Virus record (IMG/VR): IMGVR_UViG_3300017707_000475
Location: 1 to 49,710 of that record
DNA from: a virus
Lineage: Duplodnaviria; Caudoviricetes
Strand: one strand, 5' to 3'
Length of the DNA stretch: 49,710 bases
In this document: positions 1-49,710 of the stretch, piece after piece
Layout: each line of letters begins with the position of its first letter
Numbering within the stretch: the first letter of the stretch is position 1
Notes under the pieces: generated by a model
Database searches by the model: none
Told to the model about the DNA's origin: nothing
What the model saw: only the letters and a program-made list of their open reading frames with translations
Made by a program: the position numbers and the translations under genes

Positions 1-1332
1 CCCAACGCTGTCGTCGTCCGTGTCTGGCGTAAGCACCCTCGCAGATCGTGGGAGCCAGATGCCCCGGTGCGTGGAGTCCTTGCTGTTCTGTCCGAGATCG
101 ACCTGCTCAATCGCCACATCCACGCCTCTGCGACGTCCCGTCTCGCCGGGGCTGGAGTCCTCGCCATCCCATCTGAGGCCGTGTTCCCACCGGGTCAGGG
201 ACCGCAGGGCGCACAGCCCGTCGATCCTGACGACCAGAACACCACCGCCCCAGAGGACGGGTTCGTAGAGACGCTCATTGACGCAATGACCACACCGCTC
301 CTCGACCGTGGATCGGCAGCAGCAGTCGTCCCCCTTGTGGTCAAGGTCCCCGGCGAACTGGTTGACAAGATCAAGCACCTCACCTTCGCTACTCCCTTCG
401 ATGATCGCGTCCAGAGCCTGCTCGATCAGGCCATCAAGCGACTCGCCCTCGGGCTTGACATCCCACCGGAGATTCTGACTGGCACGTCGGCGATGAACCA
501 CTGGGGCGCATGGCAGGTCGCAGAGGAGGCCATCACCCTCCACATCGAACCCCTCTCTGAGACAGTCGTCCACGCCCTGACGGTCGGATTCCTTGAGGCT
601 GCACTCACAGCCGAGGGCTACGACCCCGGCGATGCGATGGTCTGGTACGACACAGCCGACCTTCGCACCAAGCCAGACAAGACCGCCAGCGCACTCGAGG
701 CCTACGATCGCAACGAACTCTCAGCCGACGCGATGCTCCGTGAGATGGGCTTCTCGCCAGAGGATGCCCCGTCCGATGAGGAGCGACGTGAGAACATCCT
801 CCTCTCCGTCGTCCGTGGAGCCCCGACACTCGCTCCGTCAATCCTCATGGACCTCGGCTACCTGTCGGCTCCTGAGATTGCAGAGGGCGTAGCAATCGTG
901 GAGGAGGCCAAGAGTCCGGAAGCACAGCCAGAGCCAATCGCCCCGGCACCGACCGAGACCGTCCCGGCAACCGAGCCGACGAGCGTCAACGCCTCAGCCC
1001 TTGTGGCCTCGTGCGACATGATTGTGCGCCGGGCTCTGGAGCGAGCAGGAGCCCGTCTCCGATCCGCAGCAGGCAAGGGACAGCCCGGTGGCGCAGCCTC
1101 CGTGGCCTGCTCCGATCCGACTGCACTTCACACCCTGTTCGATGCCACCGCCTACGCCGACTTCGGCAGCCTCCTCGACGGCGCATGGGGAGTCGTGCCA
1201 GAGATCGCAGAGCGTTATGGAGTCGACAGCGATGTCCTGACGACGTCCCTCGACACCTACACCCGGGCATTGCTCGCAGCGAAGCAGGAGCATCGGTATG
1301 ACCGACTTGCCTCAGCCCTCTCGGCTCCCTGA
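1..1332 (+). CDS. Portal protein, C-terminal part (open from position 1)
   Basis: Frame 1 is open from base 1 (PNAVVVRVWRKHPRRSW...). Motifs AIKRLALGLDIPPEILTG and NHWGAWQV resemble cluster-B-type actinophage portals. Followed by MuF. Confidence 0.85.
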   Translation, partial: PNAVVVRVWRKHPRRSWEPDAPVRGVLAVLSEIDLLNRHIHASATSRLAGAGVLAIPSEAVFPPGQGPQGAQPVDPDDQNTTAPEDGFVETLIDAMTTPLLDRGSAAAVVPLVVKVPGELVDKIKHLTFATPFDDRVQSLLDQAIKRLALGLDIPPEILTGTSAMNHWGAWQVAEEAITLHIEPLSETVVHALTVGFLEAALTAEGYDPGDAMVWYDTADLRTKPDKTASALEAYDRNELSADAMLREMGFSPEDAPSDEERRENILLSVVRGAPTLAPSILMDLGYLSAPEIAEGVAIVEEAKSPEAQPEPIAPAPTETVPATEPTSVNASALVASCDMIVRRALERAGARLRSAAGKGQPGGAASVACSDPTALHTLFDATAYADFGSLLDGAWGVVPEIAERYGVDSDVLTTSLDTYTRALLAAKQEHRYDRLASALSAP

Positions 1333-2929
1333 CCCCAAGGATCGACTCGAGACGGAGGCGTGGCTCGAGCGACGGTCGCAGAAGCTCGCCGATGCCATCG
1401 CTCGGTCGCTCAAGACCATCGTCACGTCGGCGTACGAGAAGTTCCTCAGGACCCTGCCAGAGACGACCATCGTCTCCTCCCTGACCGCAGCAGGCGACCT
1501 CCATGCGTTCGACGGGATTGTCGGGCAATGGAAGCTCGTGTATGACCGTGAGATTGCCCCAGAGATCGAGGAGACCTACTTGTCCGGTGCCATGTCAGCG
1601 TTCACGCAGGCTCCCGGCACGGATGAGATGCCAGAGGCTGAGGTCGCATCGTGGGCTCGCGTGACCAACGATCAGGCCGTCCGATACATGAGCGAGGCGA
1701 GCAACCGACTCTCAGGCGTGGGCGACACAATCTGGACGGATGTCCGTGAGCGAGTGACCCGTGCCGTGGCCTCAGGAGCGAGCAACGAGGAACTCAAGGA
1801 TCAGATCGGGAAGCTCGCCGACTTCTCTGAGTACCGGGCTGACACCATCGCCCGGACAGAGACAATCTCTGCGTATGTGAACGGGGACTGGGAGGGGGCT
1901 CAACTCCTCGGCGAGTTCGGACCCGTGGAGAAGGTCTGGGTCGCCACGGGTGACGCTCGAGGTCGCGAGTGGCACACCGCCCTCATGGACCAATCGCTCC
2001 CAATGGACGAGCCCTTCGATGTGGACGGGGAGCCGATGCTGTACCCCCATGATCCGAGTGGGTCAGCCTTCAACGTCGTGAACTGTCGCTGCTACATCGA
2101 GTTCCTGTACGCCGGGGACACCCGTCCAGACGGGACAGTCATCGGCGAGACCGACCTGCCGACCGTTGACGATGTGATGCTGGATGTCTATGGCTCGCCC
2201 GAGGAGGAGATGGCAATCGCCCCCGGCTTCTCAGAGGAGTTCACTCCCGGTCAATGGGTCGAGGTGACCGACGAGAACCGAGACGCAATCGTCTCGCACT
2301 TTATGAGTGATCGCTACGCCAACTTGCCTCAACTCGAGAAGCTCTCCCGAGATGCGACGACCAAGATCGTCACCGATGCCAAGAGGGTCGTCGTCAATGG
2401 CGACGTCATGGTCTTCGACAGCGTCGGCATCAGCGATCAGGCGTGGGAGATGCTGGTCCGCGAGGTGGATGAGCTTCGCTCTCTCAATGACCCCATCGCC
2501 AGACGCTTGTTCGTCGAGGCATCCAATGGACTCGGAGTCAATGTGAACGGGGACTGCGAGATCGTGCAGGAGACATGGCAGAGCGCACGGATACGCATCA
2601 AGGCCAAGAACCTCGAGACGGATGACCTGCTCGAGGGAACCTTCAAGCAGCAGTCAGTCCCGGTCACGAAAGTGCGCTGGACCATCGTCCATGAGTACGG
2701 TCATGCTCTCGATCCAGAGGACCTCGCCACCACAGGGCGCAACACATTCTTCGGCAAGATCAGGAAGCAGTTCCCCGGCAAGCCACCGGACGGTCTCTCC
2801 GAGTACGGACGGACCAACAAGTACGAGGGCTACGCTGAGTCCTTCGCTGATTGGTGGACGAGCCGAGGCAAGACCACCAACCCAGCGACCCGTGCATACG
2901 CAGAGAAATACGGATGGAGGCATCCATGA
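1298..2929 (+). CDS. MuF-like minor head protein with C-terminal zincin metallopeptidase domain
   Basis: RADTIARTE, KVWVATGDARGREWH and NCRC MuF motifs. C-terminal HEYGH...LSEYGRTNKYEGYAESF. Confidence 0.85.
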   Translation: MTDLPQPSRLPDPKDRLETEAWLERRSQKLADAIARSLKTIVTSAYEKFLRTLPETTIVSSLTAAGDLHAFDGIVGQWKLVYDREIAPEIEETYLSGAMSAFTQAPGTDEMPEAEVASWARVTNDQAVRYMSEASNRLSGVGDTIWTDVRERVTRAVASGASNEELKDQIGKLADFSEYRADTIARTETISAYVNGDWEGAQLLGEFGPVEKVWVATGDARGREWHTALMDQSLPMDEPFDVDGEPMLYPHDPSGSAFNVVNCRCYIEFLYAGDTRPDGTVIGETDLPTVDDVMLDVYGSPEEEMAIAPGFSEEFTPGQWVEVTDENRDAIVSHFMSDRYANLPQLEKLSRDATTKIVTDAKRVVVNGDVMVFDSVGISDQAWEMLVREVDELRSLNDPIARRLFVEASNGLGVNVNGDCEIVQETWQSARIRIKAKNLETDDLLEGTFKQQSVPVTKVRWTIVHEYGHALDPEDLATTGRNTFFGKIRKQFPGKPPDGLSEYGRTNKYEGYAESFADWWTSRGKTTNPATRAYAEKYGWRHP

Positions 2930-3126
2930 GCGACCCGATCCTCATCATCGAGACAGACGATGGACCATTCATCCAGCCTGTCGACTACAGCACCATGACG
3001 ACAGACGAGTTGCTCGGCTACGCCATGCTCGGTCGCGAGGGGGCATTGCGTGAGATCATCAAGCGAGACTCACGCGCTGGCACAGACACCGACCCCTACT
3101 CCCCTGTGACCATCCCAGAGCCATGA
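2926..3126 (+). CDS. Small acidic protein, possible immunity partner of the MuF peptidase
   Basis: ATGA overlap with the MuF stop; 66 aa (MSDPILIIETDDGPF...). Confidence 0.6.
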   Translation: MSDPILIIETDDGPFIQPVDYSTMTTDELLGYAMLGREGALREIIKRDSRAGTDTDPYSPVTIPEP

Positions 3127-4310
3127 CCCTGAGGCGACTGCTGTCCCTCGTCAGTCTGCTCGCTGTCGCATGGGGTGGCCTCGCCCCGAACCCAGTCAAG
3201 GCCATGACGCCCGGGCTGTCGGTCACCGCGTACACGATCTCGGACATCCCCCCGGCACGATCCACAGAGGCGTATCCGATCTGTGGCTCCCGTGTGGAGG
3301 CCTTCATCAACGTCGTGTACGAGTACGACCCGATCCCGGGATGCCCGATGGATGGCTTCATGGTGCGCTACGCCGGGTTCGTGACTGTCCCTGAGGGCGT
3401 GACCTCAGTCAGGTTCGCCATCGCCTCCGATGACGGGAGCCACTTCACAATCGACGGGACGAGCTTCGGGGACTGGACGGACAAGGGGTGCTCCATCGAC
3501 TACGCCCCTCGCCGGGTCTACGACACGGGTGTGCCACTCCCTCTCGAGGGCTGGGTGTATGAGAACGGGGGAGGGACCTGCGCCATGCTGTTCTGGCAAC
3601 TAGACAGCGATCAGGGCGACTGGAGCATTGTTCCGGAAGAGGCCTTTACGGTCGATGCCGTTGCTCCCACCACAACCACCTCAACGACGCCCACAACCTC
3701 CACAACCACCACCGAGCCCACCACAACGACCTCGACAACCACGACCTCGATCCCGGTGACAACAACGGTCTACCAGCCTGCGACCAGTAGCACCATGCCG
3801 AGCACGACTGCTCCTGCAGCGACCATCATCCAGACGACCTCGAGCACATCATCAACGGTCTCGCCCATGCCCACGACCACAGCCGTGAACATCGCGAGCA
3901 CGAGCACCGAGAACGCACCGACAACGACCACGTCGTCCACCATACAACCGAGCACCACGACCACCCTCGCTCCGATCCGAGAGCAGATGTCCCCGGCTGA
4001 AGCTCTCGCAGAGGCCACCGATCCAGAGGTCGTGGCATCGCTCTCGGCTGAGGAGGCGACTGAGGTGTTCGCAGCAATCGACGAGTCAGCACTCACGCTC
4101 GAGCAGGCTGCCCAGATCGTGGAGGCTGTGCAGGACGCACCTGACGACGTGCGTCAGGCCTTCGAGGACGAGGTCAATGTGTTCGGGGGCAAGACCGACA
4201 ACTACATCCCCCTGTTTTCCAACATTCCAGTCGGAAAGCGGCGTACGATGATTGCCGCGACGGGCATGATGACCGTCATCCCACCACCCACGCGACGGAG
4301 ACTGACATGA
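3123..4310 (+). CDS. Exported PA14-like domain protein with Thr-rich linker
   Basis: N-terminal signal peptide, ASDDGS and YENGGG motifs, long T/S/P tract, acidic domain, hydrophobic then basic C-terminus. Confidence 0.75.
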   Translation: MTLRRLLSLVSLLAVAWGGLAPNPVKAMTPGLSVTAYTISDIPPARSTEAYPICGSRVEAFINVVYEYDPIPGCPMDGFMVRYAGFVTVPEGVTSVRFAIASDDGSHFTIDGTSFGDWTDKGCSIDYAPRRVYDTGVPLPLEGWVYENGGGTCAMLFWQLDSDQGDWSIVPEEAFTVDAVAPTTTTSTTPTTSTTTTEPTTTTSTTTTSIPVTTTVYQPATSSTMPSTTAPAATIIQTTSSTSSTVSPMPTTTAVNIASTSTENAPTTTTSSTIQPSTTTTLAPIREQMSPAEALAEATDPEVVASLSAEEATEVFAAIDESALTLEQAAQIVEAVQDAPDDVRQAFEDEVNVFGGKTDNYIPLFSNIPVGKRRTMIAATGMMTVIPPPTRRRLT

Positions 4311-4474
4311 GCCGACACACCGAGTTCCTCAAGGAGAACCTCTGGGTGTGGGCGACCGCAGTCATCGTCTACCTGACCCTCTCTGGCTGGATCAGGTCGT
4401 TCGTGGGCTGGCTGTCCGTCATCATCGTCGTCCTCCAGATTGTCCTCCACCTGCTCGGATCGGACGACGAGTGA
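4307..4474 (+). CDS. Small two-TM membrane protein (55 aa, not in ORF track)
   Basis: Hand translation MSRHTEFLKENLWVWATAVIVYLTLSGWIRSFVGWLSVIIVVLQIVLHLLGSDDE. Start/stop overlaps on both sides. Confidence 0.7.
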   Translation: MSRHTEFLKENLWVWATAVIVYLTLSGWIRSFVGWLSVIIVVLQIVLHLLGSDDE

Positions 4475-4674
4475 GGAAGCTCGCCGGGCTCCTGCTGATC
4501 GCAGTCCTCTCGGGGTGCGCCTACGACGGGGGCTTCCGATACCCATGCCAAGACCCAGCGAACTGGGAGTCGGCAGAGTGCAATCCCCCGATCTGCAGCG
4601 CATCAGAGACCTGCACGAAAGACCTGCTACCTGAGGAGGTGCTCCCCGATGTCACCGATACGACGTCACCCTGA
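4471..4674 (+). CDS. Small Cys-rich lipoprotein
   Basis: GTG start, MRKLAGLLLIAVLSG-C lipobox, four further Cys. Confidence 0.7.
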   Translation: MRKLAGLLLIAVLSGCAYDGGFRYPCQDPANWESAECNPPICSASETCTKDLLPEEVLPDVTDTTSP

Positions 4675-4951
4675 CCGCCGACACAGCCCGGAGGAGATAC
4701 ACGCTCGGCTCATCTTCATCATCGGCCTGACCCTTGCCGGGGTGTTCGCCCTGTCGGTCATGTCCCTGCTGTATGCGCTCGTGTTCGTGACCCAGCCGAT
4801 GCGCCAAGCCCCCAACGATGCAGCCTTCATCGACCTCGTGTCCACGCTCTGCGTGTTCATGACGGGCTCCCTCGCTGGGGTACTATCTGCCAACGGCCTC
4901 AAGTCGAAGCCGAAAGAACCCAAGGAGACCCCCCATGACGCTGAAGCCTGA
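4649..4951 (+). CDS. Two-TM membrane protein
   Basis: Two hydrophobic helices and a basic C-terminus; lies in the lysis cluster. Confidence 0.7.
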   Translation: MSPIRRHPDRRHSPEEIHARLIFIIGLTLAGVFALSVMSLLYALVFVTQPMRQAPNDAAFIDLVSTLCVFMTGSLAGVLSANGLKSKPKEPKETPHDAEA

Positions 4952-5132
4952 GCACAAGGCCATCATCGAGTCGTACCTGCGAGCCCTCGTCGGCACCGGG
5001 ATCGCGGCATACACCGCCTCCGGTGGTGACCCCAAGGCCACCCTGAACGCCATCTGGGCGAGCCTCGTCCCTGTCGCGATCCGTTTCCTCAACAAGAAGG
5101 ACAGAGCGTTCGGTCTGGGAGCAGGCAAGTGA
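4935..5132 (+). CDS. Putative holin
   Basis: 65 aa, two short hydrophobic helices, AGGAG RBS, immediately upstream of the endolysin. Confidence 0.6.
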   Translation: MTLKPEHKAIIESYLRALVGTGIAAYTASGGDPKATLNAIWASLVPVAIRFLNKKDRAFGLGAGK

Positions 5133-5695
5133 CGAACACCAAGCGTCCCTACACGGGCTTCGACAAGATTGGTCGCTCAGTCCCTCCGGGAGTCGCCCAG
5201 TTCATGGACCTCCTCGAGCGACGTTGGAACCTGACCAACCTCGGCATCCTGACCGTCCGTGCCATGCGATCGGCTCCAGCCCAGTACCAGAACAAGAGTG
5301 CCTCCGAGTTGGAGAAGCTCCCTGACTACAAGAAGTGGATGTCGGTCCACGCAACAGGCCGAGCCATAGACGCTGGGTACAGCAATCGCAAGGCTGCACT
5401 CGAGGCATGGGAGTGGTGTCTCGCACACGCGACCGAACTCGGCATCGAGGAGATTCACGACTACGCCTACGACCCCGATGGCAAGGGTCCCGGCAAGGCA
5501 TGGGGGCGTGGGTATCGGTGCAACCGAGCCGACAAGAACTCAGGGGTCGTCATTTATGACGAGCGCAACAATGCCGGGACACCGGGAGGGAAGTGGCTCC
5601 ATTTCGAGATTTCCCCAGCGATGGCTGGATCGGCTGAGGCCATGCTCGCTGCGTGGAAGGCCATCCCCAAGCCTGAGGTCATCACCAAGAACTGA
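5129..5695 (+). CDS. Endolysin, peptidase M15-like zinc peptidase
   Basis: SVHATGRAID (SxHxxGxAxD) and WLHFE motifs. Confidence 0.75.
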   Translation: MTNTKRPYTGFDKIGRSVPPGVAQFMDLLERRWNLTNLGILTVRAMRSAPAQYQNKSASELEKLPDYKKWMSVHATGRAIDAGYSNRKAALEAWEWCLAHATELGIEEIHDYAYDPDGKGPGKAWGRGYRCNRADKNSGVVIYDERNNAGTPGGKWLHFEISPAMAGSAEAMLAAWKAIPKPEVITKN

Positions 5696-5789
5696 CTCCG
5701 ATCCGAGTCACCCAGTCCGGTCGCAGGGACACCGACCGAGAGGCTCCCTCCCCCCGTTCCCCCACCACGTCGGGGGGATGGGAGACCTC
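5693..5789 (+). terminator. Hairpin cluster / probable terminator after endolysin
   Basis: Inverted repeats TGACTC/GAGTCA, CGGTCG/CGACCG and CTCCC-TCCCCCCG/CGGGGGGA-T-GGGAG. No U-tract. Confidence 0.45.
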
Positions 5790-5823
5790 AGACACAGCCC
5801 GAAAGAAATGTCCTCTCCGATAG

Positions 5824-5852
5824 TTGACTTGCCGACCTGAGTCGGCTATCCT
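5824..5852 (+). promoter_or_regulatory. Sigma-70-type promoter with palindromic operator in the spacer
   Basis: TTGACT-17bp-TATCCT; spacer contains GCCGACCTGAGTCGGC. Confidence 0.8.
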
Positions 5853-5889
5853 TCATCATGTCGTCAACCAACCAGAAAGAGAGAACGAC

Positions 5890-6327
5890 ATGACACAGGT
5901 AAGCAAGGAGACCGCACAGGTGGTCGCCAAGGAAATGGATGCAGCGATCCGCGCCATCCTCAGCAAGCACGGGCTCGAGGTCGGCAAGACCTCGATGGGC
6001 TACGGCGAGTGGTTCGACTTCAAGGTCACCGCAGTCGCTGTCAGCCTCGGAGACAACGGGGTCAACCTCGCCTCTAAGGAGGCCACCTACTTCAGCAAGT
6101 TCGGCTACACAGCCTACGATGACAACTTCAACGCCACCGAACTCATCGCCCCTCTCGGCACCAAGTTCACGCACCTCCTCAAGGATTACGCCTTCGCAGG
6201 CGTGGACGCTAAGAAGCGCAAGACCCCCATCGTGGCTCTGGACATCAAGGCAGGCAAGGTCGTCTACTTCGCTGAGGCCATCATCGCTCGCATCAACGAT
6301 GCAGCCAATGAGAAGGCAGGTGCGTGA
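5890..6327 (+). CDS. Hypothetical early-type protein
   Basis: ATG after a purine-rich RBS (MTQVSKETAQ...); phage-like codon usage. Confidence 0.75.
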   Translation: MTQVSKETAQVVAKEMDAAIRAILSKHGLEVGKTSMGYGEWFDFKVTAVAVSLGDNGVNLASKEATYFSKFGYTAYDDNFNATELIAPLGTKFTHLLKDYAFAGVDAKKRKTPIVALDIKAGKVVYFAEAIIARINDAANEKAGA

Positions 6328-6328
6328 G

Positions 6329-6586
6329 ATGGCGACCACGACTGAACCCCAATACCTCGGCACCTTCACCATCTGGGGGGAGGAAGGCATCGCTGTCTAC
6401 ACCTCCTACGACATCATCTACCCTGTCACGACCTGCTGTGAGGCCACAGCCAAGGGGACAGAGTGGGGCATCTGCTGTCGTGCCTGCTACGAGGAGGTCG
6501 ATGGCCTGTTCGGCATGGCATGGAACGCAGAGGAGTGGGCGAGGGACATCGCTGAGGGTCGCATCAGAGAGCAGGCCAAGGCATGA
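6329..6586 (+). CDS. Hypothetical Cys-rich protein
   Basis: MATTTEPQYLG...TTCCEA...ICCRAC; abuts the previous gene. Confidence 0.7.
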   Translation: MATTTEPQYLGTFTIWGEEGIAVYTSYDIIYPVTTCCEATAKGTEWGICCRACYEEVDGLFGMAWNAEEWARDIAEGRIREQAKA

Positions 6587-7125
6587 GCGAGCCCATCACC
6601 TATCGGATCGCGATTGAGTTCACGACCAATCGCCCCCTCACCATTCCGGAACTCGTTGACCTCGGAGGGCAGGCATGGACGCAGGTGCATGAGCCCAATG
6701 AGGAGCAGGAGAACATGGACGACCCCTACGACACGATTGACCCTGACCTGCGTCTCTGGATCGGAGACAACGAGGTCGCCGGGCTCGACCCGAAACCCGT
6801 GTTCCACGCCCATACGACGTGGTATGAGTTCTTCGAGGAGGGCAACGACAGCGACGACGTGGACGATGTCGACTGGCATTGCTTCGCCAATGAGGCAGAC
6901 GCTGAGGCACTCGCTCAGAAGTGGCTGAAGCCTGACGCATGGGCTCCGATGAGCAGAGTGCGAGTCCATGTCACCACCATCGTGGTTCCGGAATGGGCAT
7001 ACCGCTACCTCAATGAGGAGACGACCGATGTCCCTGTGGACGACTTCTCGGACTGGCTCTCGGACTACATCTGGGACAAGGATCACCGCATCGCAGAGCG
7101 CATGAGGGTCTGGTTGGCCTCCTAG
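6583..7125 (+). CDS. Hypothetical acidic protein
   Basis: ATGA overlap; 180 aa. Confidence 0.7.
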   Translation: MSEPITYRIAIEFTTNRPLTIPELVDLGGQAWTQVHEPNEEQENMDDPYDTIDPDLRLWIGDNEVAGLDPKPVFHAHTTWYEFFEEGNDSDDVDDVDWHCFANEADAEALAQKWLKPDAWAPMSRVRVHVTTIVVPEWAYRYLNEETTDVPVDDFSDWLSDYIWDKDHRIAERMRVWLAS

Positions 7126-7156
7126 CCTCCACGATCTCGGTCACCTTGACCCCGAA

Positions 7157-7202
7157 CGACCCTCGGCTCTCCCCCTAAAGGAGCCGGGGGTCGCTTCGTT
7201 TT
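7157..7202 (+). terminator. Intrinsic terminator
   Basis: CGACCCTCGGCTC / GAGCCGGGGGTCG stem followed by CTTCGTTTT. Confidence 0.7.
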
Positions 7203-7217
7203 CGCTACGATGCAGCC

Positions 7218-9152
7218 ATGCCATTCGGACCGTACCGAGACTTCGATGACTGCGTCGCCAAGAACAGCGACAAGGCCGACCCTGAGGCGTACTGCGCGAC
7301 TGTGGAGCGAGAGGTCGGGAGTTCTACCACATCCGCGACGCCCGGTGCTACATTGACGAGGATGAGACTCCAGATCGTACCTGTCGCTGATGACCCCCGA
7401 GAGACGGACCCGTCCGAACTCGGGAACTCTGTCTCGGTCGAGGTGGAGGTCCATCAAGGTCACGAGATGGAGGACGAGATGGACGAGGACGAGATGCTGA
7501 TGCCAGAGGATGGCGAGATCGTGGACGACGTGGAGGCAGAGGACGAGGGTGCTCCAGACAGCCCGGAAGAGCCTGAGGACTTCCACACCATGATGGTCGT
7601 GGAGGGAGTCTGGACGGGCGACGGACGCTACATCGAGGAGGGGGCTCTCTCATGGCGAGACCTGCCCCTGCCCCTCATGGCGACCAACCGCACCACCGAG
7701 GGTCACATGAACGCAGTCCTGATCGGCAGGCTGACACGGATCGAGCGCATGGGTCGCGAGGTTCACGCCTACGGGTCCTATGTCAAGACCGACGACCCAG
7801 AGGCCATGAGCCTCCAGAGCCTCGTCCGAAACGGCGAGCTTCGTGGGGTCTCTGTCGATCTCGACTCCCTTGAGTACGAGGTCATCGTCCCCAGCGAGAT
7901 GCCAGAGGAGACGGTCGACCCTGCCACCGGAGAGGTCGCTGTCCCGATTGACGACCTCAAGATGCGAGTCACATCGGCTCGGATCATGGGATGCACAGTC
8001 GTCCCCTTCCCAGCGTTTCAGGAGGCCTTCATTGAGAACGTCGCAGCCCTGACCGCCTCGATGATGCTCCGATCCGAGGTCACCGGGTACATCACCCAGT
8101 TCGCCTCCTACGATGACATCGACTTCACGCCTCCTCAGGGAGCCCGAGATGAGGCTGCTAAGGGTCTCGAGTGGCGATCCGAGTTCGGTCGTGGAGGCAC
8201 AGAGGTCGGCGTGGCACGGGCTCGAGACATCTCCAACGGTAAGAACCTGTCACCTGACACGGTCAACCGGATGGTCTCGTACTTCGCTCGCCATGAGGTC
8301 GACAAGCAGGGCGAGGGCTGGAGCCCCGGCGAGGATGGGTTCCCGTCTGCCGGACGCATCGCATGGGCTCTGTGGGGTGGAGACCCCGGCATGGCATGGG
8401 CGAACAAGGTCCAGCGATCCATGAACGCTCGCGAGGAGCAGGGCTCAATCCTTGCCTCAGGCCACCCGATCGAGGCTCCTGTCGTTCCCCCGTCTGCATG
8501 GTTCACCAATCCGAAGCTCGCAGAGCCGACCCCCCTGACGGTCGATGACTCAGGCCATGTGTATGGTCACCTCGCAGTCTGGGGTCAATGCCACGTCGGG
8601 TTCGGAGATCGGTGCATCCAGCCCCCTCACTCACCTGCCGCCTACGCCCACTTCCTCACCGGAGAGATTCTGTGCGATGACGGTCTCAGGTTCCCGGTCG
8701 GGCAGATCACGATGAACTCAGGCCACGCGCCCCAGCAGGCATCGGCCTCACAGACTGCAGCGCATTACGACAATACGGCGATGGCTGCTGCTGATGTGAC
8801 AGCAGGCGAGGACGAGTTCGGCATCTGGGTCGCCGGGGCATTGCGTCCCGGGCTCCGTGGCGAGGATGTCCGTGCGCTCATGGCCTCCGATGTCTCCGGT
8901 GACTGGCGACGGATCGGAGGAGCCCTCGAGTTGGTGGCGATCCTTGCGGTCAATGTCCCCGGCTTCCCCAAGATCAGGGTCCGAGAGACCCTCGGTCTCG
9001 TGGCCTCCCTCTCGCTCCCGGCATACGAGGGAGACAGCAGTCGACGTGAAGCTCTGATGGCAAGTGCCGCGGATCGCATCGCATCATCCATCGGACGGTC
9101 CAAGACCGACCGCATCGCCGAACTGGCACGACGCATCAAGGGAGACAAGTAA
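7218..9152 (+). CDS. Capsid maturation protease (cluster-B type) with an inserted domain
   Basis: TGDGR, LPLPLM, RGVSVDLD, VPFPAF, GHVYGHLAVWGQCH and SGDWR motifs; lies upstream of the capsid genes. Confidence 0.75.
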   Translation: MPFGPYRDFDDCVAKNSDKADPEAYCATVEREVGSSTTSATPGATLTRMRLQIVPVADDPRETDPSELGNSVSVEVEVHQGHEMEDEMDEDEMLMPEDGEIVDDVEAEDEGAPDSPEEPEDFHTMMVVEGVWTGDGRYIEEGALSWRDLPLPLMATNRTTEGHMNAVLIGRLTRIERMGREVHAYGSYVKTDDPEAMSLQSLVRNGELRGVSVDLDSLEYEVIVPSEMPEETVDPATGEVAVPIDDLKMRVTSARIMGCTVVPFPAFQEAFIENVAALTASMMLRSEVTGYITQFASYDDIDFTPPQGARDEAAKGLEWRSEFGRGGTEVGVARARDISNGKNLSPDTVNRMVSYFARHEVDKQGEGWSPGEDGFPSAGRIAWALWGGDPGMAWANKVQRSMNAREEQGSILASGHPIEAPVVPPSAWFTNPKLAEPTPLTVDDSGHVYGHLAVWGQCHVGFGDRCIQPPHSPAAYAHFLTGEILCDDGLRFPVGQITMNSGHAPQQASASQTAAHYDNTAMAAADVTAGEDEFGIWVAGALRPGLRGEDVRALMASDVSGDWRRIGGALELVAILAVNVPGFPKIRVRETLGLVASLSLPAYEGDSSRREALMASAADRIASSIGRSKTDRIAELARRIKGDK

Positions 9153-9337
9153 TGGGCTGTGGCTGTCGCAAGAACCGGGGCAACGATGCCCGGCAGGCTG
9201 ATGTCTCAACGGGTCGCTACCAAGTGTGGCTCAACGGGTCCTACACGGGTCGAGCCTTCACCTCGCTCGGATCGGCGCAGACATACGCCAACCGGGTCGG
9301 GGGCGAGGTGCGGACCAGCCCGGGAGAAACTTCCTGA
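9152..9337 (+). CDS. Small MGCGC-type head-module protein
   Basis: TAATG coupling and GGAG RBS; MGCGCRK start. Confidence 0.6.
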   Translation: MGCGCRKNRGNDARQADVSTGRYQVWLNGSYTGRAFTSLGSAQTYANRVGGEVRTSPGETS

Positions 9338-9343
9338 CAATCG

Positions 9344-9373
9344 TTGACACTCGCCTCTAGGCGGTGTTACCAT
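9344..9373 (+). promoter_or_regulatory. Promoter for major capsid gene
   Basis: TTGACA-18bp-TACCAT with TGn extension; CGCCT-CT-AGGCG palindrome in the spacer. Confidence 0.7.
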
Positions 9374-9469
9374 CACCCCAAGCTTCTGATCGCCTAGCGA
9401 CAGAACAGCGATACCGGGCCTCGCTCAGTCGCGTCAAGAACCACCCACTTCCATTGACGGAGACAAGAG

Positions 9470-11077
9470 ATGCAGACCGCACTTCCACAGAACATCAGCG
9501 AGGCAACCGATGAGGAACTCGCAACCGCAGAGACCACCTTGCTCGCAGAGTTCGACAAGATGATCGACGAGGGCTCGACCGAGGTCGCAGTCCTGACCGA
9601 GATCGCGGAGGCCGTTGAGGCTGTCCGTGGCGAAATCGCCAATCGCGTACAGGCAGCAGACGAAGCCGCACAGGCTGTCGCCCTGCTCGCCGAGCGCATC
9701 CGCCCGATCGCAGAGATCGACGGAGACCCGGAGGATGACTCCGAGGCAGAAGCCGACGGTGCTGACGATGCACCAGAGGACACCATCAACACCGAGGTCG
9801 AGGAGACCGAGGCCAACACCGAGGAGCGTGAACTCGTGACCGCGAGCGCAGACAAGACCACCCCCAAGGCTCCGTCAGCCCGTGCCGTTGCACGTCGCTC
9901 TCCGAGCCCCGAAGCACCGAAGCCGACTCCGGAAGTCGTCATCACCGCAGCAGCCGACATCCCCGGCTACGCAGGTGGAGCGCACATCGACAAGGTCGGC
10001 CTCGCCAAGGCGATGCACGCGAAGGCTCGCACCCTCTCCAATGGCTCGGGCTTCATCCCCGTCGCCTCGATCAACCTCCCGAACGAGAACAAGTTGGGCG
10101 TCGACATGGCGTACAACATGGATGTCCTCGAGCGCGTGACCGACCCGGCACAGTCGCTGACCGCAGCAGGTTGGTGCGCCCCGTCGAACAACCTCTACAC
10201 GCTGTTCGGCATCGACGCGAGCGATGGTCTCATCGACCTCCCGACCGTCCAGATCACCCGTGGCGGTCTCAATGTTCCGAACTTCATCGGCATCACCGCA
10301 GCCGACGAGGCTCTCTGGAACTGGACCGAGGCAGATCAGGACGACGCAGAGGCCACCAAGCCCTGCCTCTACATCCCCTGCCCGAGCTTCACGGACTACC
10401 GCCTCGCTGCTGAGGGTCTCTGCCTCACCAACGGCAACCTCACCGACCGGGCGTTCCCCGAGTTGACCTCGCGCTTCGTCTCGCTGACGATCAACGCTCA
10501 CCTCCACCGCCTCTCCGGTGTCATCACACAGGAGATCGTGGACTCGGCGACCGCAGTCACGATGGACGCAGTCGCGTCATCCGCAGCAGGCTCGATCCTC
10601 AACGCCATCGACGTGCAGGTCGCTGACTACCGCTCGCAGTACCGCATGGCGGTCGGATCGGTGCTCGAGGCCGTGTTCCCGCTCTGGGTCAAGGAACTCA
10701 TCCGTGCCGACTTCGCAATGCGTGTCGCCCCCGGCTACAGCAATGTGTCGGACGCAGACATCGACGCACACTTCTCGGCTCGCAAGGTCCGCGCCCAGTT
10801 CATCCACGACTACCAGCCGATGTACGCAAGCGCACCCAAGGAAGCGTTCCCGACCACGGTCCAGTTCCTGCTCTACCCGGCAGGTGGCTATGTCCGTGGC
10901 GACGGTGGCACGATCGACCTCGGCGTCGTCCGCGACAGCGTCCTCAACGCGACCAACGACTACACCGCAGCATGGACCGAGCAGATGTACCTCGTGGCAC
11001 AACTCGGACCGGATGCTCGCAAGGTCACGGTCAACTACGCAGTCGACGGCGTGACGGGCTGCTGCCCCACCGCCTAG
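9470..11077 (+). CDS. Major capsid (hexamer) protein with N-terminal scaffold-like region
   Basis: Acidic coiled-coil N-terminus, then TAAGWCAPS...DGLIDLPTVQITRGG as in cluster-B-type capsids. Confidence 0.85.
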   Translation: MQTALPQNISEATDEELATAETTLLAEFDKMIDEGSTEVAVLTEIAEAVEAVRGEIANRVQAADEAAQAVALLAERIRPIAEIDGDPEDDSEAEADGADDAPEDTINTEVEETEANTEERELVTASADKTTPKAPSARAVARRSPSPEAPKPTPEVVITAAADIPGYAGGAHIDKVGLAKAMHAKARTLSNGSGFIPVASINLPNENKLGVDMAYNMDVLERVTDPAQSLTAAGWCAPSNNLYTLFGIDASDGLIDLPTVQITRGGLNVPNFIGITAADEALWNWTEADQDDAEATKPCLYIPCPSFTDYRLAAEGLCLTNGNLTDRAFPELTSRFVSLTINAHLHRLSGVITQEIVDSATAVTMDAVASSAAGSILNAIDVQVADYRSQYRMAVGSVLEAVFPLWVKELIRADFAMRVAPGYSNVSDADIDAHFSARKVRAQFIHDYQPMYASAPKEAFPTTVQFLLYPAGGYVRGDGGTIDLGVVRDSVLNATNDYTAAWTEQMYLVAQLGPDARKVTVNYAVDGVTGCCPTA

Positions 11078-11129
11078 TCGTCGCACGACCACTCAACCAC
11101 TCACAACTCCGCACAGATAGGACAGGCCG

Positions 11130-11915
11130 ATGGGATCGAACCTCAGCACATGGCAACTCGTAGAAGCACCTGCTGTCGTTCCGCATCCCTTCGGTCTGTT
11201 CTCTGTTGCAGAGCCCCGACTCACGACTGATGAGCACTGGCGTCTCGGTGTCCAGTGGCAGTCGCAGGGATGCATCGAGGACTACATCACCTACGGTCAA
11301 TGCATCTCCGGGGGCGAGACGTCGCTGACATCGAACTCAGCGTGTGTCGTCAAGCAGTACGAGCCCTTCACCGTCTACGCCTACAACACGGACGCGATCC
11401 CGGGACACTCGCTCGCAGAGCATCGTGACCAGACCGTTCAGCGTCTCATCAACGGCGAGCAACTCGCAGCAGAGCGGAAGCTCTGGGCTGACATGATCGC
11501 CGGAGCAGATGCGACAATCAACGCATCGGCCTACACGCCGACGTACGCCCTCGCTGTCGCCGAGCAGGCCATCGCTGAGGCGTATCCCGGCACGGGCATC
11601 ATCCACATGAGCCGACAGGCTGCGACAGTCCTCTGGGAGAACCTCATGGTCTCCGGTGGACGGATGCAGACACTCATCGGCACTCCAGTCGTGGTGGGAG
11701 CCGGGTACGACAATGCCTCAGGCAATCCCATCGCCACCTCCGACCTGTTCGCCACGGGTCCAGTCATCCTCTACCGTGGGGATGTGGACACACGCGAGCA
11801 GGCCATCGACAAGGCTCACAACGAGGTCTCGTACATCGCCCAGAGGGACTATGTCCTCGGCTGGGATTGCTACGCGATCCGTGTCAACACAACCCTCGAC
11901 CGCCCGGTCTCATAG
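11130..11915 (+). CDS. Probable major capsid pentamer protein
   Basis: Position after the major capsid gene; PFGLFSVA, HWRLGVQW, PFTVYAY, GTPVVVGAGY and LFATGPV motifs. Confidence 0.65.
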   Translation: MGSNLSTWQLVEAPAVVPHPFGLFSVAEPRLTTDEHWRLGVQWQSQGCIEDYITYGQCISGGETSLTSNSACVVKQYEPFTVYAYNTDAIPGHSLAEHRDQTVQRLINGEQLAAERKLWADMIAGADATINASAYTPTYALAVAEQAIAEAYPGTGIIHMSRQAATVLWENLMVSGGRMQTLIGTPVVVGAGYDNASGNPIATSDLFATGPVILYRGDVDTREQAIDKAHNEVSYIAQRDYVLGWDCYAIRVNTTLDRPVS

Positions 11916-11929
11916 AAGGAGAACCCTCA

Positions 11930-12586
11930 ATGTCCACACAGATTCTGAAGAGCATCAAGGGCAAGGTCGTCCGACTGACCCGTCTCGACTCCTGCGGCGA
12001 CGTGGTCTACGGATCATGCTCGTCACTCGTCTCGGAGTGCTTCGTCAGCGTGACGCTTTCCGGAGAGTTCGAGGCTGGCACGGAGTTCGTCCAGAAGTCG
12101 GCATGGGGCGACCTGTGCATCAACGACAAGGACCCCGACATCCTGAAGCGCGTCAATGTCACGATCGAGTTCGCCGAACTCAACCCTGACGCTCTGGACT
12201 TCATCACGGCCTCCAACCCTGTGACGAGCGGATCAAACACGATCGGCGCATCGTGGGGAACCGACCCGAACGAGACCTCCTTCGCACTCGAGGTCTGGAC
12301 CAAGCGCACCGGGGTGGACTGCAACCCAGTCGCTCCAGAGTGGGGCTACTTCTCCATCCCCTATGTTCGCAACGGCAAGATCGACGGGGACATCACCATC
12401 GAGAACAACTCGCTCACGGTCTCGCTCATGGGCGAGGCCTTCGGCGCACCTGCCTCATGGGCATCGACCCCCTATGACGAAAACCCATTCGTGGCATCGT
12501 TCCCGGCAGGGGACATCTTCGGCATGGTTGTCACCACCACCCAGCCCCCGGCAGATACCGACGGCTGTGTTGCTCTGGCTGAGTAG
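11930..12586 (+). CDS. Major tail protein
   Basis: AAGGAG RBS; GKVVRLTRLDSCG...FVSVTLS...GDLCIND...FALEVW. Confidence 0.8.
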   Translation: MSTQILKSIKGKVVRLTRLDSCGDVVYGSCSSLVSECFVSVTLSGEFEAGTEFVQKSAWGDLCINDKDPDILKRVNVTIEFAELNPDALDFITASNPVTSGSNTIGASWGTDPNETSFALEVWTKRTGVDCNPVAPEWGYFSIPYVRNGKIDGDITIENNSLTVSLMGEAFGAPASWASTPYDENPFVASFPAGDIFGMVVTTTQPPADTDGCVALAE

Positions 12587-12650
12587 CAGCCACAGACACT
12601 CGAGGTCATAACAACGGCGACAGCGACGTCAGAAAGGTAGGGATCGCGCC

Positions 12651-13361
12651 ATGAACTGTGATGACTGGCCGATCCAGTGGCCTTGCGACATCAGCACAGA
12701 GGACGAGGACCTCGTCCTGCTCGCTCGCCAATCAGCCCAGCAGATGCTGTGGGCTCTCTCAGGTCGACGCTTCGGCATCTGCACCACCACAGAGGAATAC
12801 TCGATGCCCTGCTCTGGGGGCTGTGCGTTCCCGTGGGGCTACGACTTCGGTCCCGGTGTGGAGTGGAGGCTCCAGCGTGATTACGGCCTCGCATACCCTC
12901 GCCTGTGCTGTCGCATCCGTCTCGCCCAGACCCCTGTCCGATCCGTCGACCTCGTCCTGCTCAATGGCGAGATCATGGACCCAGCCGACTACCAACTCCA
13001 ACGCGGTCAACTCGCCCGACTCGGGGAGTGCTGGCCTTGCGAGCAGGAGTGTGAGGTCGCTCCGATCTCAGTCACTTACACCTACGGCATCGACGTGCCA
13101 GCCCTCGGTCAACTCGCCCTCGGAGAACTCGCCTGCGAGCTTCTCGCCGGGCTCAATGGAGGCGACTGTCGTCTGCCCTCCAACGCTGTCGCAGTCACCC
13201 GTCAGGGCGTGACCGTCGATCTCGGCGATGCTGCAGTCCTCATGGCGCAGAACCGCATCGGCCTCCCAATCTCGGACGCTTTCATCCGGGCTGTCAACCC
13301 CGGCAAACTCCATCAGCCGTCCGGGGTCTACTCCCCTGACCTCCCGAGGCGTGTCCGGTGA
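12651..13361 (+). CDS. Head-to-tail adaptor
   Basis: LWALSGRRFGIC...LACEL...CRLPSN...TRQGV...VNP motifs, plus synteny. Confidence 0.7.
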   Translation: MNCDDWPIQWPCDISTEDEDLVLLARQSAQQMLWALSGRRFGICTTTEEYSMPCSGGCAFPWGYDFGPGVEWRLQRDYGLAYPRLCCRIRLAQTPVRSVDLVLLNGEIMDPADYQLQRGQLARLGECWPCEQECEVAPISVTYTYGIDVPALGQLALGELACELLAGLNGGDCRLPSNAVAVTRQGVTVDLGDAAVLMAQNRIGLPISDAFIRAVNPGKLHQPSGVYSPDLPRRVR

Positions 13362-13855
13362 ATGACCGCCGATCCGCACAGTCCGTCTCTAACTGGCTCC
13401 TCTGCCTGATCGACGAGGCACTCGTTCAGGCTGGACGAGATGCCATCAACCGGGCGTACGTCGCAGCAGGTCAGATCGCATGGGATGACTGCTGTGGGAT
13501 GCTCGTCGTGGGTCCTGAGCGCGTGTACCGATCCGTCGAGTTCCCCAATGAGGCCAACGGTCCAGAGTATTGCGACAAGGGCGACCTCACTCTCGATCTC
13601 GTGGTCGTGCTCGTGCGATGCGTCCCGGTGGTCAACGACCGAGGACAGGCTCCTTCCGGAAAGGACCTGAACGACGCCTACACGAACATCCTCGAGGACG
13701 CTGCAATCGTCTGGAACTCCATCGACTGCGCTGATCTCCCGGCAGATTGGATGAGAGCCAACCTCTCGCAGACATTCGTGGGAGCCAATGGAGGATGCAT
13801 CGGGGTCGAGACTCGCGTTACGATTGGCCTGTCTCAGAAGGTCTGGAGTATCTAA
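13358..13855 (+). CDS. Tail terminator / neck-type protein
   Basis: AWDDCC, VRCVP and GGC motifs; GTGA overlap; synteny. Confidence 0.55.
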   Translation: MNDRRSAQSVSNWLLCLIDEALVQAGRDAINRAYVAAGQIAWDDCCGMLVVGPERVYRSVEFPNEANGPEYCDKGDLTLDLVVVLVRCVPVVNDRGQAPSGKDLNDAYTNILEDAAIVWNSIDCADLPADWMRANLSQTFVGANGGCIGVETRVTIGLSQKVWSI

Positions 13856-14219
13856 TGCCTGCCAATCCAACCAAGCCAGCGGCGACGTGGCGCATCCTCG
13901 TGGATCAAGGCAAGACATTCGACAGGACGCTCATCTACAAGGTCGGGGGAGTCCCCTTCGACAACACCGGGTTCGGAGCCCGGATGCAGGTACGTCGCAA
14001 CTACAACTCAGTCACGCCCGTGCTGTCGCTGTCCTCGACTGCCGGGACAATCGTCCTCGGTGGAGCCAATGGTCAGATCGGGTGGTCGGTCTCAGCGATC
14101 GACATGGAGGACCTCATCGGCGAGTATGTCTACGATCTCGAACTCTATGACCTCACCGATCCAGACATCGTCATCGGCATCGTGCGTGGAACCATCGTCT
14201 CCCGTGCAGAGGTGACCCA

Positions 14220-14223
<4 letters not shown>
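13855..14223 (+). CDS. Fibre-attachment / BppU-N-like small virion protein
   Basis: QGKTF...ARMQVR...YVYDLEL...EVT pattern, directly before the collagen fibre. Confidence 0.6.
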
Positions 14224-16456
<2,233 letters not shown>

Positions 16457-16457
<1 letters not shown>

Positions 16458-17455
16458 TGCCAATCCACCGAGGGTCCTTCGGGGGGTCGGTGAACCTGAA
16501 GCCGACAGCGTCGATCACCTCTGCCGACCAGAACCAAGACAGGGCAATCCTGTACGGATCGGTCAATGCACAGGGAGCATCGACCTCGGTCCAGTTCCAA
16601 TACACCACGGACTCAGGCTTCGGGTCTTTCTCCACGGTCCCCGCGAGCCAGAGCCCCGTCACCGGGTTCTCGGCAACCACGGTCTCAGCGACCATCACCG
16701 GGCTCGCCAATGCCACGACGTACTACTACCGCATTGTCGCCACGAACAGCATCGGATCGGTGACCACAGGGAGCGGATCGTTCAAGACATGGGGGCTCAT
16801 CCAGTACGCCAACGGCACACCGGGATCGTATGGAGTCGCAATCCCAGTCGGTGCCGGGACAGCCCCGACCCTCAGGTATGTGTTCATCTACGGAGGTGGT
16901 GGTGGTGCTGGCTACGCAGGTGGTGGTGGTGGTGGTTATCGCCTCCGCGACACCTACAACTTCTCTGGCACCAATGGAGTCATCACAGTCCTCGTCGGTG
17001 GTGGAGGTGGAGGAGTCGGCGGTGGAGGTGGCACGAGCTACATCACAGGAGCCAACCTTGCGACCCTCGATGCCGGGGGTGGAGGTGGAGGTGGCACAGG
17101 CTACGGATCGAGTGGTGGTGGTGTCGGCTATGGCGACAACCCCGGCTACGGCGGTGGCACGGGTGCAGCGGTCTACAACAAGGACGGCTCCATCCTCGAA
17201 CACGCCAATGGTGGAGGCGGTGGCATCGGTGGTCCCGGTGGCAACTCGTACGGATCAGCGAACACTCAATACGGTGGCGCAGGAGGCACGGGTGGAACGG
17301 CCTATGGCTGGAACGGCGGTGCAGGTGGTGGTGGCTACGGCTCAATCGGCACAGGTGGCAATGGCGCATACCACGGATGGGGCTCTGGTGGTCAGGGCAT
17401 CAACGGCGGTGGATCGAGTGGTCTCGTCACCTTCTACTACTATGGGGCTGTATGA
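16457..17455 (+). CDS. Fn3-like plus glycine-rich virion protein
   Basis: ITGLANATTYYYRIVATNSIG (Fn3-like), then a GGGGG-rich domain. Confidence 0.75.
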
Positions 17456-18570
17456 CCATCCCTGACTTCTCTCCTCACGCGGTCCAGTCGGACAAGATGT
17501 TCTACATCCTCGACGCGATCGAGGCAGACGACGTCACGCTCGTCCGTCGCACACCTGCCGGGGATGAGGCCTTCACCGAGTTCACCTCATGGCGACTCCC
17601 GACGGGTCAGGTGCTCCTCGCCTTTCCGGAACACTTCAGGCTCGCCACCAAGGGCAACCTCGTCGCCCGTGCCGAGGATCAGGAGGAGATCGTCAACCTC
17701 GTCCTCTACGATCGCCTCCGACCTCACTATGACCGAGGGACAGCGATGCCAACAGGCGAGAAGGGCGTGTTCTGCTTCCTTGACTCACAGCCGATCCATG
17801 ATCCGAGAGACGAGTGGAGGTGCGACACCACGGCCTACGGACCGCTCAAGTACCTAGCCCCCGGCGAGGAGCGTCGAGTCCTCCTCTCCGATCTCGCACA
17901 GATCAAGACCTACGAGCCAGTGCTCTCGGTCAATGGAGTGGCACACCTCGTCTATCTCCAACGCGAGGACGACGAGGAGGCGAGAGACTATGTGGTCAAT
18001 GCAGAGCCTGTTCCTTTCTGTGCTGTGACGCTCTCTGAGATGCTGAAGCTCGTGTATGAGTGGGCAATCGTCGCCGAGCCCCCCTTCTCCAGCCCTGACC
18101 CCATCGCACAGGACGCGAGGGACTTCCTCGCAGCACTCAGGTTCCAGCCATCCATCGTGGCGAACCAGACGGAGATGCAGGTCGCCCGGTACATCCGAGG
18201 CCACGAGGACGCACGTCGCCGACCCTCCAATCCTCAGGACAACTCAGACGAGCTTCGCCTGTTCCTCAAGCGCAGGGTCGCCCACGGCTCCCTCGCCGGG
18301 GCATTGTCCCTGTACCCGGGATCAGGAGACATCGCTCAGGCTGTGGAGATTGACCTCGCAACCATCGAGAGCGACTACGCCTCGACGCTGTTCTACTTCG
18401 GGGTCGACCCTCAGGGACACGCCTTCGCCCGTGCTGAGGAAGGCATCGCAGCCATTGACCCAGAGCGTCAGATCGGTGGTCAGGCCTTCATGCGCCTCAA
18501 GGTCGCAGCCCTCCAGCAGAAGCTTGAGATCGCGACCCTCCTGCGAGACAACCCCTCTGCCGACATCTGA
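17452..18570 (+). CDS. Hypothetical protein
   Basis: ATGA overlap (MTIPDFSPH...); 372 aa. Confidence 0.7.
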   Translation: MTIPDFSPHAVQSDKMFYILDAIEADDVTLVRRTPAGDEAFTEFTSWRLPTGQVLLAFPEHFRLATKGNLVARAEDQEEIVNLVLYDRLRPHYDRGTAMPTGEKGVFCFLDSQPIHDPRDEWRCDTTAYGPLKYLAPGEERRVLLSDLAQIKTYEPVLSVNGVAHLVYLQREDDEEARDYVVNAEPVPFCAVTLSEMLKLVYEWAIVAEPPFSSPDPIAQDARDFLAALRFQPSIVANQTEMQVARYIRGHEDARRRPSNPQDNSDELRLFLKRRVAHGSLAGALSLYPGSGDIAQAVEIDLATIESDYASTLFYFGVDPQGHAFARAEEGIAAIDPERQIGGQAFMRLKVAALQQKLEIATLLRDNPSADI

Positions 18571-18589
18571 CGGCACTACACTCGGTCCG

Positions 18590-19642
18590 ATGCGGATCGC
18601 TGTCTACACGATTGCCCTGAACGAGGAGCAGTTCGTCAAGCGATGGGCAGACTCGGCTCAGGAGGCCGACCTCCTGCTGATTGCCGACACCGGGTCAACA
18701 GACGGGACCGTCTCCATCGCCCGATCCCTCGGGATCGAGGTCGCTCGGATCGGAGTCGCCCCGTGGAGGTTCGATGATGCTCGCAATGCGTCGCTCGCCC
18801 TGCTCCCGAGCTACATCGACCTGTGCATCGCCCTCGACATGGACGAGGTCCTCGTCCCCGGTTGGAGAGCCCATCTCGAGGCCATTTCCCCGGCAACGAC
18901 CCGACCGAGGTACAGGTATGTCTGGTCATGGCAGGCAGACGGATCGACAGGCCTGACCTACGGAGGCGACAAGATACATCGCCGGGCTGGCTACCGATGG
19001 CGACATCCGGTGCATGAGACCCTGACCCCAGTCCTGCCCGAGGTGCAGGAGTGGATCGGGCTCGAGATACACCACCACCCGGATCACACCAAGTCTCGGG
19101 GGCAGTATTTCCCCCTGCTCGATCTCGCCCGTCGAGAGGCTCCACAGGACGACAGGACAGCGTTCTATTACGCCCGAGAGTTGTTCTACCACGGGCGACA
19201 TCCTGAGGCCATTGAGGAGTTCCAGAGGTTCCTCGCCCTGCCGACTGCGACGTGGGCTCCTGAACGGGCAGCAGCCATGAGGTACATCGCCAAGATGGGA
19301 CACGATCCGCATCGGTGGTTCACTCTGGCGACGTTGGAGAGCCCTGATCGGCGTGAACCGTGGGTCGACCTCGCCCAGTACCACCACAACCAACGAGACT
19401 GGGAGGCCTGTCTGATGACAGCCAACCGGGCTCTCGCAATCCGAGAGCGACCGATGGAGTACCTCTGCGAGCCAGAGGCGTGGGGAGCGAGACCGCACGA
19501 CCTCGCCTCGATTGCGCTCTGGCATCTCGGTCGCCACCCAGAGGCTCTCGAGGCCTGTGAGACAGCCATCGCCCACGACCCCGGGGATGGTCGACTCAGG
19601 AGCAACCGGGAGTTCTTTCTTCTCGCCCTCAATCAGGAGTAG
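18590..19642 (+). CDS. GT2-family glycosyltransferase with TPR repeats
   Basis: IALNEE...DTGSTDGT...RFDDARN...LDMDE...VHE motifs, then helical TPR-like repeats. Confidence 0.9.
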   Translation: MRIAVYTIALNEEQFVKRWADSAQEADLLLIADTGSTDGTVSIARSLGIEVARIGVAPWRFDDARNASLALLPSYIDLCIALDMDEVLVPGWRAHLEAISPATTRPRYRYVWSWQADGSTGLTYGGDKIHRRAGYRWRHPVHETLTPVLPEVQEWIGLEIHHHPDHTKSRGQYFPLLDLARREAPQDDRTAFYYARELFYHGRHPEAIEEFQRFLALPTATWAPERAAAMRYIAKMGHDPHRWFTLATLESPDRREPWVDLAQYHHNQRDWEACLMTANRALAIRERPMEYLCEPEAWGARPHDLASIALWHLGRHPEALEACETAIAHDPGDGRLRSNREFFLLALNQE

Positions 19643-19651
19643 TCTGTCGAG

Positions 19652-19957
19652 ATGGCAACGACGCGAGCACGACAGACCAAGGCCACGACCACCCAGCAAC
19701 CCCAGCCCGAGGTCGCAGTTGCGGTCCTGTTCGAGCGTCTAGGTCATGTCATGGAGAAGGTGGACAACCTCTCAGCGAAGCTCGACGAGCAGGACGCTCG
19801 CCGATCCGAGCACCTCAAGGAACTAGAAGCTCGGGTCGTGGAGATTGAGAGTCAGGTCTCTGGCGTCCGGTGGTTCCTTGCCGGGGTCGCTGTCGCTGGC
19901 GGTGCAATCGGTGGATCGGTGGCGGCAGGAGTCGCCAAGGCACTCGGCCTCGGCTGA
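19652..19957 (+). CDS. Coiled-coil protein with C-terminal TM helix
   Basis: Heptad-rich region followed by a hydrophobic Gly/Ala helix. Confidence 0.7.
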   Translation: MATTRARQTKATTTQQPQPEVAVAVLFERLGHVMEKVDNLSAKLDEQDARRSEHLKELEARVVEIESQVSGVRWFLAGVAVAGGAIGGSVAAGVAKALGLG

Positions 19958-20397
19958 TGTCCACGTCGGTCAAGATCGACCAATCAGCCCTCCGTGCTCT
20001 GATGGCGAGTCCTCAGGGACCCGTCTGGATTGACATCCAGAGGCGCACCAACCGAGTCCTCAACCAAGCCCGGCGCAATGCCCCGGTCGATGAGGGACGA
20101 CTCAGGGGCTCGATTGCGATGGAGATGCGCTCGTACAACGGGAACCCAGTCGGTCGCGTCGGAACCAATGTCGAGTACGCCCTCTATGTCCACGAGGGGA
20201 CGGGGCTCGAGGCAGGCAAGGGCTACATCGTCCCGGTTCGCAAGAAGGTGCTGGCGTGGCCTGCCAAGAACAACTCAGGCGTCGGTCGCAGGCGATACAA
20301 GGCAGGGGCGACGCAGGCGTATGTGTATGCCAAGCGATCGCGAGGAGTCAAGGCTCGCCCGTTCCTGCGAGACGCTCTGTCTGCAGCCCTGAGGTAG
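19957..20397 (+). CDS. HK97 gp10-like neck / tail-completion protein
   Basis: APVDEGRLRGSI...YALYVHEGT...RPFLRDAL. Confidence 0.75.
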   Translation: MSTSVKIDQSALRALMASPQGPVWIDIQRRTNRVLNQARRNAPVDEGRLRGSIAMEMRSYNGNPVGRVGTNVEYALYVHEGTGLEAGKGYIVPVRKKVLAWPAKNNSGVGRRRYKAGATQAYVYAKRSRGVKARPFLRDALSAALR

Positions 20398-20425
20398 CAC
20401 CCCCCTTTCTGCTACCATCAACTCC

Positions 20426-20839
20426 ATGACACGCCAGAGAGCATTCCAGACAGCAGCAGCCCGTCGCCGAGCCAATCCGATCGAGTGGGTGATTGACGAT
20501 GTGACCGTCCGACTGCGACCGTCCGTCGACCTCCTCGAGATCGCCGACCTCGTGGATGCCTTGCAGGCTCCAGCCCCGGAGGGAGTCAACGACGTCAAGG
20601 CTGCACAGATGAAGCGAGAGACATTCCTCGAGATTGTGCGTCACTTCCTCGAGCCCGGCGCACATGAGGCGTTCGCCTCGGTCGCTCCCGATCTCGACTT
20701 CGGGATGCTGACCGACATGATTCAGGACCTCGTTCAGGAATACACAGGTCAGGCAAACCCTACGCAGGAGCAGTCGTCGTCGGATGGGTCGTCCGAAACT
20801 GGGAACAGTTCGACGGCTGGTGCTCCGGTAGAGGCCTAG
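20426..20839 (+). CDS. Tail assembly chaperone (G)
   Basis: Upstream of the tape measure gene; ends ...ANPTQEQSSS; contains A-AAC-CCT heptamer. Confidence 0.75.
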   Translation: MTRQRAFQTAAARRRANPIEWVIDDVTVRLRPSVDLLEIADLVDALQAPAPEGVNDVKAAQMKRETFLEIVRHFLEPGAHEAFASVAPDLDFGMLTDMIQDLVQEYTGQANPTQEQSSSDGSSETGNSSTAGAPVEA

Positions 20840-21033
20840 ACGCAATCCAACTCTCGGCAGACAGAGCGGTCAATGCGTACCTCTATGCCATCAAGGAACA
20901 CGCCGATGAGAACACGCTCGCCCAGATCGAGGAGGCATTGACCCCACCACGCGAGTACCGCGTGAGCGGAGTCCCGGCATGGTACGGATCAGACGACGAT
21001 GCGTGGGCAGAGTTCGCTCGACAGAGCAGATGA
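20755..21033 (+). CDS. Tail chaperone -1 frame extension (T part of G-T)
   Basis: Open -1 frame (...GWVVRNWEQFDGWCSGRGLDAIQLSADRAVNAYLY...PAWYGSDDDAW) with no early start codon. Confidence 0.65.
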   Translation, partial: KPYAGAVVVGWVVRNWEQFDGWCSGRGLDAIQLSADRAVNAYLYAIKEHADENTLAQIEEALTPPREYRVSGVPAWYGSDDDAWAEFARQSR

Positions 21034-21035
21034 TC

Positions 21036-21077
21036 GACCAATCCCGGGGTAACAGGCGTGTCGCCCCGGGATTGGTC
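21036..21077 (+). terminator. 14-bp perfect hairpin before the tape measure gene
   Basis: GACCAATCCCGGGG / CCCCGGGATTGGTC. Confidence 0.55.
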
Positions 21078-21112
21078 TCCCATAGCACATCGGATTGCTC
21101 TACACTTGCACC

Positions 21113-23461
21113 ATGCCCCAAGTCGGAGAGACATACATCGAGGTCCGTGCCGACACATCCAAGGTCGGCAAGGACATCGAGCAGGGTGTCACCGAGGAGG
21201 TCAAGAAGGCCGAGAAGGCCGTCGGTCGATTCGCCGATGCGTGGAAGAAGGTGGAACTCAAGGGTCCTGCCGGGGAGATCAAGAACCTCACGGACAAGGC
21301 CGTGGTCCCAGCAGGCATCGCCCTCACCGCAGTCACCGGGGCGTTCGGCCTGTTCGCCAAGCAGGCTGAGGAGGCTGCAATCGCCCAGAGGCGACTCGGG
21401 GCAGTCCTCAACTCAATGGGCTACCCAGAGGCCACAGATCGCGTCTCCAAGTACGCCGACACCCTCGAGCGCAACCTCGCAGTCGACGGGGAACTCATCA
21501 AGGCCACCCAGACGAAGCTCGCCACCTTCGCCAACCTGACCGCCACCATCAACGAGTCCGGGGGTGCGTTCGACCGTGCCACGGTCGCAGCCCTCGACCT
21601 TGCTGCTGCAGGGTTCGGATCGGCTGAGACCAACGCTGTCCAACTCGGCAAGGCTCTCCAAGACCCGGTCAAGGGCATCGGGGCTCTCGCTCGGGCTGGC
21701 GTGACCTTCACAGCGCAGGAGAAGGAAAAGATCAAGACCCTCGTCGAGTCAGGGCAGACCCTCCAAGCGCAGGACATGATCCTCAAGGCGATCGAGACAC
21801 AGGTGGGAGGCACAGCCGAGGCCTCCAAGTCGGGCTTCGCCGAGATGAAGATTGCCCTCGAGAACGCCGGGGAGGCCATCGGCACAGTCCTCCTCCCCGT
21901 CATCGAGAAGGTCGCGAGCATCTTCACGTCGTTCGCCTCCTTCGTGGAGGATCACACCACGACGTTCATCGTGCTCGGATCAGCGATCGGTGTCGTCGCC
22001 GGGGCAGTCGTCGCGGTCAACACAGCCCTCAAGATACAGATGGCTCTGATGACCCTGTCCAACGGCATCAAGGCGACCTACGCCCTCATCACCGGGACAG
22101 AGACCGCAGCAGTCACCGCCCAGACCGCAGCGACGACCGCAGCGACCGCAGCCCAGACAGGTCTGAACACCGCGATGGCTCTCAATCCGATCGGCATCAT
22201 CGTGGTCGCCATCGGAGCCCTCATTGCCGGGTTCGTGCTGGCGTACAAGAAGATCGACTGGTTCCGCAACGGGGTCAACAAGGTCCTCAACCTCATCATC
22301 GGGTACTTCGAGTTCATGGTCAATGCGTGGATCAAGGTCATCAACGCCTTCACGTCGGGCATCAACAAGTTCACCGGGCTGTTCAGCAAGGTCGGCATCG
22401 ACATCCCCAAGATCGGGCAGATCGCAGAGGTCACCTTCGGACGGATTGGCGATGCAGCGACCAAGGCAGCAGGCTCCGCAGCAGACTTCCGGAAGGCCGA
22501 GGAGGCCTCGATGGAGGCCTATCGCAAGGGCAAGAAGGAGGCGACCGAGGAGACGACGACCTTCACCGGGGCAATCGACAAGGCAGGGGAGGCAGCCAAG
22601 GCAGCAGCAGCCAAGGTCAAGACCCTCCGCGACGAGATGGGCAAGGGCTTCGTCGACTCCCTCAAGGGTGCCGGGGATGTCCTTGAGAAGGCTCGCAAGG
22701 CGTTCTCCGACTTCGCCATCGACGTGGGCAAGGCCGTCACGAGTGCGTTCTCCTTCAAGGATGCCTACGACTCCGGCAAGGAGACCGGGGGTGGGTTCCT
22801 CAAGGCTCTCAACGATCAGGCGGTCAAGGTCCAGAACTTCGGGGTGCTCGTCAATCGCCTCATCGCAGCAGGCATCTCAGAGCAGGCTCTCCAGCAGGTC
22901 CTCGCAGCAGGCGCAGACGCTGGATCGGCAATCGCCACCGAGCTTCTGTCGACCGCCGATGGTGTGCTCAAGGCCAACAACCTGACCGCGCAGGTGCAGG
23001 AGGTCGGCAACCAGATCGGGCTCAACGCTGCAGGAACCTTCAAGCAGGCAGGCGTGACCGCAGGCGAGGCTCTCGTTGCCGGGGTCACGTCGGTCATCAA
23101 CAACTACAAGATCAAACTCCAGAACAAGAAGCTCACCTCCAAGCAACTCGCCAAACTCCAAAAGGACTTCGCAGTCGACATCGAGTTCGTGTTCCAGCAG
23201 GCTCCACAACTCGCCAACGGAGGCATCTTCTCAGGCCGTCAGCCTGCCATCATCGGCGAGGCTGGAGCAGAGGCAGTCATCCCCCTGACGCGACCCCAGA
23301 GGGCTCTCGATCTCATGCAACAGTCGGGGCTCGCTGGCCTTGCTCGATCTGCCGGGGCTGCTGTGAACATCGAGAGTGCGACCTTCGTGGAGCCGATTGA
23401 CGCTCAACTCCTCGCAGCCAAGGTCATGGTCGCCGAGAGAACTAGGAGTTTCGCCCAATGA
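21113..23461 (+). CDS. Tape measure protein
   Basis: MPQVGETYIEVRADT start, LGKALQDP, Ala-rich helices, ANGGIF...IGEAGAEAVIPL. Confidence 0.9.
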   Translation: MPQVGETYIEVRADTSKVGKDIEQGVTEEVKKAEKAVGRFADAWKKVELKGPAGEIKNLTDKAVVPAGIALTAVTGAFGLFAKQAEEAAIAQRRLGAVLNSMGYPEATDRVSKYADTLERNLAVDGELIKATQTKLATFANLTATINESGGAFDRATVAALDLAAAGFGSAETNAVQLGKALQDPVKGIGALARAGVTFTAQEKEKIKTLVESGQTLQAQDMILKAIETQVGGTAEASKSGFAEMKIALENAGEAIGTVLLPVIEKVASIFTSFASFVEDHTTTFIVLGSAIGVVAGAVVAVNTALKIQMALMTLSNGIKATYALITGTETAAVTAQTAATTAATAAQTGLNTAMALNPIGIIVVAIGALIAGFVLAYKKIDWFRNGVNKVLNLIIGYFEFMVNAWIKVINAFTSGINKFTGLFSKVGIDIPKIGQIAEVTFGRIGDAATKAAGSAADFRKAEEASMEAYRKGKKEATEETTTFTGAIDKAGEAAKAAAAKVKTLRDEMGKGFVDSLKGAGDVLEKARKAFSDFAIDVGKAVTSAFSFKDAYDSGKETGGGFLKALNDQAVKVQNFGVLVNRLIAAGISEQALQQVLAAGADAGSAIATELLSTADGVLKANNLTAQVQEVGNQIGLNAAGTFKQAGVTAGEALVAGVTSVINNYKIKLQNKKLTSKQLAKLQKDFAVDIEFVFQQAPQLANGGIFSGRQPAIIGEAGAEAVIPLTRPQRALDLMQQSGLAGLARSAGAAVNIESATFVEPIDAQLLAAKVMVAERTRSFAQ

Positions 23462-24336
23462 TGTACCTGACAGACCCGGTGCTGGGTCGCCTCGATCTGG
23501 ACTGCGTGGACGGATTCGTGGTAACAGAGTTCGAGATCGGCTGGCCTGAGGTCCGCGAGGTCACGACTCCCCGATCGCTGTCTGACGGATCGGTCGACAC
23601 CACGACCTACCTCGGCAAGCGACCCGTCACGGTCGCCCTCCGATACGACCAGACGAAGCTCGCCACCCAGAACCTGCTCGACCTCGTGACCCCATTCCTG
23701 TCGCCCCGATACAGGCCTCAACTCGTCTGGACCGTCCAACAGTCGGGAGACGGATGCCCCGGTCCTGCGGCATCTGTGGAGACTGTGAGATCGCTCAGGG
23801 TCCGAGGCGTGGATGGACCGCTCGTCGTCAACGCCCCCAAGTACCTCTCCATGGTCCTGCAATGGGTCGCTCAGGACCCGTACACAACCGGGCTCGATCA
23901 GTCATGCGCTGTCGCCCTCATCACCGGGAGCGAGGAGTTCGGGCGCACCTATGACCTCGACTTCGACCGTGAGTATCCCTACAGCCCTCAGTATGGAGTC
24001 ACGTCGTTCACGCCCCTCGGCAATGCCCCGATGGACTGGACAGGGACAGTCACAGCAGAGGTCACGAGTCCCGAGCTTCTCATCAACGACACCACCATCA
24101 CCTTCGCTGGGCTCTCGCTCCTGCCCGGGCAGACCATCAACATCGACACGCAGGAGCGCACCATCCTTCGCAACAACGACCCCAACGACTCCATCTACGG
24201 CTACACCAACTTTCAGGACTGGACATGGGATGACATCCGTCTGACCCCCGGCGAGAACCAGATCAGGCTGCAGGCGACCTCGTACACGGGCTCGCCATCG
24301 TTCACGCTCTGCTGGTACGACAAGTGGTTCGCCTGA
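23458..24336 (+). CDS. Distal tail (Dit)-like protein
   Basis: Directly after the tape measure gene; GNAP...IDT...LTPGEN pattern. Confidence 0.7.
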   Translation: MMYLTDPVLGRLDLDCVDGFVVTEFEIGWPEVREVTTPRSLSDGSVDTTTYLGKRPVTVALRYDQTKLATQNLLDLVTPFLSPRYRPQLVWTVQQSGDGCPGPAASVETVRSLRVRGVDGPLVVNAPKYLSMVLQWVAQDPYTTGLDQSCAVALITGSEEFGRTYDLDFDREYPYSPQYGVTSFTPLGNAPMDWTGTVTAEVTSPELLINDTTITFAGLSLLPGQTINIDTQERTILRNNDPNDSIYGYTNFQDWTWDDIRLTPGENQIRLQATSYTGSPSFTLCWYDKWFA

Positions 24337-24339
24337 CCC

Positions 24340-25413
24340 ATGCCCGGCACTTATCTCGCAGCCTTCGGTCCGTCCACCGGGACCACACCCACGCAGGTCC
24401 TGACCTTCTTCGATGAGTGGCAGATGACCAAGAACCTCGACGACGGATGCACCTTCGCCTTCACGTCGCCCGGTGACTCACTCCCCGGCGTGGAGATCAC
24501 CGAACTAGACACCGACATCTGGCTCTACCTTGACGGGGTGCTCATCGAGCGGTTCCGAGTGCTCGAGGTCGTGCAGGACTGGGCGTATGACGGCAGGAAC
24601 ACCATCGCGGTCTCCTGTTGCTGCTACCGCCGACTGCTCGGCTCACGGTATGTCAACTCGCCCCTCGCCTACACGGCTGTCTCGCAGGGCGACATCGTCT
24701 GGAACCTGATCCAGCACACCCAGAGCCAGACCAACGGCAACCTCGGTATTACCCTCGGATCGGCAGGACCAATCGTCCCCCGAGATCGGGCGTACGAGAT
24801 CGGAGCGAACATCCTCGACTCAATCGTGGAACTCTCCCAGATTGACCTCGGCATCGTCTGGCGCATCGACGCGACCGGGTCGCTCATCATCACGCAGGTC
24901 CCCTCGACCTATCCAGCCCCCAATCCTCAGCCTGTCGTCCTCGGAGCCAATGCCCTGACCATCAAGAAGCCAAGCGGATCGGCTCTCTTCGGCAACGTCG
25001 CCATCGTCACAGGTGACTCAGTCGCGACCACTCCTGTCGTCGCCACGACTGCCGGGCTATCGACCGATCCTCGAGGCAGGTGGGAGAAGTTCCGAGGCCT
25101 GCCTCAGGAGCAGACTCAGGCCAACCTCACCCAGCAGGCCAACGGCATCGTCACGACATCCCAGAGCCCCCAGATCGTGTACGACTTCACGCTCGAGCCC
25201 GGACGATACTTCCTCGACTCCAACTACGACCTCGGCGAGGTCATCACGGTCGTCCAGCCAGCGACCATCGTCCCTACCTCTGCCAACCCGACCATCCCTC
25301 TCGTGACAGTCGCAGCATCAGCAGTCACCTGTCAGGTCATCTCCCAGTCCATCACCCTCTCAGCAGACGGTCTCGTGACCGTGGCGATGCAGGCCATCGC
25401 CCTACCCGACTGA
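24340..25413 (+). CDS. Minor tail / baseplate hub protein
   Basis: Synteny after Dit; GRWE and YDLGEVI motifs. Confidence 0.65.
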   Translation: MPGTYLAAFGPSTGTTPTQVLTFFDEWQMTKNLDDGCTFAFTSPGDSLPGVEITELDTDIWLYLDGVLIERFRVLEVVQDWAYDGRNTIAVSCCCYRRLLGSRYVNSPLAYTAVSQGDIVWNLIQHTQSQTNGNLGITLGSAGPIVPRDRAYEIGANILDSIVELSQIDLGIVWRIDATGSLIITQVPSTYPAPNPQPVVLGANALTIKKPSGSALFGNVAIVTGDSVATTPVVATTAGLSTDPRGRWEKFRGLPQEQTQANLTQQANGIVTTSQSPQIVYDFTLEPGRYFLDSNYDLGEVITVVQPATIVPTSANPTIPLVTVAASAVTCQVISQSITLSADGLVTVAMQAIALPD

Positions 25414-25427
25414 GGTAGGGTTCTGAC

Positions 25428-26063
25428 ATGACGCGACCTCGGACCACAACCTCCCCGTCCGATGCTCTGGGCGCAACGCTCTCCGACACCAAGGGGCGGG
25501 TCAGCAACCTCGAGACCCTCGCCCACAGGCACGATCAGCCTGCCTCTGCTCTCGGACCCGTGGGGACAATCGTTGACTACATCGGGACGACAGCCCCGTC
25601 CGGGTGGGCAATCCTCGACGGATCGACAATCACCGGAGGTCAGACCCTGTACCCCGACCTCTGGGCAATCCTCCCGGCGAGCTTCAAGAGTGGGGCGAAC
25701 ATCGTGCTTCCGGACACTCGAGGGCGCGTGGCGGTCGGCCTCAACTCCTCAGACTCGTCCTTCGATGCAATGGGTGAGACCGGGGGAGCCAAGACTCACA
25801 CCCTGACCGCAGCGGAGATGCCCTCTCACGACCACGGGGGGGTCACATCCATGAACGCCTACACCAACTTCCTCCGATTGGTCGCTGCAGTCGGCACGAC
25901 GATGGAGAACAACCACCACGTCGGTCGTGGTGGGGGATCATTTGCTGATTACTCAGGCGACTTTCCCAATCATCAGCACTACATCTCGGCTGATGGAGGT
26001 GGTGGAGCGCACAACAATCTCCAGCCCTACATCGTGTTCGCCAAGATCATGAAGCTCGTGTAG
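25428..26063 (+). CDS. Tail-collar-domain fibre protein
   Basis: PVGTIVDY..TAPSGW..DG..LPDTRGRV..GGAKTHTLT..HNNLQPY. Confidence 0.85.
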   Translation: MTRPRTTTSPSDALGATLSDTKGRVSNLETLAHRHDQPASALGPVGTIVDYIGTTAPSGWAILDGSTITGGQTLYPDLWAILPASFKSGANIVLPDTRGRVAVGLNSSDSSFDAMGETGGAKTHTLTAAEMPSHDHGGVTSMNAYTNFLRLVAAVGTTMENNHHVGRGGGSFADYSGDFPNHQHYISADGGGGAHNNLQPYIVFAKIMKLV

Positions 26064-26072
26064 GATTCGGGC

Positions 26073-27353
26073 ATGACTGTCATCGCCAACTGGCTCCAGA
26101 ATGTGGACTACCCGGCTCGCATTGACCGCGTCCTCTACGACAACCTCTGGGAGCAGGGGGTCATCGGAGCCACCTCCTTCGCTGTCACCCAGCGTCCGAC
26201 CCCAGCAATGGCGGTCGATGTGGCTGCAGGTGTCTGCATCGTGACCGGGACCGATCAGGCCTTTCAGGGGAAGTACCTCTGCCGAGCCGAGGCTGCGACC
26301 ACCAACGTCGCCATCTCCGCAGCACCGGGATCGGGAACTCGCTACGACATCGTCGTAGTGCAGGTGCGCGACACCAACGCCGGGGGACCGTCTGGTGACG
26401 ACGCCCGTGTGTATGTCGTGGAGGGAACGGCCTCAGCCAGCCCGGTGGACCCGACCATCCCGACCTCGTCAATCCCTCTCGCCCGAGTCCGTGTCCCGTC
26501 GGGGACAGGCTCAATCACCAACGCCCTGATCGACAACCTGCGCGTCGATGCACGGGTCATCGGGGCGACGTCCCCGAGTGGATCGGTCATGGCGTTCGCC
26601 GGGGCGACAGCCCCAGCAGGATGGCTCCTCTGTGATGGGACGGCCTACAGCCAGACCGCCTACCCTGCCCTGTACGCAGCAATCGGATCGGCGTATGCCA
26701 CCTCAGGCGGTCAGACAGCCCCGGCATCTGGCCTGTTCCGTGTCCCGATCCTCAATGGACGAGTCCCCGTCGGGCTAGACGCATCTCAGACAGAGTTCGA
26801 CTCGCTCGGTGAGACAGGTGGCGACAAGGCCTCGACCGCAGCGCACACGCACACCATCGCCCATGACCACTCCATCGCCCATGACCACCCTGCCTTCGAC
26901 ACGGTCACCGGGGGGACACACAACCACAACACGAACTTCAGCCTGACAGCAGATGCGGTCGGCGATCACGACCACAATGTCTCAGCGACCAACCTCGAGA
27001 ACCATGTCCACGGGATGCCTGCTCGCCAGACATCGAGCACGAGCCACACTCACACAGGCACAGCAACGGTCGCGGCAGGCATGAGTGGAACCGATGTGAC
27101 TCCCACGACCTACCCTCCAGCGTATGTCTACATCACTCCCGACGTGCTTCCCGGTGGAACGCACAGCCACTCAGTCTCTGGGACCATAAATGTGAACGCC
27201 GGGGAGGGTGGTCATCAGCACAACATCGACATCCCCAACTTCACTGGGACATCTGGAGCCCCATCGGCAGCCAACTCAGGAGCCTCATCCGTGGGCGCGA
27301 CATCGGGCAACCTGCAGCCCTACATGACCATGAACTACATCATCAAGACCTGA
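26073..27353 (+). CDS. Minor tail fibre with collar domain and His-rich tip
   Basis: N-terminal RYDIVV/IPLARV anchor domain, FAGATAPAGWLLCDG collar, multiple HxH motifs, NLQPYMTMNYIIK. Confidence 0.85.
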   Translation: MTVIANWLQNVDYPARIDRVLYDNLWEQGVIGATSFAVTQRPTPAMAVDVAAGVCIVTGTDQAFQGKYLCRAEAATTNVAISAAPGSGTRYDIVVVQVRDTNAGGPSGDDARVYVVEGTASASPVDPTIPTSSIPLARVRVPSGTGSITNALIDNLRVDARVIGATSPSGSVMAFAGATAPAGWLLCDGTAYSQTAYPALYAAIGSAYATSGGQTAPASGLFRVPILNGRVPVGLDASQTEFDSLGETGGDKASTAAHTHTIAHDHSIAHDHPAFDTVTGGTHNHNTNFSLTADAVGDHDHNVSATNLENHVHGMPARQTSSTSHTHTGTATVAAGMSGTDVTPTTYPPAYVYITPDVLPGGTHSHSVSGTINVNAGEGGHQHNIDIPNFTGTSGAPSAANSGASSVGATSGNLQPYMTMNYIIKT

Positions 27354-27360
27354 GGCAGAC

Positions 27361-27831
27361 ATGAGCCTGACCGACATCCTCGCCACCACCGATCTCCGTG
27401 TCATCGTTGACAGGAGACTCAGGTCCCGATCCGAGAGCGATCGGACCCAGATCGCGGTGAAGCATCTGAAGGCCGACAACCCGACCGACCTCCTGACCAA
27501 GGCTCTCGCCCTCGATGAGACTCCCCTCGCAGCCATCACCTCCACCGGGACGGTCTACATCCTGTCGCCGGGGACGCATGGGCTCATCTGCCTACAGGGC
27601 TCGACAGCCAACAAGGCGCAGAAGCTCGCAATGGAGAAGCTCGCCAAGGCGTACGAGGAGGTCACGCGCCAAGGGCTCCGCGACTGGTATGTCCCCACGG
27701 TCGATCCTGACACCATCGTCCGAGAGCATGATCCAATCGTCGAGTCAGGGCTCGAGGAACCGACCACACCCGTGGAGGCTGACCCCCCGGCAGATGCCGA
27801 GCCCGATACCTCAGACGACCCCTCGGCGTAG
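27361..27831 (+). CDS. Hypothetical protein
   Basis: GAGG RBS; last gene before a terminator. Confidence 0.65.
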   Translation: MSLTDILATTDLRVIVDRRLRSRSESDRTQIAVKHLKADNPTDLLTKALALDETPLAAITSTGTVYILSPGTHGLICLQGSTANKAQKLAMEKLAKAYEEVTRQGLRDWYVPTVDPDTIVREHDPIVESGLEEPTTPVEADPPADAEPDTSDDPSA

Positions 27832-27870
27832 TAGCCTTCCCCCTGTCATTGGTTCGGGTGCAATCCCCGA

Positions 27871-27915
27871 GCACGGAGGACACCGCACTTACGGTCGGTG
27901 TCCTTTCGTGTTTCT
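27871..27915 (+). terminator. Intrinsic terminator ending the late operon
   Basis: GCACGGAGGACACCG / CGGTGTCCTTTCGTGT stem, then TTCT. Confidence 0.7.
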
Positions 27916-27966
27916 GGTCTCCGATCCGAGCCCGAAGAAATCTTCAGAAATCCTCCCCTCCGATGC

Positions 27967-27995
27967 TTGTGTTGCCGACTGGAGTCGGCTAGACT
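27967..27995 (+). promoter_or_regulatory. Promoter with palindromic operator, leaderless start
   Basis: TTGTGT-17bp-TAGACT; spacer GCCGACTGGAGTCGGC; ATG 7 nt after the -10. Confidence 0.8.
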
Positions 27996-28002
27996 TCATT
28001 AC

Positions 28003-28332
28003 ATGAGCAAGCGCATCAAGTCCACCAAGGCCATCGACCTCCGTCCGATCTCGAGGATCGCACGTCGTCACGCACAGGCATCGTCGCAGATCGGCACCTT
28101 CCACATGAGCGAGGGATACGAACTCATCCGCACCTGCTTCAGCGACAAGATTCACATCGCATACAACGTCGCACACCACGGCTCATCGTTCAATGCGCCT
28201 GTCCGTGAGGACAGCGTTGTGGCAGGCAAGGTCGCACTCGAGGCCATCATGGCTGACCTCATCGCAGAGGGCTACATCGTGTCGTGGAACAGCGATGCAC
28301 TCCACGGCCTGCGCCTTGAGGTCATCGTCTGA
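28003..28332 (+). CDS. Hypothetical early protein
   Basis: Leaderless ATG (MSKRIKSTK...). Confidence 0.7.
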   Translation: MSKRIKSTKAIDLRPISRIARRHAQASSQIGTFHMSEGYELIRTCFSDKIHIAYNVAHHGSSFNAPVREDSVVAGKVALEAIMADLIAEGYIVSWNSDALHGLRLEVIV

Positions 28333-28682
28333 TGAGCAGTCGCAAGAACAACCCGTTCCTCCCTCGCACCATCATCTTCGTCCAGACGACCAAGGGCATG
28401 GAGTCCATCGTCAAGGACTACGCACCTCAGCGATGGGTCAAGTCCATCAGCAAGACAGGCGCACTCTCTTACACCACCGACCCTCGAGAGGCGCGTCGGT
28501 TCCGGAACAAGGAGCAGGCGAGCGCAGTCTGCGAGCGATACTCATCAGCCATCGCCATCTCTCTCATCGTGGACTCGCTCAGGTACACAGCGTCAGAGGA
28601 CGACTGTGGGTTCACCTACATGGGCTACTACGATGGCAAGACCAAGCGCAACCAAGACCTCGGGACAGGCGAATGGCTGTGA
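28332..28682 (+). CDS. Hypothetical protein
   Basis: TGATG coupling. Confidence 0.7.
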   Translation: MSSRKNNPFLPRTIIFVQTTKGMESIVKDYAPQRWVKSISKTGALSYTTDPREARRFRNKEQASAVCERYSSAIAISLIVDSLRYTASEDDCGFTYMGYYDGKTKRNQDLGTGEWL

Positions 28683-28882
28683 CCAAGACTGTCATCGGTC
28701 CAGACCTCGCAGAGTGTCCCGGTGATGGAGGCAAGTGGGCTCTCTATTGTGAGCACACCGACAGCACGGGCGACCTCATCGGGGTCGGACTCATCCAAGA
28801 CACCAACAAGCGACGCCTGTCAGAATGGCGCAAGCACTCAGACGAGTGGTGTCCCTATTGCCAAGAGGAGGCAGACACATGA
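28679..28882 (+). CDS. Small Cys/His protein
   Basis: GTGA overlap; DGGKWALYCEH...WCPYC. Confidence 0.65.
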   Translation: MTKTVIGPDLAECPGDGGKWALYCEHTDSTGDLIGVGLIQDTNKRRLSEWRKHSDEWCPYCQEEADT

Positions 28883-29076
28883 CATACAGAGCAGCGTGGA
28901 CACGATTGTCCGATGGTCAATGGGGAGTCGAGGTCAGAGATACGACCGATGACCTCTCAGGCCAGACAGTCACGGTCACCAAGAAGGACGGCACGACCTC
29001 GCAGGTCACGCTCGGATCGCTCATCAGCGAGAACGAGTACGGCATGAAGTACGACGTGGGGCTCGGAGCGAAATGA
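28879..29076 (+). CDS. Small beta-rich hypothetical protein
   Basis: GAGGAGG RBS; WTRLSDGQWGV...VTVTKKDG. Confidence 0.7.
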   Translation: MTYRAAWTRLSDGQWGVEVRDTTDDLSGQTVTVTKKDGTTSQVTLGSLISENEYGMKYDVGLGAK

Positions 29077-29312
29077 GTCGCTGTCCAGAGTGCGACAAGG
29101 CACTCACCGGGTACGACCTGTTCGGTCACGACTGCGAGGTGCAGGCCTGCGCCTGTCCATCGTGCTCGCCCGATGATGGCTCCGATCCCAGCGACGAGTG
29201 CTTCCGGAACTTCTGCGCCCTCTGCCGGGCTGAACTCGGATACGAGAGCGACTGGCCTGACCTGTGTGGTCGGTGCATCGCTGACGAGTATCGCAAGCAA
29301 GAACTCACCTGA
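29073..29312 (+). CDS. Small Cys-rich (zinc-finger-like) protein
   Basis: Several CxxC pairs; ATGA overlap. Confidence 0.55.
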   Translation: MSRCPECDKALTGYDLFGHDCEVQACACPSCSPDDGSDPSDECFRNFCALCRAELGYESDWPDLCGRCIADEYRKQELT

Positions 29313-29423
29313 CCGGACACTCAGGGAGAACCCTGTCACAGGGGTCGCATAGAGTCCTCATCCAGAGAGACGCTGTGCAGGTGTCCATCTCACCATCAAC
29401 CATCCTCACAAGGAGACACGCCA

Positions 29424-29942
29424 ATGACCACCACCGATCCTTCGGTGACCCTCGCCAAGGCTCTCAAGGCCATCGAGGGCATCGACCTCAACCTCATCGC
29501 GGAGGGCTCACCTCCCGATCTCGCACGGAGGCTCGACCTCCTGACGCGACTCACCACCGCCACCCGTCTGCTGCAGGACGAGATCGTGGAGAGCCTCGCA
29601 GCCTCGATGGAGGAGGACACCATGTCCATCACCGGGCTGGGCAACCTCGTCAGGAAGCCCAAGTTCTCGTCCACATGGATCAACGAGGACAGCCGAGAGC
29701 AGATGTTCGATGACGCTGTCCGTGCAATCATCCAGAAGGTCGCTCTGGACAAGATGACGGGCGAGGTCCACCCTGCCCTCTCTAACGCGGTCCGAGAGAC
29801 CTTCAACCTGCTGGACGCATCGTTCTCCTTCGGAGCCGACCCCAAGACGGGCTTCCGGAAGCAACTCGGGCTTCAGGCCGATGAGTACCGATCCAAGCGT
29901 CGCTCCGGCTACAGCGTCTCCATCGAGGGGGAACGGCTGTGA
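29424..29942 (+). CDS. Hypothetical protein (recombination module)
   Basis: AAGGAG RBS; coupled to the ERF gene. Confidence 0.75.
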   Translation: MTTTDPSVTLAKALKAIEGIDLNLIAEGSPPDLARRLDLLTRLTTATRLLQDEIVESLAASMEEDTMSITGLGNLVRKPKFSSTWINEDSREQMFDDAVRAIIQKVALDKMTGEVHPALSNAVRETFNLLDASFSFGADPKTGFRKQLGLQADEYRSKRRSGYSVSIEGERL

Positions 29943-30649
29943 GTTGGACATCCTCGCCTGAGATCACGAACATCGCCCCGGCACTCGTCAAGGCTCTCGG
30001 AGAGTTGACCGACGTCCCCAAGGGACGCGAGGCCAAGATTCCGACCAAGACCGGGGCATCGTACGGCTACAAGTACGCCGACCTCGCCGACACCTTGTCG
30101 ATGGTCCGTCCGATCCTCGCCAAGCACGGGCTCGCTGTCACCCAGACAGCCTCCAACCCTGACGACAACACGGTCGCCATCACCACGACCCTCATCCACT
30201 CCTCCGGTGAGTGGATGTCGTTCCATCCCCTCCTGCTCCCCAACGGTCGCACCGCTCAGGAGACTGGATCGGCAATCACCTACGGTCGCCGATACTCGCT
30301 CCTCGCTGTCCTCGGGCTCGCTGCAGAGGACGATGATGGGGCATCGGCTGCACCGCGTCAGCCACGATCCGCGCCTGCTCGCCAGAGCGACCGCCCATCC
30401 CCGGCTCCGAAGCCCAAGGCAACCTCAGCCGAGGAGGAGGAGATCAAGCGGATGCTCGCCGAGGTCACGACAGAGACAGCCAAGGCCATCAAGGCCGACT
30501 TCATGGCAGAGTTCGGGAAGCTCGCTGACCTCGCTCCGGAAAGGCGAGCCGAGGCCAAGGACTGGGTCGCCCTGCGGATCGCCATGAGCGACATCGCTGA
30601 TGCGGAGTGGGTCAAGGCTGCGTCCGAGCCGATGGAGGAGGAGTCGTGA
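29939..30649 (+). CDS. erf: ERF-family single-strand annealing protein
   Basis: YKYADL...HSSGEW...GSAITYGRRYSLLAVLGL..EDDDG signature. Confidence 0.9.
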   Translation: MSWTSSPEITNIAPALVKALGELTDVPKGREAKIPTKTGASYGYKYADLADTLSMVRPILAKHGLAVTQTASNPDDNTVAITTTLIHSSGEWMSFHPLLLPNGRTAQETGSAITYGRRYSLLAVLGLAAEDDDGASAAPRQPRSAPARQSDRPSPAPKPKATSAEEEEIKRMLAEVTTETAKAIKADFMAEFGKLADLAPERRAEAKDWVALRIAMSDIADAEWVKAASEPMEEES

Positions 30650-30990
30650 ACGACGTCAAACTCACCGACTATCAGAGGTCAATGCTCTGCTGGCTCGCTG
30701 CCCACGATGGCTACATCCCTAAGGATGAGGGCATCAACCAGAGAAACCCCGACCTCGCCCATGAGATCAAGCAGTCGCTCCGTGCTCTGGGTCTCGTCGA
30801 GGCTCCTGAGTACAGCACCGAGGCGAGGCTGTATGTCTACAAGCCCACGCAGGACGGGTACGACCGGGCTCTGAAGATGCGCTACTCAAGTGGGTGCTCT
30901 GCCTGCGTCACGGCCTTCTGCGTCTGTCGCGTCAGGGTCGTCTGCGTTGCTGGCTGCGGTAATGCCGGGTGCCACGGGAGCCACGACTGA
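30646..30990 (+). CDS. Hypothetical protein, wHTH-like with Cys-rich tail
   Basis: GAGGAG RBS, GTGA overlap, C-terminal Cys cluster. Confidence 0.65.
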   Translation: MNDVKLTDYQRSMLCWLAAHDGYIPKDEGINQRNPDLAHEIKQSLRALGLVEAPEYSTEARLYVYKPTQDGYDRALKMRYSSGCSACVTAFCVCRVRVVCVAGCGNAGCHGSHD

Positions 30991-31256
30991 TGGCTCGCCG
31001 ACAGATGGTCACGCTCGAGGTCATCGTGGAGGTGGATGCCGATGAGGCTGAGAAGCTCGTCGGCTCACCGGGATGGTCCGATCCGTCCGGTGATGGCGAG
31101 CCTCCGATCTCAGGACTGACGCTCCGTGCCGACCAACTCGTCTGGGCTCTCGCACATCGGGCTCTCGAGGAGTGGTCGGGGCTGGATGCCTTCATCGTTG
31201 AGGCCAATGGCCTCCCCGGCGAGATCACCAATGAGGACGAGGAGTCCGAGTTCTGA
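30990..31256 (+). CDS. Hypothetical acidic protein
   Basis: TGATG coupling. Confidence 0.65.
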   Translation: MARRQMVTLEVIVEVDADEAEKLVGSPGWSDPSGDGEPPISGLTLRADQLVWALAHRALEEWSGLDAFIVEANGLPGEITNEDEESEF

Positions 31257-31258
31257 CA

Positions 31259-31287
31259 TGGCACAGGGCTCGAGAGTCGGCTAGAGT
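31259..31287 (+). promoter_or_regulatory. Promoter with operator half-site
   Basis: TGGCAC-17bp-TAGAGT; GAGTCGGC half-site directly before the -10, as in the other promoters. Confidence 0.5.
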
Positions 31288-31293
31288 CACCGA

Positions 31294-31725
31294 TCCCGAG
31301 CCCCGTGCTCGTCCCTACTCGTTGCATAAGTGAGGCCTCGACATTCTACACCATCGCCGGGTATGACCCGATGACATCAGCACTCAGATTGACCGTGTAG
31401 GTGGGTTCATCCATACGAAACGGGAGCACTCTCGCCGAGTGATGTCTGATCCGCTTAGTCGCCACCCAGAGGCCTGAGAGCCCTCGACACGAGGTGGTCA
31501 CTCGATGACCGGAGACATCACTTCCACTAATCCGCAACGACACGACATGAGGTCGGTCGCCGAGGGATGTGGCTGACGCTGGCCTAGCAGACTCTAGGAG
31601 GGGATGCGTTGTTCTGGAGACAGACGACGTGGCACGCGAGTCATACCTGAGACCATGAGCTTCTTCTTCGTCCCGTCGTCTACCTTCTCACCCTGACGAA
31701 AGGGGGCGGGGCGTTCGCCCAATCT
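31294..31725 (+). ncRNA. Candidate large structured non-coding RNA
   Basis: No credible ORF. Nested helices include AGTGATGTCT(31438)/AGACATCACT(31513), AGACGACG(31622)/CGTCGTCT(31674) and CTACAC/GTGTAG, plus several hairpins. Confidence 0.5.
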
Positions 31726-31728
31726 GCA

Positions 31729-31797
31729 CCCGACCTGAGTCGGCAACAGAGAGAGCAGAGGAGCATCACCGACCGACCGACCTGAGTCGGCTAACAT
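31729..31797 (+). promoter_or_regulatory. Two operator copies plus -10 box
   Basis: CCGACCTGAGTCGGC at 31730 and 31777; the second is followed by TAACAT. Confidence 0.7.
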
Positions 31798-31816
31798 TCC
31801 ACCGACAGGAGAGCAG

Positions 31817-32158
31817 ATGAAACGATCAGGACCCATCAAGAGACGGACACCACTCAAGCGGTCGTCCGGGCTCAAGGCGAAACGCCAAGGCATCCCGAGC
31901 GACGTCCGATCCAGAGTCGCCATCAGAGATGGTGGCTGCCGAGGACGGACTCTCATTCCGGAACTCTCCTGCTGGGGGCGACTCGATCCCCATCACATCC
32001 TGCGTAGGTCACAGGGAGGACAAGACACCCCAGACAATCTGGTGACGCTCTGCCGGGCTCACCACGACTGGGTTCACGCCTATCCCGAGACATCACGCAC
32101 CCTCGGTCTGCTTCGCAGGCCAGACCCGAAAGGACCAACCAATGACCATGACCACTAA
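31817..32158 (+). CDS. HNH endonuclease
   Basis: RDGGC...DPHHILRRSQGG...NLVTLCRAHHDWVH. Confidence 0.85.
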   Translation: MKRSGPIKRRTPLKRSSGLKAKRQGIPSDVRSRVAIRDGGCRGRTLIPELSCWGRLDPHHILRRSQGGQDTPDNLVTLCRAHHDWVHAYPETSRTLGLLRRPDPKGPTNDHDH

Positions 32159-32606
32159 CCAACTCGACCTCTTCGGAGACCCAGTCCCTGAACGTCGCGA
32201 GATGATGCTCTGCCCCCATTGCTCGGGGCATGGCGTGATCCCGGTGGCTGAGGCCACCTCACGCACCTCCGATCCGAGCACCTCACGCGAGGCAGGCGAC
32301 CGTCAGACAGGCGATCCTCGGCGATTCCGAGCCACCTCACGGCAGGCTCGCGTCCTCGAGAGCCTGTTCCTCGAGCCCCAGACAGCGCAGGAGGTCGCCA
32401 TCTCTGTGGTCGGTCTCAATGCTCCCATCTCTGCGCTGGAGGGGACACGTCGACGGGTCTCCTCGCTCAAGCGGATCGGACTCATCGAGGAGTCGGGGCT
32501 GGAGCGCACCAATCCCGGAAGCCCGACCCCTTCTGCTGTGTACGAACTCACGACTGCCGGGCTCACAGCCCTCGCCACCCTCAGAGAGACAGGGTGGTCG
32601 ATGTGA
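32142..32606 (+). CDS. Winged-helix DNA-binding protein with N-terminal CxxC
   Basis: CPHCSGHG, RTSDPSTS, RRRVSSLKRIGLIE...VYELT. Confidence 0.65.
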   Translation: MTMTTNQLDLFGDPVPERREMMLCPHCSGHGVIPVAEATSRTSDPSTSREAGDRQTGDPRRFRATSRQARVLESLFLEPQTAQEVAISVVGLNAPISALEGTRRRVSSLKRIGLIEESGLERTNPGSPTPSAVYELTTAGLTALATLRETGWSM

Positions 32607-32953
32607 GCCGACTGCTCACGCAGGGCGAGATCGAGGCCAACATTGCCGACCTCTCCTCCCTGCTCGAGGAGCAGACCTACCTGTACGCGACCCAGTCAGA
32701 GGTCGCAGCCATCGCAGAGGCCGACTACAAGATCAGGATGGCGAAGGCCATCGTCGCCTTCGCCAATGATCCGTCCATCAAGATGACACAGCACGAGAGA
32801 CAGGCTCGGTGCGACCTGCATTGTGCAGCAGAGTTCCGAGATTGGAAACTCGCTGAGGCACAACGCCAGTCGACCAAGGAGGCTCTCCTCTCGCTCCGAT
32901 CCCGGTTGGATGCGATGAGGACTCTCTCAGCCAATGTCAGACACGCCACCTAG
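32603..32953 (+). CDS. Coiled-coil hypothetical protein
   Basis: Helical; ends RTLSANVR. Confidence 0.7.
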   Translation: MSRLLTQGEIEANIADLSSLLEEQTYLYATQSEVAAIAEADYKIRMAKAIVAFANDPSIKMTQHERQARCDLHCAAEFRDWKLAEAQRQSTKEALLSLRSRLDAMRTLSANVRHAT

Positions 32954-32964
32954 AAAGACCCCCA

Positions 32965-33198
32965 ATGACCAAGAACCAAGACGTCGACGAGTTGGAAAGA
33001 CTCGAGCGTCTCATCGCCCGAGGCATCAAGGCCTACGACCAGAGGAACGCTCTCATCGTTGCTCTGGTGGATCGTGGGCATCGGCAGGCCGATGTCGCTC
33101 GGATCATCAACAGAGTCCGAGAGAAGCTCGGAGTCCCTCTCATCACACCGGACGCAATCGCAGCGACCATCAAGAGAGTCAGAGGCTCCAATGATTGA
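32965..33198 (+). CDS. Small HTH-like regulator (paralog A)
   Basis: RNALIVALVDRGHRQADVARIIN...TPDAI; similar to 38626..38883. Confidence 0.7.
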   Translation: MTKNQDVDELERLERLIARGIKAYDQRNALIVALVDRGHRQADVARIINRVREKLGVPLITPDAIAATIKRVRGSND

Positions 33199-33223
33199 CC
33201 GACCGACAGGAGTCGGCTATGAT
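33195..33223 (+). promoter_or_regulatory. Promoter with palindromic operator, leaderless start
   Basis: TTGACC-17bp-TATGAT; spacer ACCGACAGGAGTCGGC; ATG at 33231. Confidence 0.8.
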
Positions 33224-33230
33224 TCCAACC

Positions 33231-33455
33231 ATGACGGAGACACGCATCATCAAGGAGGCCAGCGACGTGACCTCGGAGTGCCTGAAAGCAGCCGAGGACA
33301 TCTTCGAGGGCTGGTACGACAACGACGGGGAGCCCATCGACTGGATCGGGTTCCTCGACCGACTGGAGGCGTGGGGTTACTGCGCGACCGAAATCGAGAG
33401 CCCGGCAGTCCGGAAGATTCAGAGGCACATCCGCAACTTCAGACGGGAGTCGTGA
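33231..33455 (+). CDS. Hypothetical protein
   Basis: Leaderless ATG (MTETRIIKE...). Confidence 0.7.
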   Translation: MTETRIIKEASDVTSECLKAAEDIFEGWYDNDGEPIDWIGFLDRLEAWGYCATEIESPAVRKIQRHIRNFRRES

Positions 33456-33685
33456 CCGACCCCACAGCACCCGAACTCAGCGACATCTCTGACACACGTC
33501 GTCCGTACTGTGTCGCTGTCATCTACGACGGGGATGCCATCGAGATTGAGGTGCTCGCCCACTCAGCCATTGAGGCGATGGAGGAGGCCGAGAAGGCCAC
33601 CGCCGAGCTTCTGCCGGGCTGGACAGAACTCGTGCTCATCTGCGAGCCCGATTACCACCAACCACAGACAAGGAACCACCAATGA
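33452..33685 (+). CDS. Hypothetical acidic protein
   Basis: GTGA overlap; GGAG RBS. Confidence 0.55.
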   Translation: MTDPTAPELSDISDTRRPYCVAVIYDGDAIEIEVLAHSAIEAMEEAEKATAELLPGWTELVLICEPDYHQPQTRNHQ

Positions 33686-34056
33686 CAGACACGCCCGACC
33701 GGGAGCCCACGCAGAGGACATTCCTCTGGACAGGGCTCCGAACCAAGGTCTCCGAGACCAAGTGGATGAACACCGGGATGCGAGCCCTCAATGTCTCGTA
33801 CAACGACGGGACACACTCGGTCGCCTTCATCACCCACGATGGCAAGGATCGACGCCAGACGAACATCTGCGTCCATCAGTCCACCGAGATCACCATCGAC
33901 AGCGATGACGAGTTCGCAGCGACCATCCGTCTGCGAGCATCAGACGGAACTCCAGTCGCTGTCAACCTGTTCGGCATCACGCTCGAGCAGGTCGCAGATG
34001 CCATCGCATCAGCCATCGCCCAGAAGCACGAGCAGGCACAGGAGGCCTCAGCATGA
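33682..34056 (+). CDS. Hypothetical protein
   Basis: AAGGA RBS; ATGA overlaps. Confidence 0.7.
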   Translation: MTDTPDREPTQRTFLWTGLRTKVSETKWMNTGMRALNVSYNDGTHSVAFITHDGKDRRQTNICVHQSTEITIDSDDEFAATIRLRASDGTPVAVNLFGITLEQVADAIASAIAQKHEQAQEASA

Positions 34057-36509
34057 CCAAGCCCACCTTCGGGTCTCTCTTCGCCGGGGTCGGAGGCATT
34101 GACCTCGGCTTCGAGGCTGCTGGATGGGAGGGGAAGTTTCAGGTGGAGTGGGATGCCCATTGCCAACAGACCCTCGCGTACCATTGGCCTGATGTCCCCC
34201 GATGGGGCGACGTCTCAGATGTCTCGGGGGCAGAGTTGCCACCCGTCGACCTCATCACATTCGGGTCCCCCTGTCAGGACCTCAGCACCGCCGGGAAGCG
34301 AGCAGGCCTCATCGAGGGCTCCCGGTCCAACCTTTTCTTCCAAGCCACACGAATCATCAAGGAGATGCGAGATGCAACAGGAAACACTTTTCCCCGATGG
34401 GCTCTCTGGGAGAATGTTCCCGGTGCCTTCTCATCTAATCAAGGAGCCGACTTCGGGGCGGTCCTCGACGAAATGGCAGACCTCGGGGCTGTGGCTGTCG
34501 AGTGGCATTGCCTCGATGCACAGTTCTTCGGAGTCCCCCAACGCCGACGGAGGGTATTTGTCCTCGCTTGCTTCGATACTGGTATCCGCAAGCGAGGTCG
34601 ACAGCAAGTATTACCTGTCCCCGAAGGCCGCCGAGGGGATTCTGCGACGCGCCGACAGGCGAGGCAAGACTCTGCCCGAGCCTCTCAAGATCGCTCTGGA
34701 GGAACTGGCATCCAAGGCTTCCACGCCGACGACCGAGCAGCCGACCGAGGATGGGACAGCGACGAGACAGGCCTAGTCGGCTGTCTCGCAGCGACCGATT
34801 ACAAGGGCATCCGCAACCAGACCTTCGATGAGAACAAGGTCATCCTCGAGTTCGCCCCTGAGGAGGCGGTCATCCCTTTCGCTGAGGGGACATTCGGGAC
34901 CTACAAGGAGGGCGTCGCAACCCTCCGCGCACATGAGGGGACGGCAGGTGGTGGATCGGAGACGCTTCTCGTGATGCCCGATCCGCTCGCCTTTCAGCCG
35001 GGGCAGGTGCTCAGGCATGACCAGAACCTCTCCCCGATTGTCCCGACCCTGCGAGCACAGGGCAAGAGTGGGGACAACGAGCCCCACATCCTCGTCCCTG
35101 AGGACGTCGCTGTCTATGTGAAAGGCCGACGCGCTCACTCAGTCGATGACTACGAGACATGGGATGAGCAGGAGGTCGCACCGACGCTCAACTCTGCCGA
35201 CAACCGGACAGAGAGCAGGTCGACGGTCCTGATCCTCGATGGCACTCGTGTCGGCGAGGTGCGCGTGTACGAGGAGCCGATCCAGACGCTCATCAGTCGG
35301 ATGGGGACGGGTGGAAACAATGTCCCCATGATTGTGGTGGAGGAGCCAGAGCCAATTCTCCCGGTGCTGATGCGCCAGAGAGAGGGCAAGGCAGGAGGAG
35401 GCAAGGGTCCGCTCCTGAGCACCGACCTCTCCCCGTCGCTCGTGGCCTCCAACGAACTCGTCCTGTTCGCCCCGAGAGATGAGCCCATCTACTCCTTCGA
35501 CACCCAGTTCGGCTCCAATGCCTCGGTCATGGAGGACATCTCGCCAACCCTCAAGGCCACGCAGACAGCACCGTCCATCGCAATGGTGGAACCTGATCCA
35601 GTCCTCGCATGGGAGATCGGCTTCGGCTACAACTCTCGGGTCCGAGAGGACCTCGCCCCGACCCTGAGGGCAGGGCAGGATGGAGCGCAGATTGCGATCC
35701 CGGTGGAGCAGGTCGCTGAGTGGTGGGATGGATCACAGGTCGTCCCGACCCTGACCACGAACAGTTCCATGCAGCGGATGCCAGACAAGGGACAACTCTT
35801 CGCAGTCGTCCAGTCGACCGATGATCCGAGCCACATCGCCATCCCGATACAGGACGGGCGTGAGATCGAGAAGCACCAGAACGGCCTCGGCATCGGAGAG
35901 CCCGGCGATCCTGCGTACACGCTGGACAGGACAGGGGGACAGGCGGTCGCGCAGGAGGTGTACGCCTTCCCGTCCACCTTCTCCAATAGCACAGTCAGCG
36001 AGACAGCGTTCCCCACTCTCACGGTCGGAAGCTCAGTCGGCATCTCCTCGCCCCCAGCAGTCGCCTACAGCGAGGACGTCGTGCTCCCGATCTCACACGC
36101 AGCCCTCCGAGGAGGAGGAGTCGCCCTCACCCCATCACCGGATGGGCAGGGAGGCGAGTCCATCCGTCACCCCGGCTTCGGCCTCGGGGAGGATGGAGAC
36201 CCGATGTTCAGCCTCACAACCACACCCCCGGCAGTCGCCACCACAGAGAAAGACACACCAATGACAGACACGCCCCAGCCGAAACTCGTCGTGAGACGAC
36301 TCACCCCCATCGAGTGCGAACGCCTCATGGGATGGCCTGACAACCACACCCTCTACCGAGCCGATGGCAAGGAGAACAGCGACTCCACGCGGTACAAGAT
36401 GTGCGGCAATGGGGTCGCCTCGCCTGTCGCTGAGTGGATCGCGCACCACATCCTCAAGGCGCAGGAGAAGATGGACTCGGATCAGAGCGAGAGCGAGGTC
36501 GCAGAGTGA
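34053..36509 (+). CDS. C5 cytosine DNA methyltransferase with greatly expanded variable region
   Basis: Motifs I FAGVGG, IV GSPCQD, VI ENV, VIII QRRRRVF, IX RRLTPIECERLMG and X GNGV. Confidence 0.92.
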   Translation: MTKPTFGSLFAGVGGIDLGFEAAGWEGKFQVEWDAHCQQTLAYHWPDVPRWGDVSDVSGAELPPVDLITFGSPCQDLSTAGKRAGLIEGSRSNLFFQATRIIKEMRDATGNTFPRWALWENVPGAFSSNQGADFGAVLDEMADLGAVAVEWHCLDAQFFGVPQRRRRVFVLACFDTGIRKRGRQQVLPVPEGRRGDSATRRQARQDSARASQDRSGGTGIQGFHADDRAADRGWDSDETGLVGCLAATDYKGIRNQTFDENKVILEFAPEEAVIPFAEGTFGTYKEGVATLRAHEGTAGGGSETLLVMPDPLAFQPGQVLRHDQNLSPIVPTLRAQGKSGDNEPHILVPEDVAVYVKGRRAHSVDDYETWDEQEVAPTLNSADNRTESRSTVLILDGTRVGEVRVYEEPIQTLISRMGTGGNNVPMIVVEEPEPILPVLMRQREGKAGGGKGPLLSTDLSPSLVASNELVLFAPRDEPIYSFDTQFGSNASVMEDISPTLKATQTAPSIAMVEPDPVLAWEIGFGYNSRVREDLAPTLRAGQDGAQIAIPVEQVAEWWDGSQVVPTLTTNSSMQRMPDKGQLFAVVQSTDDPSHIAIPIQDGREIEKHQNGLGIGEPGDPAYTLDRTGGQAVAQEVYAFPSTFSNSTVSETAFPTLTVGSSVGISSPPAVAYSEDVVLPISHAALRGGGVALTPSPDGQGGESIRHPGFGLGEDGDPMFSLTTTPPAVATTEKDTPMTDTPQPKLVVRRLTPIECERLMGWPDNHTLYRADGKENSDSTRYKMCGNGVASPVAEWIAHHILKAQEKMDSDQSESEVAE
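34372..34776 (+). CDS. Nested alternative-frame ORF resembling the M.EcoHK31I beta subunit
   Basis: AAGGAG 7 nt before the ATG; DGLSGRMFP..SSTKWQTSG..LASIL..KYYLSPKAAEGILRRADRRGKTLPEPL. Confidence 0.7.
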   Translation: MQQETLFPDGLSGRMFPVPSHLIKEPTSGRSSTKWQTSGLWLSSGIASMHSSSESPNADGGYLSSLASILVSASEVDSKYYLSPKAAEGILRRADRRGKTLPEPLKIALEELASKASTPTTEQPTEDGTATRQA

Positions 36510-37090
36510 CCGCCCCACGCGAACTAGACAGTCTGATGACCGGGCTCCTCGACAATGCCATCGACATCTGGCGACGCGACAAGGTCGTGGCGACCTGCTC
36601 GTGGGCTCTCGGCGACAAGGCATCGGCCTTCGCCCAGCCCTTCGATGAGGACGGATGGAACATCAGCATCGAGACCCGTGCCGGGCTCCATGCCCTCGTC
36701 GCAGCCTGCGTCAACGCCAAGGTCATCGGACGAATCGACGAGACATGGACCAAGGCCATGTCCACAGATGAGGAGCCCCCGGTGCATGGCGAGCTTCAGG
36801 AGATTGCCGACATCGACCCCGAGGTCAAGACAGCCCTGTGCGTACAGGCATACGACCTGATCTCCGGAAGGTCCTACCTGCACATGGCGCACCTCGACCT
36901 CTTCGATGATGGGTCCGACCATTGGGTCAGGACATACGCAGACGACCCAGAGGGACGCATGGTGGGGCAGTCGCATCTCACAGCCCGAGCGATCCCGATC
37001 CTGACGGGAGGCGAGGATGTCTCACCTGACGTCGTGGAGCAGTTCCTCAACGCCCTGCACTGGACGATGGTCGTCGCGGAGTTCGCATGA
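36506..37090 (+). CDS. Hypothetical protein
   Basis: GTGA overlap with the methyltransferase stop. Confidence 0.7.
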   Translation: MTAPRELDSLMTGLLDNAIDIWRRDKVVATCSWALGDKASAFAQPFDEDGWNISIETRAGLHALVAACVNAKVIGRIDETWTKAMSTDEEPPVHGELQEIADIDPEVKTALCVQAYDLISGRSYLHMAHLDLFDDGSDHWVRTYADDPEGRMVGQSHLTARAIPILTGGEDVSPDVVEQFLNALHWTMVVAEFA

Positions 37091-37173
37091 TGTTCCTACT
37101 CAAGACCATCGGCATCTACACGGGCATCGCTCTCGTCGTCTACCTGCTCTGGAGGTGGCTGTATGAAGTGTGA
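37087..37173 (+). CDS. Possible 28-aa single-TM peptide
   Basis: MMFLLKTIGIYTGIALVVYLLWRWLYEV; GGAG RBS; fills the gap. Confidence 0.4.
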   Translation: MMFLLKTIGIYTGIALVVYLLWRWLYEV

Positions 37174-37693
37174 CCTCGCCGAGCAGATCGCGCACAAGGC
37201 GTTCTCCGGGGACAGGAGACACGACAGCCTCGCCAACCTCATGCAGGCTGGAGGCCAACTCGAGGCGCACTACCTGAGGATGTGTCCATGCTTCGGGTTC
37301 CCACCCGTGGACCGACTCCCGGTGCCAGAGCCGATCCGAGACACCAACCGAGAGCCCAAGGCAGAGCGACCCATCACTCATGGGGCGAGTGCCTATCGGA
37401 ACAAGAAGTGCCGATGCGACGTCTGCACGGAGGCCAACCGTCTCCAGAAGCTCAAGTACCGACCCAAGTCTGACTCCGTCAACATTCGCCTCGATGCCAC
37501 GCCCCTCATCAGCCTGCTGACCCGGCATGGTCGCCTCGAGGCCGTGGACAACGGACGGATCGGACAATGGCGCAAGAACGGCATCGACCTGTACGCCGCG
37601 GATCGGTGGTGCATCCGTCTCGGGTATCATCCCATCGAGGTCTGGGGACAGGCCTTCTACCTCGGAGCGACAGAGGAGGCAGTCGTTGGGTGA
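37163..37693 (+). CDS. Zinc-finger / HTH-type DNA-binding protein
   Basis: HGASAYRNKKCRCDVC motif; C-terminal ADRWCIRLGYHPIEVWG. Confidence 0.65.
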   Translation: MKCDLAEQIAHKAFSGDRRHDSLANLMQAGGQLEAHYLRMCPCFGFPPVDRLPVPEPIRDTNREPKAERPITHGASAYRNKKCRCDVCTEANRLQKLKYRPKSDSVNIRLDATPLISLLTRHGRLEAVDNGRIGQWRKNGIDLYAADRWCIRLGYHPIEVWGQAFYLGATEEAVVG

Positions 37694-37783
37694 CTTCATC
37701 GTCCAGATCATCAACATGGTCGTCCTCGTCTGGCTCGGCTGGTTCCTCGGTGGCGCAGGTGGGTATCGGCGAGATCGCTGACC

Positions 37784-38560
37784 ATGCCCCTCGGTAGCAG
37801 GACGCTCCTGACCCAGAACTCCGAACTCAGACCGGACGGCATCTGGAACTACGCCATCCCGGCATGGTATGTCACCCTCCCAGACCGTGGTCGCGTGATG
37901 ACCTGCCCCAACGCCGGGGCCTGTGCTCAGGTGTGCTACGCCCGAAACGGCACATACCGCTTCTCCAATGTCCTCGAGGCGCACACGCGCAACCTCACTC
38001 GGTACCTTGATGATCCCGGGCAATGGCTCTCCGATCTCCACGGGGAACTCGCCCAGCCCAAGTTCCGACCGACGGGCATCGCCCGGGCTGTCCCTGCTGG
38101 GCTCGACCCTGTCCTCCAGAGGTGGGCAGATCGAGGAGGTGTCGCGATCCGCATCCACGACTCGGGGGACTTCTTCTCGGAGGCATACCTGAGGGACTGG
38201 CTGCTGACTGCGACCCTGTTCAGCGACGTGCTGTTCTACGCCTACACCAAGGAGGTCTCCCTCCTCAAGGGCATCCCAGCCGAGGACATCCCCGGCAACT
38301 TCCGATACCTGTTCTCCACGGGTGGCCTCGAGGATCACCTCATTGACCCCGATGTGGATCGTCACGCCGATGTCTTTCCGGACGATGACGCTCTCCGATT
38401 GGCAGGGTACGAGAGCCAAGAGGCCTCGGACCTCCTTGCGATCCTGTTGAGGACCACTCGGATCGGCATCCCGGCGAACAACATTCCCCACTTCAACAAG
38501 AAGCTCGCAGGACGCAGGTTCTCCGAGATGGGTCGGCGTGGATTGACGTCGCGTGATTGA
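37784..38560 (+). CDS. GP88-like (radical-SAM-related) protein
   Basis: TCPNAGACAQVCYA, RIHDSGDFFS and FYAYTK motifs. Confidence 0.75.
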   Translation: MPLGSRTLLTQNSELRPDGIWNYAIPAWYVTLPDRGRVMTCPNAGACAQVCYARNGTYRFSNVLEAHTRNLTRYLDDPGQWLSDLHGELAQPKFRPTGIARAVPAGLDPVLQRWADRGGVAIRIHDSGDFFSEAYLRDWLLTATLFSDVLFYAYTKEVSLLKGIPAEDIPGNFRYLFSTGGLEDHLIDPDVDRHADVFPDDDALRLAGYESQEASDLLAILLRTTRIGIPANNIPHFNKKLAGRRFSEMGRRGLTSRD

Positions 38561-38573
38561 CCCGACCTGACAC

Positions 38574-38602
38574 TTGTCGGCATCACCTCTGACTGCTACC
38601 AT
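38574..38602 (+). promoter_or_regulatory. Promoter for the modification/packaging operon
   Basis: TTGTCG-17bp-TACCAT; a CCGAC-N9-GTCGG variant overlaps the -35. Confidence 0.55.
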
Positions 38603-38625
38603 CGCAGCAGGACAGAGAGAGACAG

Positions 38626-38883
38626 ATGACGACCACCCCTCCCCCTCCCCGATCATCCCGGGAACAGAAGCTCGAGGCACTCGAGCGAGAGATCATCAAC
38701 GGTCAGCGAGCCCTCATGGAGCGCAACCGTCTCGTCGTGGAACTGGTAGCGGCAGGGTACACGCAGGCCGACATCACTCGGCGACTCAATCGCCAGAGGG
38801 CAGCCCTATCGGCTGACCCCCTGACCCCAGATGCGATCCATGTGATCCTCAAGAGAGCCACCCAGAAGGAGCAGACCAAGTGA
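38626..38883 (+). CDS. Small HTH-like regulator (paralog B)
   Basis: RNRLVVELVAAGYTQADITRRLN...TPDAI. Confidence 0.7.
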   Translation: MTTTPPPPRSSREQKLEALEREIINGQRALMERNRLVVELVAAGYTQADITRRLNRQRAALSADPLTPDAIHVILKRATQKEQTK

Positions 38884-39509
38884 AAGTCATACAGCAGGAG
38901 TTCGACCCGTCCATCCCGGTGTCCAGCCTCGAGGAGCACCCCGACAACCCGCGTCGGGGCGATGCCAAGGCGGTCAACGAGAGCATCACGGCCAATGGGT
39001 TCTACGGCGCAATCCTCGTCCAGAGATCGACAGGACGGGTGCTGGCAGGCCACACCCGACTCAAGGCAGCCAAGAAGTCCGGGGCAACCTCAGTCCCCGG
39101 CATCTGGCTCGATGTGGACGACACGCAGGCCAAGCGCATCCTTCTCGCCGACAACCGGACGAGCGACCTCGCGTACTATGACGACGATGCGCTCTTCTCC
39201 GTGCTCGGGTCCATCCTCGAGGAGGACGACACCCTCAAGGGAACAGGCTATGACGACGCCACCTACAAGCTTCTGCTCAACACGGAGGTCGAGACGGACA
39301 AGCCATTCGTCGGCAATGTCCAGCAGGTCCACACCCCCGGCGATCGCGAGCCAATCTACGAGTCGCACGACATCCGATCCATCATCCTGCCGTATGTGGG
39401 CGAGGTGTACGACGAGGTCGTCACCAACCTGACCACCCTGCGAGCCGAGTTCGATGTCAAGACCAACGCCGACGTCGTCCGTCACCTGCTCCAGAAGGCC
39501 GTCATCTAG
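38880..39509 (+). CDS. ParB/Srx N-terminal domain protein
   Basis: HPDNPRRGD..SITANGF..VLAGHTRLKAA..LADNRTSDLA. Confidence 0.88.
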   Translation: MKVIQQEFDPSIPVSSLEEHPDNPRRGDAKAVNESITANGFYGAILVQRSTGRVLAGHTRLKAAKKSGATSVPGIWLDVDDTQAKRILLADNRTSDLAYYDDDALFSVLGSILEEDDTLKGTGYDDATYKLLLNTEVETDKPFVGNVQQVHTPGDREPIYESHDIRSIILPYVGEVYDEVVTNLTTLRAEFDVKTNADVVRHLLQKAVI

Positions 39510-40453
39510 TGCAGCGCATTGTCAGGAAACGACGAGAGCCCCTCGTCCCCTGCACATCCGTCGAGCCCGGGGACCGCTCAGGGACCATCCAGTCCTGTGG
39601 AGCCATGATCCCCTACACACCTCGGAAGCCATGCCCAGTCTGTGGTCGGCGACAGATCAGGGCGACCGCCTCTGTGCCGGGACCCGACGCAGTCATCATC
39701 AGCGATACGGCCTGCCTCGTGGATGAGGACCTCGATGAGATTGTCGCAATCCAGATCGTGAGCGAGCAGAGCCTCGCGTCAGCCATCGGTCAGGAACTCA
39801 GGCACATCGGGCAATGGGAGAGGGTCGCCAACGAGATCAGGATGTCAGGCATCGGGGTCGAGCACCACACCTTCGGCTACGCAGCCCCGGCACCGCTCCG
39901 ATCCCGGTGGGCGTGTACGCGGTGCAGGTTCGACCGCAAGTACCCAGAGGTCACCGACCTCATCTACGACTTCGTCTACCAAGCCGAGAGGCTGTTCCGC
40001 GAGTATGCCCCCGACGCGTATCGGCACTCAGCCGAGGCCGTCCTGTCGACCGTCCCTGAGGCATGGCGCATCAAGGGAACCCCGTGGACATCTGGCGTCA
40101 TCAACAATACGGCAGCCCTGCCCTACCACAAGGACTCCGGAAACATCCGGGGCTCGTGGTCGGCGATGATTGCAGCCCGGCACGGGATCGACGGGGGACT
40201 GCTGTACCTCGCCGACTACGACGTCTACCTCGCTGTCCCCCACGGGTCCATCTCCATCTTCGATGGGCAGTCCGTCCTTCACGGGGTCACGCCCTTCATC
40301 GCCACCGACCGCGACGCATGGCGATACACGCTCGTCTGCTACGCCAAGAGTGGGATGAAGTCCTGCGCCCCGACCCCAGAGCAGGAGGCCGAGAGGGCTG
40401 CGCTCCGCACGACCGAGGCCGATCGGCGCAAGGCCGAACGCCTCAAGAAATGA
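39509..40453 (+). CDS. TET/JBP-family 2OG-Fe(II) dioxygenase
   Basis: WTSGVIN...YHKDSGN (HxD)...GG.L...FDGQSVLHGVTP...RYTLVCY; N-terminal Cys cluster. Confidence 0.85.
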   Translation: MQRIVRKRREPLVPCTSVEPGDRSGTIQSCGAMIPYTPRKPCPVCGRRQIRATASVPGPDAVIISDTACLVDEDLDEIVAIQIVSEQSLASAIGQELRHIGQWERVANEIRMSGIGVEHHTFGYAAPAPLRSRWACTRCRFDRKYPEVTDLIYDFVYQAERLFREYAPDAYRHSAEAVLSTVPEAWRIKGTPWTSGVINNTAALPYHKDSGNIRGSWSAMIAARHGIDGGLLYLADYDVYLAVPHGSISIFDGQSVLHGVTPFIATDRDAWRYTLVCYAKSGMKSCAPTPEQEAERAALRTTEADRRKAERLKK

Positions 40454-41547
40454 CCCTCCCGGCAGGGGCTGACCTGCGCCAACCCGAGCATCGCCGAGAG
40501 GTGTTCCTCCGGTTCTATGACTTCCACACCCAGTTCGGGACGCACCCGGGTCTCGTGTATCTCATCATCCCCGGGCTCCGTGAGAAGCTCGGATGGACAC
40601 AGGAGGAGACCCTCTGGTTCTCGCTCCTCAATGGATGCACACAGCACCCCATGACCTCGCTCCTGCTCATGCAGCAGGCTCCCTCGCTGGCTGAGGCGGA
40701 CAGGTTGGTCGCGTGGCTGGAGCACAACGTCGACCGCATCTCGGTGGACACGGATCGGCGATACCACAGGCGAGCCATCCCCAAGGCCATCGAGGGCTAC
40801 AGGCAGATGCTCGCCGGGGCGACAGCCACCGAGTTCTGGACACTCCGATCCGAGCAGGGATGGGAGTCGATCTGGACCGCTGCGACCTCGATCCCCACCT
40901 TCGGACGACTCTCCGCGTGGTCGTTCTGTGACTACCTCCTCTGCTCAGGCATCCCCGTGGAGCCGACCACGCTCCTGCTCGAGGACCGGGCTGGCTCTCG
41001 ATCTCATCGCAATGGCCTCGCCATCGTCATCGGACGGGACGACCTTGACTGGCACTCCAGCAACCCGAGCTTCTCAGGCAGGTACACCAAGGAGCAACTC
41101 GACATTCTCGCCGACTCAGGGGAGTCCCTCCTTGCCGAGGCGCGTGAGCGAGCCAGAGGACAGCGTCACGAGAGGTTCGTCAACCGTCTGACCCTCGAGT
41201 CTGCCCTCTGCACCTACAAGAGCTTCCACCGACCCAACAGGCGGTACCCCAATGTCTACGCCGACATGATGCACGACAGGCTCCTCGCCTTCGAGGCGAA
41301 ATGGGGGACAGGCCTGACCGACGTGTTCTGGGCTCTCCGATCCGAGCGCATCCCCGGCGACCTGCGCCTTGAGGACAACCCCGGCGACCCGGGCTGTGTC
41401 CCCCTGAAGCAGAACTGGTACCGAGAGACGGGACGACTCCCCATGATGTCCGGGATGTACGGCGACATGGCCTGCGAGTTCGATGACCTCGTCCACGCGG
41501 AGGCCTTCGGTCGATTCCGTGAGCCACGCAAGAGGAGCACGACATGA
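40450..41547 (+). CDS. Amino acid:DNA transferase (aGPT-Pplase2 / AADT family)
   Basis: DTDRRY, FGRLSAWSF.DYL, SRSHRNGL and LESALCTYK..RRYP motifs; gene context. Confidence 0.8.
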   Translation: MTLPAGADLRQPEHRREVFLRFYDFHTQFGTHPGLVYLIIPGLREKLGWTQEETLWFSLLNGCTQHPMTSLLLMQQAPSLAEADRLVAWLEHNVDRISVDTDRRYHRRAIPKAIEGYRQMLAGATATEFWTLRSEQGWESIWTAATSIPTFGRLSAWSFCDYLLCSGIPVEPTTLLLEDRAGSRSHRNGLAIVIGRDDLDWHSSNPSFSGRYTKEQLDILADSGESLLAEARERARGQRHERFVNRLTLESALCTYKSFHRPNRRYPNVYADMMHDRLLAFEAKWGTGLTDVFWALRSERIPGDLRLEDNPGDPGCVPLKQNWYRETGRLPMMSGMYGDMACEFDDLVHAEAFGRFREPRKRSTT

Positions 41548-42452
41548 CCCCGACCGTCGACTGGGATCACATCCTGACCGCTCTGACCCCGTGGGAGGAC
41601 AGGGGAGGCCGTTGGTACAAGAGGGAGGACTACTGCGCTCCTCTCGGCTACGGCAAGGTCAACGGAGCCAAGTTTCGCCAGTGCCTCTACCTGCTCGAGC
41701 GAGCAGCAGATCATGGACTCCCCGGCATCACGACCGGGGCATCCGTCCTCTCGCCCCAGTTGCCCATGTCGGCGGTCATCGCTGAGTACGTCGGCCTGCC
41801 CCTTCGCATCTACATCGGGGGGACGACCCTCGACAAGGCCACCCGGCATCGGAATGTCCAGATTGCCCTCGAGCATGGCGCAGAGTTCCGGACCCTCAAG
41901 GTCGGCTACAACCCAGCCCTCCAGTCAGCCGTCACCAAGGACGTCGCCGAGACAGGGCGATACCACCTGAGGTACGGCATCTCTCCCGATCCGAGCGACG
42001 AGGACATCATCGAGTTCCACCGGGTCGGAGCAGCGCAGGTCCAGAACATCCCTCAGAGCCTGCGTCACCTCGTCATCCCCTGCGGATCAGCGAACTCCAC
42101 CATCTCCATCCTGCTCGGCCTGTCCCTGTACCCTCACAATGTCGAGACCGTGACCCTCATTGGGATCGGACCCAACCGGGCTCGGCTCATCGCGGATCGC
42201 CTGACGCTGTTCGGGGAGCAGATTGGAGCGAGCCTGCCCGTCAGCACGGAGATCGAGATGCACGACCTCCACACCCCCGGCATCGTCACCTACGGACAGA
42301 AGGTCCGTCAGTCGCTGGACGGCATCACCTTTCACCCGACCTATGAAGCCAAGGTCGTCAACCACCTCCTCAGCAACCCGTCAATCGCCCCCGGCTTCGT
42401 GGACGGGGACGGCACGACAGGTCTGTGGATTATCGGATCGGAGCCCAAGTGA
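41544..42452 (+). CDS. PLP-dependent enzyme (fold type II), probable DNA-amino acid decarboxylase
   Basis: LTPWE..YKRED..NGAKFRQ, SVLSPQ, QVQNIP, PCGSANS and HPTYEAK motifs. Confidence 0.8.
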   Translation: MTPTVDWDHILTALTPWEDRGGRWYKREDYCAPLGYGKVNGAKFRQCLYLLERAADHGLPGITTGASVLSPQLPMSAVIAEYVGLPLRIYIGGTTLDKATRHRNVQIALEHGAEFRTLKVGYNPALQSAVTKDVAETGRYHLRYGISPDPSDEDIIEFHRVGAAQVQNIPQSLRHLVIPCGSANSTISILLGLSLYPHNVETVTLIGIGPNRARLIADRLTLFGEQIGASLPVSTEIEMHDLHTPGIVTYGQKVRQSLDGITFHPTYEAKVVNHLLSNPSIAPGFVDGDGTTGLWIIGSEPK

Positions 42453-42991
42453 TGCGAGTCATCTACCTCATCGGCGCACCGGGATCAGGAAAGTCGACTG
42501 CGCTCAAGCGAGCCCTCGAGATCAAGCACTGGGGCGACCCAGTCCAGAAGCTCGAGCCGATCCCCCATCTCGACTATGGGGCAGGGTGCATCCAACTCGG
42601 ACGGGTGCGCGAGACCGGGTTCTCAGGGACTGACGCTCTGGGCATGGCAATCAACCCACGGGCGATCGAGTTCGTGGAGAGCCAACCTGCGCCCATCATC
42701 GTGGGGGAGGGAGATCGCCTCGCCAACGCCGGGTTCCTGAGTGCGGCAGATCGGAGTGGAGTCCTGACGCTCATCTGGCTGGATGTCCCCCCTGAGGTCG
42801 CAAGACAGCGAGCCCGAGAGCGAGCCATCCATCTCGGCACCAAGGAGCAGACAGACTCGTGGTGGAAGGGTCGGTACACCAAGACCTCACGACTCGCAGG
42901 TGGCTGGCCTCACATCCGCATCGACGGGACAGCCCCGGCAGAGCACGTCGCGCAGAGCCTCGCAGACTACATACCTCACACCCGTTACTGA
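42452..42991 (+). CDS. P-loop kinase, probable hydroxymethyl-base DNA kinase
   Basis: Walker A GAPGSGKST; FSGTDALGM; EGDRLAN. Confidence 0.8.
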   Translation: MRVIYLIGAPGSGKSTALKRALEIKHWGDPVQKLEPIPHLDYGAGCIQLGRVRETGFSGTDALGMAINPRAIEFVESQPAPIIVGEGDRLANAGFLSAADRSGVLTLIWLDVPPEVARQRARERAIHLGTKEQTDSWWKGRYTKTSRLAGGWPHIRIDGTAPAEHVAQSLADYIPHTRY

Positions 42992-43008
42992 TAGCGTAAT
43001 CGGTCGAG

Positions 43009-43209
43009 ATGGGCAGACCGACCGAGTACGAGACACCACGGATACAAGTGTTGGTCCGCTTCGTCCCGGCAGACCTGCTCATCGTCAAGACGGAGGCGAG
43101 GCACTTAGGTATCAGCGTCAACCGTCTCATCGAGCGAGCCGTGCAGGACTGGATCATGCGTGAGGCTGGCGAGACACGGGAACCACAGACAATCGGAGAC
43201 ACGCCATGA
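43009..43209 (+). CDS. Ribbon-helix-helix DNA-binding protein
   Basis: MGRP..QVLVRF..EARHLGISVNRLIERAV. Confidence 0.65.
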   Translation: MGRPTEYETPRIQVLVRFVPADLLIVKTEARHLGISVNRLIERAVQDWIMREAGETREPQTIGDTP

Positions 43210-43922
43210 CCGCCAAGAAGGCAACCCCCAAGGCCACCAAGGAGGCTCCAGCCAAGGCTCCACGGAAGCCCAGAGCCCGACGTGAGGAGACGATCCGAGT
43301 GGTGGACCTCGCCAAGGCCACCAACCTCGCACTCGCCGGGGCGACCTACAAGCAGATCGCGACTGAGTTGGAGGTCGATGAGGAGACCGTTCGGTACCAC
43401 CTGCTCTCGGCTGAGGGTCAGCGAGCCCTGCGCTTCGCAGTCAACGACCTACAGGAGCGCACGGATCGGTTCCTTGCCTCTGCCCACTTGCAGGCCATCC
43501 GTCGTCTGGTCCGGGAGATGGAAGAAGCTCAGAAGCCGGGTGATCGCATCCGTGCAGCGCAGGCCATCACGATGCTGGCTGCCAAGCGCATCGAGATCAC
43601 AGGAGCCAATGGGAGCCCCATTGAGGTCGACACCACGATGGCGATGCTCCTCGATGAGCGCATCGCACGGATGAGGGAACGCTCCCGGGCTGTCATTGAC
43701 ACCACGGCAGTCATCGCACTTCCGGAACCTGAGCCGACCGATGAGGACGTCGTGGAGGCTGAGGTCATCCCTCTGGAGCCTGAGAGCCCTCCTGAGCCTG
43801 CTCCTGTGCCTGAGCCACCTGTGGAGGCCGTAGCCCCGGCACAGCCCCTGAGAGCCCCTGCTGGGCGCGTGAGACAGCCTGCTGGCCTCGCCCCGGGTCA
43901 AGGACTCCGAGCCAGACGATGA
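43206..43922 (+). CDS. terS: Terminase small subunit (probable)
   Basis: HTH AGATYKQIATELEV and EITGANGSPIEV motif; directly upstream of TerL. Confidence 0.7.
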   Translation: MTAKKATPKATKEAPAKAPRKPRARREETIRVVDLAKATNLALAGATYKQIATELEVDEETVRYHLLSAEGQRALRFAVNDLQERTDRFLASAHLQAIRRLVREMEEAQKPGDRIRAAQAITMLAAKRIEITGANGSPIEVDTTMAMLLDERIARMRERSRAVIDTTAVIALPEPEPTDEDVVEAEVIPLEPESPPEPAPVPEPPVEAVAPAQPLRAPAGRVRQPAGLAPGQGLRARR

Positions 43923-45328
43923 GCCAGACGACTGCCCGTGACTGGGATCGGATGAGTGATGCCGAGCGAGCCGTCCTGACAGGCGACATCGAGGACATCC
44001 GTGCAGGCCTCGATCCTGCCGGGCTCGAGCATCTGATGTACCTCTGGGAGTTCTGGCGACGCCCCAATCAGACACGCCCTGAGGGGCTCGGCTCCAAGTA
44101 CCGGGCGTGGATGCTCATCGCTGGACGAGGCTTCGGCAAGACAAGGGTCGGATCGGAGACGACTCGGCAGATGATTGAGGTCGAGCCTCGCATCGCCCTC
44201 GTCGGTCCGACCGCTGCCGATGTCCGAGATGTCATGGTCGAGGGGGAGTCGGGCATCCTGTCCGTGTTCCCTCCATCCCAGAGACCTGTGTATGAGCCAT
44301 CCAAGAGGCGAGTCACCTTTCACAATGGCGCAATGGCGACCCTGTTCTCGGCTGAGGAGCCCGACAGATTGCGCGGACCTCAGCACGGGTGGGCATGGAT
44401 CGACGAGCCTGCCTCAATGCCCAGAGGCGAGGACACCCTCTCCAACCTCCTCCTCGGTCTCCGTCTAGGCCGTGAGCCGTGGGCTCTCCTGACGGGTACG
44501 CCCAAGCCAGCCCGATGGCTGAGGGCTCTCTCCCAGCGACCCGACACCCTCGTGACCACCGGGTCGACCTACGACAACGTCGCCAACCTCGCCCCCGGCT
44601 TCATTGACGACGTCCTCGGACGCTATGAGGGGACACGCCTCGGGCGACAGGAGCTTCATGCTGAGTGGCTGGACGACGTGGAAGGAGCCCTGTGGACGGA
44701 GGTCATCCTCGATCGTGGTCGCTTGACATCGTTCGACATCGCCCAGCCGTGGCAGTCCCTCAACCGACACCTCGCAGATCGGGATCGCCCGGCAATCCTT
44801 GAGCGCAGACCGTGGAAGGTCATCGTGGCAGTCGACCCACCGGGAGAGACAGCCGAGTGCGGCATCGTCGTGGCCTGCGCCCCGGTACAGGGACGGGCAG
44901 GAGTCGACCACGCTGTCATCCTCGAGGACTGCTCCATGCCGGGGCGACCCGAGGAGTGGGGCGCACAGGTGGCCTCAGCAGCCAGACGCTGGAAGGCAGA
45001 GCGAGTCGTCGTGGAGTCCAACCAAGGAGGCGACATGGTGCGGGCAACGATCCACGCAGTCGACCCGATGCTCCGTGTGGAGAAGATCACTGCCCGTCTG
45101 AGCAAGGCTGCCCGAGCCGAGCCCGTGTCTGCCCTCTATGAGCGAGGCCTTGTCCACCACTCTGGGTTCTTCCCCATGCTCGAGAGCCAGATGGTCTCAT
45201 GGGTCCCGGGGGAGGGCAAGTCCCCCGACCGTATGGACGCTCTGGTTCACGCGGTCGCCTCGCTCCTCATCGCCCAGCCTGTCGTGCCGGGCTCCGTCGT
45301 CTCACCCACATCAAGGAGAATCCCATGA
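43919..45328 (+). CDS. terL: Terminase large subunit
   Basis: AGRGFGKTR, RLRGPQH..AWIDE, GRQEL, AVDP, ESNQGG and SPDRMDA motifs. Confidence 0.93.
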   Translation: MSQTTARDWDRMSDAERAVLTGDIEDIRAGLDPAGLEHLMYLWEFWRRPNQTRPEGLGSKYRAWMLIAGRGFGKTRVGSETTRQMIEVEPRIALVGPTAADVRDVMVEGESGILSVFPPSQRPVYEPSKRRVTFHNGAMATLFSAEEPDRLRGPQHGWAWIDEPASMPRGEDTLSNLLLGLRLGREPWALLTGTPKPARWLRALSQRPDTLVTTGSTYDNVANLAPGFIDDVLGRYEGTRLGRQELHAEWLDDVEGALWTEVILDRGRLTSFDIAQPWQSLNRHLADRDRPAILERRPWKVIVAVDPPGETAECGIVVACAPVQGRAGVDHAVILEDCSMPGRPEEWGAQVASAARRWKAERVVVESNQGGDMVRATIHAVDPMLRVEKITARLSKAARAEPVSALYERGLVHHSGFFPMLESQMVSWVPGEGKSPDRMDALVHAVASLLIAQPVVPGSVVSPTSRRIP

Positions 45329-45615
45329 CCCTGCCCATCACCATCATCCTCGTCGCCCTATCGACCTACAGGCTGACCCGACTCATCACCGCGGATCGGA
45401 TCACGCAGAAGCTCAGGGAGGCGGTCATCGCCCGAGGCGAGATGGTCGGCTACCTTGCGACGTGCGATTGGTGTCTCTCGATCTGGCTCGCACCGATCCC
45501 CACCGGGTTGGCTGTCATGTTCCCCGGCAATCGCCTGATCCTCATCGGCCTGCTCGCCCTGTCGGCCTCTGCCCTGACTGGCCTGCTCGCCTCGCTAGAG
45601 GGGAAGCTCGGATGA
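45325..45615 (+). CDS. DUF1360-like membrane protein
   Basis: YRLTRLITADRIT..YLATCDWCLSIW; AAGGAG RBS. Confidence 0.75.
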   Translation: MTLPITIILVALSTYRLTRLITADRITQKLREAVIARGEMVGYLATCDWCLSIWLAPIPTGLAVMFPGNRLILIGLLALSASALTGLLASLEGKLG

Positions 45616-45622
45616 CATACCG

Positions 45623-45644
45623 TCCGACTAGAGTCGGTCACAAT
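45623..45644 (+). promoter_or_regulatory. Operator copy plus -10-like box
   Basis: CCGACTAGAGTCGG followed by CACAAT; the -35 is weak. Confidence 0.6.
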
Positions 45645-45658
45645 CCCAAGGAGAGACC

Positions 45659-46471
45659 ATGACCTATCCCCTCCGCGTCCTGTCCCTCGGGGCTGGGGTG
45701 CAATCAACGACCCTGCTGCTGATGATGCTTCACGATGAGATACCTCGTGCGGATCATGTCGTGTTCGCCGACACCGGATGGGAGCCCAAGAAGGTCTACG
45801 ACCATCTGGACTATCTCAGAGGCCTCATGGACGATGCCGGGATGCCGTTCCACATGGTCAGCGAGGGCAACCTTCGCGAGGACTTCCTGACCTCTGGACG
45901 TCGCTACGCCTCGATGCCCCTGTACGTCGCCGATGAGGTCGGTAAGAAGGGCATGGTCCGTCGCCAATGCACGACCGAGTACAAACTCAAGCCCCTCATG
46001 GTGAAACAGAGGGAACTCGCAGGCCTCGCCAAGGGACAGCGATGCAAGGAGCATCGCATCACCACAGTCATCGGCATCTCATACGATGAGGTCCAGAGGA
46101 TGAAGGACCCGAAGTTCTCATGGATCGAGCATGAGTATCCATTGGTCGACCGACGGATGAGCCGACAGGACTGCCTTGACTGGTGCGAGGAGCACGGGTA
46201 CGCCTTGCCTCCCCGATCTGCCTGCGTGGGCTGTCCCTTCAAGGCGACCTCCGAATGGCGAGCCCTCAAGGACGAGCCCGGCGAGTGGGAGGACGCGGTG
46301 GACTTCGACAACCAACTCCGATCCAATCCAGTCGTCATCTCCCGGTACCGTGGAACGCCCTACCTCCATGCCTCTCTCAAGCCCCTGTCAGAGGTCGACC
46401 TTCGCACGGATGAGGAGCGAGGCATCTTCACCCTGTTCGATCAGGAGTGTGAAGGGATGTGTGGGTTGTAG
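45659..46471 (+). CDS. PAPS-reductase-like PP-loop protein with Cys motifs
   Basis: SLGAGVQST, FADTGWE, RQCT..YK, SACVGCPF and C-terminal ECEGMCGL. Confidence 0.8.
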   Translation: MTYPLRVLSLGAGVQSTTLLLMMLHDEIPRADHVVFADTGWEPKKVYDHLDYLRGLMDDAGMPFHMVSEGNLREDFLTSGRRYASMPLYVADEVGKKGMVRRQCTTEYKLKPLMVKQRELAGLAKGQRCKEHRITTVIGISYDEVQRMKDPKFSWIEHEYPLVDRRMSRQDCLDWCEEHGYALPPRSACVGCPFKATSEWRALKDEPGEWEDAVDFDNQLRSNPVVISRYRGTPYLHASLKPLSEVDLRTDEERGIFTLFDQECEGMCGL

Positions 46472-46485
46472 CTCAGGGGTGATGC

Positions 46486-46514
46486 TTGCATTGCCGACTG
46501 GAGTCGGCTATGCT
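46486..46514 (+). promoter_or_regulatory. Promoter with palindromic operator, leaderless start
   Basis: TTGCAT-17bp-TATGCT; spacer GCCGACTGGAGTCGGC; ATG at 46522. Confidence 0.8.
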
Positions 46515-46521
46515 TCATCAC

Positions 46522-46995
46522 ATGACAACCAACCAGACACCACTCACCAATCAGCCCAAGGTCTACTTCGTCTCCAATGGAGGGAGCCTCATCTGCTCTC
46601 ACCATGCCGGGATGTACCTGACCGCGGAACTCACCGCTCGCCCCAAGGCTCGCAAGATCACAACCCCCCTCGATGTGTGGGAGCGTCTCAACTCAGCAGA
46701 GGTCGCAGTCATGTTCGCCGAACTCGGGTTCTGCTGTGAGACCTGCAAGGCCAACGAGCCCACCCCCATCGGAGTCCTCAACGACAGCCACATCGGCAAG
46801 TATGTGACCGTCCAGTCCAAGCGATTCGGAACCAAGTCCTCAGGCATCTATGAGGGCGTGAGGGCATCGCAATGGGACAAGGCTCCCTACCACTACTTCC
46901 GGAACGGCATCATCGGAGAGACCCCTCAGGGACTGCATGGCTACCCTGTCGCCCAGTCTGACGACCATGTCCTCATCGCAGTAGAGGAGGCCTGA
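46522..46995 (+). CDS. Hypothetical early protein
   Basis: Leaderless ATG; CxxH..CxxC motifs. Confidence 0.7.
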   Translation: MTTNQTPLTNQPKVYFVSNGGSLICSHHAGMYLTAELTARPKARKITTPLDVWERLNSAEVAVMFAELGFCCETCKANEPTPIGVLNDSHIGKYVTVQSKRFGTKSSGIYEGVRASQWDKAPYHYFRNGIIGETPQGLHGYPVAQSDDHVLIAVEEA

Positions 46996-46996
46996 G

Positions 46997-47260
46997 ATGA
47001 CTGCCACACAGCACGACACCCAGAGCCCAAGGGCGAACGGTCGCATCCTTGAGCGAGGCACGGAGGTGTCCATTCGCAATCAGCGAGGACGCTTCCGTTT
47101 CGTGGGCATCAACAAGGGCGACGGGAGTGGATGCTTCTATGGAGGTCCACTCGGACACGAGATGTTCCGAGACTTCTATCTCACGCAGGTGCGAGTCGTC
47201 CACGCCAAGAAGCGCACCCGTGCCAACCTCGCCCAGATTGCCAAGGAGGTCACCCGATGA
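46997..47260 (+). CDS. Hypothetical SH3-like protein
   Basis: GAGGAGG RBS; GTEVSIRNQRGRFRF...FRDFY. Confidence 0.7.
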   Translation: MTATQHDTQSPRANGRILERGTEVSIRNQRGRFRFVGINKGDGSGCFYGGPLGHEMFRDFYLTQVRVVHAKKRTRANLAQIAKEVTR

Positions 47261-47502
47261 CCCTTGACGAACTCATTGACCGCCTCTCTGACATCCGCGA
47301 GGACATCGGAGGCGATACCCCTGTGCGTGGAGCACAGCAACCCTCGTACCCTCTGCTCGCCTTCATTGAGGCCATCACAGTCGTCCAGACAGGAGATGCG
47401 AGCGAGGTGTTCATCGGACTCGCAGAGCCCAAGGCCTACGGATCGAGTATGCACTACTCGGATGACTTCGTGGACGCTGACGATGAGGGGGATGACGAAT
47501 GA
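47257..47502 (+). CDS. Hypothetical acidic protein
   Basis: AAGGAGG RBS; MTLDELIDRL..AQQPSYPL. Confidence 0.7.
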   Translation: MTLDELIDRLSDIREDIGGDTPVRGAQQPSYPLLAFIEAITVVQTGDASEVFIGLAEPKAYGSSMHYSDDFVDADDEGDDE

Positions 47503-47768
47503 GACGCTCACGTCGCTCCCCTGTTCACCCGTGTTTCGCTATCGCCCGAAATGGGCGATGCTCCTGCGTGTGTGGATGCTCTGTCGTCCTGCACAAGGAG
47601 GAGATCAGCGAGGTAGGCGACATCTGTGATGCCTGCTTCCGGAGCCTGTTCGGCAGGCATCAACCCACGCGAGGAGGCGACACGGGTCCGTTCCGTATCT
47701 CCTTCGACACCGACCCAACCCCGGCGTTCGGCATCGTGCGCCCAACCCTAGAAGGAGACAACCAATGA
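47499..47768 (+). CDS. Small Cys-rich protein
   Basis: ATGA overlaps at both ends; CxxC pairs. Confidence 0.5.
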   Translation: MRRSRRSPVHPCFAIARNGRCSCVCGCSVVLHKEEISEVGDICDACFRSLFGRHQPTRGGDTGPFRISFDTDPTPAFGIVRPTLEGDNQ

Positions 47769-48229
47769 GGAACAAGGAACTAGAGCGCATCGCAGCCCTG
47801 CTCGCACAGGATGGCGAGGACAAGACCGACGGGGAGTGCCTCGGCGAGGTCTGGGCATTCCTTGAGGAGTGTGGCATCGACCCCGATGACTTCCGAGCCT
47901 GCACCTGCTCTCGCATCATTGACCGCTCGCTCTGCCCCCTGTGCATGGTCAAGGACGACCTCAAGGGTCTCTCTGAGTGGGAGGACGATGAGGAGGAGCC
48001 CACCGGGACCCAGTTCATCGTGGGGACTGAACTCCAGTGCAGGTCGCTCGCTGACTACGACTGCATCTTCAGGTTCACGGTCGTCAAGCGCACGGACAAG
48101 TTCGTGACCCTGCGCTACTTCAATGAGGACCTCAAGGTCGCCATACGATGTGGATCGGATGGGCGTGAGTATTGCTTCCCCCTCGGGAAGCACTCCATGT
48201 CGCCGATGCTGTACGCGGAGCCGTTCTGA
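47765..48229 (+). CDS. Hypothetical protein
   Basis: AAGGAG RBS; CRSLADYDCIFRFTVVKRT. Confidence 0.7.
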   Translation: MRNKELERIAALLAQDGEDKTDGECLGEVWAFLEECGIDPDDFRACTCSRIIDRSLCPLCMVKDDLKGLSEWEDDEEEPTGTQFIVGTELQCRSLADYDCIFRFTVVKRTDKFVTLRYFNEDLKVAIRCGSDGREYCFPLGKHSMSPMLYAEPF

Positions 48230-48510
48230 TGACTGCCTCTCACGACACCATCAGAGCCGAGATCAAGGACAGGCCATCAGACGAACTCGCCATCCTGCTC
48301 CTGCTCGTGGACAGCACCGATGCATCACCGGAGACCAACCTCGTCAAGTTCGCCATCGGCGATGAGTTGGTCGCTCGCTACCCGTCCATCAAGGATGCTC
48401 TGGACGCATGGTCAGAGTCGCTCTCCGATCCACGCACCTCAGCAGAGGTCATCATTGAGAACCTCCCGAGCGAGGTCATCGACCTCATGCCACGTCGCCT
48501 GAGCGACTGA
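48229..48510 (+). CDS. Hypothetical protein
   Basis: TGATG coupling. Confidence 0.65.
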   Translation: MTASHDTIRAEIKDRPSDELAILLLLVDSTDASPETNLVKFAIGDELVARYPSIKDALDAWSESLSDPRTSAEVIIENLPSEVIDLMPRRLSD

Positions 48511-48668
48511 GCACGGATTATTTCTGGACCCTCAATCGCCTGCTACGCAAGGGCGAGAGGCCTGTTGCCACCACCCTCACCCCCCGGGGGTGGTGGCTCG
48601 GGCGAGTGTCCTCGGTTAGGGTCAATACACCGAGCCATAGAGCCCTCCCTGCTCCAGAGCACCCGTGC
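48511..48668 (+). ncRNA. Candidate structured leader RNA with pseudoknot
   Basis: Closing helices GCACGG/CCGTGC and TCTGG/CCAGA, three internal hairpins, and loop AGGGTC complementary to GACCCT. Confidence 0.4.
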
Positions 48669-48703
48669 CGGAGCCGTCCCTGTCCCCCACAGAAGGAGAC
48701 CAC

Positions 48704-49171
48704 ATGAACCATCGCCTCAAGATCGGCACAGCCATCCTCACCTCCCTGCTCCTGATCGCCCCACCGGGGCGAGCTTCTGCCGGGCTCGAGCCATCGGCGA
48801 GCCGACCTGAGCGACGTGGTCACTCCCACTACGACGGGGTGCTCCCGGACAAGTACTACGACCTGCTCGCCCGGTGCGAGACGGGTCACAACTGGGCGCA
48901 CTCCACAAGGTCGTACACGGGTGGCCTCGGGATTGCCCGAGGGACATGGCAACGCTGGAGCAACTCGTCCTCAGCCAAGGGCAAGACCCCGGCACAGCAG
49001 GTCGCAGTCGCCGACAACATTGCCTTCCTCGGCTTCACCGAGTCCGATGGAGAGTTCGTGTGGCCTGTCGGTCCGTGGGGCTGGGGCTGTGTGAAGAAAT
49101 GGAAGAGTCTCCAGAGTTTCATCTGCCGATCCCGGCACAAGGCAGTCCAGCGATGGAAGCGTGGATGCTGA
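48704..49171 (+). CDS. Secreted Rpf-like lytic transglycosylase
   Basis: Signal peptide; YDLLARCETGHNW..YTGGLGI..TW..QQVAVA..WG.C; AAGGAG RBS. Confidence 0.75.
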   Translation: MNHRLKIGTAILTSLLLIAPPGRASAGLEPSASRPERRGHSHYDGVLPDKYYDLLARCETGHNWAHSTRSYTGGLGIARGTWQRWSNSSSAKGKTPAQQVAVADNIAFLGFTESDGEFVWPVGPWGWGCVKKWKSLQSFICRSRHKAVQRWKRGC

Positions 49172-49224
49172 CACCCGTGTGAGTCATACCACATAGACGC
49201 TCTAGTTGTGTAGTCTGTGAGGCG

Positions 49225-49710
49225 ATGCCTGATCGTCGACCCCGCGCCAAGACACCCCAGTTCAACAGTCTCGTCGCTGCTGCCGAGATCATGCTCGCCC
49301 CCAATCTGGGGGTCAGAGGCTCATCAACAATCTCCCCTCATGGCTGGCATCACGATGCATGGGACTATTACGACACCATCGGCGAGCTTCGCTTCGGGGT
49401 GAACTGGATCGCCAATGCGATGTCCCGGGTCAACCTCGTCGCCGCTCGCCCACCCGACAGCCCGGGGGGAGACCCTGTCATCCTTGACCCAGCCGATCCG
49501 ACTCTGACCGCAGCCCAGCGACGTGCAGCCGAGATCGTGGCTCTCATCGCAGGAGGCCAGTCAGGTCAGGGTCAGATGCTCCTGTCCTTCGGCATCCATC
49601 TCTCAGTCACAGGCGTGGCATGGCTCGTCGCCGAGCCCCGTCTGGACGACCCCCTCTCGGATCGGTTCGAGACATGGCTCGTCCTGTCGACCGAGGAGAT
49701 CCGGGAGACA
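49225..49710 (+). CDS. Portal protein, N-terminal part (runs off the window end)
   Basis: Hand translation MPDRRPRAK...AWDYYDTIGELRFGVNWIANAMSRVNLVAA...WLVLSTEEIRET; no stop before 49710. Confidence 0.85.
   Translation, partial: MPDRRPRAKTPQFNSLVAAAEIMLAPNLGVRGSSTISPHGWHHDAWDYYDTIGELRFGVNWIANAMSRVNLVAARPPDSPGGDPVILDPADPTLTAAQRRAAEIVALIAGGQSGQGQMLLSFGIHLSVTGVAWLVAEPRLDDPLSDRFETWLVLSTEEIRET

Follow-up and report, generated by a model that had tools for sequence, protein, structure and literature searches.

How could a phage without a recognisable DNA polymerase equip its DNA with a hypermodified base, and which base would this be? The question is raised by five genes on the plus strand (38880-42991) of the window, which is the whole 49,710-nucleotide stretch of viral DNA analysed here. 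These genes encode a ParB-like protein, a TET/JBP dioxygenase, an amino acid:DNA transferase (AADT), a PLP enzyme and a P-loop kinase. All five are intact, their catalytic residues are kept, and the operon adjoins the terminase. The features of the region are as follows.

34053-36509, +: C5 cytosine methyltransferase with a long insert (PF00145, 177 bits)
37784-38560, +: GP88-family protein with a radical-SAM-like predicted fold, neighbour of the operon (PF17338)
38626-38883, +: 85-aa HTH-like protein coupled to ParB (GTGA overlap; weak HTH matches, E 0.03-0.06)
38880-39509, +: ParB-like protein of 209 aa with an N-terminal and a short C-terminal domain, likely dioxygenase activator (PF02195)
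39509-40453, +: TET/JBP 5-methylpyrimidine dioxygenase of the actinophage (Nigel gp2) type (PF12851, invariant residues, fold)
40450-41547, +: AADT of the ViI gp247 (serine) type (PF18724, pairwise match, tree)
41544-42452, +: PLP-dependent enzyme of the ViI gp226 type, predicted decarboxylase (full-length homology to gp226, tree)
42452-42991, ATG start, +: P-loop kinase, PF18751 (Nigel gp3 type), predicted 5hmU-DNA kinase (Pfam)
43009-43209, +: 66-aa protein, downstream context
43206-43922, +: HTH terminase-small-subunit candidate, context
43919-45328, +: large terminase, context

The original prediction of five translationally coupled genes was confirmed by the open reading frames, the Pfam matches and the catalytic residues. 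The junctions read, in order, TAGTG, ATGA, ATGA and TGATG, with overlaps of 1-4 nt. In two relatives the operon genes are kept to 71-80%, and the 85-aa upstream protein is kept to 83-84% in L003 and L004. A sigma-70 scan of positions 36000-46000 yielded no promoter-like site. ParB_N, Tet_JBP, ADDT and Ploopntkinase3 matched above their Pfam cut-offs, whereas the PLP enzyme scored below that of PALP. A sequence search of solved structures returned nothing useful for the dioxygenase, the AADT, the kinase or the GP88 protein.

The genome is complete except for about 55 bp. The end and the start of the window correspond to L075:3284 and L075:3340 of the sister genome G002, respectively, and the gap falls within the portal gene. 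The profiles PF00303, PF00476 and PF00136 matched nowhere in the genome. Likewise, tblastn at E 0.1 gave no match for the M6 gp58 or Montesquieu thymidylate-synthase-like genes or for the M6 and ViI polymerases, and none of the 47 other ORFs matched a replication or nucleotide-pool family of PHROGs. These searches bear out the original description of a near-complete genome without a recognisable polymerase, thymidylate synthase or dUMP hydroxymethylase. As far as they reach, the phage appears to encode neither a polymerase nor a nucleotide-pool enzyme, and its DNA would be replicated by host enzymes from normal nucleotides.

The dioxygenase matched PF12851 (Tet_JBP) with 47.9 bits (cut-off 34.9) and possesses the HxD...H iron triad, the 2-oxoglutarate arginine and a TET-like fold. 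H207-x-D209, H258, R272 and the cysteines 15, 30, 42 and 45 are the same in all 64 aligned homologues. The predicted model (pLDDT 93) found its best fold matches in human TET2 (E 1.8e-12) and NgTET1. A helical C-terminal extension of 28 residues follows C286. The N-terminal insert with the four cysteines is not present in the three aligned enzymes from Nigel, Tonitrus and Lilmac1015. The position of TET2 H1904 is occupied by K280, and K or R stands there in 63 of the 64 homologues; the T enzymes that were assayed also have a basic residue, R, at this position.

O'Toole 2026 (PNAS, PMC13229309) showed, in vivo and in vitro, a ParB-dependent oxidation of T to 5hmU on DNA by phage enzymes whose genes are associated with those of P-loop kinases and AADTs, so that the originally assumed restriction of phage TET pathways to glycosylated 5hmC no longer holds. 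For the window enzyme, the context and this published sister subfamily support the post-replicative start of the original prediction; the direct hydroxymethylation of DNA itself we infer from them. The assayed enzymes carry T[IV]TVN...HxDxGD instead of WTSGVIN...HxDxxN, and the latter motif was found in none of the 12 supplements of the report. Identity of the window enzyme to look-alike T[IV]TVN-type enzymes is 21-23%, and judged by sequence it has no close relative among the assayed enzymes. The actinophage-type subfamily could be included in clade D of Burke 2021. A look-alike query for the assayed 5mYOX contigs gave 32 loci, none of which was named as in Dataset S11; these were left out of all counts.

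A ParB gene lies upstream of the dioxygenase gene in 78 of 78 clusters of this subfamily with enough flank. The ParB of the window matched PF02195 (ParB_N) with 26.8 bits (cut-off 26.3) and is 30% identical to Zemanar gp1. It is coupled to the dioxygenase, its N-terminal domain is kept and the central DNA-binding domain is absent. By analogy, it is likely an activator of the dioxygenase. Complex prediction with two ParB copies gave a score of 0.53 (best control 0.20). Among solved pairs 116 of 157 attain the mark, as do 2 of 215 mismatched ones, but 18 of the 157 solved pairs and both mismatched ones do so with a score of no more than 0.60. At least 53% of the contacts agreed between runs, with a pLDDT of at least 83. 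Thus, the predicted complex weakly supports a pairing of the two proteins. In PMC13229309 a stable ParB:5mYOX complex was not trapped, and many assayed ParB pairs yielded less than 5% 5hmU. Modification of the phage DNA is probably partial and sequence-limited rather than a blanket shield. Enrichment of TC/GA (1.48) was rejected as a sign of where modification occurs, for it is non-specific (median 1.21 in 44 TET loci versus 1.23 in 20 GP88 loci without TET). TA, TG and TT showed small differences between the same 44 and 20 loci, two sets that differ in kinship.

The AADT matched PF18724 (ADDT) with 46.2 bits (cut-off 26.2) and contains the E-x3-C motif (E250, C254), the Cys and Glu of which are essential according to Lee 2022 (PMC8989533). 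It aligned to ViI gp247 with 29.5% identity over 346 aa (E 2e-28) and to M6 gp51 with E 0.46 only. Positions 40450-41547 are AADT-like, as originally proposed. In a quick tree, in which gp247 sits on a long branch, the two share a clade of 56 rows (SH-aLRT 99), apart from the M6, PaMx11 and PhiW-14 enzymes. The glycine-binding residues W146/K150 of PaMx11 gp46 are absent. The PLP enzyme aligned to ViI gp226 with 31% identity over 363 columns (E 2.5e-44) and to M6 gp52 with E 0.20; both the window enzyme (28.5 bits) and gp226 (30.7 bits) remain below the PALP cut-off of 35. Its Schiff-base lysine K43 is aligned with K36 of gp52 and the gp226 lysine. The enzyme is predicted to be a gp226-type decarboxylase. 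The kinase matched Ploopntkinase3 (PF18751) with 83.6 bits (cut-off 27), and its Walker A motif is intact. It is 27% identical to the assayed PaMx11 gp49 (E 3e-6) and lies outside the assayed families, M6 gp54 being PF18748 and ViI gp243 PF18747. Nevertheless, it may act as a 5hmU-DNA kinase.

We consider post-replicative hypermodification of thymine by an amino-acid-derived group likely. The proposed pathway would start with the Fe(II)/2-oxoglutarate dioxygenase, which, once activated by ParB, would turn a subset of thymines into 5hmU as the sister subfamily does. The hydroxyl of 5hmU would next receive a phosphate from the kinase, although PF18751 is not among the families assayed in Lee 2022. 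At the E250/C254 site of the AADT the side-chain hydroxyl of serine, the presumed substrate by comparison with ViI gp247, would displace the phosphate. Finally, the free alpha-amino acid would lose its carboxyl group through the PLP enzyme, as suggested by ViI gp226. As the exact base we favour, by a modest preference and by analogy, the ViI base 5-(2-aminoethoxy)methyl-deoxyuridine (5-NeOmdU). It takes the place of the aminoethyl-type base named originally, which is that of M6, because AADT and PLP enzyme resemble those of ViI and a homologue of M6 gp53 was absent from the window genome by tblastn.

Along the same thymine pathway the AADT might add a different nucleophile, such as threonine or some other amino acid joined through its side chain, and an undescribed base would result. 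With gp247 the window enzyme shares only 29% identity across a long branch, and substrates of such enzymes do change over this distance: M6 gp51 (glycine) and PhiW-14 gp109 (putrescine) are 27% identical. Against a switch, the motifs FGRLSAW and DTDxRY are common to the AADT and gp247, and in the PLP tree gp226 is nested within the family of the window enzyme. Such a base is unlikely. Also improbable is a base not yet described but likewise made wholly on DNA, for which a dioxygenase that probably bears a zinc ribbon would prime the DNA. Either the radical-SAM-like GP88 protein would then remodel the amino-acid adduct, or the many-specificity methyltransferase would supply 5mC that is converted as well, to an aminoethoxymethyl-cytosine.

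Does the whole gene set act in one pathway? At 74 AADT loci, TET was found in 60, a thymidylate-synthase-like gene in 5 and both in none. The same cassette takes either one or the other, never both. In the cultured phage Montesquieu the same AADT and PLP pair is combined with thymidylate synthase/hydroxymethylase. A PLP gene lies nearby for 23 of 37 ViI-type AADTs versus 0 of 16 other AADT-like rows, counted with at least 2 kb on either side (21 of the 74 rows had shorter flanks and were dropped); the rows are related and thus not independent, and 10 of 13 checked "other" rows exceed the Pfam ADDT cut-off. Of 84 TET clusters followed by 3.5 kb or more of sequence, 10 have the full five-gene set; in 5 of these 10 the dioxygenase is of the assayed T[IV]TVN type, as defined from 25 ParB-associated O'Toole constructs (PMC13229309).

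A shorter pathway is improbable in our judgement. In it, either the PF18751 kinase or the PLP enzyme would have another task, such as packaging or amino-acid metabolism, and modification would stop at 5hmU or at O-seryl-thymine that keeps its carboxyl group. This reading draws on the occurrence of the kinase without TET in most of its records, since 413 phage records match the kinase and 95 match TET; in phage Oline the kinase stands alone before the terminase. Moreover, Vincenzo possesses the PLP family and the kinase with TET and AADT absent in its first 9 kb, and B4 mycobacteriophages combine ParB, TET, AADT and kinase without PLP (matches to the PLP enzyme come from no more than 3 Mycobacterium records). 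However, all genes of the present operon are coupled and kept in the relatives, the kinase is found near 27 of 59 TET clusters of the window subfamily, PLP tracks the ViI-type AADT, and a separate terminase-small-subunit candidate is present here.

The pathway of thymine modification has further to be weighed against the C5 methyltransferase, which lies 2.4 kb upstream of the operon and was missed in the original prediction. Its insert contains about 11 repeated TL-like motifs. If the dioxygenase acted mainly on 5mC from this enzyme, the pathway would hypermodify cytosine. The HxDxxN motif is shared with TET2, N212 corresponding to its 5mC-binding N1387, and 5mYOX176 oxidizes 5mC and T comparably in vitro (PMC13229309). 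The methyltransferase gene is, however, absent from the fragment G001 and from the whole sister genome G002, which keeps the operon; therefore thymine remains the likely substrate. Within 6 kb it occurs in 3 of 37 clusters of the window subfamily and is absent in 34. Burke 2021 describes a phage 5mC-TET pathway with a conserved cognate methyltransferase beside TET, an arrangement that is not conserved in the dioxygenase subfamily seen here. GGCC sites number 199 in the window genome and are purged from G002 and L003 (0 each), the pattern that a methylase acting on its own against restriction should leave. In addition, the PaMx11 AADT site binds thymine O4. The methyltransferase is probably independent of the operon, and we regard a cytosine pathway as very improbable.

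The GP88 protein contains an invariant C41-x5-C47-x3-C51. In a wide fold search radical SAM enzymes took every one of the top 21 rows (best Z 6.3, rmsd 4.3, 161 aligned), with spore photoproduct lyase second (Z 6.2). Foldseek at E 0.001 and PF04055 gave no match, and a relationship to M6 gp53 was rejected (probability 0.6%). That it is a divergent radical-SAM-like iron-sulphur protein, a sixth member remodelling the adduct as gp53 does in M6, finds hardly any credence with us even though it stands directly upstream of ParB in 11 of 39 GP88 clusters, for a Z below 8 may reflect a common arrangement, similarity to gp53 is missing, only 3 of 59 TET clusters of the window subfamily have it nearby and an O-seryl adduct requires no isomerase. 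It is probably a neighbour which the operon does not require.

Among known systems, clade C1 of O'Toole (for example 5mYOX176/ParB176) is alike in the ParB gene beside TET/JBP, the C-terminal extension past the last conserved Cys, the linked PF18751 kinase and PF18724 AADT and post-replicative action on T. The window enzyme differs by a short variable insert and the four-Cys N-terminal insert. The domains annotated there do not include PLP genes (0 matches in the supplements), and the available part of PMC13229309 contains no reconstituted downstream step. ViI (gp243/gp67 kinases, gp247, gp226; PMC8989533) shares the AADT and PLP subfamilies with their catalytic residues, but draws 5hmdU from the nucleotide pool, has its own polymerase and scattered genes, and its gp243 belongs to another kinase family. 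The M6 5-NedU cluster (gp51-gp54) likewise unites kinase, AADT and PLP enzyme, but forms a glycine N-linkage and uses a radical SAM isomerase, and the window AADT and PLP enzyme show no significant similarity to gp51 and gp52. In Mycobacterium B4 phages (Zemanar, Nigel), Gordonia CaiB (PMC9302106) and Rhodococcus Tonitrus (PMC11955845) a ParB, the same TET subfamily (31-37%), an AADT and a PF18751-type kinase precede the terminase; the PLP gene is absent in Zemanar, Nigel and Tonitrus, and Nigel lacks the AADT. Actinophage records often label the dioxygenase and kinase families as queuine tRNA-ribosyltransferase, small terminase or adenylate kinase.

Similar neighbourhoods had indeed been predicted before, as originally stated: Lee 2022 (PMC8989533) predicts a hybrid of this logic in Fig. 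2, where in sequences 22-25 TET_JBP replaces dUMP hydroxymethylase and would feed kinase and AADT in TET/JBP-started thymidine hypermodification. Our literature search found no reconstitution of the whole chain, in agreement with the original view. The operon design is thus published, while the actinophage-type dioxygenase subfamily, the kinase family and the end product appear to be without assays in the available parts of these reports. If the proposed pathway is correct, ParB-activated T oxidation and kinase/AADT/PLP tailoring, which were shown separately, would be joined in one unit. Many cultured actinophages carry the dioxygenase and PF18751 kinase families at their left end, and these families would gain a function. 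Five small genes would then suffice to install a cationic amino-ether base in ordinary DNA, with unchanged nucleotide pools and without a phage polymerase.

All five open reading frames of the predicted operon were recovered at their original positions, with mutual overlaps of 1–4 nt, and each matches its named family. The operon and two upstream genes are as follows:

34053–36509, C5 cytosine methyltransferase (C5-MTase)
37784–38560, PF17338 protein (GP88)
38880–42991, plus strand, operon of ParB, TET/JBP dioxygenase (TET), amino acid:DNA transferase (AADT), PLP enzyme and P-loop kinase

The operon is real, intact and well annotated, and of a kind already described. However, the five-gene unit of the original prediction was drawn too short. 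It extends upstream, with an 85-aa gene coupled to ParB, and downstream, where the kinase is followed by a 66-aa gene, a candidate HTH terminase small subunit and the large terminase. The stretch CGTTACTGATAGCGT (42983–42997), at the junction of kinase and 66-aa gene, is kept in the related loci L003 and L004 and possibly serves the terminase genes as an operator or promoter. A promoter-like motif, TTGCCGAC or similar followed by GAGTCGGCTAT, is repeated at 5841, 33212 and 46503, 5' of small genes. A PAPS-reductase-like gene (phrog_424, 45659–46471) follows the terminase; L003 carries two copies and L004 none.

GP88 carries an invariant Cx5Cx3C motif, and radical SAM enzymes take all of the top 21 places among matches to its predicted fold (best Z 6.3). 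It lies immediately upstream of ParB in 11 of 39 clusters, TET or methyltransferase genes coming next. The Pfam text gives no known function for this family, and a search of literature titles returned nothing relevant.

In TET, H207, D209, H258 and R272 are invariant in all 64 aligned homologues, picked from the best 120 of 176 matches, and the predicted structure matches TET2 and NgTET1. The enzyme falls into the same subfamily as gp2 of mycobacteriophage Nigel (motif [TS]SG[IV]IN...HxDxxN). Four N-terminal cysteines, invariant in its closest subclade, resemble a zinc site. TET searches yielded 99 clusters (at 90% identity) from this subfamily for neighbourhood counts, which exclude the record of the window itself, L001 and the L199 fragments. 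ParB precedes TET in all 78 clusters whose flank reaches 700 bp or more. A downstream stretch of 3.5 kb or more is available for 59 clusters: the kinase is present in 27, a PLP gene in 5 and an AADT-like gene in 22 (ViI-type in 5, other in 17). In other clusters TET-associated glycosyltransferases or FkbM-like methyltransferases come next, and the locus L155 combines a TET 88% identical to that of the window with an AADT of a different clade. Therefore, the cassette downstream of TET is modular. In related TET-AADT-kinase clusters the PLP position is occupied by an Asp/Asn beta-hydroxylase-like gene (L157:4141–5226) or a dual-specificity phosphatase (L089:6349–6807). A natural fusion is possible at L201:2111–3985, where one 624-aa ORF matches TET and, weakly and below the cut-off (23.3 bits), AADT.

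The window AADT retains the catalytic Glu and Cys and resembles the serine:DNA transferase gp247 of ViI, not the M6 or PaMx11 enzymes. Likewise, the PLP enzyme resembles the ViI decarboxylase gp226 and possesses the PLP lysine. A PLP gene accompanies 23 of 37 ViI-type AADTs, but none of 16 others. This fits the chemistry given by Lee (PMC8989533): a serine attached through oxygen keeps its amine free for the PLP enzyme, whereas a glycine attached through nitrogen offers none until isomerised by gp53, the M6 radical SAM enzyme. No gp53 homologue was found in the window genome. The role of the kinase is the weakest assignment after amino-acid identity. It belongs to PF18751, whereas the assayed kinases are PF18748 and PF18747, and PF18751 kinases frequently occur without TET. 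In Vincenzo (L074:1–3152) a ParB fused to a methyltransferase-like domain is followed by a gp226-type PLP gene and a kinase; TET and AADT are absent from its first 9 kb.

As originally predicted, searches of the near-complete genome detected no polymerase or thymidylate-synthase-like gene, although a very divergent enzyme could escape them. Truncation does not account for this absence, since the sister genome G002 spans both window ends and places a gap of only ~55 bp, within the portal gene, between them. In the dereplicated set of 74 AADT loci, TET occurs in 60, a thymidylate-synthase-like gene in 5 and both in none; the two look like alternative 5hmU sources. The dioxygenase is of the T[IV]TVN type, that of the assayed T-oxidising group, in 5 of 10 clusters with all five genes. 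The main rival reading is that TET acts mainly on 5mC made by the C5-MTase, located 2.4 kb upstream of the operon. TET active-site residues point both ways, N212 being as in TET2 and K280 as in the T enzymes. However, G002 keeps the operon and lacks the C5-MTase, which is found near 3 of 37 clusters of the TET subfamily. Moreover, GGCC is absent from G002 (195 expected) and L003 (82 expected) but occurs 199 times in the window. This pattern points to an independent anti-restriction methylase. The 818-aa protein has a ~570-aa insert with about 11 repeated TL-like motifs, presumably target-recognition domains of a multispecific methyltransferase, and is likely multispecific. Both GGCC and CCGG are tolerated in the window and purged in methyltransferase-free relatives.

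CCWGG, expected 158 times, is absent from the window. Of the 28 six-base palindromes that contain T and have an expectation of 5 or more sites, 15 occur once or never (7 of 20 in G002). Because many T-containing restriction-type sites are still purged, modification appears partial and context-limited, in agreement with the 35% ceiling reported for assayed dioxygenases (PMC13229309). A glycosyltransferase with TPR repeats (18056–19642) lies among tail genes, a position that suggests a virion protein rather than DNA as its target. An actinobacterial host is suggested for this tailed phage by its virion genes, its Rpf-like transglycosylase and the best cultured matches of TET and kinase.

The final base is predicted most likely to be 5-(2-aminoethoxy)methyl-deoxyuridine (5-NeOmdU), the ViI base. 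A literature search, mostly of journals outside subscription, found no reconstitution of TET-started amino-acid hypermodification. The modification may serve defence at certain sites or, given the terminase link, packaging.
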